The position numbers and the translations under genes were made by a program. From Trichosphaerium sp. ATCC 40318 (Eukaryota; Protista; Tubulinea), in NCBI GenBank assembly GCA_038496445.1, contig JALMLS010000550.1:1-64000 (forward strand): a DNA stretch of 64,000 bases, given 5' to 3'. Shown here piece by piece: positions 1 through 64,000 of the stretch; within the stretch, counting starts at the first letter, position 1; each line of letters begins with the position of its first letter. The notes under the pieces are model-generated. The model did not search any database, had not been told where the DNA came from, and saw nothing but the letters and a program-made list of their open reading frames with translations.

Positions 1-242
1 ATTACCACAAAAGTCATGGATCAACAAACCAGATGTATCTTTCATTGACAACAAAGTACTACTGATGGTGAGACCTTCAGTATTAGTTTTTTATTTACAA
101 TTGTACTTTTAAGGATGCACCAATTGAATATGATTTATCAAGTACTGAATCATCTCTACAACAACATTTACCTAATGTGGATGTACTAAAAACTGTATGA
201 ATTATGTATTGCATTTGTTTGGCTAACACTTCATTTATCTAG

Positions 243-473
243 AATCCGATGCCAAGAACACCCGAAAGAAAAGAAAAATCAAGTCCTCGAATTGAGTGGG
301 TGAGTGTTTTGATATCAGCGGGGTTTGACAAGTCAAGAGCACAACAGTTTGGATCAAAATTGAATCGTATGTGTGTTGAAGTGAATGATATCACGGGTGA
401 GGTTATGAAAAGACTTGGATTCACTGTACTTGAGCGTCTTGACTTTATTGAGTACCAAGACAAAGACCTGTAA
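243..473 (+). CDS. Last exon of a gene entering from the left edge; encodes a SAM-like helical C-terminal domain
   Basis: Acceptor ...tttatctag precedes EWVSVLISAGFDKSRAQQFGSKLNRMCVEVNDITGEVMKRLGFTVLERL*. This is homologous to the C-terminal exons at 6408, 49399 and 63792. Confidence 0.6.
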   Translation, partial: NPMPRTPERKEKSSPRIEWVSVLISAGFDKSRAQQFGSKLNRMCVEVNDITGEVMKRLGFTVLERLDFIEYQDKDL

Positions 474-774
474 TGGTGCACATGTTAGTATAATAAATAT
501 AGTCTTAGTTAGTATATGCCAGTCCTGTTAAAGCGAAAGCAGCAGTCTGATTGTCTTATCTTGTATCATATGGTATTATTTGATACATTGACACTACCTT
601 TATGGCGTAAACACGTGATCCATACAGGTAGGGTTTCAACTCACTGACAATAGTATCATGTGATTGGTATTCAATTGTTAGTGCAAAGAAAGTGTAAATT
701 AATAACATCAGATACAACGATGGAGGCAGAGAAACATTGAACCCGTTAACTGAAAAAACTGTCACTTTTATGAA

Positions 775-1330
775 TATTGTCTGTGTCATTCAAGCTTTGA
801 GACAGACTTTTAGCAAAAAAAAACAAGTTTCAGCTGATCAGCCAGATCTTACGGATTTGACACTTCTGATAGATCTTGCAAATGTCATTTTTTAAATACG
901 ATCTACACGCCTGTTGAATCCAACAGTTTCAAACCCACGTGATTTTCCAAACCACATCAATTTTTTTATTATTTACGTATTTGACAGCTGGCGGCGTTTA
1001 AAAAGCCTACAGCAAACGCTGGTGGTGTTTTTGGGACGTTTTAATGTTATTACACCTTCCTTGCTGTTTGGATGGTGCCACAGCACTTTCGTTAGCGTGG
1101 GGTAGGCGCTAACATAGCGCTAGTAAGTTATACACGTGCGTTGATTTTGAAGCAAAACATAAAGTAAACAGTGTTTGAGGCATTCATACCATGCTTGGCG
1201 GTAATGCGATAGCTTTGTAGGACATCATACTTGTTTAATTCGCTTTTAGTCATTGGCACTTCTGTGGTTTGATCGTACAGTGTACAGTTTGTGTAGGTAA
1301 AATACTGCGATCATCTTCCACAGGCTATGA
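775..1330. mobile_element. MITE family A, copy truncated on the right
   Basis: Starts TA-TTGTCTGTGTCATTCAAG and is colinear with 8288-8850 for about 550 bp. Confidence 0.7.
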
Positions 1331-1790
1331 AACTCACTTTCTACAAAATATTTAATTTGTTTTTTCCATATTTTTAACACGGAGTACCTGAATGTGCTTT
1401 CCACGTGCTTGGATAACGCAACCAAGCGTTAGCTGCTTACTTTAGATTTACAATTCCAATACCGCATATTTCAGAGCTATAAATGGTATAACCGTTTCTT
1501 TACACGTGATAAAGTATGACGAGAGTATTTTTGGCCGTTAGAAAAAATGCCTTACACATTTTCGAAATTTGTCCACAACATCTAATTTGGTAAAGTTAAG
1601 TCTAAATAAGTTTAGACATTCGGGACATTGAAATCCAAAGAGTATCCATTTATTAATACCTGCAATTGTTTCCTCATTGTACTTTGGTATGAACACGAAA
1701 ACCAACTTCACCTCAAATTTTGTATTTAACAGTTCTGTTCAGGTTCTAGACAAACGAAGCGCCTAAATCTACCAAAAACAGGTGTAAATT

Positions 1791-2790
1791 ATGTCCTTTC
1801 TATTGTGGTCTCTTGTTCTTCTCTTTATGTACACGGAGTGTGCTGTAGGTCAATCGTTCGAGATAGCGCAAAATCTAATTAACGCAAGTAATACATGCTC
1901 GCAGAGGCACGTGATTTTGATTTCTGACCCTTAATATATCCTTAAACAGTATCTTAGGGGCCAAATGCTTCCAGAAATACGTACCGAAAACGATTTCGCT
2001 AAGTTTCTGTCAATGACGAGTGCGAACGTTACCATATGGCTTAATGCGAGTCGTAACACTTCCACAAATTACCCAGTAAATACTTGCGATCCTTGTAGAC
2101 TTATGCGGATTGACTGTGAACGTTGTCGGGAGGCTCTATCTTCAATCAAGTGGCTCAGCGATCAAAAGTCTATTTTAGATACCGACTTGTTTCTTAAAGG
2201 TGCTGGTGGGGATGTACCTATGTTTCTTAACAAGTATTTTAAAAATGAACCCTCATTTGAGACATTAAACACCGCACAAGAGAGATGCCTACAGATTCGT
2301 TCTAGTGGTTTGTTTGTCGTTTTTTTAACCGTTGCTATGATGTTGATTTTATGCTTAGGTTTAAATGATGTAAGGTGTAAAGGCGGTGCGTTTATTGGGA
2401 TTGTTTGCACAAACTTTAGTACAGTGACAATTGATGGCGTTTTTTCAGTTTCAGGAGCAATTAATGTAACTTCTGGTACTTCAAACCGTTTCATTCACGT
2501 GACCCTCCTTATCAATTGTTTAGGTGATGTTGTGTTTACAGAAAACGCGGTGGTTGTAGTTGATTCAAATTCCATGTTGTCAATAGGAGGATGTCCTACG
2601 TTTGAGAACAATGTGATTATTGATACAACAGCTGTACAAGTATGAATATTCATTTTTGTGTTTCGACTGATTCTGACTGATATGCCAAGCAACGAGAATC
2701 ATTGACCTTGATTAATTTCAGTAACAATTGTGAGATTGATCTTAAGAATGTGTCACTCTCAGATCCAGCAAACACGTGCTTTCAAAGTAT
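1791..2790 (+). CDS. Divergent C-type-lectin-like secreted/membrane protein, multi-exon; 3' end not resolved
   Basis: Signal peptide MSFLLWSLVLLFMYTECAVG. Motifs IWLNA, CDPCRLMRIDCERCREALS, TDLF, ERCLQI and LNDVRC align with the paralogue array at 10.5-28 kb. Confidence 0.6.
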
Positions 2791-3298
2791 GAAATACAAC
2801 AATTTTTCATCTTTGTTGAAAACCCCATTTACATCTGTTTTCATGCTTAGTTTTCTTTAGATACACGTGGTAAGTTGCTCATTTTATTTTCTTTGTGTTC
2901 TTCGAGCCTGAGTCATTTTCCTACACTACCTGTATACATTGTAATTGCATTGTTGTTTTTCTTGTACAACTGATTGCTTCTGGTTAATAGCTCCCTGAAA
3001 ACAATAAACAAAAAGATGTACAACTCTAAAAAATACCTAGTATGTTGAAAAACCTGAGCAATACACCTTAAACTCATCTGCTAAACCACCAGTTATTGTA
3101 TGTTTCCATTCTCGCACAGCTATTTAAGATGCAATCACTATTGCGTACTAGTTTAGCAAAAGGTAATTGACCTAAATACCACTACCTCTCATGGCTTTAA
3201 ACGGCCACTCCTGATTAGTATGCATGTGACTTTATTGTCTTAATATCATGTAAAGTAATCCTTTTGTACAAATTGATAGCTTACAGTTGTGACGTGTA

Positions 3299-5343
3299 CT
3301 AACAAAAACTACTAAACTGCTTGACATCCATCTTTGCAACAATGATTTCTTTGTGTTTTGGAGAATACACACTCTTAAAATCGCCATAATGATACCTAAA
3401 TTAAAACAATATCAGCACAGTAACATACAGAATGTAAAACAAAAAAAAAAAGTGCTCGAAGGTACCAATAAAAGTTTGCGTTCATGAAAAACCCAGGTGC
3501 CCACATTTTAAAGTCAGTAACCCATGTCTTCTCTGTATTCTTGGTATCTAAAATCCATCTTGAAATGAAAGAATCAAGCCTTGAGAAGCTATTTAAACAA
3601 ATAAAAGTCAGAATACACAAATTTGTTTGGTTTCACTAATTCTTACTCTGGCACGTGATTTCCGTCATTCTTGTTATCGTTGCCCATATTTGTACCTAAT
3701 GCTTTACCACTGTACAAATGGATTTCATTGTAAAGTACAAAAGGTTTGAATTCGCCTTTGATATTCGGAGATATACCCATCAACTTGTCTCTATCATCCA
3801 GCTCCCCTACACAAAACATTATTATAAAGTCGTCATTATTATCCTCATACACGGTGCAGTTTCATCGGTTTTCATAGTTATCTCTCCTCTAGGAAATACA
3901 ACTTCTGGATAAAGTTTACTTGTTTCTCCTTGCAAGAAAGCATGACAGAATACTGATAGTTTAACAGGAATGGATCCTGATTTGAGAGAACATGAGAAAC
4001 AATAAAGTATATTGGAATGATTGTGTTAAGTATGTCGTACCTACAGATAGACTTCCTATTTGTACAATATCATCAAGTCCAATCAGGAGGTTTTTTTCGT
4101 TCAAAATAGATAAAACCAAAGCTATGCACATACAAAGTCAAAGAGTAAAGAGCTAAAAAAGGGAAAAAACTTGTTGATACCTACCCAAGTCGTGTACTTT
4201 GTCATTAACAACTCTTTTAGGAACCTTGCTCAAACATCAGTACGTTTTCAGTGGGCTTAATTGTAGATAATGATGATACTCACATCAATAAACATCTTGG
4301 ATACTGTTCCATGTCGGAAAAAAATATACTCGTCATCAAATATATCTTGATCATCGTCAATAGATTCATCAGTGCGGCTATCAGTGTGCCAATCTTTTCT
4401 TTCTTCTTTTGCTTTTGTGTATGATTTCCTCCTTGTTTCAGGTTTGAAATCAAAATGATCTTAAAAGAATACAAGTCAGTTTAGCACTAAAAACCCGCCA
4501 ACTCTTGGGATGAAAACAAAATGCGCAAAGGAAAAAAAAAGAATAGTACCAGCAATTTCTTTGTTTATTTGTGACGCATCCATCAACCTTAACAAATTCT
4601 CAATATAATCCTTACTTCAAATAAAATGATGATTTATAAATAGATAAACAGTTTTTAAACAAAATTGTAAACCTTTGTTCAAACGAAGGAGTGGGGAGGT
4701 AAAATACCGAAAAAAAGAAGAAAAAAAAGATGTACTTTGGAATCCGTCTGTAAGCCATCTTGTATTGCTCTACCCAAGCATCAGGATTCTTTTCAACACA
4801 TCTATCATTCTTATTCAACGGCACAAAAGGTAATTTGAAGTCTGTGGTATAAAGCGCCTTCCACACGTAGTCAGACTTGGCAACCATTGACCTTGTTAAT
4901 TTCAGTGAAAAGATGAACAAAAGTTTTTCAAGCGTACCAGGAGTTGCTCACAGATGAAACCGCAATAATCTCTGAGGAGTTCAAATGAGAGAATATACGC
5001 AACAGGACGTCAGGGTTGAGCGATGGAGCTAATTCAGACTGAGAGAATTCAGTTTTTTCCTTAAAACGCTAGTGAGACCTCATTAAACGAAACTGAAATG
5101 TACTGGAGGAGCGTACGTTGTCTTTTTTTGTTTTTTTCGATTTGGGAGCTCTAGTTTTGGTGTTAGACGCTTTACTATCAATAAACTTCTTCAATCGCGC
5201 CACCAGCACTGTTTTTCTGCCCTATTTTGCGTTAAGTTTATTAATCGCACCATTTATGCGATTTACTGACGTACTTTTGTGTCTAAGTGGCGTTTACGGA
5301 GTTCTTTGCGAAGTTGTACAACCTTTAAGCGTTCAATGTCCAT
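3299..5343 (-). CDS. SAP-domain + F-box protein, multi-exon (copy 1)
   Basis: Spliced N-terminus MDIERLKVVQLRKELRKRHLDTK|GRKTVLVARL is a SAP motif. It is followed by LNPDVLLRIFSHLNSSEIIAVSSVSNSW|RSMVAKSDYVWK (F-box). Inverted near-identical copy at 29454-31482. Confidence 0.75.
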
Positions 5344-6407
5344 TTTATTGGAAAACTTTTGTTAACATGAAACTTTTTGCAAATTGTCTTGAGTTGACCT
5401 ACACGTGACTATCACACGTGACTACAATAATTTGTTGACATGATACTAGGTAGATTGACAGCACATGTTACTTCATGAATTTATTACAGTTACAGTCATG
5501 TCCTAACTAGTGCCTTTCAAATGTTGTTTGCCGACTACCGAATATTGTGCGAGTTTCCTTGTCATTTAAAGTGCTTTTTTCAAGAAAACTCACAAAGTTC
5601 TCAGCTGTAGCGTTTGATGTCATTTGGTGTTTACAAAGAAAACACTGTGTATGTTGTAATTTAGTCGGGATGCTATCAAAGAATAAAAAGGGCTTAAAAC
5701 AGAAATAGCTCTCTACAATTTCGTATTTTAAGTCACTTGAAACAATAACTTCAAATACTGCTACGCAGGACAATGAAGTCGGGACGGGTTTATGAACATA
5801 TGTAGCACTTTGCAACTCTGCAAAATACCGTGAGTATATCCTCATGCAGTACTTAAATTACTAGGTAACAGATGGTAATTTTCTAAAACACGAGACTGTG
5901 AAAGTACATTACTGCAAATAAAATAAGAGATGTGCAAAGTCTAACTAGTAAAATTAGAGGACGTGTAAACTTAAGACACTTACATAATAGTTGCCTTTAA
6001 GTCAATGAGGTTAACGTATTCTAAGTATTTTAGTCAGTAACTAGGTAAGGACTTACCACCATGGACCATTGCAGCGAGTTTGTTTTACTTTTTTACTGAT
6101 TTATTCCTCCTTGCCTAGTAAACTGTGATCTGGTATCACAGTTTGCATCTATTGAAAGATAACTTGTACCCACTGTAGGCATGTCAAGGACATTGAAATC
6201 ATCATGTACTCCTAAAAATTCGATGTCGAAAATAAGATCTACACCGTGTTTTTTTCTTAAAGCGTTTTATGGAGGTTTTGGATGTTGCTCACAAAATTCA
6301 CCCACTAGTGCCAACCAAGTAGCTATGTTTATTTGCTATCTATTGGACACTTTTAGAAGTACAAACGGTGTCAATATACTAACTAAGGTGACGCTATGTA
6401 ATGTATT

Positions 6408-8170
6408 TTAAAGAGCATTTTTACGTTTTGCTTTGATGACCTTGATACGTTCGAGTGGACTGAATTCAAGCTCTTTCAGCACTTCTGAGGTGACGTCATC
6501 GGGTTCAATACCTGCTTCATCCATCAATGATCCAAGTTCCTGTGCTCTTGCACTTGAAATACCCAACCTCATCAATGCCGACTTCCAATCAAATTTCGCT
6601 GTAGCAATTGATTGATTCTCTTGAGGTGGAAAGAAATTCGACTAGATGAACAAAATTAACTTCAATCTTAAAATCAAAATAACAATGAGAAACCTTTGTG
6701 TAAGCAACTGAGACTTGGGGCTTGTCATTCCATGATTCTCGAGATAAGAATACACTTTCATAGCTTGGTGAAGCAGGCTCAGGTTGTAATGCATCTGAAT
6801 CCAGAGATACATTTTGTTCACCCTATAATCCTGTGAGCATAATTTGTTGGTTAAGTGTAGTACTTACATGAATGTATTCTTCTTGATTTTGATGTATTTT
6901 TAAGGCTTCAAAGGCATCTTGAATCATATCAAGATGTTCAGGAGCATCTCCAAACTTGGTGTAATCACGATCGGTATCAATCACAGCTTTTGATAAGTAC
7001 TTGTCTTTGTCTTCTTTTATATCGTCTTTATCTATGGCTGTTTTATTGGCCTTGGTATTTCGTTGTTTAAGGTGAGCTTGCTTAAATAATGTCAAATAAA
7101 TAGATAAGGATATGAATAAGATGACAAAGTACCTTTTTGTGATTGCTGAATGTCAATTTTTGTGGTGAAGATTCTCCGTTATCATTAAGACCTCCTGTAA
7201 CCAATCTGAAATCATGAGATATTGCCAAGTAATGATAACGTTTATTAGCAAACTCAAGATATTTTCCAGGTAATTTTAATGGTTTGTTTGATGAGAACCA
7301 ATCAATCCATTTCCCTTGACCCCAACCAAACAAACAACCTTCATCATCAATTGCAAATGATGACCAATTACCAGCATGGACAGACACGATGTTATTCAGT
7401 CCTTTGATGATACCTTGGCCATACTTTTCATAATTACCCAATCCAATACACCCACATCCAAAAGAAAATACTTGTCCTGACTTGAGGAGAACAAGTACAT
7501 GTTTATGACCAATGGCAATATCAGTGGCATCTTCAATGTTTGGAACACGTGAAATTGTCTTTGGATTCAAGAATAATGCTTTATCGTCTGCTTCATCTTT
7601 TGTTGTTCCCCAAAGAAAGACATGACCTGTTGATGTCATTGCTCCACTTACACACTGGTTTGTTTGAATTTTGTGAACATTTTGAAGATTTGGAATAACC
7701 ACTGGTGATGAAACTTTCTTCTTGTTGAAGGAATGACCCAATCCATGACGGTCATTGTCTCCCCAAGAGTAGACATGGCCCGAATGTGATAACGCCATAC
7801 TCACATCATAGGCAGAGACTTTCGTGATATTGTTGGGACTTGGAACACGTGTTGGTGACGAAACAGGTGACACAAAGTGACCCAGACCCAATGAACCGTA
7901 TTTATTAAAGCCCCATGCATACACAATACCGTTTGAATCAACTGCAAGGCTATGCCAGGCTCCAGCAGCAATACAGACGATATTTATGAGTGACTTTATT
8001 GGTCTTGCGATAGAACTCTTATTTTCGTCTGTATTACCCAATTGACGCTCATCGTTTAGTCCCCACGTGTAAACAAAGCCATCGTCTGCGATTACCATTG
8101 AATGTTCGTAACCAGTGGCCAAACGGTTAACATATTGTAAATTAACCGACGAAGTTTGTGGTTCTGCCAT
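6408..8170 (-). CDS. RCC1/BLIP-II repeat beta-propeller protein with C-terminal SAM-like domain (copy 1, 4 exons)
   Basis: Repeated G..HS..L...G.VY.WG.N..G.LG motifs in ORF 7082-8170. Spliced tail ends DWKSALMRLGISSARAQELGSLMDEAGIEPDDVTSEVLKELEFSPLERIKVIKAKRKNAL*. Confidence 0.85.
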
Positions 8171-8287
8171 AATTTACGTGTATTGGCTGTTGATCTTATA
8201 TTTGTTTTAACTACGACTTTGCTCCAGCTAGCCTAGTACCCAAGTTATCTCAAGTTTTCAATATTCAAAACACGCACATACCTCAAG

Positions 8288-8982
8288 TATTGTCTGTTTC
8301 ATATAAGTTTTGATACAGACTGACTTTTAGCAAAAAAAAAAAACTTAGTTTCTGCCCGATCTGTCTGTATCTGACGGGTTTGACACTTCTGACAGATCTT
8401 GCAAATTGTCTTTTTTTAAACGTGAGCTACCCTCACGCCTGTCCAGTGAATCCAACCTTTTCAAACCCACGTGATTTAACAAACCAATAGCAAAAAATTT
8501 TATTTACATATTTGACTCCTAGCTGGCGGCGTTTACAAAGCCTGCAGCAATGCTGGTGGTGTTTTGGGAAGTTTTAATTTTATTACAGTGCCTTTGCTAT
8601 TTGGATGCTACCATAGCGCTTTTGTTAGCGTAGGGTAGGCGCTAGCGTAGCGCTAGTAAGTTATACACGTGCGTTGATTTTTTCAAGCAAAACATAAAGC
8701 AAACAGTGTTTGAGGCATTCATACCGTGTTTGGCGGTAGTGCGATAGCTTTGTAGGACATCATACCTTTTTAATTCGCTTTTAGCGCATTGAGCACTTCT
8801 TTCGTTTGATCGTACCGTGTAGTTTGTGTAGGTAAAATGCTGCAATCATCTTGAATGGTCTGGTGAAACTTATATGGAAATTTTGCTATCACTTACTAAT
8901 CCGTCAGCTCTGACAGATCGGGCAGAAACTGGATTATTGCTAAAAGTCAGTCTGTCTCAAAACTTGAATGAAACAGACAATA
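8288..8982. mobile_element. MITE family A, full copy with roughly 90-bp imperfect terminal inverted repeats flanked by TA
   Basis: Left TA-TTGTCTGTTTCAT..AAGTTTTGA.ACAGACTGACTTTTAGCAA pairs with right TTGCTAAAAGTCAGTCTGTCTCAAAACTTGAATGAAACAGACAA-TA. Other copies at 775 and 51373. Confidence 0.75.
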
Positions 8983-9368
8983 AAACTATCACAGAATTTT
9001 TGGGCTGCCATGACACAGACCGTTTTGTTATTTAATACAAACTCAGAGAACAATGTAGTATTCGATAACATAAAAAATTGAGATGAAGGAAGATTAGTTA
9101 AAACAAAGACACCGTTTTCGTCTTTTTTGAATCTCGGTCACAACGCTCCTGAAGCACATACAAACAGTCGAACTTGGGTCTTCTACGCACTTAAAGCCCA
9201 TATACAGGTAGGAATGTTGAAGTGGAAGTCGACATGTTAAACACGTACTACATTCCTCAATTTAAGGGCACATCCATCGATAATAAGGGTAGTTCTTTAA
9301 CGAACACATTTTAAGGCAAATTCCCAAAAGGTAGTACCGTACACAAAGCAGTTTCATAACAATCCAAC

Positions 9369-10177
9369 ATGCAAGCATCTGCTCCCGTACTTTTATCTCT
9401 AGTCGTAGTATTAGCCGTATCTGCTTTCGCAGCACCGTTTCCGATCAAATCTGCTGCATTTGAATTTGTAGGTTCAGGAACTGGACCTGGTGGCGTTGCC
9501 TTGACTGTAGAAGGGATTACAAAGTTCTTATCAACTGGAGAAACCTCATGGGAAACGTACGGCAACGTTACTACTAAGGTTAGCGGTTTCACTGTACAAA
9601 CCGAAACATTCTCGATGGGAACAGAAACCTCAGTACGCTTTTGTTTTCCAAGTATTTCGACTTTTTTTTACATTGTTTTTTTTCCTATTCTTACGCCTCT
9701 TTCACGTGTAGATTACAACATACCAGATTGTAGATAATGTATGCAAAGAGAATGTTGATAGAACTGGGGGCGCACCATGCACCTGGACAACAACGTCAAA
9801 TGGTTTCCAAGGTCAATGCAAAAAGGGCCAAGTTAATGAGACGCTAGTTATTGTAATGAACTCAAACGGTACACTTTAGATTTCTCTGCTCTTGATCTTT
9901 TTTTTTAACCATTCGAAATAGGAGATGTTGCATCTGTTGAGACTACTTCACATACCCCTGCAGGAATTGTTACACTTAATGTTAAGGCTACAAAGACTCT
10001 ACCAACACCTGTAGACTCTGACTTTGCTGTACGTGGTTTTGGTTCTAACAACTGTTTCTTTAATTAACTTATGAAATGATTTAGGTCCCAAGCATATGCA
10101 TTAGAGCCGAAAGACAAATCTCACATACAAAGTGCCACCCAGCTCACATTCAACACTTTCTATCAAAAGTTCAATAA
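9369..10177 (+). CDS. Secreted beta-rich protein, possibly ependymin-related/LolA-like fold (4 exons)
   Basis: Signal peptide and three GT-AG introns give an open frame. The C-terminal PVDSDFA|VPSIC resembles the F.vP..C end of ependymin-related proteins. Confidence 0.55.
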
Positions 10178-10513
10178 ATAGAATTCCCAGTAGCTTCGCT
10201 GTAATATTGAAGTTGTTCAGCTAGCAACATGTGAAAAAGACGAAATCTGTGCAAGTTGATTGTAGTTTGAACGTTGTCTGATAGTAGATACGCTTTACAG
10301 AACAAAGCGAGTACTAGCAGATGCGTTTAATTTCAGATACAAGTAAATAAGTTGTGGATATACTTTCTCGTTTTGAGTTTACCTTGTGTTTGTTGTGTAT
10401 TCTGATAGGTTCGTTGACTAACTTGATTGATTATATGCTGTTTTTTGGTTCACTGTTTTGGTGTCTGGTAAAAGTTGCACAGTACCAATAAGTGTTGTAA
10501 AATACTCTTTTTA

Positions 10514-11837
10514 TTACGAAGACACAGTAGCATGTACAGTTGCTTTTGGGCGGCGCCTGTATGGAAAGACAAGATTACGTAAGCTAGGTACAAGCAAGAT
10601 GAGAGCAATCAAAACAACCACCATCAATACAACACAAACAACAACAACTACAACAATAACAAGAAATGATGATCCATCATCTGTGTTTGATTGAGTACAT
10701 GAAGCCCCAAAGAAAATACTGAGAGTGCCTTCATCTTCTGTGATTGTGATTGTTAAAACTAGAATTTTTAAGAAAGTTTGTCTGTATTACCTTGTATTAG
10801 ACATGCACCATTTGGAACGGTTACGTTTATAGTTGATATATCACAATCTTTATCGTGTTCAAACAGAGGAATTGATGTATTATCCTGCTACCTTGATGAG
10901 CACTCATAAAGTGCAAAAGTTTAGAAAAAAATTAATATTGGCGTACAGTAGCCTCTACATCTATTGTAACGTTCCCAATAAAATGCAAGCATCCATACGT
11001 AATAATCTTTGATTTATAATTGACGGTAATGATACTATTAACGAAGGTGACATTTCCTGAAACAAAAGAATGTCACAAAAAAAACAGTGGCTTGTGTCGA
11101 ATATAATAAAATACCTGGAAAACTAAGAGTTTGATCGATAACGATTATATGTTCTGTTATCAATCTAGGTTCCAGTATATCAGATTCACATCGATAAGAA
11201 TTAATAGATACACTGCATGATACATCATTAAGTCCTGGGTGCAAAAATTAGATTGATTGCTTCTATTTCGAAAACTGTACCGTTCATTGCCATCACTAAA
11301 CACCCTTCAGCTTGATTGCCTCCAGTTCTGAATGTTGGTTGTGTATTAGAAAACAGCATCTTCAAATACGTCTTTGTATCATTGTTGGCAGTAGTAATAA
11401 AGAGATCTGTCTGAGTCATTGAAACATTACTTGAAACCCAATAGTATAAAGACAACGCCTTGTAGCAGCTTTCACAACATGGCGGGCAATTTCTATGGCA
11501 CCCTGAACATGTGCCAACATAGTCAAGAGGGTTAGCTTCTAGTCTTGCGCCAATCCAATATCTATCAGCTGAAGCGTTTATTCTGGGTAAAAAACTGAGA
11601 GCAGTATTGTCCAATACTTCTATTAGTTGAGAGTTCCTAAAAACGAGATATTTAGAGCAAAGCAAAATATAGGCCAAATATTTAATCCGAACTTTCTAAA
11701 ACCCAGTCACGTGACACTAATGCGACTTACTTGGGTGCTTCAGCGCAAACAGACGCAGTTTCTGACCAATTCAAGCACCGAATACCAACAATGAAGCCCA
11801 ATAAAACAACCAAGTGAACCCACACTGTTAAAGCCAT
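10514..11837 (-). CDS. Type I membrane C-type-lectin-like protein (array copy 1)
   Basis: Signal peptide MALTVWVHLVVLLGFIVGIRC. CTLD hallmarks YWIGA, YYW, GCLVM and G|LNDVSC...YRCE, then a beta domain and a poly-Val TM helix ending LVPSLRNLVFP. Confidence 0.75.
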
Positions 11838-12343
11838 AGGTGTAAAATTACGTAATTAATACGCACAATAAATTTACAAAAACTACCGTTGACTCGAGTT
11901 AACCATTTACGGAAGGTTTGTGATACGAATCCAAACTTGCACGTGGCCTCTAAAAATAAGTCCAAACCCTCCATGTTTCTGTATGTAAATTAAGGGTAAA
12001 GTGGGATAGAGTCTATTAAAAACAATACAAAGCCAGTTGTAGCTGTAGACCAGTACGGATTCTGCAAGGAAAGAAACAATGACATCAATAAATAAAAAAA
12101 ACGACAACAGTGTTCGGCTAAGTACCAAACTCAAAGACAATTAAAAGCGCCCCTACAAAAGTCGTGCTGCTTATGCAAGTGTTCATTTATTGTAACAGTC
12201 CTACTGCATTGGTCACATATTGTTGATGTATTCAATACAGCTTTTGAATGTGATATTATCCCACACTCTAACTCTTTGTTATCTCGGACTAATGGTAATG
12301 TGCACTTTTGTTCAAGGTAACAATTTTGTGCCAATGTCTTCTC

Positions 12344-15300
12344 GGTGACAGGTAATATGTCAACTTCTGTCAATTTTTTTTTGTCAACTTTCTGTGAACC
12401 TGTTCTCAACCTCTTCAGCTGTTTTTTTATTATTAACAAAGCATATCCTGCGAAGCGCATATATATGCTTAGGTTGAAAGACCTTTAATATTACGTTTCA
12501 TGAAATACCTACAGTAATAATTGCTGACACAAAAAGTTGACAGAAAGTTGACCAAAAAATCAGTAAGTAGTTGGTAGAAATGAAGCCCTGAACCACAACT
12601 AAGCTATTTAAAAACAAACCAAGAACTTCACCGTTTATATATATACTACAGGCGTCTCATCAGCTACAAGTAAACGCCACAATAGAGGAGGAAATGAAGT
12701 TTATTAAAGTTTGGTAGCAAGGTATTTTTTCATTGATTTTTTTTTGATTATGATTGTTTTATTCTTTCGAAGCTATGAGCAAAGTTAATAGCTTAAATTT
12801 ACCAAGATTCTAACCTTTAATGGCACTGTAAGGCGTTGGTTATGTTGAAGGCGTTGTTTTTTTTCTTTTTGGATTCTTTTAGCTTCTTTAGCTTCTCTTG
12901 CAGCTTTTTGTTGTGCTTTTAATTTTAGCAGCGGAGTATTAAGCCGTTTCACTAAACAACATTATAAGCAAAAATTAATGTAGCATTAGCACATGCACCG
13001 CTTTCTGATTTTCTCAGCTTGCTCTTTGCGCCTCTTCTCTGTGACAGCTTTGGGAGTGCCAACAGGTATTCCTTCTACTGTACGCATGCCATCCTTTAAG
13101 CTGCACTTTGCATAGTTTGCCAGAGAAGAAAACACAACATCACAAGCTCGCTTAGTAGTACCCTCAAATGTTAACACATTCTTGACATCGCAGTTGTTGC
13201 CCTCACTGATATTATTCGTTCGACAGTGCTCCCAAGGCGTATTCTTAACAGTCCAAAGAGCCCAAGTAGATGGAGGAGAGCTAGTAAAAAAAAAAGTTTA
13301 AAACGAAAAGTAAGGAAAAAATAAGAAAAAGGTTGTGGTATGAATTATGTAGTGTACTCGGTTATTTCGTTTGCAACCTCAATGTAAGTATTAGCTAAGT
13401 ATTTAATAAATTGTTTGCAGTCATCGCTCTTCTCAATCACTTCTTTTTTAAAGGCGTGCCATTTACGATAGAATGCTTTCTCATTTTTTTCGTATATCAG
13501 CTCAGAAGAAACAAGCTTACACCATCTATTCTCTTCTTCACGCCCTTCTTTTTTCAATCCTAGCCTTGCTCGCCTTCGTCTATGAGCTTCTGCTATATGG
13601 TAAATACACTGGGCTATTTTTAAGGGTCCCAGTACATTTGTAGCGGCTAAACAAATATTACTAGTTGTAAAACAAATGTTGGCAAAAAAAGTACCTCTTT
13701 TCATGTTTGTCTCTCCGTCAGTCATCAAACGCTCAAAAGGAGCACCACATACACTCTTTAGGTGCATAAACGCGTATTCATACTCTGCCAGTGTTTTATT
13801 CTTCATAATGGCGAAGCTAATACAAGTTCCTTTGGTGTAGTGTTCACCAACAGCCTTTACCCAAAAAAACAAAACCTAAAGTAAAATATATGAGCTAAAA
13901 AATCTTGTTTACTTTTACTACACGTACTTGAGCGTTAATATCCGCAATGCCAAAGGTGCCATCAACAAAGAGGACACTGGTATCAAGGTTGCGTATTTTT
14001 TTGTCACAATCTGGCTCGACAAATGATATTACATCATTTGTGGCTTGAACAATTCTAGATGATTCAGGGTACATCATCCGAATGTTTGAGTAAACCTGTG
14101 GGCATGTTAATCCAAGCATAATAAAAAACCAATACCTCATGGTGCATATCCTTTTCGTGGTGCACTCTACGCGCCAGGTATGCCATGTTATTAGCGTTAG
14201 GTACCTCATAGCCATTAAGAGGATCTTTAGATTCATCTTGTAAAAAAGCTTTATACTAGTACATAAAAACAATTAGTGATAGATGCTGATGTCATTTTTC
14301 GTACCACACTTCGTTTTGGTATTTTGCGTGCCAGATCTTTTTTAATGCTAGTTTTTGCGCCAGTTCCAAGTTTTAATTTATGAACGGGAATAGGGAGGCA
14401 CTGTAGAGAATGCCCTAACAATTTTGGTTATTTTAAACTTCAATTAAACTGTTGTTGTTTATAGTACCTTCTGTTTGTCTGATATCCAACACTTGAGCAT
14501 GTTCAGCGTCTTTACCAGCTCTTGAGACAATCTGTAACTTAGCTGTACAAATCCCGCGTCTTTTGCAACGGTAATACCATGTAATCCCTTTGTGTGTGTT
14601 TGCATGGCGTATGTGACTATATTGTCGAGCCCACTTTTTCTCTTTTGAACAATAAAAAACAGGGTTGTTTCCTTGGTTCCATGCAAGCAGCTTGACATTA
14701 CCTATTGATGGTATTGCTGGCCGTAATGGTGGCTCATTAGCGTCCAACATCAAACACAAATAGTAAGTATGGCTTGTTAAGTGATGTAGGATCTTTCAAA
14801 CGCTCATAACACAATGTTCAAGGCTGTGTATACACTTCTTGAAGTTGTTTACAGATTTTTGTTATACTTACCTCCCATGTTACAAAAAAGTAACTATTGA
14901 TATCTCATGGTATGTTAGAAGCACTGTAGACATATTTCACCAATTGTAAAAAAGTATGGGGCAAAATCAAAAGATAATAAAGTAAACCATCTCGCAAGTA
15001 CCTACACTATGCTTTTCTACGCGCAAAAACTCTCTTACAGTACAATATGCTGCTGTTGTGAAATAAAAACCTTAAACGGGTTAAAAATTTGCAAAATGCA
15101 TCACTATGTACTGTTTAAGGTGTAGTAGTACATACCATGTGAGATACGTGTAAAACCACATGGTACATTTAAAGCAAAAAAAAAACCCAACACGTGTTTT
15201 TTCTAAATCGGGCATCACTTTGTATTTTCAACTCAAATACTTTGTTTCTGGCTGTGCGTGCTGAAAATAATTTTTACAGCATTTTGTAACAAAGTTGACA

Positions 15301-15345
15301 ACATTGTAAATATTGACAAAAAAAGTTGACAAAGTTACTATCACG
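12344..15345 (-). mobile_element. Mutator-like (MULE) DNA transposon, about 3.0 kb
   Basis: Imperfect TIRs (GGTGACAGGTAATATGTCAACTT... / ...AAGTTGACAAAGTTACTATCACG). The 8-bp direct repeat GTCTTCTC at 12336-12343 and 15346-15353 is the TSD. Internal transposase present. Confidence 0.8.
12800..14760 (-). CDS. MULE transposase, intron-containing; ends approximate
   Basis: Zn-finger-like YYRCKRRGICTAKL. Catalytic motifs LFVDGTF, LMTDGE, CIYH (CxxH) and RTNNISEG. Confidence 0.8.
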
Positions 15346-15459
15346 GTCTTCTCCTTACACTCATATTTCAACGCTTCATTTGTATGCCATTCTCTTTCCA
15401 TACCTGTATATTTACAGCTGGCAATACTGTGATATTATCATTGTTCTCCAATTTACCGT

Positions 15460-15785
15460 TAGAGTTCTAACACTCTCAGTTGACTTTCTTCTATCAACTA
15501 ACCAAGGAACACTAACTAAGACGATGTTGGGAGGAATACAAAATGTCTTGTGGCTCTAGCGCAGCGCCAAGCATTTGTTATATTATACAAGAACACTTGG
15601 ACAATAAATAAAGGTTTTTACAGTTTTTTAAAAACAAATTGAAAAGGAAATTTTTGGGTGGGATGTGGGTGATTGCTGCTCGCCATGTTGTTTAAGCTTT
15701 GTCGGTTGTTGTTGTTGTTGATTTATAAGAAGTCAACTGAAGTTTAACCAAACGTCTGTAACGGAGTAAAACACGTGTACAGCCA
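15460..15785. repeat. Dispersed repeat of about 325 bp (second copy 40521-40843)
   Basis: Near-identical from TTAGAGTTCTAACACTCTCAG to CACGTGTACAGCCAT. Confidence 0.8.
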
Positions 15786-16318
15786 TTTAAGTAATTCTTT
15801 GTATTCTTCCTAGTTTACATAAGTGCATTGTTTGTATGTTCTGTTATCAGTCTAGGTTCCAATATATCAGATTCACACCGATAAGAATTAATAGATACAC
15901 TGCATGATACATCGTTAAGGCCTGGGTGCAAAACTCGACTACAACTTTTGTCGAATACCATTCATTGCTTCCAACCTTTAGCTTCAGTAGGTTGTCCATG
16001 TGGGATTCATATGGTCACCTTGAGATAGCCATGAATGTTGACGGAAGGAACGATGGTAGGTATGAGGAGTGGTATGAAGATGGGCGATATAGAGCACTAA
16101 TTTTGTGGATAAATGGAGCAATAGCGCCAGAATATCAAACCATGACTATTGGTGACTAACCTTTATTTTTTTTTTGGAAATTTTGCATGTTGTATTCTCG
16201 TTTTCGCAATTTATTTGATAAACTTGTAACTAGTTGATTTATTATGTTTCTAATACAAACGTTGTGTCTGCAGTTGCACTGACTTAAACATAATTGTTTT
16301 TGTATGGTGGTCTTTTTA

Positions 16319-17646
16319 CTAAGAACATACAGTTGCTTGGACAGTTGCTTTTGGGCGGAGTCTGTATGGAAAGACAAGATTACGTAACGTAGGTACTAGC
16401 AAAACAAGAGCAATCAAAATAACCACCGTCAATACAACACAAACAACAGGAAATGATGATCCATCATCTGTGTTTGATTGAGTACAGAAGACCCAAAGAA
16501 GATACTGAGAGTGCCTTCATCTTCTGTGATCGTGATTTGGATTGTTAAAACTAGAATTTTTAAGAGTGTTTGTCTGTATTACCTTGTATGAGACATGCAC
16601 CACTTGGAACGGTTACGTTTATAGTTGATACATCACAATCTTTATCATGTTCGAACAGAGGAATTGAGGTATTATCCTGGTAATGAAAGATTACAAAAGT
16701 TTGTCAAACACTTTAAAAATTGTCGTACAACAACAGTAGCCTCCACGTCTATTGTAACGTTCCCAATAAATTCAACACATCCATTAGTAATAATCTTTGA
16801 TTTATCATTGACGGTAATGATACTATCAACGAAGGTCACATTTCCTGAAACAAATGATTACCATAAAGTAGGCTGTTCTCAAAAACAATAAAATACCTGG
16901 AAAACTGAGAGTTTGATCGACAATGAATGTATCTTCTGCTATCAGTTTAAGTCCCAGAATATCAGATTCACATTGATAAGAACGAATAGATTCTTCGCAT
17001 GGTACATCATCAAAGCCTGGGTGCAAAACTTGAAATTAGATTGATTGACTTCAAGTTTTGTCTATTTCGAAAACTGTACCGTTCGTGGCCATCACCAAAC
17101 ACCCTTCAGGTTCCATGTTCCCTGCTGTGAATGCTGGTTTTGTATTAGCAAACACCAATTTCAAATACGTCTTTGTATCATTCTTGGCAGTAGTAATAAA
17201 GAGATCTGTCTGAGTCATCGAAACATTACTTGAAACCCAATAGTATAATGACAACGCCTCGTAACACTCTTCACAACATAATGGGCAATTTCCATGACAC
17301 CTTGAACATGAACTAACGTAATCAAGAGGGTCAGCTTCTAGCCTTGCTCCAATCCAATACCGATCATCTGTAGCGTTTACGCTAGGTAAAAAACTGAGAG
17401 TAGTATTGTCCAATACCTCTATTAGTCGAGAGTTCCTTAAAAATGAGTCAATTAGAGCTAAACCAGAATATTAATTAATTAACTTAGGTCCCTTATGGAA
17501 CTTTCTAAAAACTAGTCACGTGACACTAATACGACTTACTTGGGTGCTTCAGCGCAAGCAGAAGCAGTTTCTGACCAAGTCATGCACCGAATACAAACAA
17601 TGAACCACAAAAATGCCGCTAAACGAACCCACAATGTTAAAGCCAT
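16319..17646 (-). pseudogene. C-type-lectin-like array copy 2, frameshifted before the TM helix
   Basis: Same exon structure as copy 1. There is a 1-nt deletion near 16487 (gagtacagaagaccc vs gagtacatgaagcccc) and an 18-nt deletion in the poly-Val TM. Confidence 0.6.
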
Positions 17647-18172
17647 ATGTATAAAATTACGAAATTAATACGCACAACATTTGAAAAACTGCCGTTGACT
17701 TGAATACGGAAAGTTTGTGATACAAATCCAAACTTGCACGTGGCCTCTAAAAATACGTCCAAACTCCTTGTATTTAGCTCGGCTGAATACGCTGACATAG
17801 AACATTTCGGGGAATATGACAAGGACTTGAAGACTGAGACCAACAGTGTCAAGAATTCCCTTCCTCAGACTGTTGAACTTCTTGACGCGACATAAACGCT
17901 TCTCGTTGCATCAAAAATTCGTGTAAAAGTTAATATCGCTGTGAGTAAAGAAATCCTCATAATGATACTTATCAGTAGATGAAATACGGATTGAACACAA
18001 ATTACAATATCCAAGTAGCGACCGAGTTTTTTTTTGCATGATTACTTATAAAAATCGCCCAAATAAAGACATTAAGTGTGCTCTGACTCCGCCTTAAGTA
18101 GTCACTTACCGTAGCTAATAAGTAAACCTGGTGCCCTCAAAAATATCTACAGCGTGTTGATACCAATTAATT

Positions 18173-19195
18173 ATGACAACTAAGCATAGTACAAACAATG
18201 CAAAGGGATTTAATAATAAACTTGACGGTTGCCACCTATTACGCCTTCCCGTTGAGATTCAACTTGATATTATTGATTTAGAGGTATCATTGTATTTAAT
18301 TTGGCCTCTTATATCTAAAACAAGCGCTATGATGACGAGATTCGATGAAGAGATGAATAAGCATGGAAAATGGCAAAAATGGAGACACGTGACACTAGAA
18401 AACCGCATTATACTCGTAAGTGATGACTTTTTATAAAACGATATAAATACCTAGTTTGTGTTAAATGTTATTCTTCAGTGAAGTATCTTTAACATCTAAA
18501 CGGACTTTTTTTTTTGAACAAGCCATTTTTTAATCGCACATTAGGTTCATGAACAACTTTGGTCACATGGTAAGAGACATGGAGAACAAAAAGAGTGGCA
18601 CGATAATGGAACCTTGATGGATAAAAGTAACTATGTCAATAATGAACTTGAAGGAGAGCGGAAGCGATGGTTTGAAAATGGACAATTGTGGGTTCAGTCC
18701 GTGTATCTCAATGGTAAACTCGAAGGAGAGTACAAGGTTTGGTATACTGACAACGACCAACAACACCTCTTGAATTATATCAATTACTATGTTGATGGTA
18801 AACGACACGGAGAGTACAAGAGATGGTATGTCAATGGTCAATTGTGCATCCACTGCAACTATGCCAATGGTAAACGACAAGGAGAGTACAAGCAGTGGAA
18901 TTTTAGTGGCCAATTGCGTGAGCAAAGTAATTATATCAGTGGTATTACAGAAGGAGAGTTCAAGCAGTGGTACAACGGTAGTCAATTGAAAAAGCAGTGC
19001 TCTTATGTAAATGGTAAACTTGAAGGAGAGTACAGGCAGTGGAGTATTAACGGCCAATTGATGCAGCATAGCACTTATGTAAATGATAAACTAGAAGGAG
19101 AGCACAAGGAGTGGAATAGTGATGGCCAATTGATACAGCACAACACTTACGCCAATGGTAAAGTTAAAGAAGAAAACAGGTGTTTACTGATGTAG
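18173..19195 (+). CDS. F-box-like N-terminus + MORN-variant (YwqK-like) repeat protein
   Basis: LLRLPVEIQLDII N-terminus, then about 8 repeats of Y.NGK.EGEYK.W..NGQL. Exon junctions between 18380 and 18545 are uncertain. Confidence 0.7.
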
Positions 19196-20419
19196 TGAAG
19201 CTACTAGAACCACGTGAAAGCGTACTTGTTGTGGAAGTGTTCAGCAAGCCAAAGATGTTTTCAATGAACAGTGCAAACAGCTAAGTAATTTGCTGGCTAG
19301 AAAACTTCCTTGATCAATGTCCTACAAACAAATTTAATCCTTTACTGTGTCAACATGTTTTAACTTCATCCTATTAAATCCCATCCACCCTTGTTAATGT
19401 ACATATATGCATAACCTCCTTATGTATTACCTGGCGCTTACACATAGTGTGACGATATGTGAGCACTTTAATTACGTCATGTTCCGTCAGAAAAGTGCAT
19501 AGGACATACTGTATTGCACACTGAGACTCTGAGTAGCGTGCGGGTAAACAGAGGAGCTGATTCCCTCGAAACAGAACTGTGACAGCAAAGTACAAAAAAG
19601 AGTTACAGGAGTAGATAGGACTCTTACACAGAAATACTTAGCCGGCTGCAAGATTGCTACGGACGATGTAGAGCAGTGGTTTCTTGTGTATCACATTCCC
19701 CCTTGCTAAATAGCTTCACGTCAATTCCATAAGACGTGCCACAGCTGCTGCAATCCCAGTTAAGCACTTTGGAATAACGTCTGAGGTTTTGTACCCTTTA
19801 CAGGCCAAAAAAGTGTTGTTGTGTCAATAGGTTCAGCTAACAAGGATGTAGGCATTTTCAACAAAGTAGAAAATGACTATGTTCAAACAAATTCCTAACA
19901 AAGACAACGATAAAAACCAGAATTGCAAGCATATTGACATTGGTTAGTGATCGGCTAAGTACCAAACTCAAAGACACTTAAAAGCGCCCATGCCTACAAA
20001 AGCACAAAAAAGTCGTGTTGCATATGTAAAAGCGTTCTTTTATTGTAACGTCCTACATTGTTACACCTTAGCTGTTAAGACAATAAGCTTACCCACTGTT
20101 TCTAACAACATTTGGTATTCCATTAAACTCATGAATTACACCTTGTAAAAGGGAATACTCTTTAATTCCAATATCATATAAACTCTTGTCTTCAAATAAC
20201 ACATCATGTTTCTGAACGTATGTTTTATTTAGGCCAAAAAAGTTCACCAACTACACTTGCCTATGTTTTCACAATTTATTGATAAGTATTAACTAGTTGA
20301 TTTATTATGTTTCTGATACAAATGTTGTGCCTGTCAAATATTGCAGTGTACATTGCCAATCAACTAGTGTTTGTGTCTTGTATTTTTCAATATGAAGAAG
20401 TGGTATACACATACAGTTG

Positions 20420-21716
20420 CTATGGGAGTCTGATTGGAAAGACAAGATTACGTAAGCTAGGTACAAGCAAAACGAGAGCAATCAAAACAACCACCATCAA
20501 TACAACACAAACAACAACAACTACAACAACAACAAGAAATGATGATCCATCATCTGTGTTTGATTGGGTACATGAAGCCCCAAAGAAAATACTGAGAGTG
20601 CCTTCATCTTCTGTGATTTTGATTGTTAAAACTAGAATTTTTAAGTTTGTCTGTATTACCTTGTATGAGACATGCACCACTTGGAACGGTTATGTTTATA
20701 GTTGATACATCACAATCTTTATCATGTTCAAACAGAGGAATAAATGTATTTTCCTGCTACCTTGATGAGCACTCATAAAGCGTGAAAAGACTGGAAAGCT
20801 ATCGTACAATGACAGTGGCCTCTACATCTATTGTAACGTTCCCAATGAATTGAACACATCCATAACTAACAATTTTTGATTTATCATTGACGGTAATGAT
20901 ACTATCAACAAAGGTGACATTTCCTGAAACGTAAAAAGTATTAGAAAAAACAGTGCCTGTTCTTGAAACAAAAAAATACCTGGAAATCTGATAGTTTGAT
21001 CGATAATGTTTGTGTGTTCTGTTATCAGTCTAGGTTCCAATATATCAGATTCACATCGATAAGAATCTATAGATACACTGCATGGTAAATCGTTAAGGCC
21101 TGGGTACAATAATCGAAATTAGATTGATTGACTTCAAGTTTTATCTATTTCGAAAACTGTACCGTTCATTGCCATCACTAAACACCCTTCAGCTTCAGGA
21201 CCATTTGTGAATGTTGGTTGACCATTAGAAAACAGCATCTTCAAATACGTCTTTGTATCATTGTTGGCAGTGGTAATAAAGAGATCTGTCTGAGTCATTG
21301 AAACATTGCTTGAAACCCAATAGTATAAAGACAACGCCTTGTAACACCTTTCGCAACATGATGAGCAATTGGTATGGCATGGCGAACAGGTTCCAATGTA
21401 ATCGCGAGGGTTTGCATTTAGCTTTGCACCGATCCAATATCTATCATCTGAAGCGTTTACTCTGGGTAAAAAACTGAGAGTAGTATTGTCCAATACTTCT
21501 GTTAGTTGAGAGTTCCTTAAAAACGAGATAATTAGAGCTAAACCCGAATATTTAATTAACTGGGCCCTTTTGTTATAATAAACAATCACGTGACACTAAT
21601 ACGACGTACTTAGGTGCTCCAGCGCAAACAGAAGCAGTTTGTGACCAAGTCAAGCACCGAATACCAACAATGAAGCCCAATAAAACAACCAAGTGAACCT
21701 GTAATACCAGACACAT
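20420..21716 (-). CDS. Type I membrane C-type-lectin-like protein (array copy 3)
   Basis: MCLVLQVHLVVLLGFIVGIRC...YWIGAKL...GCLVMAMNG|LNDLPC...TM. Confidence 0.7.
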
Positions 21717-22111
21717 AGCTGTATGTCAATTAGACAACGCGGATATAACGATATGTTAGACGAGGAGACTCGAGGATTGGGTTCATTGAATATTTGTAGG
21801 ACTCACGTTTACTACACGTGTGCTCACGGAGCATGTTTATCTTTTTTAGACAGTGACTGGTGTTTAAGCTTACAGATTCGTATAGCGTACAGTTTGTCCG
21901 ACAAATATCCGAGTTCTCTGAATTGTCAGAGAGAATTCACGTGCTTTTAGGGACGTGTATGTCGCTATCTAGCCATTTTTTAGTGTGTAAGTCTTGGTAT
22001 ATATAATGCACTAGTTACTACATGGTCCCACACCTGTGTAGTTACAGCTAACAAGTCAACATTGTTACTTACAAGTTGTAGAATATCAGTTTATGGTTTC
22101 AAGATGTTTAA

Positions 22112-23439
22112 TTAAGAAGGTGATACAGATACAGTATGTACTGTTACCTTGGGGCGTTTGTATGGAAAGACAAGATTACGTAAGCTAGGTACAAGCAAGA
22201 TGAGAGCAATCAAAATAACCACCATCAATACAACACAAACAACAACAACTACAACAACAACAGGAAATGATGATCCATCATCTGTGTTTGATTGGGTACA
22301 CGAAGATCCAAAGAAAATACTGAGAGTGCTTTCATATTCTGTGATTGTGATTGTTAAAAAAAGGGTGTAAGAGTGTTTGTATGTATTACCTTGTATTAGA
22401 CATGCACCACTTGGAACGGTTATATTTATGGGTGATATGTCACAATCTTTGTCGTGTTCAAACAGAGGAATTGAGGTATTATCCTGGTAATGAAAGATTA
22501 CAAAGTTTGTCAAACACTTTAAAAAATGTCGTACAACAACAGTGGCCTCTACATCTATTGTAACGTTCCCAATAAATTCAACACATCCGTAAGTAATAAT
22601 CTTTGATTTATCATTGACGGTAATGATAGTATCCACAAAGGTCACATTTCCTAAAACAAAAACATGTCAAAAAAAAAACATATTATCTTCAAGAAAAGTA
22701 GGTTCTCGAAAACAATAAAATACCTGGAAAACTGAGAGTTTGATCCACAATGTTTGTATGTTCTGTTATCAGTCTAGGCTCCAATATATCAGATTCACAT
22801 CGATAAGAATTAATAGATACACTGCATGGTAAATCGTTTAGTCCTTTAGTGAAAATTTAGACGGCTCCAGACGATCGTCTTAGCAAAACAGTACCGTCTA
22901 ATTCCATCGCCAAGCATCTTTCTGGTATTCCGCCTATGAATGTTGGTTGACCATTAGAAAACAGCATCTTCAAATATGTCCTTGTGTCATTGTTGGCAGT
23001 GGTAATAAAGAGATCTGTCTGAGTCATCGAAACATTGCTTGAAACCCAATAGTATAAAGACAACGCCTCGTAACACCTTTCACAACATGGCGGGCATTGG
23101 TGATGGCAATTGGTACATGTACCAACGTAGTCAAGAGGGTTATTAGCTTCTAGCCTTGCGCCGATCCAATATCTATCATCTGAAGCGTTTATTCTGGGTA
23201 AAAAACTGAGAGCAGTATTGTCCAATACTTCTATTAGTTGAGAGTTCCTTTAAAAATACAATTAGAGCTAAACCCGAATATTTAATTCGGGAACTTTCTA
23301 AAAACTAGTCACGTGACACTAATACGACTTACTTGGGTGCTTCAGCGCAAACAGACGCAGTTTCTGGCCAATTCATGCACCGAATACAAACAATGAAGGT
23401 CAAAAAAACAGCCAACCGAACCCATAATGCTAGAGCCAT
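22112..23439 (-). CDS. Type I membrane C-type-lectin-like protein (array copy 4)
   Basis: MALALWVRLAVFLTFIVCIRC...YWIGARL...ERCLAMELDG|LNDLPC...TM, ending PSLRNLVFPYKRPK. Confidence 0.75.
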
Positions 23440-24179
23440 CGATGTACTGCTATTAATAATAAATTGGGGGAAACTTCCGTTGACCATTGGTAGATCCTAT
23501 TATGGAACAATTTGTGATACGAATGTACAGTGAGATTTTTTTGTGAACATTTGTAAACATTTTGTACTTCAACAACTGCAGGTTGGTTTTTTAATGTCTC
23601 GTTATTTTTCTAGGTTCGTGTGCTGTTGTATGTGCTACGGGGCGCTATATATAACCTTTTCGTGAACCAAGTTAGTAACCTAGACCAAACGTGTACACGT
23701 GGGACTCTAAAAATAAGTCCAAGCTTCAATGATTTGTACAGGTGGATGCTTTATTCTCAGTTGTTTATACATTCATCTCACTATCACCCGATCAAAGGCG
23801 AAACTTGATCCTAAAGTGTGGCGTTGTGATCAAGACGTTAATCTTCCTCCAAACCAGTCATGTTCTCTGTTGTTCACTAAAGCAACAAAAGTCAATTAAC
23901 TTAATACATCCATTGTATAAAATGTGAGGCTCTATGACGAAGTGAAAAATGGGATTTCGATTATCTTTTTTATCAACAATACGGGTTATAGCCTCCGTTG
24001 TGGTTGCATACGAGTGTAATTGCTCATAAAGCGGTGTTTTCTTTGGGTAGGCCTTTGCACAAAACCAGAAATAATTTGAATTAGTGAACGCAAGATACGT
24101 ATTGACTCCACTTGCCTTTTTAAGTGACACCTAAAAAAAACCTAAAAAACTACACACAGAGTACGTTACTCCACGTCTT

Positions 24180-25830
24180 AATAATGTACATTGTAAACAT
24201 ACGCTATTGGTACTATGTGTGTTACCAAATAAAGGTAGAAGCACAAGGTTCGTGCAAACTCCACAGTATTACCACTAACCGCTTGTTTTGAAAGCATGTC
24301 GTATTCGAAGGGAAGTGCATCTATTTGTGTAGATTTTGTCAATGAGGGTGACGGCTCCTTACTGCTATCAAAAACAGTAGAAGAACACTACCAAGCTAAT
24401 ACAGCCGTAAGAGGGTACAGCTATTACCACAGGATCATGTAAGAGTGAGTATATGTCCTTGTATTGTTTAGACTTTTTCCGACCTTGTTTTAATTTATCG
24501 AATGGAGTATTACCTGCAGGTAAAATCGAACGGGTCAACTTGGTCTCTCGCTTATTGTTTTTTTGAAGACAGCTACTCCAATATGTAAGAAAGACTGTTT
24601 AGATGCAAATAGTATTTGTGCAGATGACGCAGAAGCTCTATTATGTGCTTAAATTAAATGCAAATGGAGAATCTTTCAGTTTTTTTTCCGACATTATCAT
24701 CAGATATCTTCCGACATTCCACTTCCGAATTGTACCTACATAGATCCTGATTTTGGTTTAGAAGGGTATCCAGAAGAAGGTAAGAATCTAGAGTGATAAA
24801 TTAATACTTAACCTTGCAGGCTACAAGAACTTTTTCGGCATTGACTTGAATTGCATAAATGTTCCTCGGTTAGCGCCAAACATTTACATAGTTTGGATGG
24901 GATTGTCTTTTTATGTTGCTTTTTATCTTCGTCCTATGCATACAAAGTGGCATCAGTTAGCTGTACATGGTACTGCTTTAGGTATACCTCTGTTTCTTGC
25001 TCTTTTAACAGCAAGTCTAGGGCGTCTTGGTTTCACTTTAACAGCTCCTTAGTAAGTGGCTAAACAACTTTTCGTTTTCGTTCAGTAACCTTTCTGTGTA
25101 GTCCTGCCGTCTTTGTGGACCATAACTTATATGATTACACATACTATGATGTCTTAAATATCTATCCAACATTCGTCACTTGGTTAATAGGTTGCATTGT
25201 GCTCACCAGCACTGGTGTAGCTCATTGCAGTGGTAAGTTTCCACTAACTACTTTTTTTAGCTAAAACTATTGTAGCAAATGAAGAGAGCTAACGTGTTCA
25301 ATAGCTCAAGACAACGTTTAATATTTTATAGAACAGTTTTAATAACAGCTGTACATATTAGATCCATTTCACCTTATTTCGCAACCTACTTTTATAGTAC
25401 ACAGCATTGGTAAAAAAAATTAAAATTGGAGGAAGCAGTTCATGTCTCATTGTTGTCTTTTAAGGTGTCGTACTGATTAATTTTATTAGCAAGGATAGAA
25501 TTTTCAAAACAAATTAGTTACAGCTGTTTCTTGTGAGATAAGAGGTGAAGAAAATTGCAAAGAATTCCTGGTATTGTTTTTTTTCACTTAACACAAACTT
25601 TAACTGACTGATTCTTTCCTCGAAAGAACCTCGTACCGTATTGGTCTAAAGTTGCAACTTGGCTTAGTATTGCTTTGAATAGACTCATATTCTACTTTGC
25701 TCTTAATTTACATACAGAAACATGGAGGGTATGGACTTATTTTTAGAAGCCAATGCAAGTTTACAGACATAATAACACCTGTAATTATAGCTACCAAACC
25801 AAGTCTTAAAAAAACCTATCACTAGTTTTA
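24180..25830 (+). pseudogene. Probable degenerate frizzled/smoothened-like (Dictyostelium Fsl-type) 7TM receptor
   Basis: Cys-rich N-terminal fragments and TM exons such as IYIVWMGLSFYVAF...HQLAVHGTALGIPLFLALLTASLGRLGF. I could not build an uninterrupted frame. Confidence 0.4.
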
Positions 25831-26638
25831 GTCAATGAATAAAACCTAACGTATTCATACATATTGTCCGTATCATTCAAGTTTGCGACAGGTTTGGCAG
25901 AAGTATCAAAGTGTAAGATCTTGCAAGAACTAACAAAACTGACAGCAAAAAGTTGCAAAGATTAGCAAACTTGAATGATACGGACAATAAGCAGAAAACA
26001 GACTTTCCAATGAACGTATCCACAAAGTGGATTGCATTCCCTGAATTTTGATGCTTAGCTTTTAACAGCCAATGCAAGCATGTAGAGTATTGTTTAGGAG
26101 TCTTGCTTTTCCGGTTAACTGTTAGAACTTGCTTCAATGCCAACTTTTCTAAACTTGCTATTACATGCAAGTGGTTACAGCGGTATTGATGAGATTCGTC
26201 ACGATTATAATGTCTTTTTGTTAAGATGACAATCCCAAACGAAAACAAATCACGTGATTGGCTCTAAATGTCAACTGTAAAAAATGTCGGTAAGCAATGG
26301 CAGATTGAAGTTTATTGCTAAGTATTCGTTTGGGTAAACAATCTCAACATTGGGCTTTCGCCAATGCAACATATGTAGACCTACGCATGATAAAGCGTAT
26401 GAGAGCAGTTTGGAAGAAAAACGCATCTGATGACGTGACGATAAAGCCAACAACGTTCAATTTCATAGCCGTACCCTACATGTTCGCTTTCAAGAGGATT
26501 TTAGAACAGCTGGTGGAATCTTGAACCAAATATCACGTGTTTGTAGATTTGTATCACAAATCCATCCATAATTGGTTCTACCAAGTCAACGCCAGTTGTC
26601 TATCTTTTGTGCTCTGGTTAATTAATTGTGTAACTTCT

Positions 26639-28011
26639 ATGGCTACAACATTATCGGTTCGATTGGGGGTTTTTTTTGGCTTCATTGTTTGTATTCGGTG
26701 CATGACTTGGTCAGAAACTGCGTTTGCTTGCGCTGGAGCACCCAAGTACGTCATATTAGTGTCACGTGATTGTTTATTATCAAAGGTCGCGAAGTTAATT
26801 ATTCGGGTTTAGCTCTAATTATCTCGTTTTTAAGGAACTCTCGACTAATAGAGGTATTGGACAATACTACTCTCAGTTTTTTACCCAGAATAAACGCTAC
26901 AGATGATAGATATTGGATTGGCGCAAAGCTAAATGCAAACCCTCGCGATTACATTGGAAACTGTTCGCTGTGTCATAATTGCTCAGCATGTTGTGAAAGG
27001 TGTTACGAGGCGTTGTCTTTATACTATTGGGTTTCAAGTAATGTTTCAATGACTCAGACAGATCTCTTTATTACCACTGCCAACAACGATACAAAAACGT
27101 ATTTGAACATGCTATTTGTTTATGGCCAGCCATCGTTCACAAACGGAAATGGAACTGTTGAAGGTGAAGAAAAGTGTTTGGTGATGGCAATGAACAGTAC
27201 GTTTTCGAAATAGATAAAACTTGAAGTCCATCAATCTAATTTCGAGTTTTGCACACAGGGCTTAACGATCTACCATGTAACAATTCTGTTGCATCGCCTA
27301 GATGTGAATCTGATATATTGGAACCTAAATTGATAACAGAACATGCAAACATTGTCGATCAAACTCTCAGTTTTCTAGGTATTTTATTATTGAGATTTCA
27401 GTTTTTTTCTGACATTCTTTCGTTTCAGGAAATGTAACCTTCATGGATAGTGTCATTACCGTTAATGATAAATCTAAGATTATTACTTACGGATGCGTAC
27501 ATTTTATTGGGAACGTTACAATAGATATAGAGTTTACTGTACGCTACTAGTGTAGTCTTCACTGTTTTTTTGCTCCTATTTTTTTACTTTATGAGTGCTC
27601 ATCAAGGTATCAGGATAATAAATCAATTCCTCTGTTTGAACACGATAAAGATTGTGACATAGCAATTACAAATGTAACCGTTTCAAGTGGTGCATGTCTC
27701 ATACAAGGTATTACAGACAAACACTCTTAAAAATTCTAGTTTAACAATCACAATCACAAAAATACCTTTCTTTTAACAGTTACAATACAGAAGATGAAGG
27801 CACTCTCAGCATCTTCTTTCAGTCTACATGTAACCAATCAAGCACAGATGGATCATCATTTCCTGTTGTTGTTGTAGTTGTTGTTGTTTGTGTTGTATTG
27901 ATGGTGATCATTTTGATCGCTCTTGTTTTTCTTGTACCTAGCTTACGTAATCTTGTCTTTCCATTCGTGCGCAGGCCCAAAGCAGTACATGCAACTGTAT
28001 CACCTTCGTAA
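26639..28011 (+). CDS. Type I membrane C-type-lectin-like protein (array copy 5, inverted)
   Basis: MATTLSVRLGVFFGFIVCIRC...YWIGAKL...EKCLVMAMN|LNDLPC...TM, with the same introns as the other copies. Confidence 0.75.
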
Positions 28012-28149
28012 TACAATAAATTATCTTACAAAATGCTAATTGATAGTTTAATTAAAGCGCAACTTTTGTCAGACATCCATTGTGTATAAAACAGTATAAA
28101 ATCAATCTAGTTTATCAAATAAGTTTGTTGAATAAAATATCAGTTTACA

Positions 28150-28530
28150 AGGCATGGTATGCAAGCAGTATTGGTACAAAGCATGGTCTTATATGCAGTT
28201 AAGAAAGATGTAAATGGGAAAGTGGAGAGAGTACAAAAAGAGTGGGGTACAGCAAAACTGTACAGCTGTTTATCTTTGTTAATGATGAAATCTCAAAAGA
28301 AGGAGCGGCATCATAATGGACAACTGTACCATCATTGCACTAATGTTGATGGTATAGAAGAGGCAGGAGGCAGACTGCAAAGAATGACATATAAATGGTA
28401 CATTGTAGGAACTATTATCATCTCACCAATGATAACTTGAGTGCCTCAATTAAAAAAGGCATGACAACGGAGTATTGAGGGCTGAGTGCAACTACGTAAA
28501 TGGTAAACGTCACAGAGAAGATGGTAAAAT
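28150..28530 (+). pseudogene. Degenerate MORN-variant repeat fragments
   Basis: Broken frames containing VNGKVE, HNGQLYHHCTNVDG and CNYVNGKRH. Confidence 0.5.
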
Positions 28531-29453
28531 ATATCAAAATACAAGTTCTTTACAACACTGTAAGCTGGTATCTACATTCTGGAGTGTCCATTACCAAACG
28601 TTTTTTTGTTTCGAACACAAGACATTGCTTGGCGGCTCAACCAACATTCGAACAAGTGATAGTTCTGACACTACTGTAACTGTAATAAACTTGGTAACTA
28701 CCACCTGAAAATGACGTTGATGAGCTGTATCAAAGGATGAAGAGCGAAAATATTTAGATGTTTGTTTGTTTGTTTGGATTCTTTATTTATGATTGAATTT
28801 ACAAGAACTTTTCTAGAATAATACATAGCTTATTTCCTGAGGTGTAGTTTTTGCCGTCTTTACGTTTGCATCAAAGAAATAGGTTGATTGTTTCGTGTCT
28901 GATGTAGACCAACACACCAGCCGTATTGACCGCCACAAAAACTTCCCTGGCCATGAAATGAAACCAGCTTTATGGTCGCCCTTAGGCTCACAACACGGAC
29001 GATTGGTGGAACAAACACCTTCGCCATCTTTCGACTGCGGGGAGTAATAAAAAACCCACTCCGATTCGTGGGAAATAAAAAAAGGGTCACCCATTAACCC
29101 GACTCGCCATCCTGTCGTCACACGTAAAAAAAAAGGGAACTGTGGGAATGCAACGTCAGCTTTTTCCAACTATTAGTTTTGCCCAGCTTAAGGCGCAATA
29201 CGTCTTCTGACACCATAAGCCTTCGTCGAGTGTATAGGCATTTATCGATCGCTCGCAACCGGGAGGGGTAATAAAAGGATCTATGACCAGGGATAGACAT
29301 CAAACAGTCCGTCTCTCACCTACCTTTAAAAACCATGAAACTCCAAAGAGAAGTTGCAATGGTCGAAAAAGTTTGACCCCCCAATATTTAGATGTTTATT
29401 TCTCACGTGTTAGTCTGGAAGAGTAAAATGAAAAACAAAAGTTGTAAAACAAA

Positions 29454-31482
29454 ATGGATATTGAACGCTTAAAGGTTGTACAACTTCGCAAAGAACTCCG
29501 CAAACGCCATTTAGACACAAAAGTACGTCAGTAAATCGCATAAACGGCGCGTTTAATAAACTTAACGCAAAATAGGGCAGAAAAACAGTGCTGGTGGCGC
29601 GACTGAAGACGTTTATTGATAATAAAGCGTCTAACACCAAAACTAGAGCTCCCAAATCGAAAAAAACAAAAAAGGACAACGTACGCTCCTCCAGTACATT
29701 TCAGTTTCGTTTAATGAGGTCTCACTAGCGTTTTAAGGAAAAAACTGAATTCTCTCAGTCTGAAATAGCTCCATCGCTCAACCCTGACGTCCTGTTGCGT
29801 ATATTCTCTCATTTGAACTCCTCAGAGATTATTACGGTTTCATCTGTGAGCAACTCCTGGTACGCTTGAAAAACTTTTGTTCATCTTTTCACTGAAATTA
29901 ACAAGGTCAATGGTTGCCAAGTCTGACTACGTGTGGAAGGCGCTTTATACCGCAGACTTCAAATTACCTTTTGTGCCGTTGAATAAGAATGATAGATGTG
30001 TTGGAAAGAATCCTGATGCTTGGGTAGAGCAATACAAGATGGCTTACAGACGGATTCCAAAGTACATCTTTTTTTCTTGTTTTTTTCGGTATTTTACCTC
30101 CCCACTCCTTCGTTTGAACAAAGGTTTACGATTTTGTTTAAAAATGTTTAATCTATTTATAAATCATCATTTTATTTGAAGTAAGGATTATATTGAGAAT
30201 TTGTTAAGGTTGATGGATGCGTCACAAATAAACAAAGAAATTGCTGGTATTTTTTTTTTGAGAATTTTATCATCCAAGTGTTGGCGGGTTTTTAGTGCTA
30301 AACTGACTTGTATTCTTTTGAGATCATTTTGATTTCAAACCTGAAACAAGGAGGAAATCATACACAAAAGCAAAAGAAGAAAGAAAAGATTGGCACACTG
30401 ATAGCCACACTGATGAATCTATTGAAGAAGACTTGTTTGATGACAAGTATATTTTTTTCCGACATGGAACAGTATCCAAGATGTTTATTGATGTATGTTC
30501 ACGTTATTACAAATTTATTTATTACTATCAACACCCATAAACAACATATTGATGCTTCAACCAGGTCCCTAAAAGAGTCGTTAATGACAAAGTACACGAC
30601 TTAGGTATGACAGTTTTTTATATTATTTTAGTTGTTGACTTTGTATGTGCATAGCTTTGGTTTTATCTATTCTAAACGAGAAAAACCTTCTGATTAGACT
30701 CGATGATACTGTACAAATAGGAAGTGTATCTGTAGGTACGACATAATTAATACAATCATTCCAATATGCTTTATTGGTTCTCATATTCTCCCAAACCAGG
30801 ATCCATTCCTGTTAAACTATCAGTATTCTGTCACGCTTTCTTGCAAGGAGAAACAAGTAAACTTTATCCAGAAGTTGTATTTCCTAGAGGAGAGATAACT
30901 ATGAAAACCGATGAAACTGCACCATGTATGTGGACAATACTTGATAGCGTTTGTAGTAACCTGATGTTTTTTTAGTTGGAATGGTTGATAGGGACAACTT
31001 GATGGGTATATCTCCGAATATCAAAGGCGAATTCAAACCTTTTGTACTTTACAATGAGATCCATTTGTACAGTGGTAAAGCATTAGGTACAAATATGGGC
31101 AACGATAACAAGAATGACGGAAATCACGTGCCAGAGTAAGAATTAGTGAAACCAAACAAATTTGTGTTCTCTGACTTTTACCTGTTTAAATAGCTTCTCA
31201 AGGCTTGATTCTTTCATTTCAAGATGGGTTTTAGATACCAAGAATACAGAGAAGACATGGGTCACTGACTTTAAAATGTGGGCACCTGGGTTTTTCATGA
31301 ACGCAAACTTTTATTGGTACCTGTCAAGCTGTTTTTTTTTTGTTTTACATTCTGTATGTTACTGTGCTGATATTGTTTTAATTAGGTATCATTATGGCGA
31401 TTTCAAGAGTGTGTATTCTCCAAAACACAAAGAAATCATTGTTGCAAAGATGGACATCAAGCAGTTTAGTAATTTTTGTTAG
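29454..31482 (+). CDS. SAP-domain + F-box protein, multi-exon (copy 2)
   Basis: Reverse-complement match to 3299-5343, with the same SAP and F-box motifs. Confidence 0.75.
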
Positions 31483-31771
31483 TAAACGTCGCAATGTGCA
31501 ACAAACTTTTCACGTGATTCTTTTTTTTTCAATACATTACCAGAGACAAAATTAGCTACTACTTGTGCTTTTACTTGAACTGGGTACACGTTAAGTGAGC
31601 ACTGTAACTTTACAGTGATTTATTTTAAGGTTTAACACTTCGGTTACTCTAAAGCCCTAGGATTTATTTAAGTATGGACTGATGCTTGATGAATCTGTGT
31701 TTTCACCACAAGCTCAACAACTCAACACTACTTCTGGCAATAAACGCTTCTCAAAACCCTCTAAATAATAT

Positions 31772-32930
31772 TTATTGAAACACTACTCCTTTTTTACCAT
31801 TGACATAGTCAACACGGCTTTTGAGTGCCCCGAAACTCCACCATTCTAATTTAACACCTTCCCTTGAACCATTGATATATGTGCACTTCATTTGCAAGGT
31901 ACCATTACGATACCACTCCTTGTACTCTCCGTCTTTTCTGTCATTTACATAGTTACACAAGCTCCTTATTTTACCATTATAATGCCATTGAATCATCTTT
32001 CCTTGTTTCTTGTCATTACCAATGCGATACTGTTTAGCCAGTTGACTGTTTTCATGATATTCTTTGTACTCTCCATCTTCAAGTTTGCCATTGATGTACA
32101 TACGCTGTAGATGTATTTCACCATTTTTATGGTAAGCTATGTATTTTCCTTGAAGTTTACTGTTTACATAGGTACACTCAGATTTCAATGGTCCATTGTA
32201 ATGCCATTCTTTGTGGATGCCCTCAAGCTTATCATTGACAAGATAATAATGCTTCCACAATGTACCACATGAATACCACTCTTTGCCTTCTCCCTCTCGT
32301 TTGTCATCAACATAAGTGTATTGCTTGGACAGTGCTCCATTACGATGCCACTCATTGTACTCTCCATTTAGTACACCATTTACATAATGGCAATGACGAT
32401 TTCTATTACCATTGTAGCGCCAATACCTAAGCTCTCCGTCACGTACACCATTGACATGAGTTGTCTTGCTCTGTAATTTACCATTATTATGCCAACTCTT
32501 TGTTTCTCCATCAATTTTTCCATTTTTATAGTACGTTTCATATTTAAGTTGTCCTTTGGTATGCCACGTTTTGTACACCCCATCCAACTCACCATTGACA
32601 TAATGACAGCGTTTCTTCAAGATACCATCCTTATACCACTCCTTGTATTCTCCTTCTATTTTATCATCAATACAATTGTACAACTTGTACTGTGTGCCAT
32701 TGTAGTGCCACTGTTTGCTCTCTCCCTCCTCTTTGCCATTCATATAAACACACTGTCTTCTTAGAGTACCGTTATCACCCCATTTTTTCCAGTTGCCGTG
32801 TTTGTTCAAGTCACCATCAAACCTTGTTGTCATTGCTGTGTATTTTGATAGTAGCGACCATTTTTCAACCAATTTGTGATCTAGATCGATAATGTCAAGA
32901 TGTAGCTCCACTGGAAGGTCAAAAAGATGG
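31772..32930 (-). CDS. F-box-like N-terminus + long MORN-variant (YwqK-like) repeat protein; start uncertain
   Basis: GHLFDLPVELHLDII followed by about 13 24-aa repeats (Y.NG...GEYKEW..NG.L) in one uninterrupted 1.1-kb exon. Confidence 0.8.
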
Positions 32931-33587
32931 CCATTATTTATCTATATAGGCAAGAAGTTAGTCAATACCAATTTACTACAGACTATGGTTGAGTATTATA
33001 TTACTATAGTACGACATGATACATTGCAGAAGAGGAAATAGAATCGAAAAAAAAAAGACAATCGAAAACATGTGTTTTGTATAACGATATTGTAAGAATA
33101 TGAAAGGTAACACGTGGATTTTTCTGATGAAAACCTAGAGCGTCACGTGTTTTACGCTGCCAAGCAATAATATGTATATAAGGATGCTGCAACCACATAT
33201 AAATATTGTTCTCACCAGTACAAAGTAGTTTCCGGTGAACGTATCAAAAAAACAAGGTTTTGTTTGTTTTTTTCAAAAAAAAAAATTTTGGGCTGGATAT
33301 TAAATCACGTGGTTCGTCGGGTTTTGGTTTGTAACAATTAACAATTTCTCTCACCAAGGAAACCGTGTTAATTAGTTAGGATCATATTTTCAGGGTCATT
33401 TGATATTTGGAGTCAAAAAGAGACTTGGATAATGACGAGGGAAGCAGACGATGTAACAGAGTTATCTTAAGTGATAACAAAAGTATATGCTATGTTTTTG
33501 TTTCTAGTTTGAGTGTACCTTGTGGTTTGTTGCCATTGATGTTGCGTATTCAAATTAAGATTTGTGTTGACTGGCTAGATCCTTTTG

Positions 33588-34430
33588 GGAGCTGCACTGA
33601 TTTCCGGAAATTTCTGGAAATTCTGGAACTTCTGGAATTTCTGGACCAATTTCCAGATATTTCCAGTTATTTCCAGTGTTTTCTGTATATTTCCCGTATA
33701 TTTCCAGTGTTTTCCCGTTATTTCCAGACAGTTCACGTGGCTTAATTTGAGCTCAAAAAAGCGCCAAAAAAAAAAAGTTACAAACAAAAAAGAGTTTATT
33801 TACAAGCAAATATACAGTGGGTTTCACGTTGTTCAGGTGGAAGAAAACGTGAATTATTTGTGATAGATACATCTGCTCACTCCAAATTGTTCTATCTACG
33901 CCCTCTAGAGTGTCAGTATCAATGTAGAAGTGTCATTTAGCGTTGTTTGCTTTTGTACCGCTTGAGCACTCACGTGTGGAACCTAGGTTGCTAATAGTAG
34001 CCTGGTTAATGTTAATGGACTCTAGTAGTTACAAAGAGTCAGTATTTACCTTCGGCTAGTGGCTAGTGTTGCTGTATCTGATTTAAAAAACTTAACAATA
34101 ATTTTTTTGTGAACAGCACACATTTTCATCCCACCAAAACTGAGAGTGTTTTTGGGCTTCATTTATACGTGCTGTTGGTCTTTTTTATGTTTTGATGACA
34201 ATCAAAGCAAAAGCGAGTGCTGGTGTTCTTTTGAAAAATTTCCAGTTTTTCCAGATGTTTCCAGACGGCTACAGAATTTCCAGTTATTTCCAGATGCTAT
34301 TAAATCATTTGAGTTAGTAAAACACACATGAAAGTACACTGCAGATGCTCCTGAAGCTTGTTAGCATTTGCTGCAAAAATTTCCAGTTTTTCCAGTTTTT
34401 CCAATTTAATGCGGAAATCAGTGCAGCTCC
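33588..34430. mobile_element. Non-autonomous DNA transposon with perfect 19-bp TIRs and subterminal 9-10-bp tandem repeats
   Basis: GGAGCTGCACTGATTTCCG ... CGGAAATCAGTGCAGCTCC. Arrays of TTTCCAG/TTTCTGG lie inside both ends. Confidence 0.75.
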
Positions 34431-34534
34431 TGAATGGAAACTGATCTACCCCCTATCTGAGATTGATGACTATGGTGAAGTAATTAAACGCCAAACCTTG
34501 CTACCAGAGCAAGGTTGTGTCTAATAGCAACTAC

Positions 34535-34793
34535 TGTGTAATCACAGGGACACACATGAGGGATATTAATCATCAATCAATGTACTACGGCACCTCGAGT
34601 GCCAAGTGTTTGAAACCATGGATAAAATGAAATCCAATACAACCCCTACCTGATAACAGTGTCTAGTAGTAACTAGTGTGTAATCACAGGGACGCATTCA
34701 AAGGGATATTGGTCATCAATCAATGTATTACGGCACCTCGAGTGCCAAGTGATTGAAACTATGGATAAAACGAAATCCAATGCAACTCCTATC
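34535..34793. repeat. Tandem duplication, unit of about 140 bp
   Basis: GTGTAATCACAGGGAC...CGGCACCTCGAGTGCCAAGTG...GAAATCCAAT occurs twice. Confidence 0.75.
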
Positions 34794-36651
34794 TCCTTGG
34801 TAAAGATCCACAAAGTATTGAAGGATTTGATCCTCTAGAGTAAGCCTTGCACTTGAGTTACAACATTGTAATAAAACAATCACTGCCATACTTAACAGAC
34901 TTTAGTTTTTTACTTGTATTTATTTTACTATCTTCGTAAGAATGACTAGCCTATCAAATACCCGCTACAAATACACTGCCGATACTATATCACCTTGGAG
35001 TGTACACTTGATACACCAAAAAAGGATGGCCATTTTAAGATTGGTTTTTGTTTGTTTGAGATGGACCAGCAAGGATCCTAACAGTAGAAATAGCAAATTA
35101 TGGTTACATATTTTCGCTGAACTGTACGTTTCTAATTCATACTTGTTTTGTATGCCATAGACATGTCAATGGCTGTGAGAAATCAAGAAAACTGTAATGT
35201 TGCAACTGCAGAAAGCTGCTTTCATAAAGCGACTTGGTTATCTTACAACTAGTCATTTTTTAACACGTGCTGTTTCGAAGTGCTTGCTCCCGGTACCAGC
35301 TTTTTTTGGTAGTGCAAACACTCCACTATGCTTCATATTACGAAACCAGTAACAACTTTAAGAAAAATTCAAAAACAAAACAGCCTCCACTACATGCCAA
35401 AAGAAAATTAAATAAAGTCGGGTGCACCTAAGTTTGACAATTGTATACAAAGCTAATAGCTAGTAATTTGCTAGCAAAAGTGCCGGACAAAATATTTATG
35501 TTCGTAACAAAGGAACTTTGTACTAATAATGATCTACCTCTTGCTGTAAAACTTGCAAAGCGCTATCCACACGGGCAAACGGAGAAAATGTATGCCACAC
35601 TTTTAATATGAAAAGGTTCACATAGGAAAAGTTTTGTACATGGTTCTTAGGGCTATCACAATACCGAAGAAAAGCCTGCATACGCAAGTACGCAAAAGGT
35701 AAATCCTGAGTTGACGTTTCAATACAATACGATTGTGTAGCAGTATACTGTCCATACTCCTTCACTTTGTTCGTAAGGGAAACTTGTTTGAAAAGGGACA
35801 AAGTTGAACAAAAACGGAAAAAAAGGATCCACGTGTCACACGAAAAAAAAAGTAGGAGAAACTTGGACAGAGCGACTCAATTTATACCTCGATATTGAAC
35901 GTGACTTGGTGTCAAGGGTTGGCGGTACACTTACCTTTTTGTGCGTACCTGCTAAAAAAGTAAACTCATTTGTGTTTTGTTGTGGCCGCTTGTGTCGGGT
36001 AAATACTGGAGAAGTTCGGGTAGTCATTTCGGCGCAGGGCCTGTAAACTACATTTTTCGGTTGGTCAACCCCGAATACAGTTTTCGCTACCTCAACGCTG
36101 CCATATTCCGCTACCTCAACGCTGCCATAGACTCTATAGACTACTACAGACGCAAAGAAGAGTCGCTTTATCTTACGGATTGAACACATGTGATTTTCTA
36201 CAAAGTTGTTTAATCTCTGCCTACGGGCACTCTTGGCTATTTTCAGAAGTAGCGCTGTGATACAATGACACGCTAGTACCCAAAAGAAATCGTATCACAA
36301 TATAATAGCAGCGAAATAAAAAAAGCCCAAAGTTGAGGAGTCATAAAAAAAGAAGAACCAACTAACAGAAGAACCCAGTAAGTGTTGTGTACCTAAATCA
36401 CGTTTTTTTTTTTTTTTTTGAGCGCATATTTTCGAACCGCCTTACAGCGCTCCAAATTCTCTTGTATGTTTTTAAAAAGTAGCTAATATGGTCGCTAGCA
36501 AGTAACTTACTTACGCGAGGGTGTTTGTCCGAAAAAGGGTACACAAGCTTTTTTTTGAAATTTAATCAAATTTCCAGTACGTAACAAAAAAGTTTGAACA
36601 CAAATTTCTCCTCTCAACACAAGTAACAACAGCTCACCAAACGGCTGTACA

Positions 36652-37922
36652 ATGAGAATGAACGGATTATTTCTTGCTTTCTTATGTCTATCCGCACTTG
36701 TATCACTAGTATCAGCTCATGGACGTCTTACAGTACCTGAAACAAGGGACGTACAAAACGGTAGACGTAGAGACCAACAACATGCCCCAGTATTCCTTCA
36801 AAACGGCGATTGGGTATCAGGACACGTGTGCAGAGATCTTCCTTTTGTCGGCTCGACAGCAACTTACCAAGCCGGAGGAACTTACTCAACAGAATGGTTC
36901 TTCGAAGCTAACCATCCTGGAGATTGCTTTTTCTACCTCTCCTTCGACAATGAACAAACATGGGCTAAAATTGCCGAGATTCGCGACTGTCACCTTTTAA
37001 GCGGATGGGATATGACAATACCTTCATGGGTTCCTAGCGGTCCTGCAGTACTTCGCTGGGAATGGTATGCTCTTCAACAAGTCATCAATGTTGAGCACTA
37101 CCTTCAATGTGCCGATGTCACAATTACAGGAGGAAACACAGGAGCTATTGCTTGGACCCCAGTCGTCACTATTCCTGGTCACCTTCCTTTGGATGCCAGC
37201 GGTTACAGACTTGTATACGATGAAAACGCACCTTTCTTCTTCACTGGACCTGCAGTAGCACAGTATATTTCTGGCGGTACAACACCACCACCGCCACCAC
37301 CTACAATGGGAACTCCACCAACAATGGGAAGTACTCCACCTCCACCACCAACAATGGGAAGCACTCCTCCTCCTCCGCCAACAATGGGAAGTACACCTCC
37401 TCCCCCACCTACAATGGGAAGCACTCCTCCTCCACCAACAATGGGAAGTACGCCTACACCATCTGGTAACGCATTCTGTCCAACAATTTCAAACGTTGAA
37501 ATCAACAGTACGTTCCGCCTTCTCTTTTTCTTTTTTTTTTCTGCTTTTATTCTTGAAATTTATTTCGTTTAGACTGGGGTAGTGGTATGAACGTCGTTGT
37601 CTACCTCACAGCACCAACAAGTGGCGCACCAATTACATCTGTCAGAGTAAGACAAGTATCTCCAGCTGGGGCTACAACAGACAACTGTTGGTCATCAACT
37701 GGCGCAGTCGCCTCTGCATCTGCAACTGAAACTGGCACTAAATTCGCAAGTTCTTTTTCTAAAACAACTTCTTTTTTGAATTCCACTGACTCTCTTCTTT
37801 AGATCAGCTTGTACAATCCTTGGGTAGCAGGTAGTGCGATTCCTGTACTTGGTTGCGCATGGAGTGTTGGTGACAACGACATTGCGGTATCTGTAATTGA
37901 AGTAAACGGTAATGCTTGTTAG
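36652..37922 (+). CDS. Lytic polysaccharide monooxygenase-like protein with Pro/Thr linker and CBM2-like C-terminal module (3 exons)
   Basis: His immediately after the signal peptide (VSA|HGRL), second His in NHPGDCFFYLS, and LRWEW...HYLQCADV. (PPPPPTMGST)n linker. Tail C...NNWGSGMNVVV...EVNGNAC*. Confidence 0.8.
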
Positions 37923-39247
37923 AAGCGAAGTTTCCTCATAATAAACAATACATTTTTACCTTCACTTGACTTTACAGTTTATTGCCTTTGTTGTCAAAAC
38001 AAGCACAATGAAAGTACGACCACTATTGTTTTCGCAGAAACTTAGTCAGAACATCTCGCTGTTTCATGTGGAAACAGTTTATTACGTAGACCTTGTGGAA
38101 GCTTGTGGATGTTTATAGTACACAGCTTTTTTCTCATATGTACATCATTTTAAGACTAAGTCTACAATTCCCATGAAATTAGTTTTCTACGAGTAACTTC
38201 CATACATTTACGCCTCTTTGGATCTTAAAAATAGGTTAGGACGTCTGAATAATTGAAGGATTATAACTTTGGCAATTGAAGCCCTACAGTTGTGCAACGA
38301 TAATTCACGTGTCATTTGTCGTTTCAACGGTTTTTTTTAAGTCGTGCCTTTTCTTAATGACCGCACTGTACAATGTTTTACTCCAAACCTAGACATTTTA
38401 TCCAATACCAACTGCAAAGAGTAGTAAAGGAAGTTATTGCTTTGTTTTTGGACCGTTTTTATCTCAACTCTTACCCAGACTGATATTTTTATTGCCGTCA
38501 CGTGATGGAACGATGAAACGGCAAAACTACCATCTAACAACGTATCCCGATTACATGTTAAATTGGTTTAATGGCTTGCTTAGTATAACTTTAACATTCC
38601 ATGACGTTCTTATTACTTTTTATTTACATTGAGGTAAATTATTTTTCGAAAAATTGTTTGATTTAGCCTATAGTAGCTTACCTTGAATGAATATAAGAGT
38701 TCTGAATATTCTCTTTGCTGCTCCACATACACTTGCTTTGTCTTTATAAGCTGTTTGATAGTATGTATTAACCTGCATGAGAAAATCTAAAAGAAAATAT
38801 TGACACTTGGCAAGCAAGGAATGCCCGGAATTTGCTATAAAAGTCCTTGTTCTGTATGCTTAAATGGAACTTTAACAGTTTCGACTGAGGAGAACTTGAC
38901 TTTTTTCTTTGTCTTTGTGTGCTCTTCGCTTCACTAATCTGTAATAGTTGTAGTAAAGACTCTTGATTATAGGCGATTGTAGCAAAGACAGTAATATAGC
39001 CTAGATATGCAAGGAGTTTCTTGTTTGACTTGAACTTGTATGAAAGTTATTTGCATTTTAGAATATCACTCAACACCAAGCCGAAGCAAGACGTTTTTTC
39101 CCAATTCACTATTTTACCTTGATTGTGAATATAGTCACATTCTTCTTCAATAACCGCAAGATCGCTCAGAATAATTCCTACAGCAGTGTGAATGCACACC
39201 ACAATAATGAAGTGAACAGAAAAAGCATACTTTGGTATGGAAAGCAG

Positions 39248-39475
39248 GAATTTGGCCTGAAATAGCGCTATTTTATTTTACCACTAAGCTTATTTTAAAA
39301 CGCTATTCCCGGTTTGTAGTACGCACGTGACTTTCTGTACTTATGCTCATGTAAAGTACTCCACAAGGATACACTAATGGCAAAGCTTGCAGAGTTGTAA
39401 GGCTACCTATGTTCACAAACCGTCTCGAAAAATAAGGCTTAGCGCTACCACAAAATAGCGTTTCAGGTCAAATCC
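39248..39475. mobile_element. MITE family B (PIF/Harbinger-Tourist-like)
   Basis: TIR GAATTTGGCCTGAAATAGCGCTATTTT / AAAATAGCGTTTCAGGTCAAATCC, with 3-bp flanking repeat CAG. Confidence 0.7.
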
Positions 39476-40520
39476 CAGGGAGGTTTCAAGTCTTTTAACA
39501 TATTCCTATAAACTAAAGACGAATGATCTTGTGTCATTAACAAACAAGCAGTTTGCTTCTACTCGCTCTTATGCACAAATAGTGGTGGTAAATTTTGTTA
39601 ATTTTTCAAACTTTGCTTGCAATGTCATCATTGTACAAAGTAAAGTACGACTGTTCGATAGGTAACAGAATTATATTTGTACAAAAAACTCTGTTTCTAT
39701 CTCAAGCGTACCTTGCGTTTTGTTGCCATTGATGTTGTGTATTCAAAATTATGATAATTGCGTTGACTAACTTGGATTTGTTGTGATAAAGTCAGCCTTT
39801 CATTCAAATATTTTTCGAAGAACTCCAGTGAAAAAACGTTTTGAGAGAAAAAGGTGTTTTAATGTAGGACTATTTTACCAAAGCATTACTCGAAATAAAG
39901 AAGAAACGCGAAAAAACGGTCCGATCACGTTTTTTTGAAACATGTACTTCTAGAAATAACTATTTTACGCGAAACCGCACTTCAAACACTACTCTCGCAT
40001 AACTAGCGACGGTTTTTTATGTGAGTGTACTATACTAACAATTGACTAACAACTCTGTAGACATAATATTTTCCACCAGAATAACACTAAAATCCACTCG
40101 AGTGGATTTTGGTACCTACCACATATTAACCTGTTCTGCCACACCCACCAATGGATGACATTTTGTGAGCGAAGGTTGGGTTCTTGTCCCGAGCGAAGAG
40201 ACGAGCCCGACCGAAAGCGAACAGTGCTCTATATTAGCTTGCATTCGCTGTCCCGTACTCGAATAGTGTAAACCCAAAACTGGGAATACAAATAATCCAC
40301 TTGAAGGATTTTGGCCCATATTTTGTGGAAAATGTGTCGTCTGCAACAACTCTTAAAGATTCTGAATAAACCAACTTTGGAACTACAATTAGAAGACAAA
40401 GCTACCTTAATCAACGCCAAGCAGATTGCTGATACTAGGAAACTAGAGCGAAAAGATGATAACACAAAGATGTAGCCCTTGTATAAACAATAATAAACAA
40501 ATTGACATCACATTTGTTAG

Positions 40521-40843
40521 TTAGAGTTCTAACACTCTCAGTTGACTTTCTTCTATCAACTAACCAAGGAACACTAACTAAAACAATGTTGGGAGGAAGA
40601 CAAAATGTCTTGTGGCTCTAGCGCAGCCAAGCATTTGTTATATTATACAAGAACACTTGGAAAATAAAAGAAAGGTTTTACAGTTTTTAAACAAATTGAA
40701 AAGGAAATTTTTGGGTGGGATGTGGGTGATTGCTGCTCGCCATGTTGTTTAAGCTTTGTCGGTTGTTGTTGTTGTTGATTTATACGAAGTCAACTCAAGT
40801 TTACCCAAACGTCTGTAACGGAGTAAAACACGTGTACAGCCAT
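40521..40843. repeat. Dispersed repeat of about 325 bp (copy of 15460-15785)
   Basis: Direct sequence identity. Confidence 0.8.
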
Positions 40844-40850
40844 AAATAGT

Positions 40851-41085
40851 GGATTTGACCTGAAATAACGCTATTTTGTGTTAGCGCTACTACTTATTTT
40901 TCGGGATGGTTTGTGAACGTAGGTAACCTTTTGCAACTCTGCAAGCTGTGCCATTAGTGTATCCTTATGTAGTACTTTACGTGAGCATTCGACCAGAAAG
41001 TCACGTGCGTGCTACTAATCGGGAGTGGCTGTGTACAAAGTAGGCTTATCATTACAATAAAATAGCGTTATTTCAGGTCAAATCC
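40851..41085. mobile_element. MITE family B (PIF/Harbinger-Tourist-like)
   Basis: Perfect TIR GGATTTGACCTGAAATAACGCTATTTT, with 3-bp flanking repeat AGT. Confidence 0.8.
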
Positions 41086-41831
41086 AGTGGACGAAAATGG
41101 AACAGCTTTCTGTCAAGAATGGTAGTCCTTCCTCTAATTCAGTTCTAAACAGGCTAACATTAGCATGAGCGTACCTTGTAGAGTTCGGTGTCCTGTAAAT
41201 TGTTTGCATGTTGGCATTGGCGATTTTTACAAAGAAAACTCGTTAAGTTTTCAGGTAGTAAATTTGAATAAAAGTTATCAATAAAAAATAGTGACAAAGT
41301 CTATTTTTACAACCAACACCTTTTTTTTTGGTAGAAGCTTTCGGTAAATAATGTACAAAAAGGCGCAACGTATATAGGTATTAAAGATGAGTTTATTATC
41401 GTCGAGTCAACATAAGTCTAGACCCGAAACGAGCATTACACAAAAATGTACAACCTAAATTTTGGAAGCTATTGGGCACGCATAGGGTTCCGGAAATATT
41501 TTTACGTAATTCCGTAATTTCTTGACTTTTTTGACAAAACATCACCTAAGCTTGAACTAGAATCCCCGTTGTTGACAAGGGAAAGAAATTCCGGAATACT
41601 ACATAACCTTATACATCCATTACCGAAAAAACCGAAAAACTTGACGTGTGTCAATTCTAAAAATAACAATCTGTTTAATAAAACACTCATGACACTCATG
41701 AATGTTAATTAGCTCTCTAAACGTAAAGACCGGACAGGTTTAAATTTAGTCACACCAAAACCACATAATCATTATCTAAATTTAGTGCTTATTAAAAATC
41801 ATAAAAGCTATTTTCGTACACACAACGCAAC

Positions 41832-43063
41832 ATGTACAACACACAAGCTGTTGTATCTTTCTGTTTTGTAGTCGCATTCATGCAACTAGCAGTCGCTCAG
41901 ACTCTAGTACATGAATTTAACCTTGACGGCAACCTATCAGATAGCATTGGTAATGGGTACGCTGGAAACGCCTTTTGAATGAGTTTCTGACTGTTTCTCG
42001 AAATAGAAACTTAACAATAGGCATACCAGAGGTCTACAACATGACAGAGGGCTGTCTAGAGCTTCCAGCTGCTACAAACCCATTCCTGATACTAAACAAC
42101 CCTGTCGCGCTTATAAACAACCCATACACTATTGTGATACAACTTGCTATTGATATACCGACTACCACCGAGTGGGGGAGAATCCTTGGATGGGATTCTA
42201 CCACGGATAATGGATTTTACGCTAACAGGCAAAAACTTACTATTGCTGGATCAGAAGGTTCTAGTACTATTGATTCGCTTCAAAGTGGTTTCATGTCAAT
42301 CTTTTTCGCGTACGTCAGCAACCAAATTGAGTTCAAAAACACATGTTCAGTTAACTAACATTTCGTTCATTTCAGGTATGATCCGTCAACACGAAGTACT
42401 TCTTATGGTATTATTGAAGATTCATCAATACTGGTATCAACTATCAGTTCTACTTTACCAACTATTACAGATAATGTACGAATATTGACAGATGAAACTA
42501 GTGGTGGCGGAACCGAGCATTTTAAGTCTTGTGTGTATACGTTGATGTTCTATTCTGGAGATTTTATTCCAACACTGAACGCACCCCCATTTACTAGGCG
42601 TCCGAGTGCTCCAACTACTATACCTCCGACTACTGCGTCTCCGACTACTACGCCTCCAACTACTGCGCCTCCAACTACTGCGCCTCCAACTACTGCGCCT
42701 CCGACTACTGCGCCTCCAACTACTGCGCCTCCAACTACTATACCTCCGACTACTGCGCCTCCGACTACTGCGCCTCCAACTACTGCGCCTCCGACTATAC
42801 CTCGGACTACAACACCAACTACTACACCTCCAACTACTGTGACTCCAAATACTACCCCAACAACCGAACCGCCAACTGCTACTCCAACTGTACCTCCAAC
42901 CACTCTAACAGGTGTAATTCAAACAAATGCACCTACTTCTGTATCGCCTACAACTATTTCTCCAACGACTGATCAAACACCGGGAGCAATATCTTGCTCT
43001 TACATTTCAATACCTTCACTAACTGTGTTGTTTGTTACTATGTTTGCATTACTTGTATTATAA
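41832..43063 (+). CDS. Secreted, probably GPI-anchored protein: LamG/concanavalin-like domain + (TTAPP)n mucin stalk
   Basis: Signal peptide, HEFNLDGNLSDSIG, YTIVIQL...WGRILGW, 15-bp tandem repeats at 42610-42800, and a hydrophobic C-terminus. Confidence 0.7.
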
Positions 43064-43299
43064 TAAAGTCTTGCACATGTTTGTTTTATTGTGTCTTTAA
43101 TGCCTTGTCAAACTTTAAATTTAGTACGTACAGCTCCAAGGAAAGGCAAGTTAAAATAAAGCAATAAAGTACGGTGTCGTGTGACGTAATAAGTCACCAT
43201 ACTCTGAACCTTTCATTAGGATTTTTTCTTTTCTTGTTGTTTTCTTAGCTGTTGTCAACTCCTGAGATTCTAGGACTAACAGACGGATATGTTTGACAC

Positions 43300-44230
43300 T
43301 TATAGCGTTGATGCTCCTTCAAGACGCTCACTGACTTTGAAGAGTCTTGGCAAGCAAGTTGATTTGTGATAATTGCTGGAACGCCTCGGATCTATGAAAA
43401 CGAAAGTAATCCCCTACAAGGTTGGAACTTTGAAGCAAAGGTTGTAATGTGATGGTAGTAATATCAAGAAACACACCAATATTGCTTTTGATATTACTCT
43501 AAAAAAAATACATCTTCGTCCAAAGTGGTAACTGGTTCTATAAAGAATAAGAAGAGATGTGAAACCACAGCACGTTTTGAAGACTTGTGGCTTACCAAGT
43601 ACTTGAAATAGATTTCAATTATGCTTTGAGGGTGATTCAAACAGTGAGAGCTTCACCAATAGTAACACAACGCCAATAACAACAGAAATCTATGTGAGCT
43701 AGTTACAAAAAGCGAAAAGAAGGAAAAAGAAAACAACATATCACGCTGTTAGTGTTGGTACCTTGTGGGAACAAAAAAGAACCCTGAAGTTGTAATTCTC
43801 CTTTAACAATCATAGTACAATTGTCAATATCAATACTTGGATTTTCTGTTGTGATTGTACTCTCGCAGGAAGAGATTTTATACTGAATCTGACGCAAGTG
43901 GATTTTGGTAACTAGTCACATATTAACCTGTGCTGCCATACCCACCAATGGATGACATTTTGTGAGCGAAGGTCGGGTTCTTGTCCCAAGCGAAGAGATG
44001 GGCCGACTGAAAGCGAACAGTGCTCTATGTTGGCTTGCATTCGCTGTCCCATACTCGAATAGTGTTAAATCGAAACTGGGAATACAAAGAATCCACTTGA
44101 GTGGATATTGGTGCATATTTTGTGGAAAAATATGTCATCTGCTGTACTCTCAGAACCCTTTTCAAGTACGATTGTATGCTTTGATCTATCAGTACCCGTT
44201 CCCTACAATAATAAAACGTGAGTTTTTCAA
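43300..44230 (-). pseudogene. Degenerate membrane-protein gene; partly duplicated at 40095-40350
   Basis: About 250 bp shared with 40095-40350. Exon CESTITTENPSIDIDNCTMIVKGELQLQG and a broken TM segment resemble the stalk/TM part of the lectin family. Confidence 0.35.
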
Positions 44231-44674
44231 ATGACCGCTACAATAAGTCTAATTTTTTCAAGATAAACACGAAGGACTACACTTCAACGGCTTATTGGAG
44301 GAACGCTAACACTAGGCATTGTCATTAAGCGTTCTTTGCCATTTCTGTACGGCCGCATGGCTTAAAAACCAAACTTTTCCAGCCTTTGCTATGGTATAAA
44401 ACGAGCGCGAACATGTGTATTGTAGCGTAAGAATCCTTTTTTGTAAATGACTGACTTAACACTGTAAATTTTCTGTACTTCCTTAAGGAGTATACTCCTT
44501 TTAATACATACTAACAAACCAATGTGGATACCTACACACTTCCGTATTTATGTCAATACTCAAAGACAGCCGAATCACATAGCCACAAATAAAAACTAAA
44601 AAAACTGTTTCCAAACTACCAAAAGGACGCTCGTGATTCTTTTTTTACATTCACTTTCCGTATTATCTTCACCC

Positions 44675-46724
44675 ATGCGCACCCTCTTATTATTATCACT
44701 AGTAATCATTTTCTGTACGAGTACGTTCCCAAACGATAAGACATTTAAAAGCTACAAAAATGACACGTGCTCTTCCAACACTGTTGTAGGTATCCTAGTA
44801 CTGTCTCATGACGTACACTCACATGGTACGTACTATTTCCTCTTTACAGAACCACTATATTTACACCTACCATAGACACCAGCGGATGTGCTTATACTCA
44901 CAGTAGCCGCAACAACATCATTGACGCTAAAGAAATCTTAAAAAATCGCGCAAAGAAAAGGGCTGTTCAAGGGACTGTACCTTCAAAATTAAACGTTGTA
45001 TACGCCGACGGAGTATCTCAAGATTTTCAAAAAGAATTCAGCGCTGCAGCAGCGATATGGGTACCGCTTCCATCAAACCAAAAAAGCTGTAAACTAAACC
45101 CATTTGCACTTAGGAAACTATCATCGAAAGTTCCGGTGTCAATGTTACGATTAACTTTGCTACAACAGATCAACTTCCTACAGGCGTACTAGGCTCTACA
45201 GATGCAGTAGAGATGACAGTATTTGTTAATGATGTTCTGTACGTCGAATACTTTTTTAAAACTAATAGTCACGTGATAAACACGTTTTTTCTAACAATAG
45301 TTCTAGTAATTTCTTAGAGCCAAATCTTGGCCTTCCACCGAATACAATTCAATCACCTATTGCTTGGAAGAAACCTGATAGCCTTTTTCTGGATGATTTT
45401 ATTGTTGGTACAAAGGCAAACTACAAGGTATCATCATAGATGTCGATAAAATTCCTAACTGCTTGCAAAGTTGCTTTTTGGTTCGAAAGATCTTGACAAC
45501 GATTTTGGTGATAGTGACGGAAGTATAGTCTTTAGTAGCACTATTGACTTTGACTTTGATCTTACTGATGGTGTCGAGCCTGGAAAGAGACCTTTATTGA
45601 ACGTTGCATGGCATGAAATTGGACATCTTCTTGGTTTCACATCAGGCGTTGACAAAAGTGCGAACCAGAAAACAACCAAAGCTAACTCTGACTTTCTGTT
45701 TTAGTTGAGTTTTTTCTTGTGAACCCACAGTTGAATGAAACAGTTGTTGAGGCTAGAATACTTGATATCTTTCGCGTTCCTGAAGGCGGTACTGATTTAT
45801 CTGGAGTAAGATCTCTGATACCAGGTTCGATTGTATACCACGTGGCGTTGACTAAATTTGGTTTAGGTGAAAACGTCACTTTTCTAAGGACAGATGGCTT
45901 TGTTGGTCCAAATTATTCTACTGGAATGCAACTAGGAGATGGAAGACAAGCAAGTCATTGGGAAGATAATAAAGGCTTTGGTACGAACTTAATTTTACAC
46001 TGAAGAGCAAAACGTGGATTTCCTTTACACCTTTAAGTTGTTATTAGAAATGTTACAACATTAATAACGCTTACTAGGTATGATGGATCCTACAATTGGA
46101 TCAGGTGAAGTAACTGGAATAACAGAGAATGATTTATTAGCGTTCAGACAGCTGGGATTCTTTGTAAACTGTTCGTTCAACAAAGAAGATCAACGACTTT
46201 TTTTTTTCCTAACTCTTGTTAGTCGCACAAAAACCAGTTGTATTCTTTGTAAATGTCACATCAGATATTCCTCCAACTTCTTCACCATTAGACGCGAATC
46301 CTGGTTCTGAGCTTGTTATTAATGGCTTGTTCTTTTACGATTATGACCTGAAGTGTATCTTCGACAACGGACAAAACTCGACAGCAATATCAAGCCATCA
46401 AAATGGCCAACTGGTACGGTTCTAGCTTTTCAGAGTGTAAGCTTTATTTCTTTATTTATTTCTTGCTAGACATGCGTTGTACCTGCAACAGTCATTGGTG
46501 ATATATCTTCATTCAGTGTATCTTCACAAGGTCTACAAAGCGATATCATGGCTTTTAGTGTAGATGAAACTCCTAAAGAAGTACCTACATCAGAACCAAC
46601 TGATGCGCCAACGGAACAAACAACACAACCACCATCTATGACTGTAGCACCTAGTTCCGCTTTTAAAACATACATATCTCTAAGCTTGTTGTACACACTA
46701 GCAGTTGTATACCTTGTTATCTAA
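44675..46724 (+). CDS. Secreted zinc metalloprotease (HExxH) with IPT/TIG-like domain and GPI/TM tail, multi-exon
   Basis: Signal peptide, VAWHEIGHLLGFTSG, DGRQASHW, Met-turn MMDPTIGSGEVTGITENDLLAFRQLG, and PGSELVINGLFF...LKCIFD. Confidence 0.75.
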
Positions 46725-47017
46725 ATGAGAGGTTGAATAAGTAATAGTCTCAAACTCAAAAAATAAAATGTTCTATCTATGTGGTTCTTACTTTATTGGT
46801 TTTTGAGACTCAGCTTTTTAAAGTCTCATCTAAAAATACAATGGTTCTTATAATTACACTCCAGGCCAGTGATTAATCTTCAAATACTGCTGTACGACAT
46901 TGTACAGCAAATGCTTCTGGTGGTTGATTTTCTTGTTTTTTTCTGTTTTGGTTTTTATTTTTTTCTTTGAAAGGTTCTCCTTCAATGCAGTCACACTTCC
47001 GTGTTGTTGTATAGATG

Positions 47018-48598
47018 TCATGTTGTTTGTGCAAAGGTTTTGTAGCTTGATGATTTTTTCAACCAGTTGGTAGTACGCTCTCTTTGTGGGACAGTAGAGG
47101 TACCATTAATAGACGTGTCATTAACCGAAGAATAGACTTGAGAATCATGGACTTCATCACCATCAGGATCTGGTAGACCATCTTCAAGAGCGGCCTTTTT
47201 CCATACCCAACGAGCATATATAACCACACCAACAACTACAGCAATCTAAAACAAAAACTACGTAAGAAAAAGCCGAAAAAAACAAAAACAAACAAGCGTA
47301 CAGTTACAAAGACTTCTACGCCAAGAATAGCATATTCAGCAGGTGTAAACTTCAATTTACCGCAGCTAATATCACTTAAGGACTTGACCCGAGATCCAAC
47401 AAAAGTTAAGGCGAGTTCAACAGGAGCCAAGGTCAAAACACTCGTCTGAAAGAAAATGTTAATAGAAGTCCAAAAAAAAAAAAAAAAAAAAAAGAAAAAC
47501 AACTTCTCCACACGCACAATAAAGCAAGGAAGGAAAAATATGTTAGACACAGCAAGTATAGCGTTCTGAACGCCAAATGTAATAGGTAAAAATCTCGTCA
47601 GGATAGTAAATTTAAGCGGATGTCGTTCAAGAAGTTCTGACATTATTGACAGCTTCCTAATAAGGTCAATTATCAGATAAACCATTTTGTAAATCACGTG
47701 ATAATTAATACCAAAGCGTACTTATTTTTTTGTATATAAGCTAGTAGTTGAGCATGAAAACATGTCCTACACGAGAAGAGTTATACACTTAAACCTTCAA
47801 AAGGCGTGAAAAAAAGTTGTTTACCTTAAAATCGGAAACACTATAAGCATGCTTAATGTACTTCCTCCTGCAGCTGTAGCAAGACCATACCATATACCTA
47901 TATTTATTTAGTATACGTCTATACCAAAAAAATCCAAAAACAAGACCTACATACCGTACAAAAAGCCACAAGCGCTAAACAAAAATTGATTAAAAAAAAA
48001 GGATAACAAAAAAATGAAACGTCATATTTTCGCGTTGTAGTGAACACGTGACGAAATTACAAACAAATAAAAAGACGATTTGGCTGTCTTCAAGTGTCAC
48101 CAAAAAATCAATTTAACTCAAATCCCTGATTTAAGTGTTCCGTACGTGCACAAAGCGATCCAAACTATTTGTTTGATGAGTTTTAACAACATGTGAACAA
48201 TTGGGAATAAAAAGCGCACCAAATACAAAAGGAAACCCAGAAGGAATAAAAGCTGCCGCCAGTAGTACGTTTCCCCAAGGTCCAAGCATTTTTACGTACT
48301 TGAAAAACTAATCGCAAAAAAACAGGATGTCAGCTCCTTGTTTTGACGTTTTGTTTGTTTTAGACGTACCTTTTCCATGTATCCTGCCTTTCCTAGGTAA
48401 TATAAAGCGCCTCCAGCCCCTCCAAAGAAAATTAAAGCAAAAATGACTTTTAGAACCGTCTTAGCCTATTATACCGTTAAATAAACGTTTTTTACAACAA
48501 TAGAGGCGTACACTACAATATTTACATCGTCTCTTTTGTTTAATAGGTACGCTATGTTGCTCAACGTCATCCTCACGCTCATGAGTAGTTGGATTCAT
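47018..48598 (-). CDS. VTT/SNARE-associated (DedA, TMEM64-like) membrane protein, multi-exon
   Basis: Several TM exons, with LTRFLPITFGVQNAILAVSNI and TSVLTLAPVELALTFVGS motifs. Confidence 0.7.
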
Positions 48599-48772
48599 TA
48601 AAGAATCAAAGAAATGTCAAACGACAAGCGAGGAAAAAAAGGTTTAAGGCACGACATTGCCAAAAGTGCCCTTAACTAAATTAGAAGGGACTATAATCTT
48701 TAGGCATTATTATAACAGTAATTAGGCACAGATAGCCTTCACTGATTAGGATCTATGGCTGCTTTGCACATC

Positions 48773-49006
48773 GGTTTTGAATTGAATAACGCCATTTTGT
48801 GTTAGTGCTAAGCCTGATTTTTCGGGACGGTTTTCTGAACATATGTAGCCCTTTGCAACTCTGCAAGCTATACCGTGAGTATATCCTCATGCAGTGCTTA
48901 ACATGAGAATAATAACAGAAAGTCACGTGCATGCTACAAATTGGGAGTGGCTTTGTACAAGTAGGCTTAACGCTAAAATAGCATAGAGTTATTTCAGGTC
49001 AAATCC
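48773..49006. mobile_element. MITE family B, diverged copy (fragment also at about 5780-5855)
   Basis: Colinear with 40851-41085 and ends TTATTTCAGGTCAAATCC. Confidence 0.7.
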
Positions 49007-49398
49007 ATAAATTACTGTTAACAGAATGGTAATTTTCTAAAACACGTGACTGTGAAAGTACATTCAAATCAATGACGTAAAGGTACTCTAAGTGTTTTAG
49101 TCAGTAAATAGGTAGTCTAAGGACTTACCACCTTTACATAGCAGCCAGTTTGTTTTACTTTTAGTGATGTTTTTTATTGTTTTATTGCCTCACCTTGCCT
49201 AGTACACTGTGATCTGGTATCACAGTTTGCATCTATTGAGGGATCACTTGTACCCACTGTAGGCATGTCAAGCACATTGAAATCATGTCCTCCTAAAAAT
49301 ACGTGTCGAAAATAAAATCTAAACATTAATGGTGAAAAACACTGTAGAAGTACAAACGGTGTCAATATACTAACTAAGGTGACGCTATGTAATGTATT

Positions 49399-51160
49399 TT
49401 AAAGAGCATTTTTACGTTTTGCTTTGATGACCTTGATACGTTCGAGTGGACTGAATTCAAGCTCTTTCAGCACTTCTGAGGTTATGTCACCAGGTTCAAT
49501 ACCTGCTTCATCCATCAATGATCCAAGTTCCTGTGCTCTTGCACTTGAAATACCCAACCTCATCAATGCCGACTTCCAATCAAATTTCTCAGTAGCAATT
49601 GATTGATTCTCTTGAGGTGGAAAGAAATCCGACTAAATAAACATGATTAACTTCAATCATAAAATCAGAAAAAAGAGATAGGCCTTTGTGTCAGCAACTG
49701 AGACGTGAGGTTTGTCATTCCATGATTCTCGAGATAAGAATACACTTTTATAGCTTGGTGAAGCAGGCTCAGGTTGTAATGTTAGAGATACATGTTCACC
49801 CTAAATCCTGTGAGCATAATTTTTTGGTTAATAGTGTAGTACTTACATGAATGTATTCTTCTTGATTTTGGTGTATTTTTAAGGCTTCAAAAGCATCTTG
49901 AATCATATCAAGATGTTCAGGAGCATCTCCAAACTTGGTGTAATCACGATCGGTATCAATCACAGCTTTTGATAAGTACTTGTCTTTGTCTTCTTTTATA
50001 TCGTCTTTATCTATGCTTGTTTTATTGACCTTGGTATTTCGTTGTTTAAGATGAGTTTGCTTAAATAATGTGTCAAATAAATAGATAAGGATATGAATAA
50101 GATGACAAAGTACCTTTTTGTGATTGCTGAATGTCAATTTTTGTGTTGAAGATTCTCCATAATCATTATCACCTCCTGTAACCAATCTGAAATCATGAGA
50201 TATTGCCAAGTAATGATGTGATTTATTGGCAAACTCAAGATATTTTCCAGGTAATTTTAATGGTTTGTTTGAATAGAACGAATCAATCCATTTCCCATCA
50301 CCCCAACCAAACAAACAACCTTCATCATCAATCGCAAATGATGACCAATAACCAGCATGGACAGATACGATGTTATTCAGTCCTTTGATGATACCTTGGC
50401 CGTACTTGTCATCAATACCCAACCCAAGACACCCACTGTAGTTGTATCCAAAAGAAAATACTTGTCCTGACTTGAGGAGAACAAGCACATGATAATCACC
50501 AATGGCAATATCAGTGGCATCTTCAATGTTTGGAACACATGAAATTGTCTTTGGATTCAAGAATAATGCTTTATCGTTTGCTTCATCTTTTGTTGTTCCC
50601 CAAAGAAAGACATGACCTGTTGATGTCATTGCTCCACTTACATACCGATTAGTTTGAATTTTTTGAATATTTTCAAGATGAGGAATGACTGTTGGCGATG
50701 TAACTTTCTCCTCGTCGAATGAATGACCCAATCCATGAAATCTGTTGTCTCCCCAAGAGTAGACATGGCCTGAATGTGATAACGCCATACTCACATGATA
50801 GGCAGTGACTTTTGTGATATTGTTGAGATTTGGAACACGTCTTGGCGACGAAATAGGTGACTTGAAGTGACTCAGACCCAATGAACCGTATACATTACAG
50901 CCCCATGAATACACAATACCGTTTGAATCAACTGCAAGGTTATGTTCATATCCAGCAGCAATACATACGATATTTATGACTGACGTTATTGGTCTTGCGA
51001 TAGAACTCTTTTTTTCGTCTGTATTACCCAATTGACGCTGATCGTTTTGTCCCCACGTGTAAACGAAGCCATCGTCTGCGATTACCATTGAATGTGAGAA
51101 ACCAGTGGCCAAACGGTTAACATATTGTAAATTAACCGACAAAGTTTGTGGTTCTGCCAT
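49399..51160 (-). CDS. RCC1 repeat protein with C-terminal SAM-like domain (copy 2)
   Basis: Close paralogue of 6408-8170 inside a direct segmental duplication (about 5.8-9.1 kb vs 48.8-52.1 kb). Confidence 0.85.
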
Positions 51161-51372
51161 AATTTACGTGTATTGGCTGTTGTATTGTATCTAATATTTA
51201 TGTTTTAACTACGACTTTGCTCCAGCTAAGCCTAGACCCAAGTTATTTCAATTTTTCAACATTCAAAACACGTGCTACCTCAAGTAGTGAAAATAAGCAA
51301 ACAGACCTTTATTAACGCTGTTAAGGAACCTTTAATTTAAGCCACTTGTCAATACATCACAACTACTGAAGA

Positions 51373-51957
51373 TATTATCTATCTCATTCAAGTTTTACTA
51401 GTATTTTCTAGAAAGTGAGTTTCTAACACTTTTAGCAGATCTAGCAAGAACTGAAACTGTCACATGGCGTAGTGGCAATTCTGTCCTTCGTGTGCACTAC
51501 AAAGCTATTGCATTACTGCCAAACACGGTATTAATGCCCCAAACACTATTTGCTGTATGTTTTGCTTCAAAACAACGCGCGTGCATAACTTACTAGCGCT
51601 ACGCTTAGCGCCTACCCCACGCTAACAAAAGCGCTGTAGTAACACCCAAACAGCGAGGCATGTGTAATGACGTTAAAACCTCTCCACAACACCACCATCG
51701 TTGCTGTAGGCTTTGCAAACGCCGCCAGGTGTCAACTATGTTAACATGTAAATAAAAAAATTACTTTGGGTTTGATAAATCACGTGAGTTTGAAAAAGGT
51801 TGGATGAGCTGGACATGCGAGGGCAGATCACACACTTTTAAAAAGCGAGATTTGCAAGATCTGTCAGAAATATCAAATCCGCCAGCTCTGACAGATCGGG
51901 CGGAAATGGATTATTGCTAAAGTAGCCTGTCTCAAAACTTGAATGAAACAGACAATA
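51373..51957. mobile_element. MITE family A copy with interior inverted relative to 8288-8982
   Basis: Ends GAATGAAACAGACAA-TA. The interior is the reverse complement of 8390-8760. Confidence 0.7.
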
Positions 51958-52268
51958 AAACTATGACAGAATTGTTGGGTTGCCATGACACAGACCGTTT
52001 TGTTATTTAATACAAACTCAGAGAACAATGTATCACTATTCGACAACGTAAGAAATTGAGATGAAGGAAGGATCAATTATAACAAAGACACTATTCGGGT
52101 TAATAGTCATTTTGATGTTTGACTTGTTATGTGGTTTAGTACATAAAAAAAGCATGCACACATGATTTCTACTCAGGTTTTTTTTTGGATGAACACGTGA
52201 TCAAGAAAAAAAAAACGACATTTTCTTGTCGTAGGATTGTTTTATTTTTTTTCTTCTTTTTTTTTTTT

Positions 52269-53537
52269 TTACAATGGTTTCAATAGTTCCAATACACTAC
52301 CATCAGCTTGAGTTACATTAACCCATGAATAATCAGCAGGAGTAAAGTTAATATCCATTGTTGCTACTCTACTATCAGGTATGTTATCAAGCTCAGAAGA
52401 AGAGATCCTCAAGCTAAAAAGAAAGTAAACAAACAAACAACATTCAATGAACCAAAGTGATAAAAAAAAAAAAAAAGGAACGAAGACGTACTGGATGTCA
52501 GTGTTGACTGTCTTGCCTACACAACTACCAGTTCTCAAGTAGTAGTTCGACCATGTTTTGAACGCTCCTTGAGCATGACGACAACACTCATGTCCCTCTT
52601 CTGGACACTCAAGAGGCTTTGAATTCAATGGAGTAAGACTCAAACGAGCGTATAATGTTTCAACACATTTTGCGCTTGAGTACTTTGCTGGATCACATCG
52701 ATCAGCAATAAGGTCCTCAATACTTGGTTGAACCTGAGTCTTTACACGGAAAAAGTACTCAAACTCATGATTACACATGTACAAGTCCTTATTCAGAATA
52801 ACATTGTTAAAATAGTCCGTCATTCTAGGGTGAAAATATCAGCCAAAATAATTTCAAAGAAAATAAGAGCGAGACTCAGGATGTTTACAAAGGGGTAAAT
52901 ACGTACTCAGCAACTGAAAGAGGTACGGATCTGATTGACGAAAAGTCATTCGCGAAAGCTAGATTAGGATCCGTCAACTTGAAAGTCGTGTGTAAATCGG
53001 TGTTTACAGTCCTCAAAGGAACAGTAGTGGCGGTTTCAGCGAATTTAATACCGCGTTTACTAGTTTTACTCGTGTCGTCAGTGGTACTTAGAGTTATTGT
53101 AGGAGAAGCTGGCTTGACACCAATATCAGAGGCAACAGCTAATCGCAAATGGACTTTTACATCACCAGGTACAAGCCTTGGTACTACGCGGCGTAAGAAA
53201 ATCTTCATCAACGGTTTTTGTTTTAAAATCCAATCAAAGCGTCTCTTAGACACTAAGTGCAACAATTTCACAAAGTTTTGTGGTGTGTACCTGTAAAGGC
53301 TCTGAGTAGAGGGTCTTCACGGTAGATAGTAGCAATAGATGTAGCAATCTCTTTATCAGCCTATGTTGAAGCGGTTAGTTTTCGTTTCGGGCATGTATTG
53401 TGATTTTGGAGTACATTATAGCGACCTTCGGTTAATTCCAAGGATAGAGATTTTAACAAGTCAGCTGTTGTTGTAGCAGCGTATAAAACTGAAAAGAGAC
53501 AAGTCAAAACGACTACGAGTGCAAGAAATTTTTGCAT
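52269..53537 (-). CDS. Cluster gene E: secreted protein resembling the uncharacterised bacterial partner of DUF2589 clusters (5 exons)
   Basis: Spliced: MQKFLALVVVLTCLFSVLYA-ATTTADLLKSLSLELTEGRYN|ADKEIATSIATIYREDPLLRAFT|VPRLVPGDVKVHLRLAV...Cys-rich insert...LRISSSELDNIPDSRVATMDINFTPADYSWVNVTQADGSVLELLKPL*. All four introns are GT-AG and restore frame. Confidence 0.75.
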
Positions 53538-53692
53538 GCTACGCTATATTAGCTATAAATCGATTATTAAACAAGAGTACGTTGTTTTGAGGCGTGGCTA
53601 GCAACTTTGTAAAACTCTCGTGAACCCTTCGGGTTAGGTGGACTTAAATAGAAAAGGTGACTTACACTATTGTGAAACTATCGAAAAAAAAC

Positions 53693-55000
53693 ATGCAAAT
53701 GTGGAGACTACTTGCCTTGGCTTTACTTGCCACAGTTGTGTTTTCGCAAGACCCTGTTGAAAATGTATTGGGTAGCGTAGACTTCGCTTCTCTTCTCTCT
53801 GCGCCTTTGTCTGCTGCAATTGACGCACAGATTCAATCTAACCTTGCTACCGTTGATTTCATTCAATCGGTTGGCTTCAACGACGATGGGTCGGTCAAAA
53901 CGGCAAGTTAAAAAAAAATTCATGCGTTTTGTTTACAACATGCTAGGCTGAGTTTAAATACACACAAGTTAACGATGAAACCTTTGGAACAGAAGAGGTC
54001 TCGTTGCAGGTAAAATAAAATGCACTCGCTTTCTATTCGATCTTTAACCAACGTTTATAGTTACCTTTCTTGCTACTCCTACCACTCAACTACGTTAAAA
54101 TCTCAGAGGTTAATGTTGAATTTAATATGCAATTGAATCAAGTCACAGAAAGAGAAAGCAAGAGTAACATCGAAGGCAGTACGTTCGTTATTAAACTCCT
54201 TGTTTGTACCAACCCGAAAATCAAAAACTGAAGAAAATATTTTGCTACAACTTGTTGTTGTTGAAACTCGCTAATAACTCCCTTAGAACTCAACCTCGGT
54301 ACCAGTGCTCGTAGTTACAGTAGACGCACAGCCATGAAGGGTTCTGTCAGCACACAATTTCAATCGAGTGTCACAGATAGAACTGAGCGCGCTTATTCCT
54401 TTAAAGTTACTGTAAGATATCTTCAATCGTTTTTTTAGTGAAAAGCATGAAACTAACAACTATGTTTTTTGTAGATGAAAGCTACAGGCGCTGGTGATAC
54501 CCCTCCTGGTGTTAACAAACTATTGAGCCTCCTCGAAAACGCAATCTTCGCTGGTACGTAATAAAGGAAGGATTTTTTTTTTAAATTGGCGCTTTTTCAC
54601 CAAATGAACAAATGACTGAGCCAAGCTCGGAATGCGTTCTAGTATGCCTTGACATGCTCATATACGACTTTGAAGGCTTTTTAGCGTTTCAGCTGAAAGC
54701 ATTGTTTATTCATGCGTTTTTTTTGTAGAGACCGTATCTAACAATGACGCACCTACAACGGCACCAGAGACCGCCGGAAAGAGAGAACTGTTGTCAACTC
54801 AAGACCCAGCTGAAATAACACAAGAATATGAAACGCCTGAATACGGAGAAGAGGAAGAAACCGAAGATGTAGAAGACGTAGCTGAAGACATCGAAGAGGA
54901 AGAACAAGAACCTCAATACGAAAAGGAAATTGCTCAAGAACTCGAAAACGCTGAAATCGCTGCTGAATATGAAGCAGAGAACGAAGTTGTAGATGAGTAA
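53693..55000 (+). CDS. Cluster gene A: secreted DUF2589-family protein with acidic C-terminal tail (6 exons)
   Basis: Signal peptide, then DFASLLSAPLSAAIDAQIQSNLATVDFIQSVGF...KT|AEFKY...SLQ|LPFLLLLPLNYVKISEVNVEFNMQL...YSFKVT|MKA...PPGVNKLLSLLENAI. Tail GKR + Glu/Asp-rich segment. Confidence 0.85.
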
Positions 55001-55207
55001 ACGCATGAAATAAAAAAAAAAAATAGTTGGTCTATAGTGTAAATTAGTAAAAGGTCTATTTTTAATCAAGTCGGGAATCGGGTATCCGAAAATTTTCACG
55101 CATTTTTCCCTTCAAGTTCTTGAGGAATTGCCCTTTTGGGTAAGAGATTAAGGGATCCATATTGACTTAACAGACCGCGCACGATTGTTGAAATACCTCA
55201 AGCCACT

Positions 55208-56135
55208 ATGATGCGCCTTTTGCTGTTATTGGTTACAATTCTTGCTGTTGCTAATAGCACAGACACTGCTATTGATATACTAAACAACATCCCCTTTTCC
55301 GATATCGTCGGTGGTGCTTTCTCTGCTGTGATTGATGGACAAGTTCAAGCTTCCCTCGCCGCTTTAGAGTTCATGCAAGACATTGGTTTCGATACAGACC
55401 CAGTAACTGGCCAATCCACTGCCAAAACGGTACAAAACTTTCGGCTGCAACGAAAAAAAACGGTGTTTTACAGCTATTTGCTCACAAAATGCTTTTAGGT
55501 TGAATTCAAGTACCAAAAAAGCACACCAGAGGGCGTACAAGATATTGCCATTAACGTACGTTTCTTTTAGTGCGAAACCTCGACTTCCAGCTGTACAACC
55601 TCAAACAAACACGTAGGTACCTGTTATCTCACTCATTAGAGTACCTTCCCTCGCTGTAGAGGATGTCTCCATTGCTTTTAACGTTAAGTTGAACACAATC
55701 GAAAGAACAACCAGCTCTGGCAAGCGTGACCTCGGCGCTACGAAATTGTACGGCAACGCTACAAAAATTTAAACCAAAAAAAAACAGACCCAAAACGCTT
55801 CCATACTAATCTACTCGCTAGGCCATTCTCTAACAGAGCCCTACCTGCTCGTTACACTGGTACGCTGTTTTTCATGTTTCACGTGAAAATCCCTTTTTCG
55901 TCCTAGTGTCTTTGTTTCGCTTACAAATGCTTTAGTACCACGATTTACCGTCCAACCAACTACAAGACGTGAAGAAGGCGCCCAACAAACCCAACAAACC
56001 TACCAAGTCGAAATTAAGGTTAACGCCAAGCAACAAGCCACTTCTGGCGGTCTTACCCGTGTATTGGACGCTTTGCTCGCATCTGTCGTTCCTACTGACA
56101 CCATCGTTCCTGCTACGCCTACAGCCGCCCCTTAA
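55208..56135 (+). CDS. Cluster gene B: secreted DUF2589-family protein (5 exons)
   Basis: Signal peptide, then PFSDIVGGAFSAVIDGQVQASLAALEFMQDIGF...KT|VEFKY...AIN|VPVISLIRVPSLAVEDVSIAFNVKL...YQVEIKVNAKQQATSGGLTRVLDALL. Confidence 0.85.
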
Positions 56136-56338
56136 TTCGTGTTTGTGTAAAGCTACAAAGTTAAAATAAAAAAAAAATCACAAAAAACTCTTGTTCTGTT
56201 AATTGTTGACGGCCGTCAATACCAACCAATTGCACTACCTTCTTCAAAAAAAAACTTCGAGTAAAAAACTGGATGTAAAGCGCGTAGTCATTTGGGTAGA
56301 GATTGTATTTTTTTAATTGTTTTTTTTGTTACATGCAT

Positions 56339-57620
56339 TTACGAGTTGGAAACGAGATTATCACTGAGCTCCTCAAATCCTGCAAACTCCACCTTTACAA
56401 ACATAAATGTTAGCACACAAATTGACAAAAACGCTACAAGTGAACATACCGTGTAGTCCAAGTCAATGTTCCATCGTTTAGTTCCAACACGTTTGAGACC
56501 CATTGTCATAAGTCCGTCTCTCTCAAACGTACGTCCCTACAAATATCAATACAAAGCACAAATACATCTTTTAATTAACGTACTTGAACCTTTACATTAT
56601 ACGTAGGCTTCAGAAGAGGAAGATCTACAAAAGAAAACTGAAGTCAGTTTTCAGCTACTTGCAACTTGTGTTTCTTTTTGTCGCTCAAAAACGTACCAAT
56701 CAACTCCGATACACGAACACTGGTCGTCTCTCCATCAACAGTAAAGTTCAACTAGGCCTCAAAGTAAGAAAAACGTTCAAAGACGGCCTTGCAACAAAGT
56801 GAAATGATAGATAACGTACAGTTTGTTTGTTCTCGTATATCTCCAAAAGAGAATAAGCAGTAGTCACAACAGATCTTATATGAGACTCTAAGAACCCACC
56901 CATCATACTACCATAGAAAGATCCTACACGAAGTGCAGAGGCACGCATAATAGTAGGTGAGTCTTCATCGTCCAATTTTCTCTGATAACTGTACTTAGGT
57001 TCCAGCCACTCGGCTGTACCTCTAAGTTGTGGCCCTTTAGTGAATGTAGCGGTAGCTCTTGTGGTGCCATCAAGGTTGCTGAAGTCACTAACTGTAGTGG
57101 CTGTAGTCTTGGTTGGCTGGGTTGTATCTACGGGTTCGATGGTCTTTATTGGTTCAAATGTCGTAGTTGAGGTCTTCACAGGTTCAAGCGTCTTAACTGG
57201 CTCTAACGTCTTCAATGGTTCAACCGTCTTTACGGGTTCCAATGTCTTGATAGGCTCTGAGGTCTTCACAGGTTCAACCGTCTTAACTGGCTCCAACGTC
57301 TTCACAGGTTCAGCTGTCTTTACGGGTTCGAATGTCTTGATAACTGGTCTGGAGACCGTATTTGTTTTGAAAGTACTTTTTTTTGAATACAAAGTATCTT
57401 CTGCTGAATCTTTTGGGCTTGTTGTTTGAGGTTCTTCGCTTTCGCTTGTTTCTTCCGTTTCAGATTCTGTTGTAGGTTCGACTTGTTCTTTAGGTAGAGT
57501 TGGTTTGAAAGTAGCCCAATCGAATTCACGTGAGTCTGTTGCAACTACTTCAGCTTTTAATGCTGTCAATGGTTGTATTAAACCTACCGATAGTAAGTTA
57601 GTTGTCTTTAAGAATGACAT
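56339..57620 (-). CDS. Cluster gene D: long Thr/Pro/Glu/Lys repeat N-terminus + highly divergent DUF2589-like C-terminal domain (5 exons)
   Basis: Spliced C-terminus GSMMGGFLESHIRSVVTTAYSLLEIYENKQT|LNFTVDGETTSVRVSELI|DLPLLKPTYNVKVQ|GRTFE...WNIDLDYT|VEFAGFEELSDNLVSNS*. Four GT-AG introns keep frame. Confidence 0.65.
57130..57345 (-). repeat. Coding 18-bp tandem repeat, (x-E-P-V/I/L-K-T)n, about 10 units
   Basis: Visible in ORF 56748-57620. Confidence 0.85.
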
Positions 57621-58231
57621 TGTAATTTGTTACCTTGTTCTGCGCGTTTTTTCATTAGCTCTATTAAATACGTCATGTCACCTGCGAAAAAGAACGCTGG
57701 GGTGACGTATAGATGTGTAGCAGGTTTGGTGTCATCTGGTGAACATTCCAAGCGGGAAATTACTATTTCGTTATTTCTAATACCACACGACGCTATTATT
57801 TGTAAGTGTGACTACGTGGAATGTATTAAGAGTACCAGCTAAACTTTTCGATATTTTATTTTCGGAGAGACATCCCTCAACCGTTAAATCTAAAGTCTTG
57901 GCATTGCACAGAGAAATAATTTGAAGAATGCAAACCTTTAGCGAATTAGGGTTTACAAAAGTTCATGAGAAACTTTTTTAACAGTATGTACGGCGTAGAC
58001 GTTGTAATTAAAGCGTGCACAACATATAAAATCGAGTGTGTAAACAAAAATATTTTTTTTTGCGAAATCTTCACCAAAACTCTACGTACAAAAACCGCTA
58101 TACGCGACAATTGCCGTGCAGCAACTTCCTTCATTTTTTCACTAATTCATCTCAGTTTGGCAGAACCTCGTGAACGATTTCGGGGGGAATTTGCCCTTCT
58201 AACTCACATTCTCACACAGTTTATAAGTAAC

Positions 58232-59154
58232 ATGCAACGTTTCTTGCTCATCTGCTTGACCTTATTCGTAGTCGGTTCCTTCGCCAATGGCGGTAGAGAA
58301 CTCGCCTCCCTAAACTTCCAAAATCTTATCGGTGGACCACTCACAGCCGTTATTGAGGCTCAGGTACACACTTTCCCACTGCGAGTAAACAACTAAGTTT
58401 TTTTTTCTAGGTCGCTTCTGCTCAAGCAACCGTAGACTTCATCCAATCCGTTGGTTTTGAAGAATCTGGTGAAGCTCGCATGGTACGTTAATAGATCTTC
58501 TTTTTTGCTTTTTTTTTGCTTCGTTTTCGTTCTTTTCAAGTTTTATCACCACAACGCACTCCTGGCGTTATTTTTTTGCTGTCCAACAGGCTACAGCGCT
58601 ATTCTAAATGTTCATGAGAATCAAGCAAAACTTTTTCCTATTTCGGAACCTTCCTTCTTACCCTTACCTTTAGGCTCTCTTTACATTCCAAGAGTACAAT
58701 GAAGGTGCTGATAACTCCTCAGCCGAACTCAGAAACGTCAGCATGGAGGTATGCAATAAAACAAAAAAAAAAAAGCCGCCAACAATTTTTTCATTAACTT
58801 AATTTGTAGATCCCATTTTTGATGCTTTTCCCACTCCCATACATGCGCATTACCTCTTTCGAACTTGACTTCAACGCCAAGATCAACTCTGTTTCCCAAA
58901 GAGTCAGAAGCCGTGAATTCGGTCTCGGTGTCTCCGCTGCTGTCAAAGCCGGTTGGGGTCCAGTTAAACTAAATGTCAAGACATCCATGTCTTACAAATC
59001 CGCAAGCTCTTCCACCAACAAGAAGGAATCAAGCTACTCCATGGCCATCAAGGTCCGTGCTGAGAACATGGTTGAATTGCCAGAAGGTGCTAGAGAATTG
59101 CTCGATGCTCTCAAGCAAGCTATCCTTAAGGACAGCGCCCCAGCTGGACCATAA
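58232..59154 (+). CDS. Cluster gene C: secreted DUF2589-family protein (4 exons)
   Basis: Signal peptide, then ELASLNFQNLIGGPLTAVIEAQ|VASAQATVDFIQSVGF..RM|ALFTF...SME|IPFLMLFPLPYMRITSFELDFNAKI...GWGPVKLNVKTSMS...YSMAIKVRA...LPEGARELLDALKQAI. Confidence 0.9.
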
Positions 59155-59580
59155 GTTGTTTCCCTTCTAAAGCAAATATTTGCTCTATTACGCAATAAAG
59201 ACCCTTTTTTTGTGTCTACACAGTTTCTAGTTAATATCTTGTATTTTTTTTGATTCGTTTTATAGCGTTTTTTTACGCTTGTTGTAATTGTGCCCTTTTG
59301 TTGTTGATTTAATTGTGCGTGACTGAATTTCGGAGTGTCTATGTCTGTATTTTGCTGTGATGCGATACCTTCGTTTCAATAAACAACCCACGTGTAGGTA
59401 GCGGAGATATTACAACATCACACCTACAAAACGGATATTGTGAACGGCATACGGAAAAACCTGGTTTAACCGGTTCCTAATAAGGTAGCAATAAACGTAC
59501 CAGTATCTAAAAAAGTTTAAGCTGAGTTTTTGAAAATTCTTTAAGTCGTTTGCCGTCCATCTGGTATTGCACTTACAGCT

Positions 59581-60491
59581 ATGTCTGACCATCGCGGGTT
59601 GTCTTTATCTCCCTACGATGATCAAAAGGATAAAAGGAAAAAATACGAACGAAAACGAAGAGAGAATCTTGCCAACGCTTTTGAAGAGCTCAGAGAGGTT
59701 CTAGAATCGAAGTACCTTCGAAAAAATCTTCTTTCACGAAACGCGGTACTGCAAGAAGCTGCAGCGTGTCTTAGAAGCTTGTGTGAGAAGAAGGAAAAGA
59801 CCCAAGGAACCGCAGCGTGGCTAGCAAACAAAGTAACGGAAATACCAGGCTTACCTGAAGTCGTACGCACCAAAACGAGCTAAATCGCTACGAAATTATC
59901 TGATAGCGCGTTTGGCGATAGGTGGCATTTGTAGAGGAGTTAAAAATTCAATGTGCTGTGACTAGAAATACAGAAGACCCAGAAACACGAAAACGTAGAC
60001 GTACAGACTGTAACATTATGCATCAGCAAGTATTGGTACGTATTTATTTTTATTTCTTTGTGGATTTGTCATTTTTGTTTTTTTTTTGGGTTAAAATGAA
60101 CCTAAAAAACGATAAAGAAATTGATTGTTTCCGTAAAGAAAGAAAGAAAAAAAATTCAATTGAAAACAAAAAAAAAAAAAAATCTCGAAGTGAAAGAATA
60201 TTTTTTTTCTCGGTTTACAGCGCTAGTTGTAGTTTGGAATTAGTCTAATTACGTTTATATAATATATATACAGGTTTTATACACGCTAAAAATCACATTG
60301 CACACGTTTAAAAAGCACCATTCACTCGTGTCTTTTCACTTTTTTTTTTAAACTTGTATAGTTTTTGGTTTAACCTTTTTTAGCCGGTTCCCTTGTACAC
60401 CTCTTCACCATCTAACCCTAATAACTTGTCTTCGAGACTGCCTCACCTGCATAAAACTCAAACCGATAATAATACACACGTGCGTGTATAA
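59581..60491 (+). CDS. bHLH transcription factor (Myc/Max-like group), 3 or more exons
   Basis: KRKKYERKRRENLANAFEELREVL...LSRNAVLQEAAACLRSL is a basic helix-loop-helix. Downstream exons at 59922-60035 and 60384-60491. Confidence 0.75.
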
Positions 60492-60705
60492 CGAACCCCA
60501 CGTTTTTATAAACAACAATGTTCGAAAAAAAATATTGTTGGAATTGCTGCGTTTTTTTTAACACTTTTTATTTCTTTGTCTGTCCTCTATCGCTTCTTCG
60601 TTTTTACGAATATCCTAGCAACAACCACCAACGCCTAGACCACTACCTCGTAGACCATATACGACAACAGGAACGCAGAACGCTTTGTTTGTATCAAGGT
60701 TTCTA

Positions 60706-63493
60706 ATGGTACGCCTTTTTAATGTTTTGGTAGTTTGTAAGCGTTTATAAAACGCTACGAACACGTGTTGATCAAATTAAATTAAATTTCAAAAAAACCA
60801 GTTACATTGTATTTGTGAATCAATCACTCCGCCACGGTGTAATTATTGCGGGCTTTTTGTTATTCCGTTTACCGCGTTTTTATGGGTTCTTAAAATGCTT
60901 TCTTTATCGGCTTTGTTGATGCTTATATGGGTTATTTAGAACTTCTTCGTATTCTTTGGTTTATGCTATTTTTCTGTGTATTCAAGTTATACTATACACG
61001 TGGACTCTAGTTCGGGGTATACCTCTCGGACATTGCTAGGCGGTACATAATTTTTGGCTGATGTCCGCATCCCAAAAAGCTATACTAATCTCCGGTACTA
61101 GTTCACAGCGTAATCTCTACAGCTTGGGAGCTCTCTGGCTTTTTTTATATGGCGTGTGGCGTATTTCTAGGAGTTTTGTACGTAATCTGTTCGAAATTGT
61201 GAACGAACCGGTTTTTTTTTTCCTTCAGTTTTCTGTAGATCTTTTTATGTGTATCTTTTTTCTTACCTTTCCTCGTTTTATAGATTCTCTTGGTTAACCT
61301 CTGGACCATCTAAAATTATGATAAATAAAGCGAGGATACTAAGTGAACAAAAAACAAGTACCAATGATATTCATGCTAACGTACAGTACTTTCAATTTCC
61401 GATCTTCTCCATTTTTCTTTTCTTTTTTTTTGTTTTTTTTTGGTTTAATTCTTGAGTTAAGATTTTCTCCGAAAGTGAATTGAGTGATGAAGGATTGGCG
61501 TATCTGAACATACATTTTCCCCAAGGCACGTGACTAACACGTTTTTTATGATCAACATCATTTTGAATGCAATAAGTCCCAAAATAGTCTCTAAACCTTT
61601 TAATTGTAGGTTATTCTATCTATACATACGTGAACCTAATAGCCATGATGTTTGAGTACGTTTCTCAACCATTTTTTTTTCAAAATGTCTTGATGAATTC
61701 GTTTTGCTTTTTTTGCACGATTTCTCGTCCTTTTGTGAAAATGCGATGTATAACTATACAAGCCAGTAGTCAACTCCTTGCTATTTTATGATATAAAGAG
61801 GGTGTAGTTCATTGTGAGAGAAAATCAGAGCAAGAAAAGGGATTTGAAGTGTGCTTTTTTTTTGTTTCGTTTTGAAATCTTGTGTGATTCCTTTTTTCTT
61901 TTTTTTGCTTATGAGATTACGTTTAGGTTCGTTTTTCATGTTCTCTACATCGGGGAGTTCTTCGTTAAAGGGATGGGTTTCGTTACTGGCAAAAATCCAA
62001 CGAGAAAATTAGCAGCAAAGTTCCTTATGAAAAAACTTCAGAATCCGCCTGATGAGGGCTCTTATACGCTTTTACAGCACCTTTATTGTTTTATTTACTT
62101 AGTCAATACTGCATACACGACGGACAAAATAACGTAAGCCCTTTACACACGATAATTTCGTGTATCCAAACCAACTCTTTTTTTTTTCTTTTAGGTCATC
62201 GGGCATTTTCTCTTTTTTGGCGCTTTACTTTCACTCTCCTGTTAAATCTTCGTTCGTATCAAATGCGTTGATATCGCGTGCATGGTCATATACACCTAAG
62301 AGCGCTAAAGCGTCTTCAAATCTGCTTCGCGTGTCATCACTTTCTTTATTTGCTCAAGGCCAATGGAAGAGCGCCATGACCATTGCTCGTGTCATAGAGG
62401 CCAATCAAGATACCTCTGCGGGCCAAATTATTCGTGCTAGCGCTTATTGTGCACAAGGACGCACAAAACATGTCGTAGATGTGCTGAAACAACCAAGGGG
62501 AGATGTAAACGAACAGTGAGTGTTAACGTTATTTTTTGGTTCTTTTTTTGTGTACTTTTTTTAGCCTATATTAACTTCGTTCTTAGGACTATTGTACATC
62601 GTCATTTATTAATAGCTTATGCTCATATTCATAAAGGAGATACAGCGAAGGCATTAGAAGTACTAAAAGTAAGTAACGGTTTTTAGTTGTGGTTGCAGTA
62701 GTAGCGATCTTTTTTGTCTTTTTTTTTTTTGAAGATGTTAGAATTGATATTTATTAACTGCTATGTTCTAGGACATGGCTCCTCGACTTACATCGAAAGA
62801 AAGCGAACCACAATTTACAGATATTATTTATCACTCGCTTAGAGCTCTATTAACGCCTACAGAGGACCAAGGTACGTTCAAAAAAACGAATAAAATTGAA
62901 GGTGAAGTCTAACTCATTTTTTTTTTTTTTCAGTTGCGAAACACAAATGTATTACTGCGGCTGTTGAAATAATTAACAACAAAAAAATGAAAATAAAAGA
63001 TGTCGACGGATTGCTACTTGGCATGCTTCATATATTGGTTAGTGTTGCTGGCGATTTTCATACATGCTTAGAGACACAAATAAAATCTATGAAGAGTTGT
63101 CCTGAGGCCGAGGGTATTCATGACGTCCAAGAAGAAATCAAGCAAGAATTGATGGATATTTTTGATTTTATGAAAAATTTTAACGTGCCTTGGCTCTCTG
63201 GTCACGTGCAATATGCTTCGGGATGGGTTCATAAAGTAAACGGAAACGAATCAAAAGCACTTGCGGATTGGGAACGTAGTTATAAAGAGAGTGAGCGATT
63301 TGGATTGAAGTTACTTCAAATCGATATTTTATCAACAATCTCAAAACAACTTTTGAATTTTGATGTTTCTGTTACAAATGGACGTCATGGTATGTTCTAT
63401 GGTATAAGATATACAGATATATATAATAACATAGATAAATTAAAGATGTCATGTGATATCTCATCGTCAGTAGGAGCGATTCTTGTAGTATAG
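60706..63493 (+). CDS. Multi-exon protein with N-terminal TM segments and C-terminal TPR-like helical repeats; start uncertain
   Basis: Hydrophobic 5' exons. Helical exons AQGQWKSAM...ASAYCAQGRT, AYAHIHKGDTAKALEVL and YASGWVHKVNGNESKALADWERS. Confidence 0.5.
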
Positions 63494-63791
63494 CCAATTT
63501 TTTCCACAAAAAAAAAAACAAAAAAAAAAAACTTCATCACGTGATGAAGCATGTATTAATAATAACCAATAAATAATCTTGAAACAAAAACGACTATTTC
63601 CTTAAGACAGAACAGATACTCACAGGTCGAAACACAAACTTCGTTCCTTCGAGGTACACAAAACAGGCAATTTTCAATCTACTAAACAACTATTAGAGCA
63701 AAGTTAACTCAAGCCTGGAAAATCCTCTAAGTATGTTGTATTTATTTTCTATTCTAGTGTTGTAAACAAAGTCACTATCACGAGTTCGGAA

Positions 63792-64000
63792 CTAAAGATT
63801 GCCATTTCTCTTTGCTTTTGTAACCTTGATACGTTCCATCAAGTTGAATCCAAGTTCCTTCAACACTTCTTGATCGATTTCATTGACTTGAATGTCAAGT
63901 TCATTCATCAATGATCCAAGTTCTTGTGCTCGCTCACTTGAGATACCCAACCTTGTCAATACTGACACCCAATCAGTTTCATTGTTTTGAACAGGTGTTG
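63792..64000 (-). CDS. 3' end of a gene entering from the right edge; SAM-like C-terminal domain
   Basis: DWVSVLTRLGISSERAQELGSLMNELDIQVNEIDQEVLKELGFNLMERIKVTKAKRNGNL*. Confidence 0.7.
   Translation of the reverse strand, partial: TPVQNNETDWVSVLTRLGISSERAQELGSLMNELDIQVNEIDQEVLKELGFNLMERIKVTKAKRNGNL

Follow-up and report, generated by a model that had tools for sequence, protein, structure and literature searches.

A secreted five-gene DUF2589 cluster in the amoeba Trichosphaerium and its probable link to a mobile prokaryotic gene cassette

The window analysed here is a 64,000-nucleotide stretch of the genome of Trichosphaerium sp. ATCC 40318, in which positions 52269-59154 are filled by five genes in the order E(-) A(+) B(+) D(-) C(+), with 98-208 bases between neighbouring genes (Table 1). 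This is the placement given in an earlier note made from the letters of the sequence, and it is borne out. The GC content of the cluster is that of the rest of the window, and an RCC1 gene and others flank it. A relation between this neighbouring RCC1 gene and the RCC1 domains fused to some bacterial DUF2589 proteins was rejected, as the two share only generic repeat similarity of 27-32%. All five genes have uninterrupted reading frames in which motifs are conserved, and their splice sites are canonical, while intron 1 of A (53903-53946), for which the model requires a GC-AG donor (GCAAGT), is putative. Signal peptides, assigned by eye from their n-, h- and c-regions, are present on A, B, C and E, as had been claimed, and D can be added as a fifth. 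Its start had been set at 57620, which is wrong; RNA contigs place it at 58134, and the new 5′ exons encode a signal-peptide-like N-terminus.

Table 1. Genes and sequence features of the DUF2589 cluster, in window coordinates
Feature	Coordinates	Strand	Description
Gene E	53537-52269	-	5 exons, 338 aa; canonical GTAC..AG introns in model
E residues 25-69	53239..53465	-	helix and PLL motif matching the bacterial partner N-domain
E last exon	52272..52412	-	C-terminal W..QADGS..L.P motif, collinear with the partner end
Gene A	53693-55000	+	6 exons, 288 aa; signal peptide, DUF2589 domain, acidic Glu-rich tail
Gene B	55208-56135	+	5 exons, 215 aa; signal peptide, DUF2589 domain
Gene D	58134-56339	-	8 exons, 434 aa; EPVKT repeats between a signal-peptide-like start and a C-terminal domain
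EPVKT-type repeat array in D	57125..57335	-	seen in translation; copy number differs between RNA runs and window
D residues 320-386	56583..56930	-	weak likeness to the partner N-domain: helix and VRVSEL-IDLPLL strand
Gene C	58232-59154	+	4 exons, 207 aa; signal peptide, DUF2589 domain
C hairpin region	58870..59061	+	long amphipathic Ser/Thr-rich hairpin, GWGP tip
Antisense RNA to C	58340..59200	-	introns 58604-58667 and 58728-58853; CT..AC joints, X2 contig pieces

RNA contigs from two public runs, X1 and X2, bear on these models. The splicing that had been read from the letters is supported for B, with all four junctions (4/4) present in one X2 contig, and for D, with seven junctions present in X1 and X2 contigs, so the claimed intron gain is RNA-backed in these two genes; the three junctions of C are absent from the reads of both runs. 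Here, the RNA pieces over C are either spliced on the minus strand or unspliced, and the sole spliced RNA is the antisense transcript, which adjoins the 5′ end of D at 58338. Upstream of the ATG of D all three frames are closed. No read depth was found in X1 or X2 over A or over exon 1 of E (exon 1 being the only part of E covered). One reading of these data is that the cluster is decaying or largely silent, with B and D expressed, A, C and E surviving as relics, and C silenced by the antisense RNA. A "-" beside the DUF2589 entry in a table of the Trichosphaerium genome paper, probably meaning "not detected in the transcriptome", would agree with it (PMC10521059). However, the frames, motifs and splice sites are intact throughout, no other copy is as close to the family consensus as C, and with just 13 and 18 million letters of contigs in the two runs the absence of transcripts means little; decay is highly unlikely in our judgement.

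Membership of A, B and C in the DUF2589 family (PF11655) was assessed at two levels. Pfam was run on single exons with the PF11655 gathering cut-off of 23 bits, which exon 4 of C alone exceeds (33.3 bits, E 7.4e-8) and which the single first exons of A (20.1 bits) and B (14.6 bits) do not reach. For the spliced proteins, a family profile built from 66 PF11655 homologues served as a Pfam proxy, and against it C scores 209.7 bits, A 158.9 bits and B 127.9 bits, all three being collinear with nearly the whole profile (positions 5-201); single exon pieces of A also match it. These scores confirm the full DUF2589 pattern that the earlier note had seen, and we classify A, B and C, from their predicted sequences, as full-length DUF2589 proteins. 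D and E do not match the profile (-1.8 and -0.6 bits), a six-frame profile scan found no further DUF2589 pieces in the 64 kb, and a database search seeded with the window exons found no full-length transcript-derived A, B or C protein. Aligned with the bacterial homologue P0003 and with P0048 and P0040, the three proteins show an architecture of helix, hairpin, Pro-rich segment, long hairpin and helix. They share with PF11655 the N-terminal helix with IGGPL.A...AQ, the first hairpin, the Pro-rich VP.L..PIPY segment, the long hairpin and the C-terminal P.G...L helix. C lies closest to the bacterial consensus, with 46-47% identity to a bacterial subfamily (47% to P0003), and B has the most divergent DUF2589 domain. 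In contrast to prokaryotic PF11655 proteins, which lack a signal peptide and are found singly at each locus, the amoeba genes encode signal peptides, contain 3-5 introns and form three tandem paralogues, with A having gained its acidic tail and the hairpin of B having degenerated.

Prokaryotic DUF2589 genes, bacterial and archaeal alike, have two unannotated genes downstream of them on the same strand, called here the partner and the third gene, the latter encoding a helical protein. The partner lies directly after DUF2589 in 77 of 82 prokaryotic loci and the third gene is present in 74 of the 82, where no other neighbour is conserved. Each of these loci (82/82) holds one DUF2589 gene, so the "clusters of paralogues" mentioned in the earlier note are not found. 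A row of DUF2589-related genes in Archaeoglobus, AF0414-AF0417, has been mentioned (PMC3949148). The trio is also present in two further subfamilies, L004 and L085, of which the L085 variant carries two partners. Cassette identity is 80-98% between Burkholderiales, Ignavibacteriota, KSB1, Clostridia, Methanoperedens and Methanosarcina, and transposases flank the cassette in L007; the trio moves as a unit between phyla. No link of the cassette to envelope genes was seen in the prokaryotic loci. Big_1 Ig-like or RCC1 domains are fused to the C-terminus of some bacterial DUF2589 proteins, which suggests an exposed location. PADLOC, PHROGs and NCBIfam gave no match for the DUF2589, partner and third proteins, Pfam gave nothing over cut-off for the partner and the third gene, and no name or paper for the cassette was found. 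As a separate observation, the partner gene beside DUF2589 is itself a distant relative of DUF2589, with a distant likeness between the partner N-domain and DUF2589 (hhalign P 5.5e-4).

The amoeba gene that corresponds to the partner is E, whose exon at 53239..53465 is the top six-frame match in the window to the partner profile. Against a profile of 195 partner N-domains E scores 20.1 bits, where the best of 2000 shuffles reaches 7.8, and hhalign returns P 8e-5. A phmmer comparison of E with L061 adds a second, C-terminal domain, in which the terminus of E, W.NVTQADGSVLELLKPL, is collinear with L061; the partner C-terminal strands end in ..EEG.EW.......G.....L.PE. Taken alone, this C-terminal motif scores 0.5 bits with the partner profile, a value that 69 of 2000 shuffles reach. 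E is laid out as a signal peptide, a partner-like N-domain, a Cys-rich region that replaces the partner middle, and a partner-like C-terminal end. It could be argued that a single DUF2589 gene was acquired and then duplicated, and that E and D are unrelated amoeba genes with a chance likeness to the partner. At 20 bits, the match of E extends over only some 45 residues with 31-40% identity, D fails to reach significance with the partner profiles, and relatives of the middle of E or of D were not found: Pfam gave nothing over cut-off for the E exons, the ESM Atlas nothing for E exon 4 or the C-terminal part of D, and a word-index search with partner and E-exon seeds gave no E-like eukaryotic protein, only bacterial partners, among the 120 of 248 matches listed. 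We nevertheless consider chance quite improbable, given that none of the 2000 shuffles attains the score of E, that this score rises with a broader partner profile, that in the reverse search the 25 best matches among 4230 ORFs are all partner genes (25/25), that the N- and C-terminal matches fall at corresponding ends of both proteins, and that E directly adjoins the DUF2589 genes. E is, as far as its sequence tells, a collinear and very divergent homologue of the bacterial partner; with E homologous to the gene directly after DUF2589, at least two cassette genes would still be linked in the amoeba.

D contains the EPVKT-type repeat array, within which RNA shows a 36-base skip (57264-57301). 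Its exons give a weak Pfam match to Cementoin (E 0.03) and otherwise nothing over cut-off. Residues 320-386 resemble the partner N-domain (hhalign P 0.0024), and the 11 best phmmer matches of D among the 4230 ORFs are all partners (best E 0.04), with the partner-like domain at the C-terminus of D and not at its N-terminus; the partner profiles themselves give 2.2 and -0.8 bits, which is not significant. D was ruled out as a DUF2589 paralogue by its negative profile score and by the comparison of its C-terminus with A, B and C (z 0.7-1.3 over shuffles). At most one D intron could match a position shared by A, B and C, and the next is in another phase. We infer that D is either a further partner-derived protein or an unrelated secreted repeat protein. 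Set against the cassette, the amoeba cluster likewise has DUF2589 and the partner homologue adjacent, and the two partners of L085 would find their counterparts in E and perhaps D. It differs in having no third-gene homologue (the third-gene profile matched nothing in the amoeba gene models or the six-frame 64-kb window), in using both strands, in its introns and signal peptides, and in the triplication of DUF2589.

The history of the three DUF2589 genes can be read from their introns and their phylogeny. Two phase-0 introns are common to A, B and C at identical alignment columns (76 and 104), and constraining the three to group together in the tree raises the log-likelihood by 22 units over that of the free search (p-AU 0.73); A, B and C are therefore duplicates made inside the amoeba and not co-transferred genes. 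In the tree test, a single origin of all eukaryotic copies has p-AU 0.50. The proposal that the set had been acquired as a unit is partly supported: the E/DUF2589 cassette pair is still linked, but A, B and C arose by duplication in place, and D contributes a weak likeness to the partner N-domain and none to DUF2589. The bacterial origin proposed in the same note is supported, as the family is overwhelmingly prokaryotic and C so similar to a bacterial subfamily, and its description of a mainly bacterial family without signal peptides was correct. The rerouting to the secretory pathway is likewise supported: all five amoeba genes have introns and, in place of the start seen in bacteria, signal-peptide-like N-termini. 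When metagenomes were scanned with the clade of signal-peptide-bearing sequences, which includes poly(A) transcripts from the JGI samples 3300030550 and 3300039276, almost only bacterial relatives came up. Table S3 of the genome paper lists a DUF2589 gene with 3 introns as a transfer candidate, with Aquabacterium lacunae as the best donor, and the same paper gives BioProject PRJNA833396 for the Trichosphaerium transcriptomes (PMC10521059). The bacterial affinities of the proteins, and nothing else, might suggest bacterial contamination or misassembly, which is rejected by the RNA-confirmed spliceosomal introns of B and D and opposed by the matching GC content and the flanking genes; that an old eukaryotic family instead passed to bacteria is countered by the numbers, as prokaryotic clusters run into the hundreds and eukaryotic sequences amount to only a handful. 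Both alternatives together are barely credible. Horizontal transfer into amoebae is common, and bacterial operons and gene pairs are known to reach eukaryotes and stay linked. Like these, the cluster would keep two functionally linked prokaryotic genes adjacent after eukaryotic restructuring, although here the products are secreted and one member has been expanded.

What these proteins might do was approached through the long hairpin. Its alternating amphipathic, Ser/Thr-rich pattern is found in C, A, P0003, P0046 and P0182, and a GWG tip was seen with it; the tip of A is charged, and the hairpin of B has prolines. In the AlphaFold model of P0003 (pLDDT 74.5), the strands equivalent to the hairpin of C span residues 98-129 and 140-170. 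A Foldseek search of the PDB with the DUF2589 model placed the pore-state stems of anthrax PA, iota Ib, CDTb and lysenin in the best rows, as weak matches to the hairpin only (E 0.01-0.1, TM < 0.2). A whole-fold search of this model with VIA-align gave no Z >= 5, AlphaFold DB clusters gave other DUF2589 entries only, and the partner model found only generic four-helix bundles. Among PDB sequences, the family profile matched one entry only, Mpp75Aa1.1 (7ML9, E 0.14), a putative beta-pore former (PMC8504720), in its hairpin region; composition alone may be the cause of this match. From the hairpin pattern only, a ring- or pore-forming assembly is suggested, and we find no support for the extrusome, fibre and sheath ideas put forward earlier. 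Beta-pore-forming toxins have horizontally acquired eukaryotic relatives. The aerolysin and ETX-MTX2 toxins share with DUF2589 a Ser/Thr-rich, amphipathic, alternating hairpin with a Gly/aromatic tip, and their eukaryotic relatives are, like the amoeba DUF2589 proteins, secreted and of bacterial origin. DUF2589, however, has no common core fold with these toxins (TM < 0.2, Z < 5), its N-terminus is helical, and its donor proteins have no signal peptide. The resemblance is best understood as a possible way of working, not as family membership.

On balance, and by a narrow margin of confidence, we favour the cluster as a eukaryotic descendant of the prokaryotic DUF2589 cassette. DUF2589 and its partner would have arrived in a single transfer, with the third gene since lost or lying elsewhere, and A, B and C duplicated in place after intron gain. 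A "helix plus PLL..VPR.R..E..ID.P strand" unit common to DUF2589 and the partner would allow co-assembly, and the DUF2589 hairpin, with about 30 residues per strand, would oligomerise into a beta-barrel ring or a membrane pore. In the amoeba, prey or competitors would be the target, and assembly would take place extracellularly or in the lumen of the phagosome. Co-assembly and the ring or pore mechanism, taken as a whole, are possible but doubtful. It is rather unlikely, in our view, that DUF2589, partner and third gene form an unrecognised prokaryotic hetero-oligomeric beta-barrel ring or pore machine on a mobile cassette, of which the amoeba captured the two assembling subunits together, fitted each with a signal peptide and built from them a secreted weapon or surface assembly of five genes.

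An alternative without membrane attack would make the five proteins parts of the extracellular cover or matrix of the amoeba, with the hairpins forming fibres or sheets and the EPVKT repeats acting as a cross-linked spacer. The coat of Trichosphaerium is fibrous and spicule-bearing. All five proteins have signal peptides, D has a proline/lysine repeat array and the weak match to Cementoin (a transglutaminase substrate), the long acidic tail of A could bind cations, and the fold searches also listed ring and tube proteins that have long hairpins. We hold a matrix role to be unlikely all the same: the searches turned up no known matrix domain, the genes of the mobile prokaryotic donor trio show no link to envelope genes, and the amphipathic Ser/Thr-rich hairpin is typical of insertion hairpins.

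Since one DUF2589 gene already stands in a supplementary list of transfer candidates, the fact of a transfer is no novelty. The points that seem new are that the prokaryotic source is a conserved, very mobile and wholly unannotated three-gene cassette, and that at least two of its components have been kept adjacent in the amoeba despite the gain of introns and signal peptides. That they were kept adjacent argues that the proteins must work together, and the signal peptides, with the bacterial Ig-like fusions, point to action outside the cytoplasm. For DUF2589, a domain of unknown function present across hundreds of prokaryotic lineages, the result is a concrete hypothesis, together with a eukaryotic system in which secretion eases the collection and testing of the proteins. 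If a captured machine is indeed what the cluster encodes, it would be a rare eukaryotic domestication of a whole bacterial protein complex and not of a single enzyme.

Throughout the window the GC content lies between 34 and 43% and introns are short with GT-AG borders, which marks the DNA as eukaryotic and agrees with the published Trichosphaerium draft genome (37.7% GC, mean intron length 75 bp; PMC10521059). Gene models built from three-frame translations, canonical GTAC-type donors, and RNA contigs confirm the cluster of five genes first described in the earlier note, with 98-208 bases between neighbouring coding regions. In gene A, intron 1 (53903-53946) is predicted, with the reading frame kept only by a GC-AG donor (GCAAGT), at the same position as a GT-AG intron in B and C. 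Just right of the cluster, one ORF resembles a basic helix-loop-helix region (KRKKYERKRRENLANAFEELREVLE).

Features of the DUF2589 cluster and its flanks
Feature	Position	Strand	Product
RCC1 gene	49796-51160		
gene E	53537-52269	minus	338 aa
gene A	53693-55000	plus	288 aa
gene B	55208-56135	plus	215 aa
gene D	58134-56339	minus	434 aa
gene C	58232-59154	plus	207 aa
basic helix-loop-helix-like ORF	59581-59883	plus	

Contigs from two small public RNA runs, compared over 53300-59200, bear out the splicing proposed from sequence for B (all four introns) and D (seven introns), but not for C, whose three junctions are not seen in them. Read depth in these runs is also zero over A and E exon 1, and because both runs are small, missing sense RNA says little. 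The contigs that cover C show CT..AC joints at 58603/58668 and 58727/58854, and they leave its first intron unspliced. A spliced minus-strand RNA (58340-59200, introns 58604-58667 and 58728-58853) thus runs antisense through all of C and abuts the 5′ end of D at 58338. This RNA may be either an extended 5′ leader of D or an independent antisense transcript that regulates C; the D and C start codons lie 98 bases from each other. RNA joints further add three exons to D upstream of the ORF originally read, giving a new N-terminus, MKEVAARQLSR and then a hydrophobic stretch, that is signal-peptide-like by eye. As the signal peptides noted earlier on A, B, C, and E stand, likewise assigned by eye, all five products now look secreted.

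A, B, and C belong to DUF2589 (PF11655). Searched as single exons against Pfam, only C exon 4 passes (E 7.4e-8), with exon 1 of A and that of B matching below threshold. An exhaustive search with the last exon of C returns 260 representative clusters, and a family profile built from 66 full-length homologues gives 209.7 bits for spliced C, 158.9 for A, and 127.9 for B, each alignment being collinear across the entire domain, as the earlier reading of full DUF2589 proteins had held. D and E do not score against this profile, and no further copy lies within the 64-kb window. Two introns are common to A, B, and C, in identical alignment columns and both in phase 0, and a tree constrained to hold the three together lies 22 log-likelihood units above a quick free search (p-AU 0.73); for these reasons the three genes are local duplicates, made after the ancestral gene had introns. 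C shares 46-47% identity with a bacterial subfamily. In the Trichosphaerium genome paper, Table S3 has an entry TRSP24482.t1, named a "DUF2589 domain-containing protein", for which the alien index is 51.7, the intron count three, and the best donor Aquabacterium lacunae (PMC10521059). This entry fits gene C, and the transfer candidate has therefore already been catalogued. The two papers found to mention DUF2589 both treat it in passing.

In prokaryotes, scanning a single genome for each species confirmed 250 loci, and the top 80 were retained. Among 82 loci analysed, every one has a single DUF2589 gene, followed directly in 77 by a gene of ~225-330 aa, here called the partner, and next in 74 by a helical third gene of ~190 aa; no other neighbour is conserved. 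The trio recurs in two other subfamilies, in locus L004 and in L085 (561-5250), where one DUF2589 gene precedes two partner-third pairs and an endolysin-like Amidase_2 gene adjoins. The surrounding genes vary and include transposases, such as the ISL3 and IS4-type elements that flank the cassette of L007 (6001-7947). Since proteins 80-98% identical occur in Burkholderiales, Ignavibacteriota, KSB1, Prolixibacteraceae, Clostridia, Chloroflexota, and the methanotrophic and methanogenic archaea Methanoperedens and Methanosarcina, the cassette (loci L005-L084) is a very mobile module. It is also an unannotated one, as its three proteins have no match in PADLOC, PHROGs, NCBIfam, or, beyond DUF2589, Pfam. 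The N-domain of the partner also shows a distant likeness to DUF2589 (hhalign P 5.5e-4). Some bacterial DUF2589 members bear Big_1 Ig-like or RCC1 domains (P0124, P0127, P0107), and others GGTGY..P.V.I-type inserts; a link between the RCC1 fusions and the RCC1 gene adjoining the amoeba cluster was rejected, the similarity (27-32%) being generic.

In gene E, right after the signal peptide, ADLLKSLSLELTEGRYNADKEIATSIATIYREDPLL aligns to the partner consensus ...LLGsL..L..ARR.ADEETAA.AEYYK..PLL. E scores 18.8 bits against a narrow partner profile (none of 2000 shuffles above 12.8); a broader profile, built from 195 diverse partners, gives it 20.1 bits (none of 2000 above 7.8), and its hhalign P is 8e-5. 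In the reverse direction, with E as single query against the full set of 4230 ORFs from the prokaryotic loci, all 25 best matches are partner genes. The C-terminal ends of E and of the partner in locus L061 also align (W..QADGS..L.P), which is not significant alone. Judged from these alignments, E is very probably a collinear, strongly diverged partner homologue. The C-terminal domain of D is weakly like the partner N-domain (hhalign P 0.0024), and its 11 best phmmer matches are all partners (best E 0.04), but partner profiles do not detect D, and the likeness of this domain to A, B, and C is not significant. The middle of D is an EPVKT repeat array, which recalls the mid-protein (TE)n repeat of one L085 partner and the QPV repeat of the L004 partner. 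Its length differs between the public runs and the window (a 36-base in-frame skip at 57264-57301; a 3-base deletion lies at 57428), and this is repeat-number polymorphism between strains.

DUF2589 proteins with signal peptides also occur elsewhere in eukaryotes. A clade with an SH-aLRT support of 95 unites 13 representatives that have N-terminal signal peptides and conserved N-x-S/T sequons. They come from ~1 kb contigs of JGI samples, and these contigs are eukaryotic mRNAs; untranslated ends are AT-rich (L003) and a poly(A) tract is present (L088). The clade may share a single transfer with the amoeba genes (p-AU 0.50 for one origin of all eukaryotic copies). Contig L088, from a metatranscriptome (1-1566), joins two slightly different mRNAs of the clade in a palindromic chimera, and its source organism has at least two close DUF2589 paralogues or alleles; its end resembles large-subunit rRNA by eye. 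In the 1150-base contig L002 (3-1077), a GFA-family ORF stops 20 bases short of a signal-peptide-bearing DUF2589 ORF, an arrangement that looks bicistronic or chimeric.

For the bacterial homologue P0003, AlphaFold predicts (pLDDT 74.5) a 30-residue helix, two hairpins, and a C-terminal helix, the second hairpin having strands of ~30 residues each and a tip of low confidence. Foldseek ranks highest among PDB matches to this model the pore-state stems of four proteins (anthrax protective antigen, iota Ib, CDTb, and lysenin), together with proteins of phage tails and flagellar rings. Each match is weak and confined to the hairpin, and an independent fold search finds nothing at Z ≥5. The hairpin is Ser/Thr-rich, with hydrophobic and polar residues alternating around a GWG tip. 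A sequence search of the PDB with the family profile gives one match (E 0.14), which pairs this hairpin with the hairpin region of the putative beta-pore former Mpp75Aa1.1. The partner model (pLDDT 84) combines a helix and a strand with a four-helix bundle and a small sheet; fold searches with it return nothing informative.

The earlier proposal, of an operon-like set acquired or retained as a unit, given introns, and rerouted to secretion, is partly right. What survives is that the amoeba cluster is a bacterial cassette that was domesticated and directed into the secretory pathway, with E, on sequence grounds, the only well-supported second component beside the DUF2589 genes; co-transfer of three DUF2589 genes does not. 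The cluster proteins may form a multi-subunit assembly with a putative activity.
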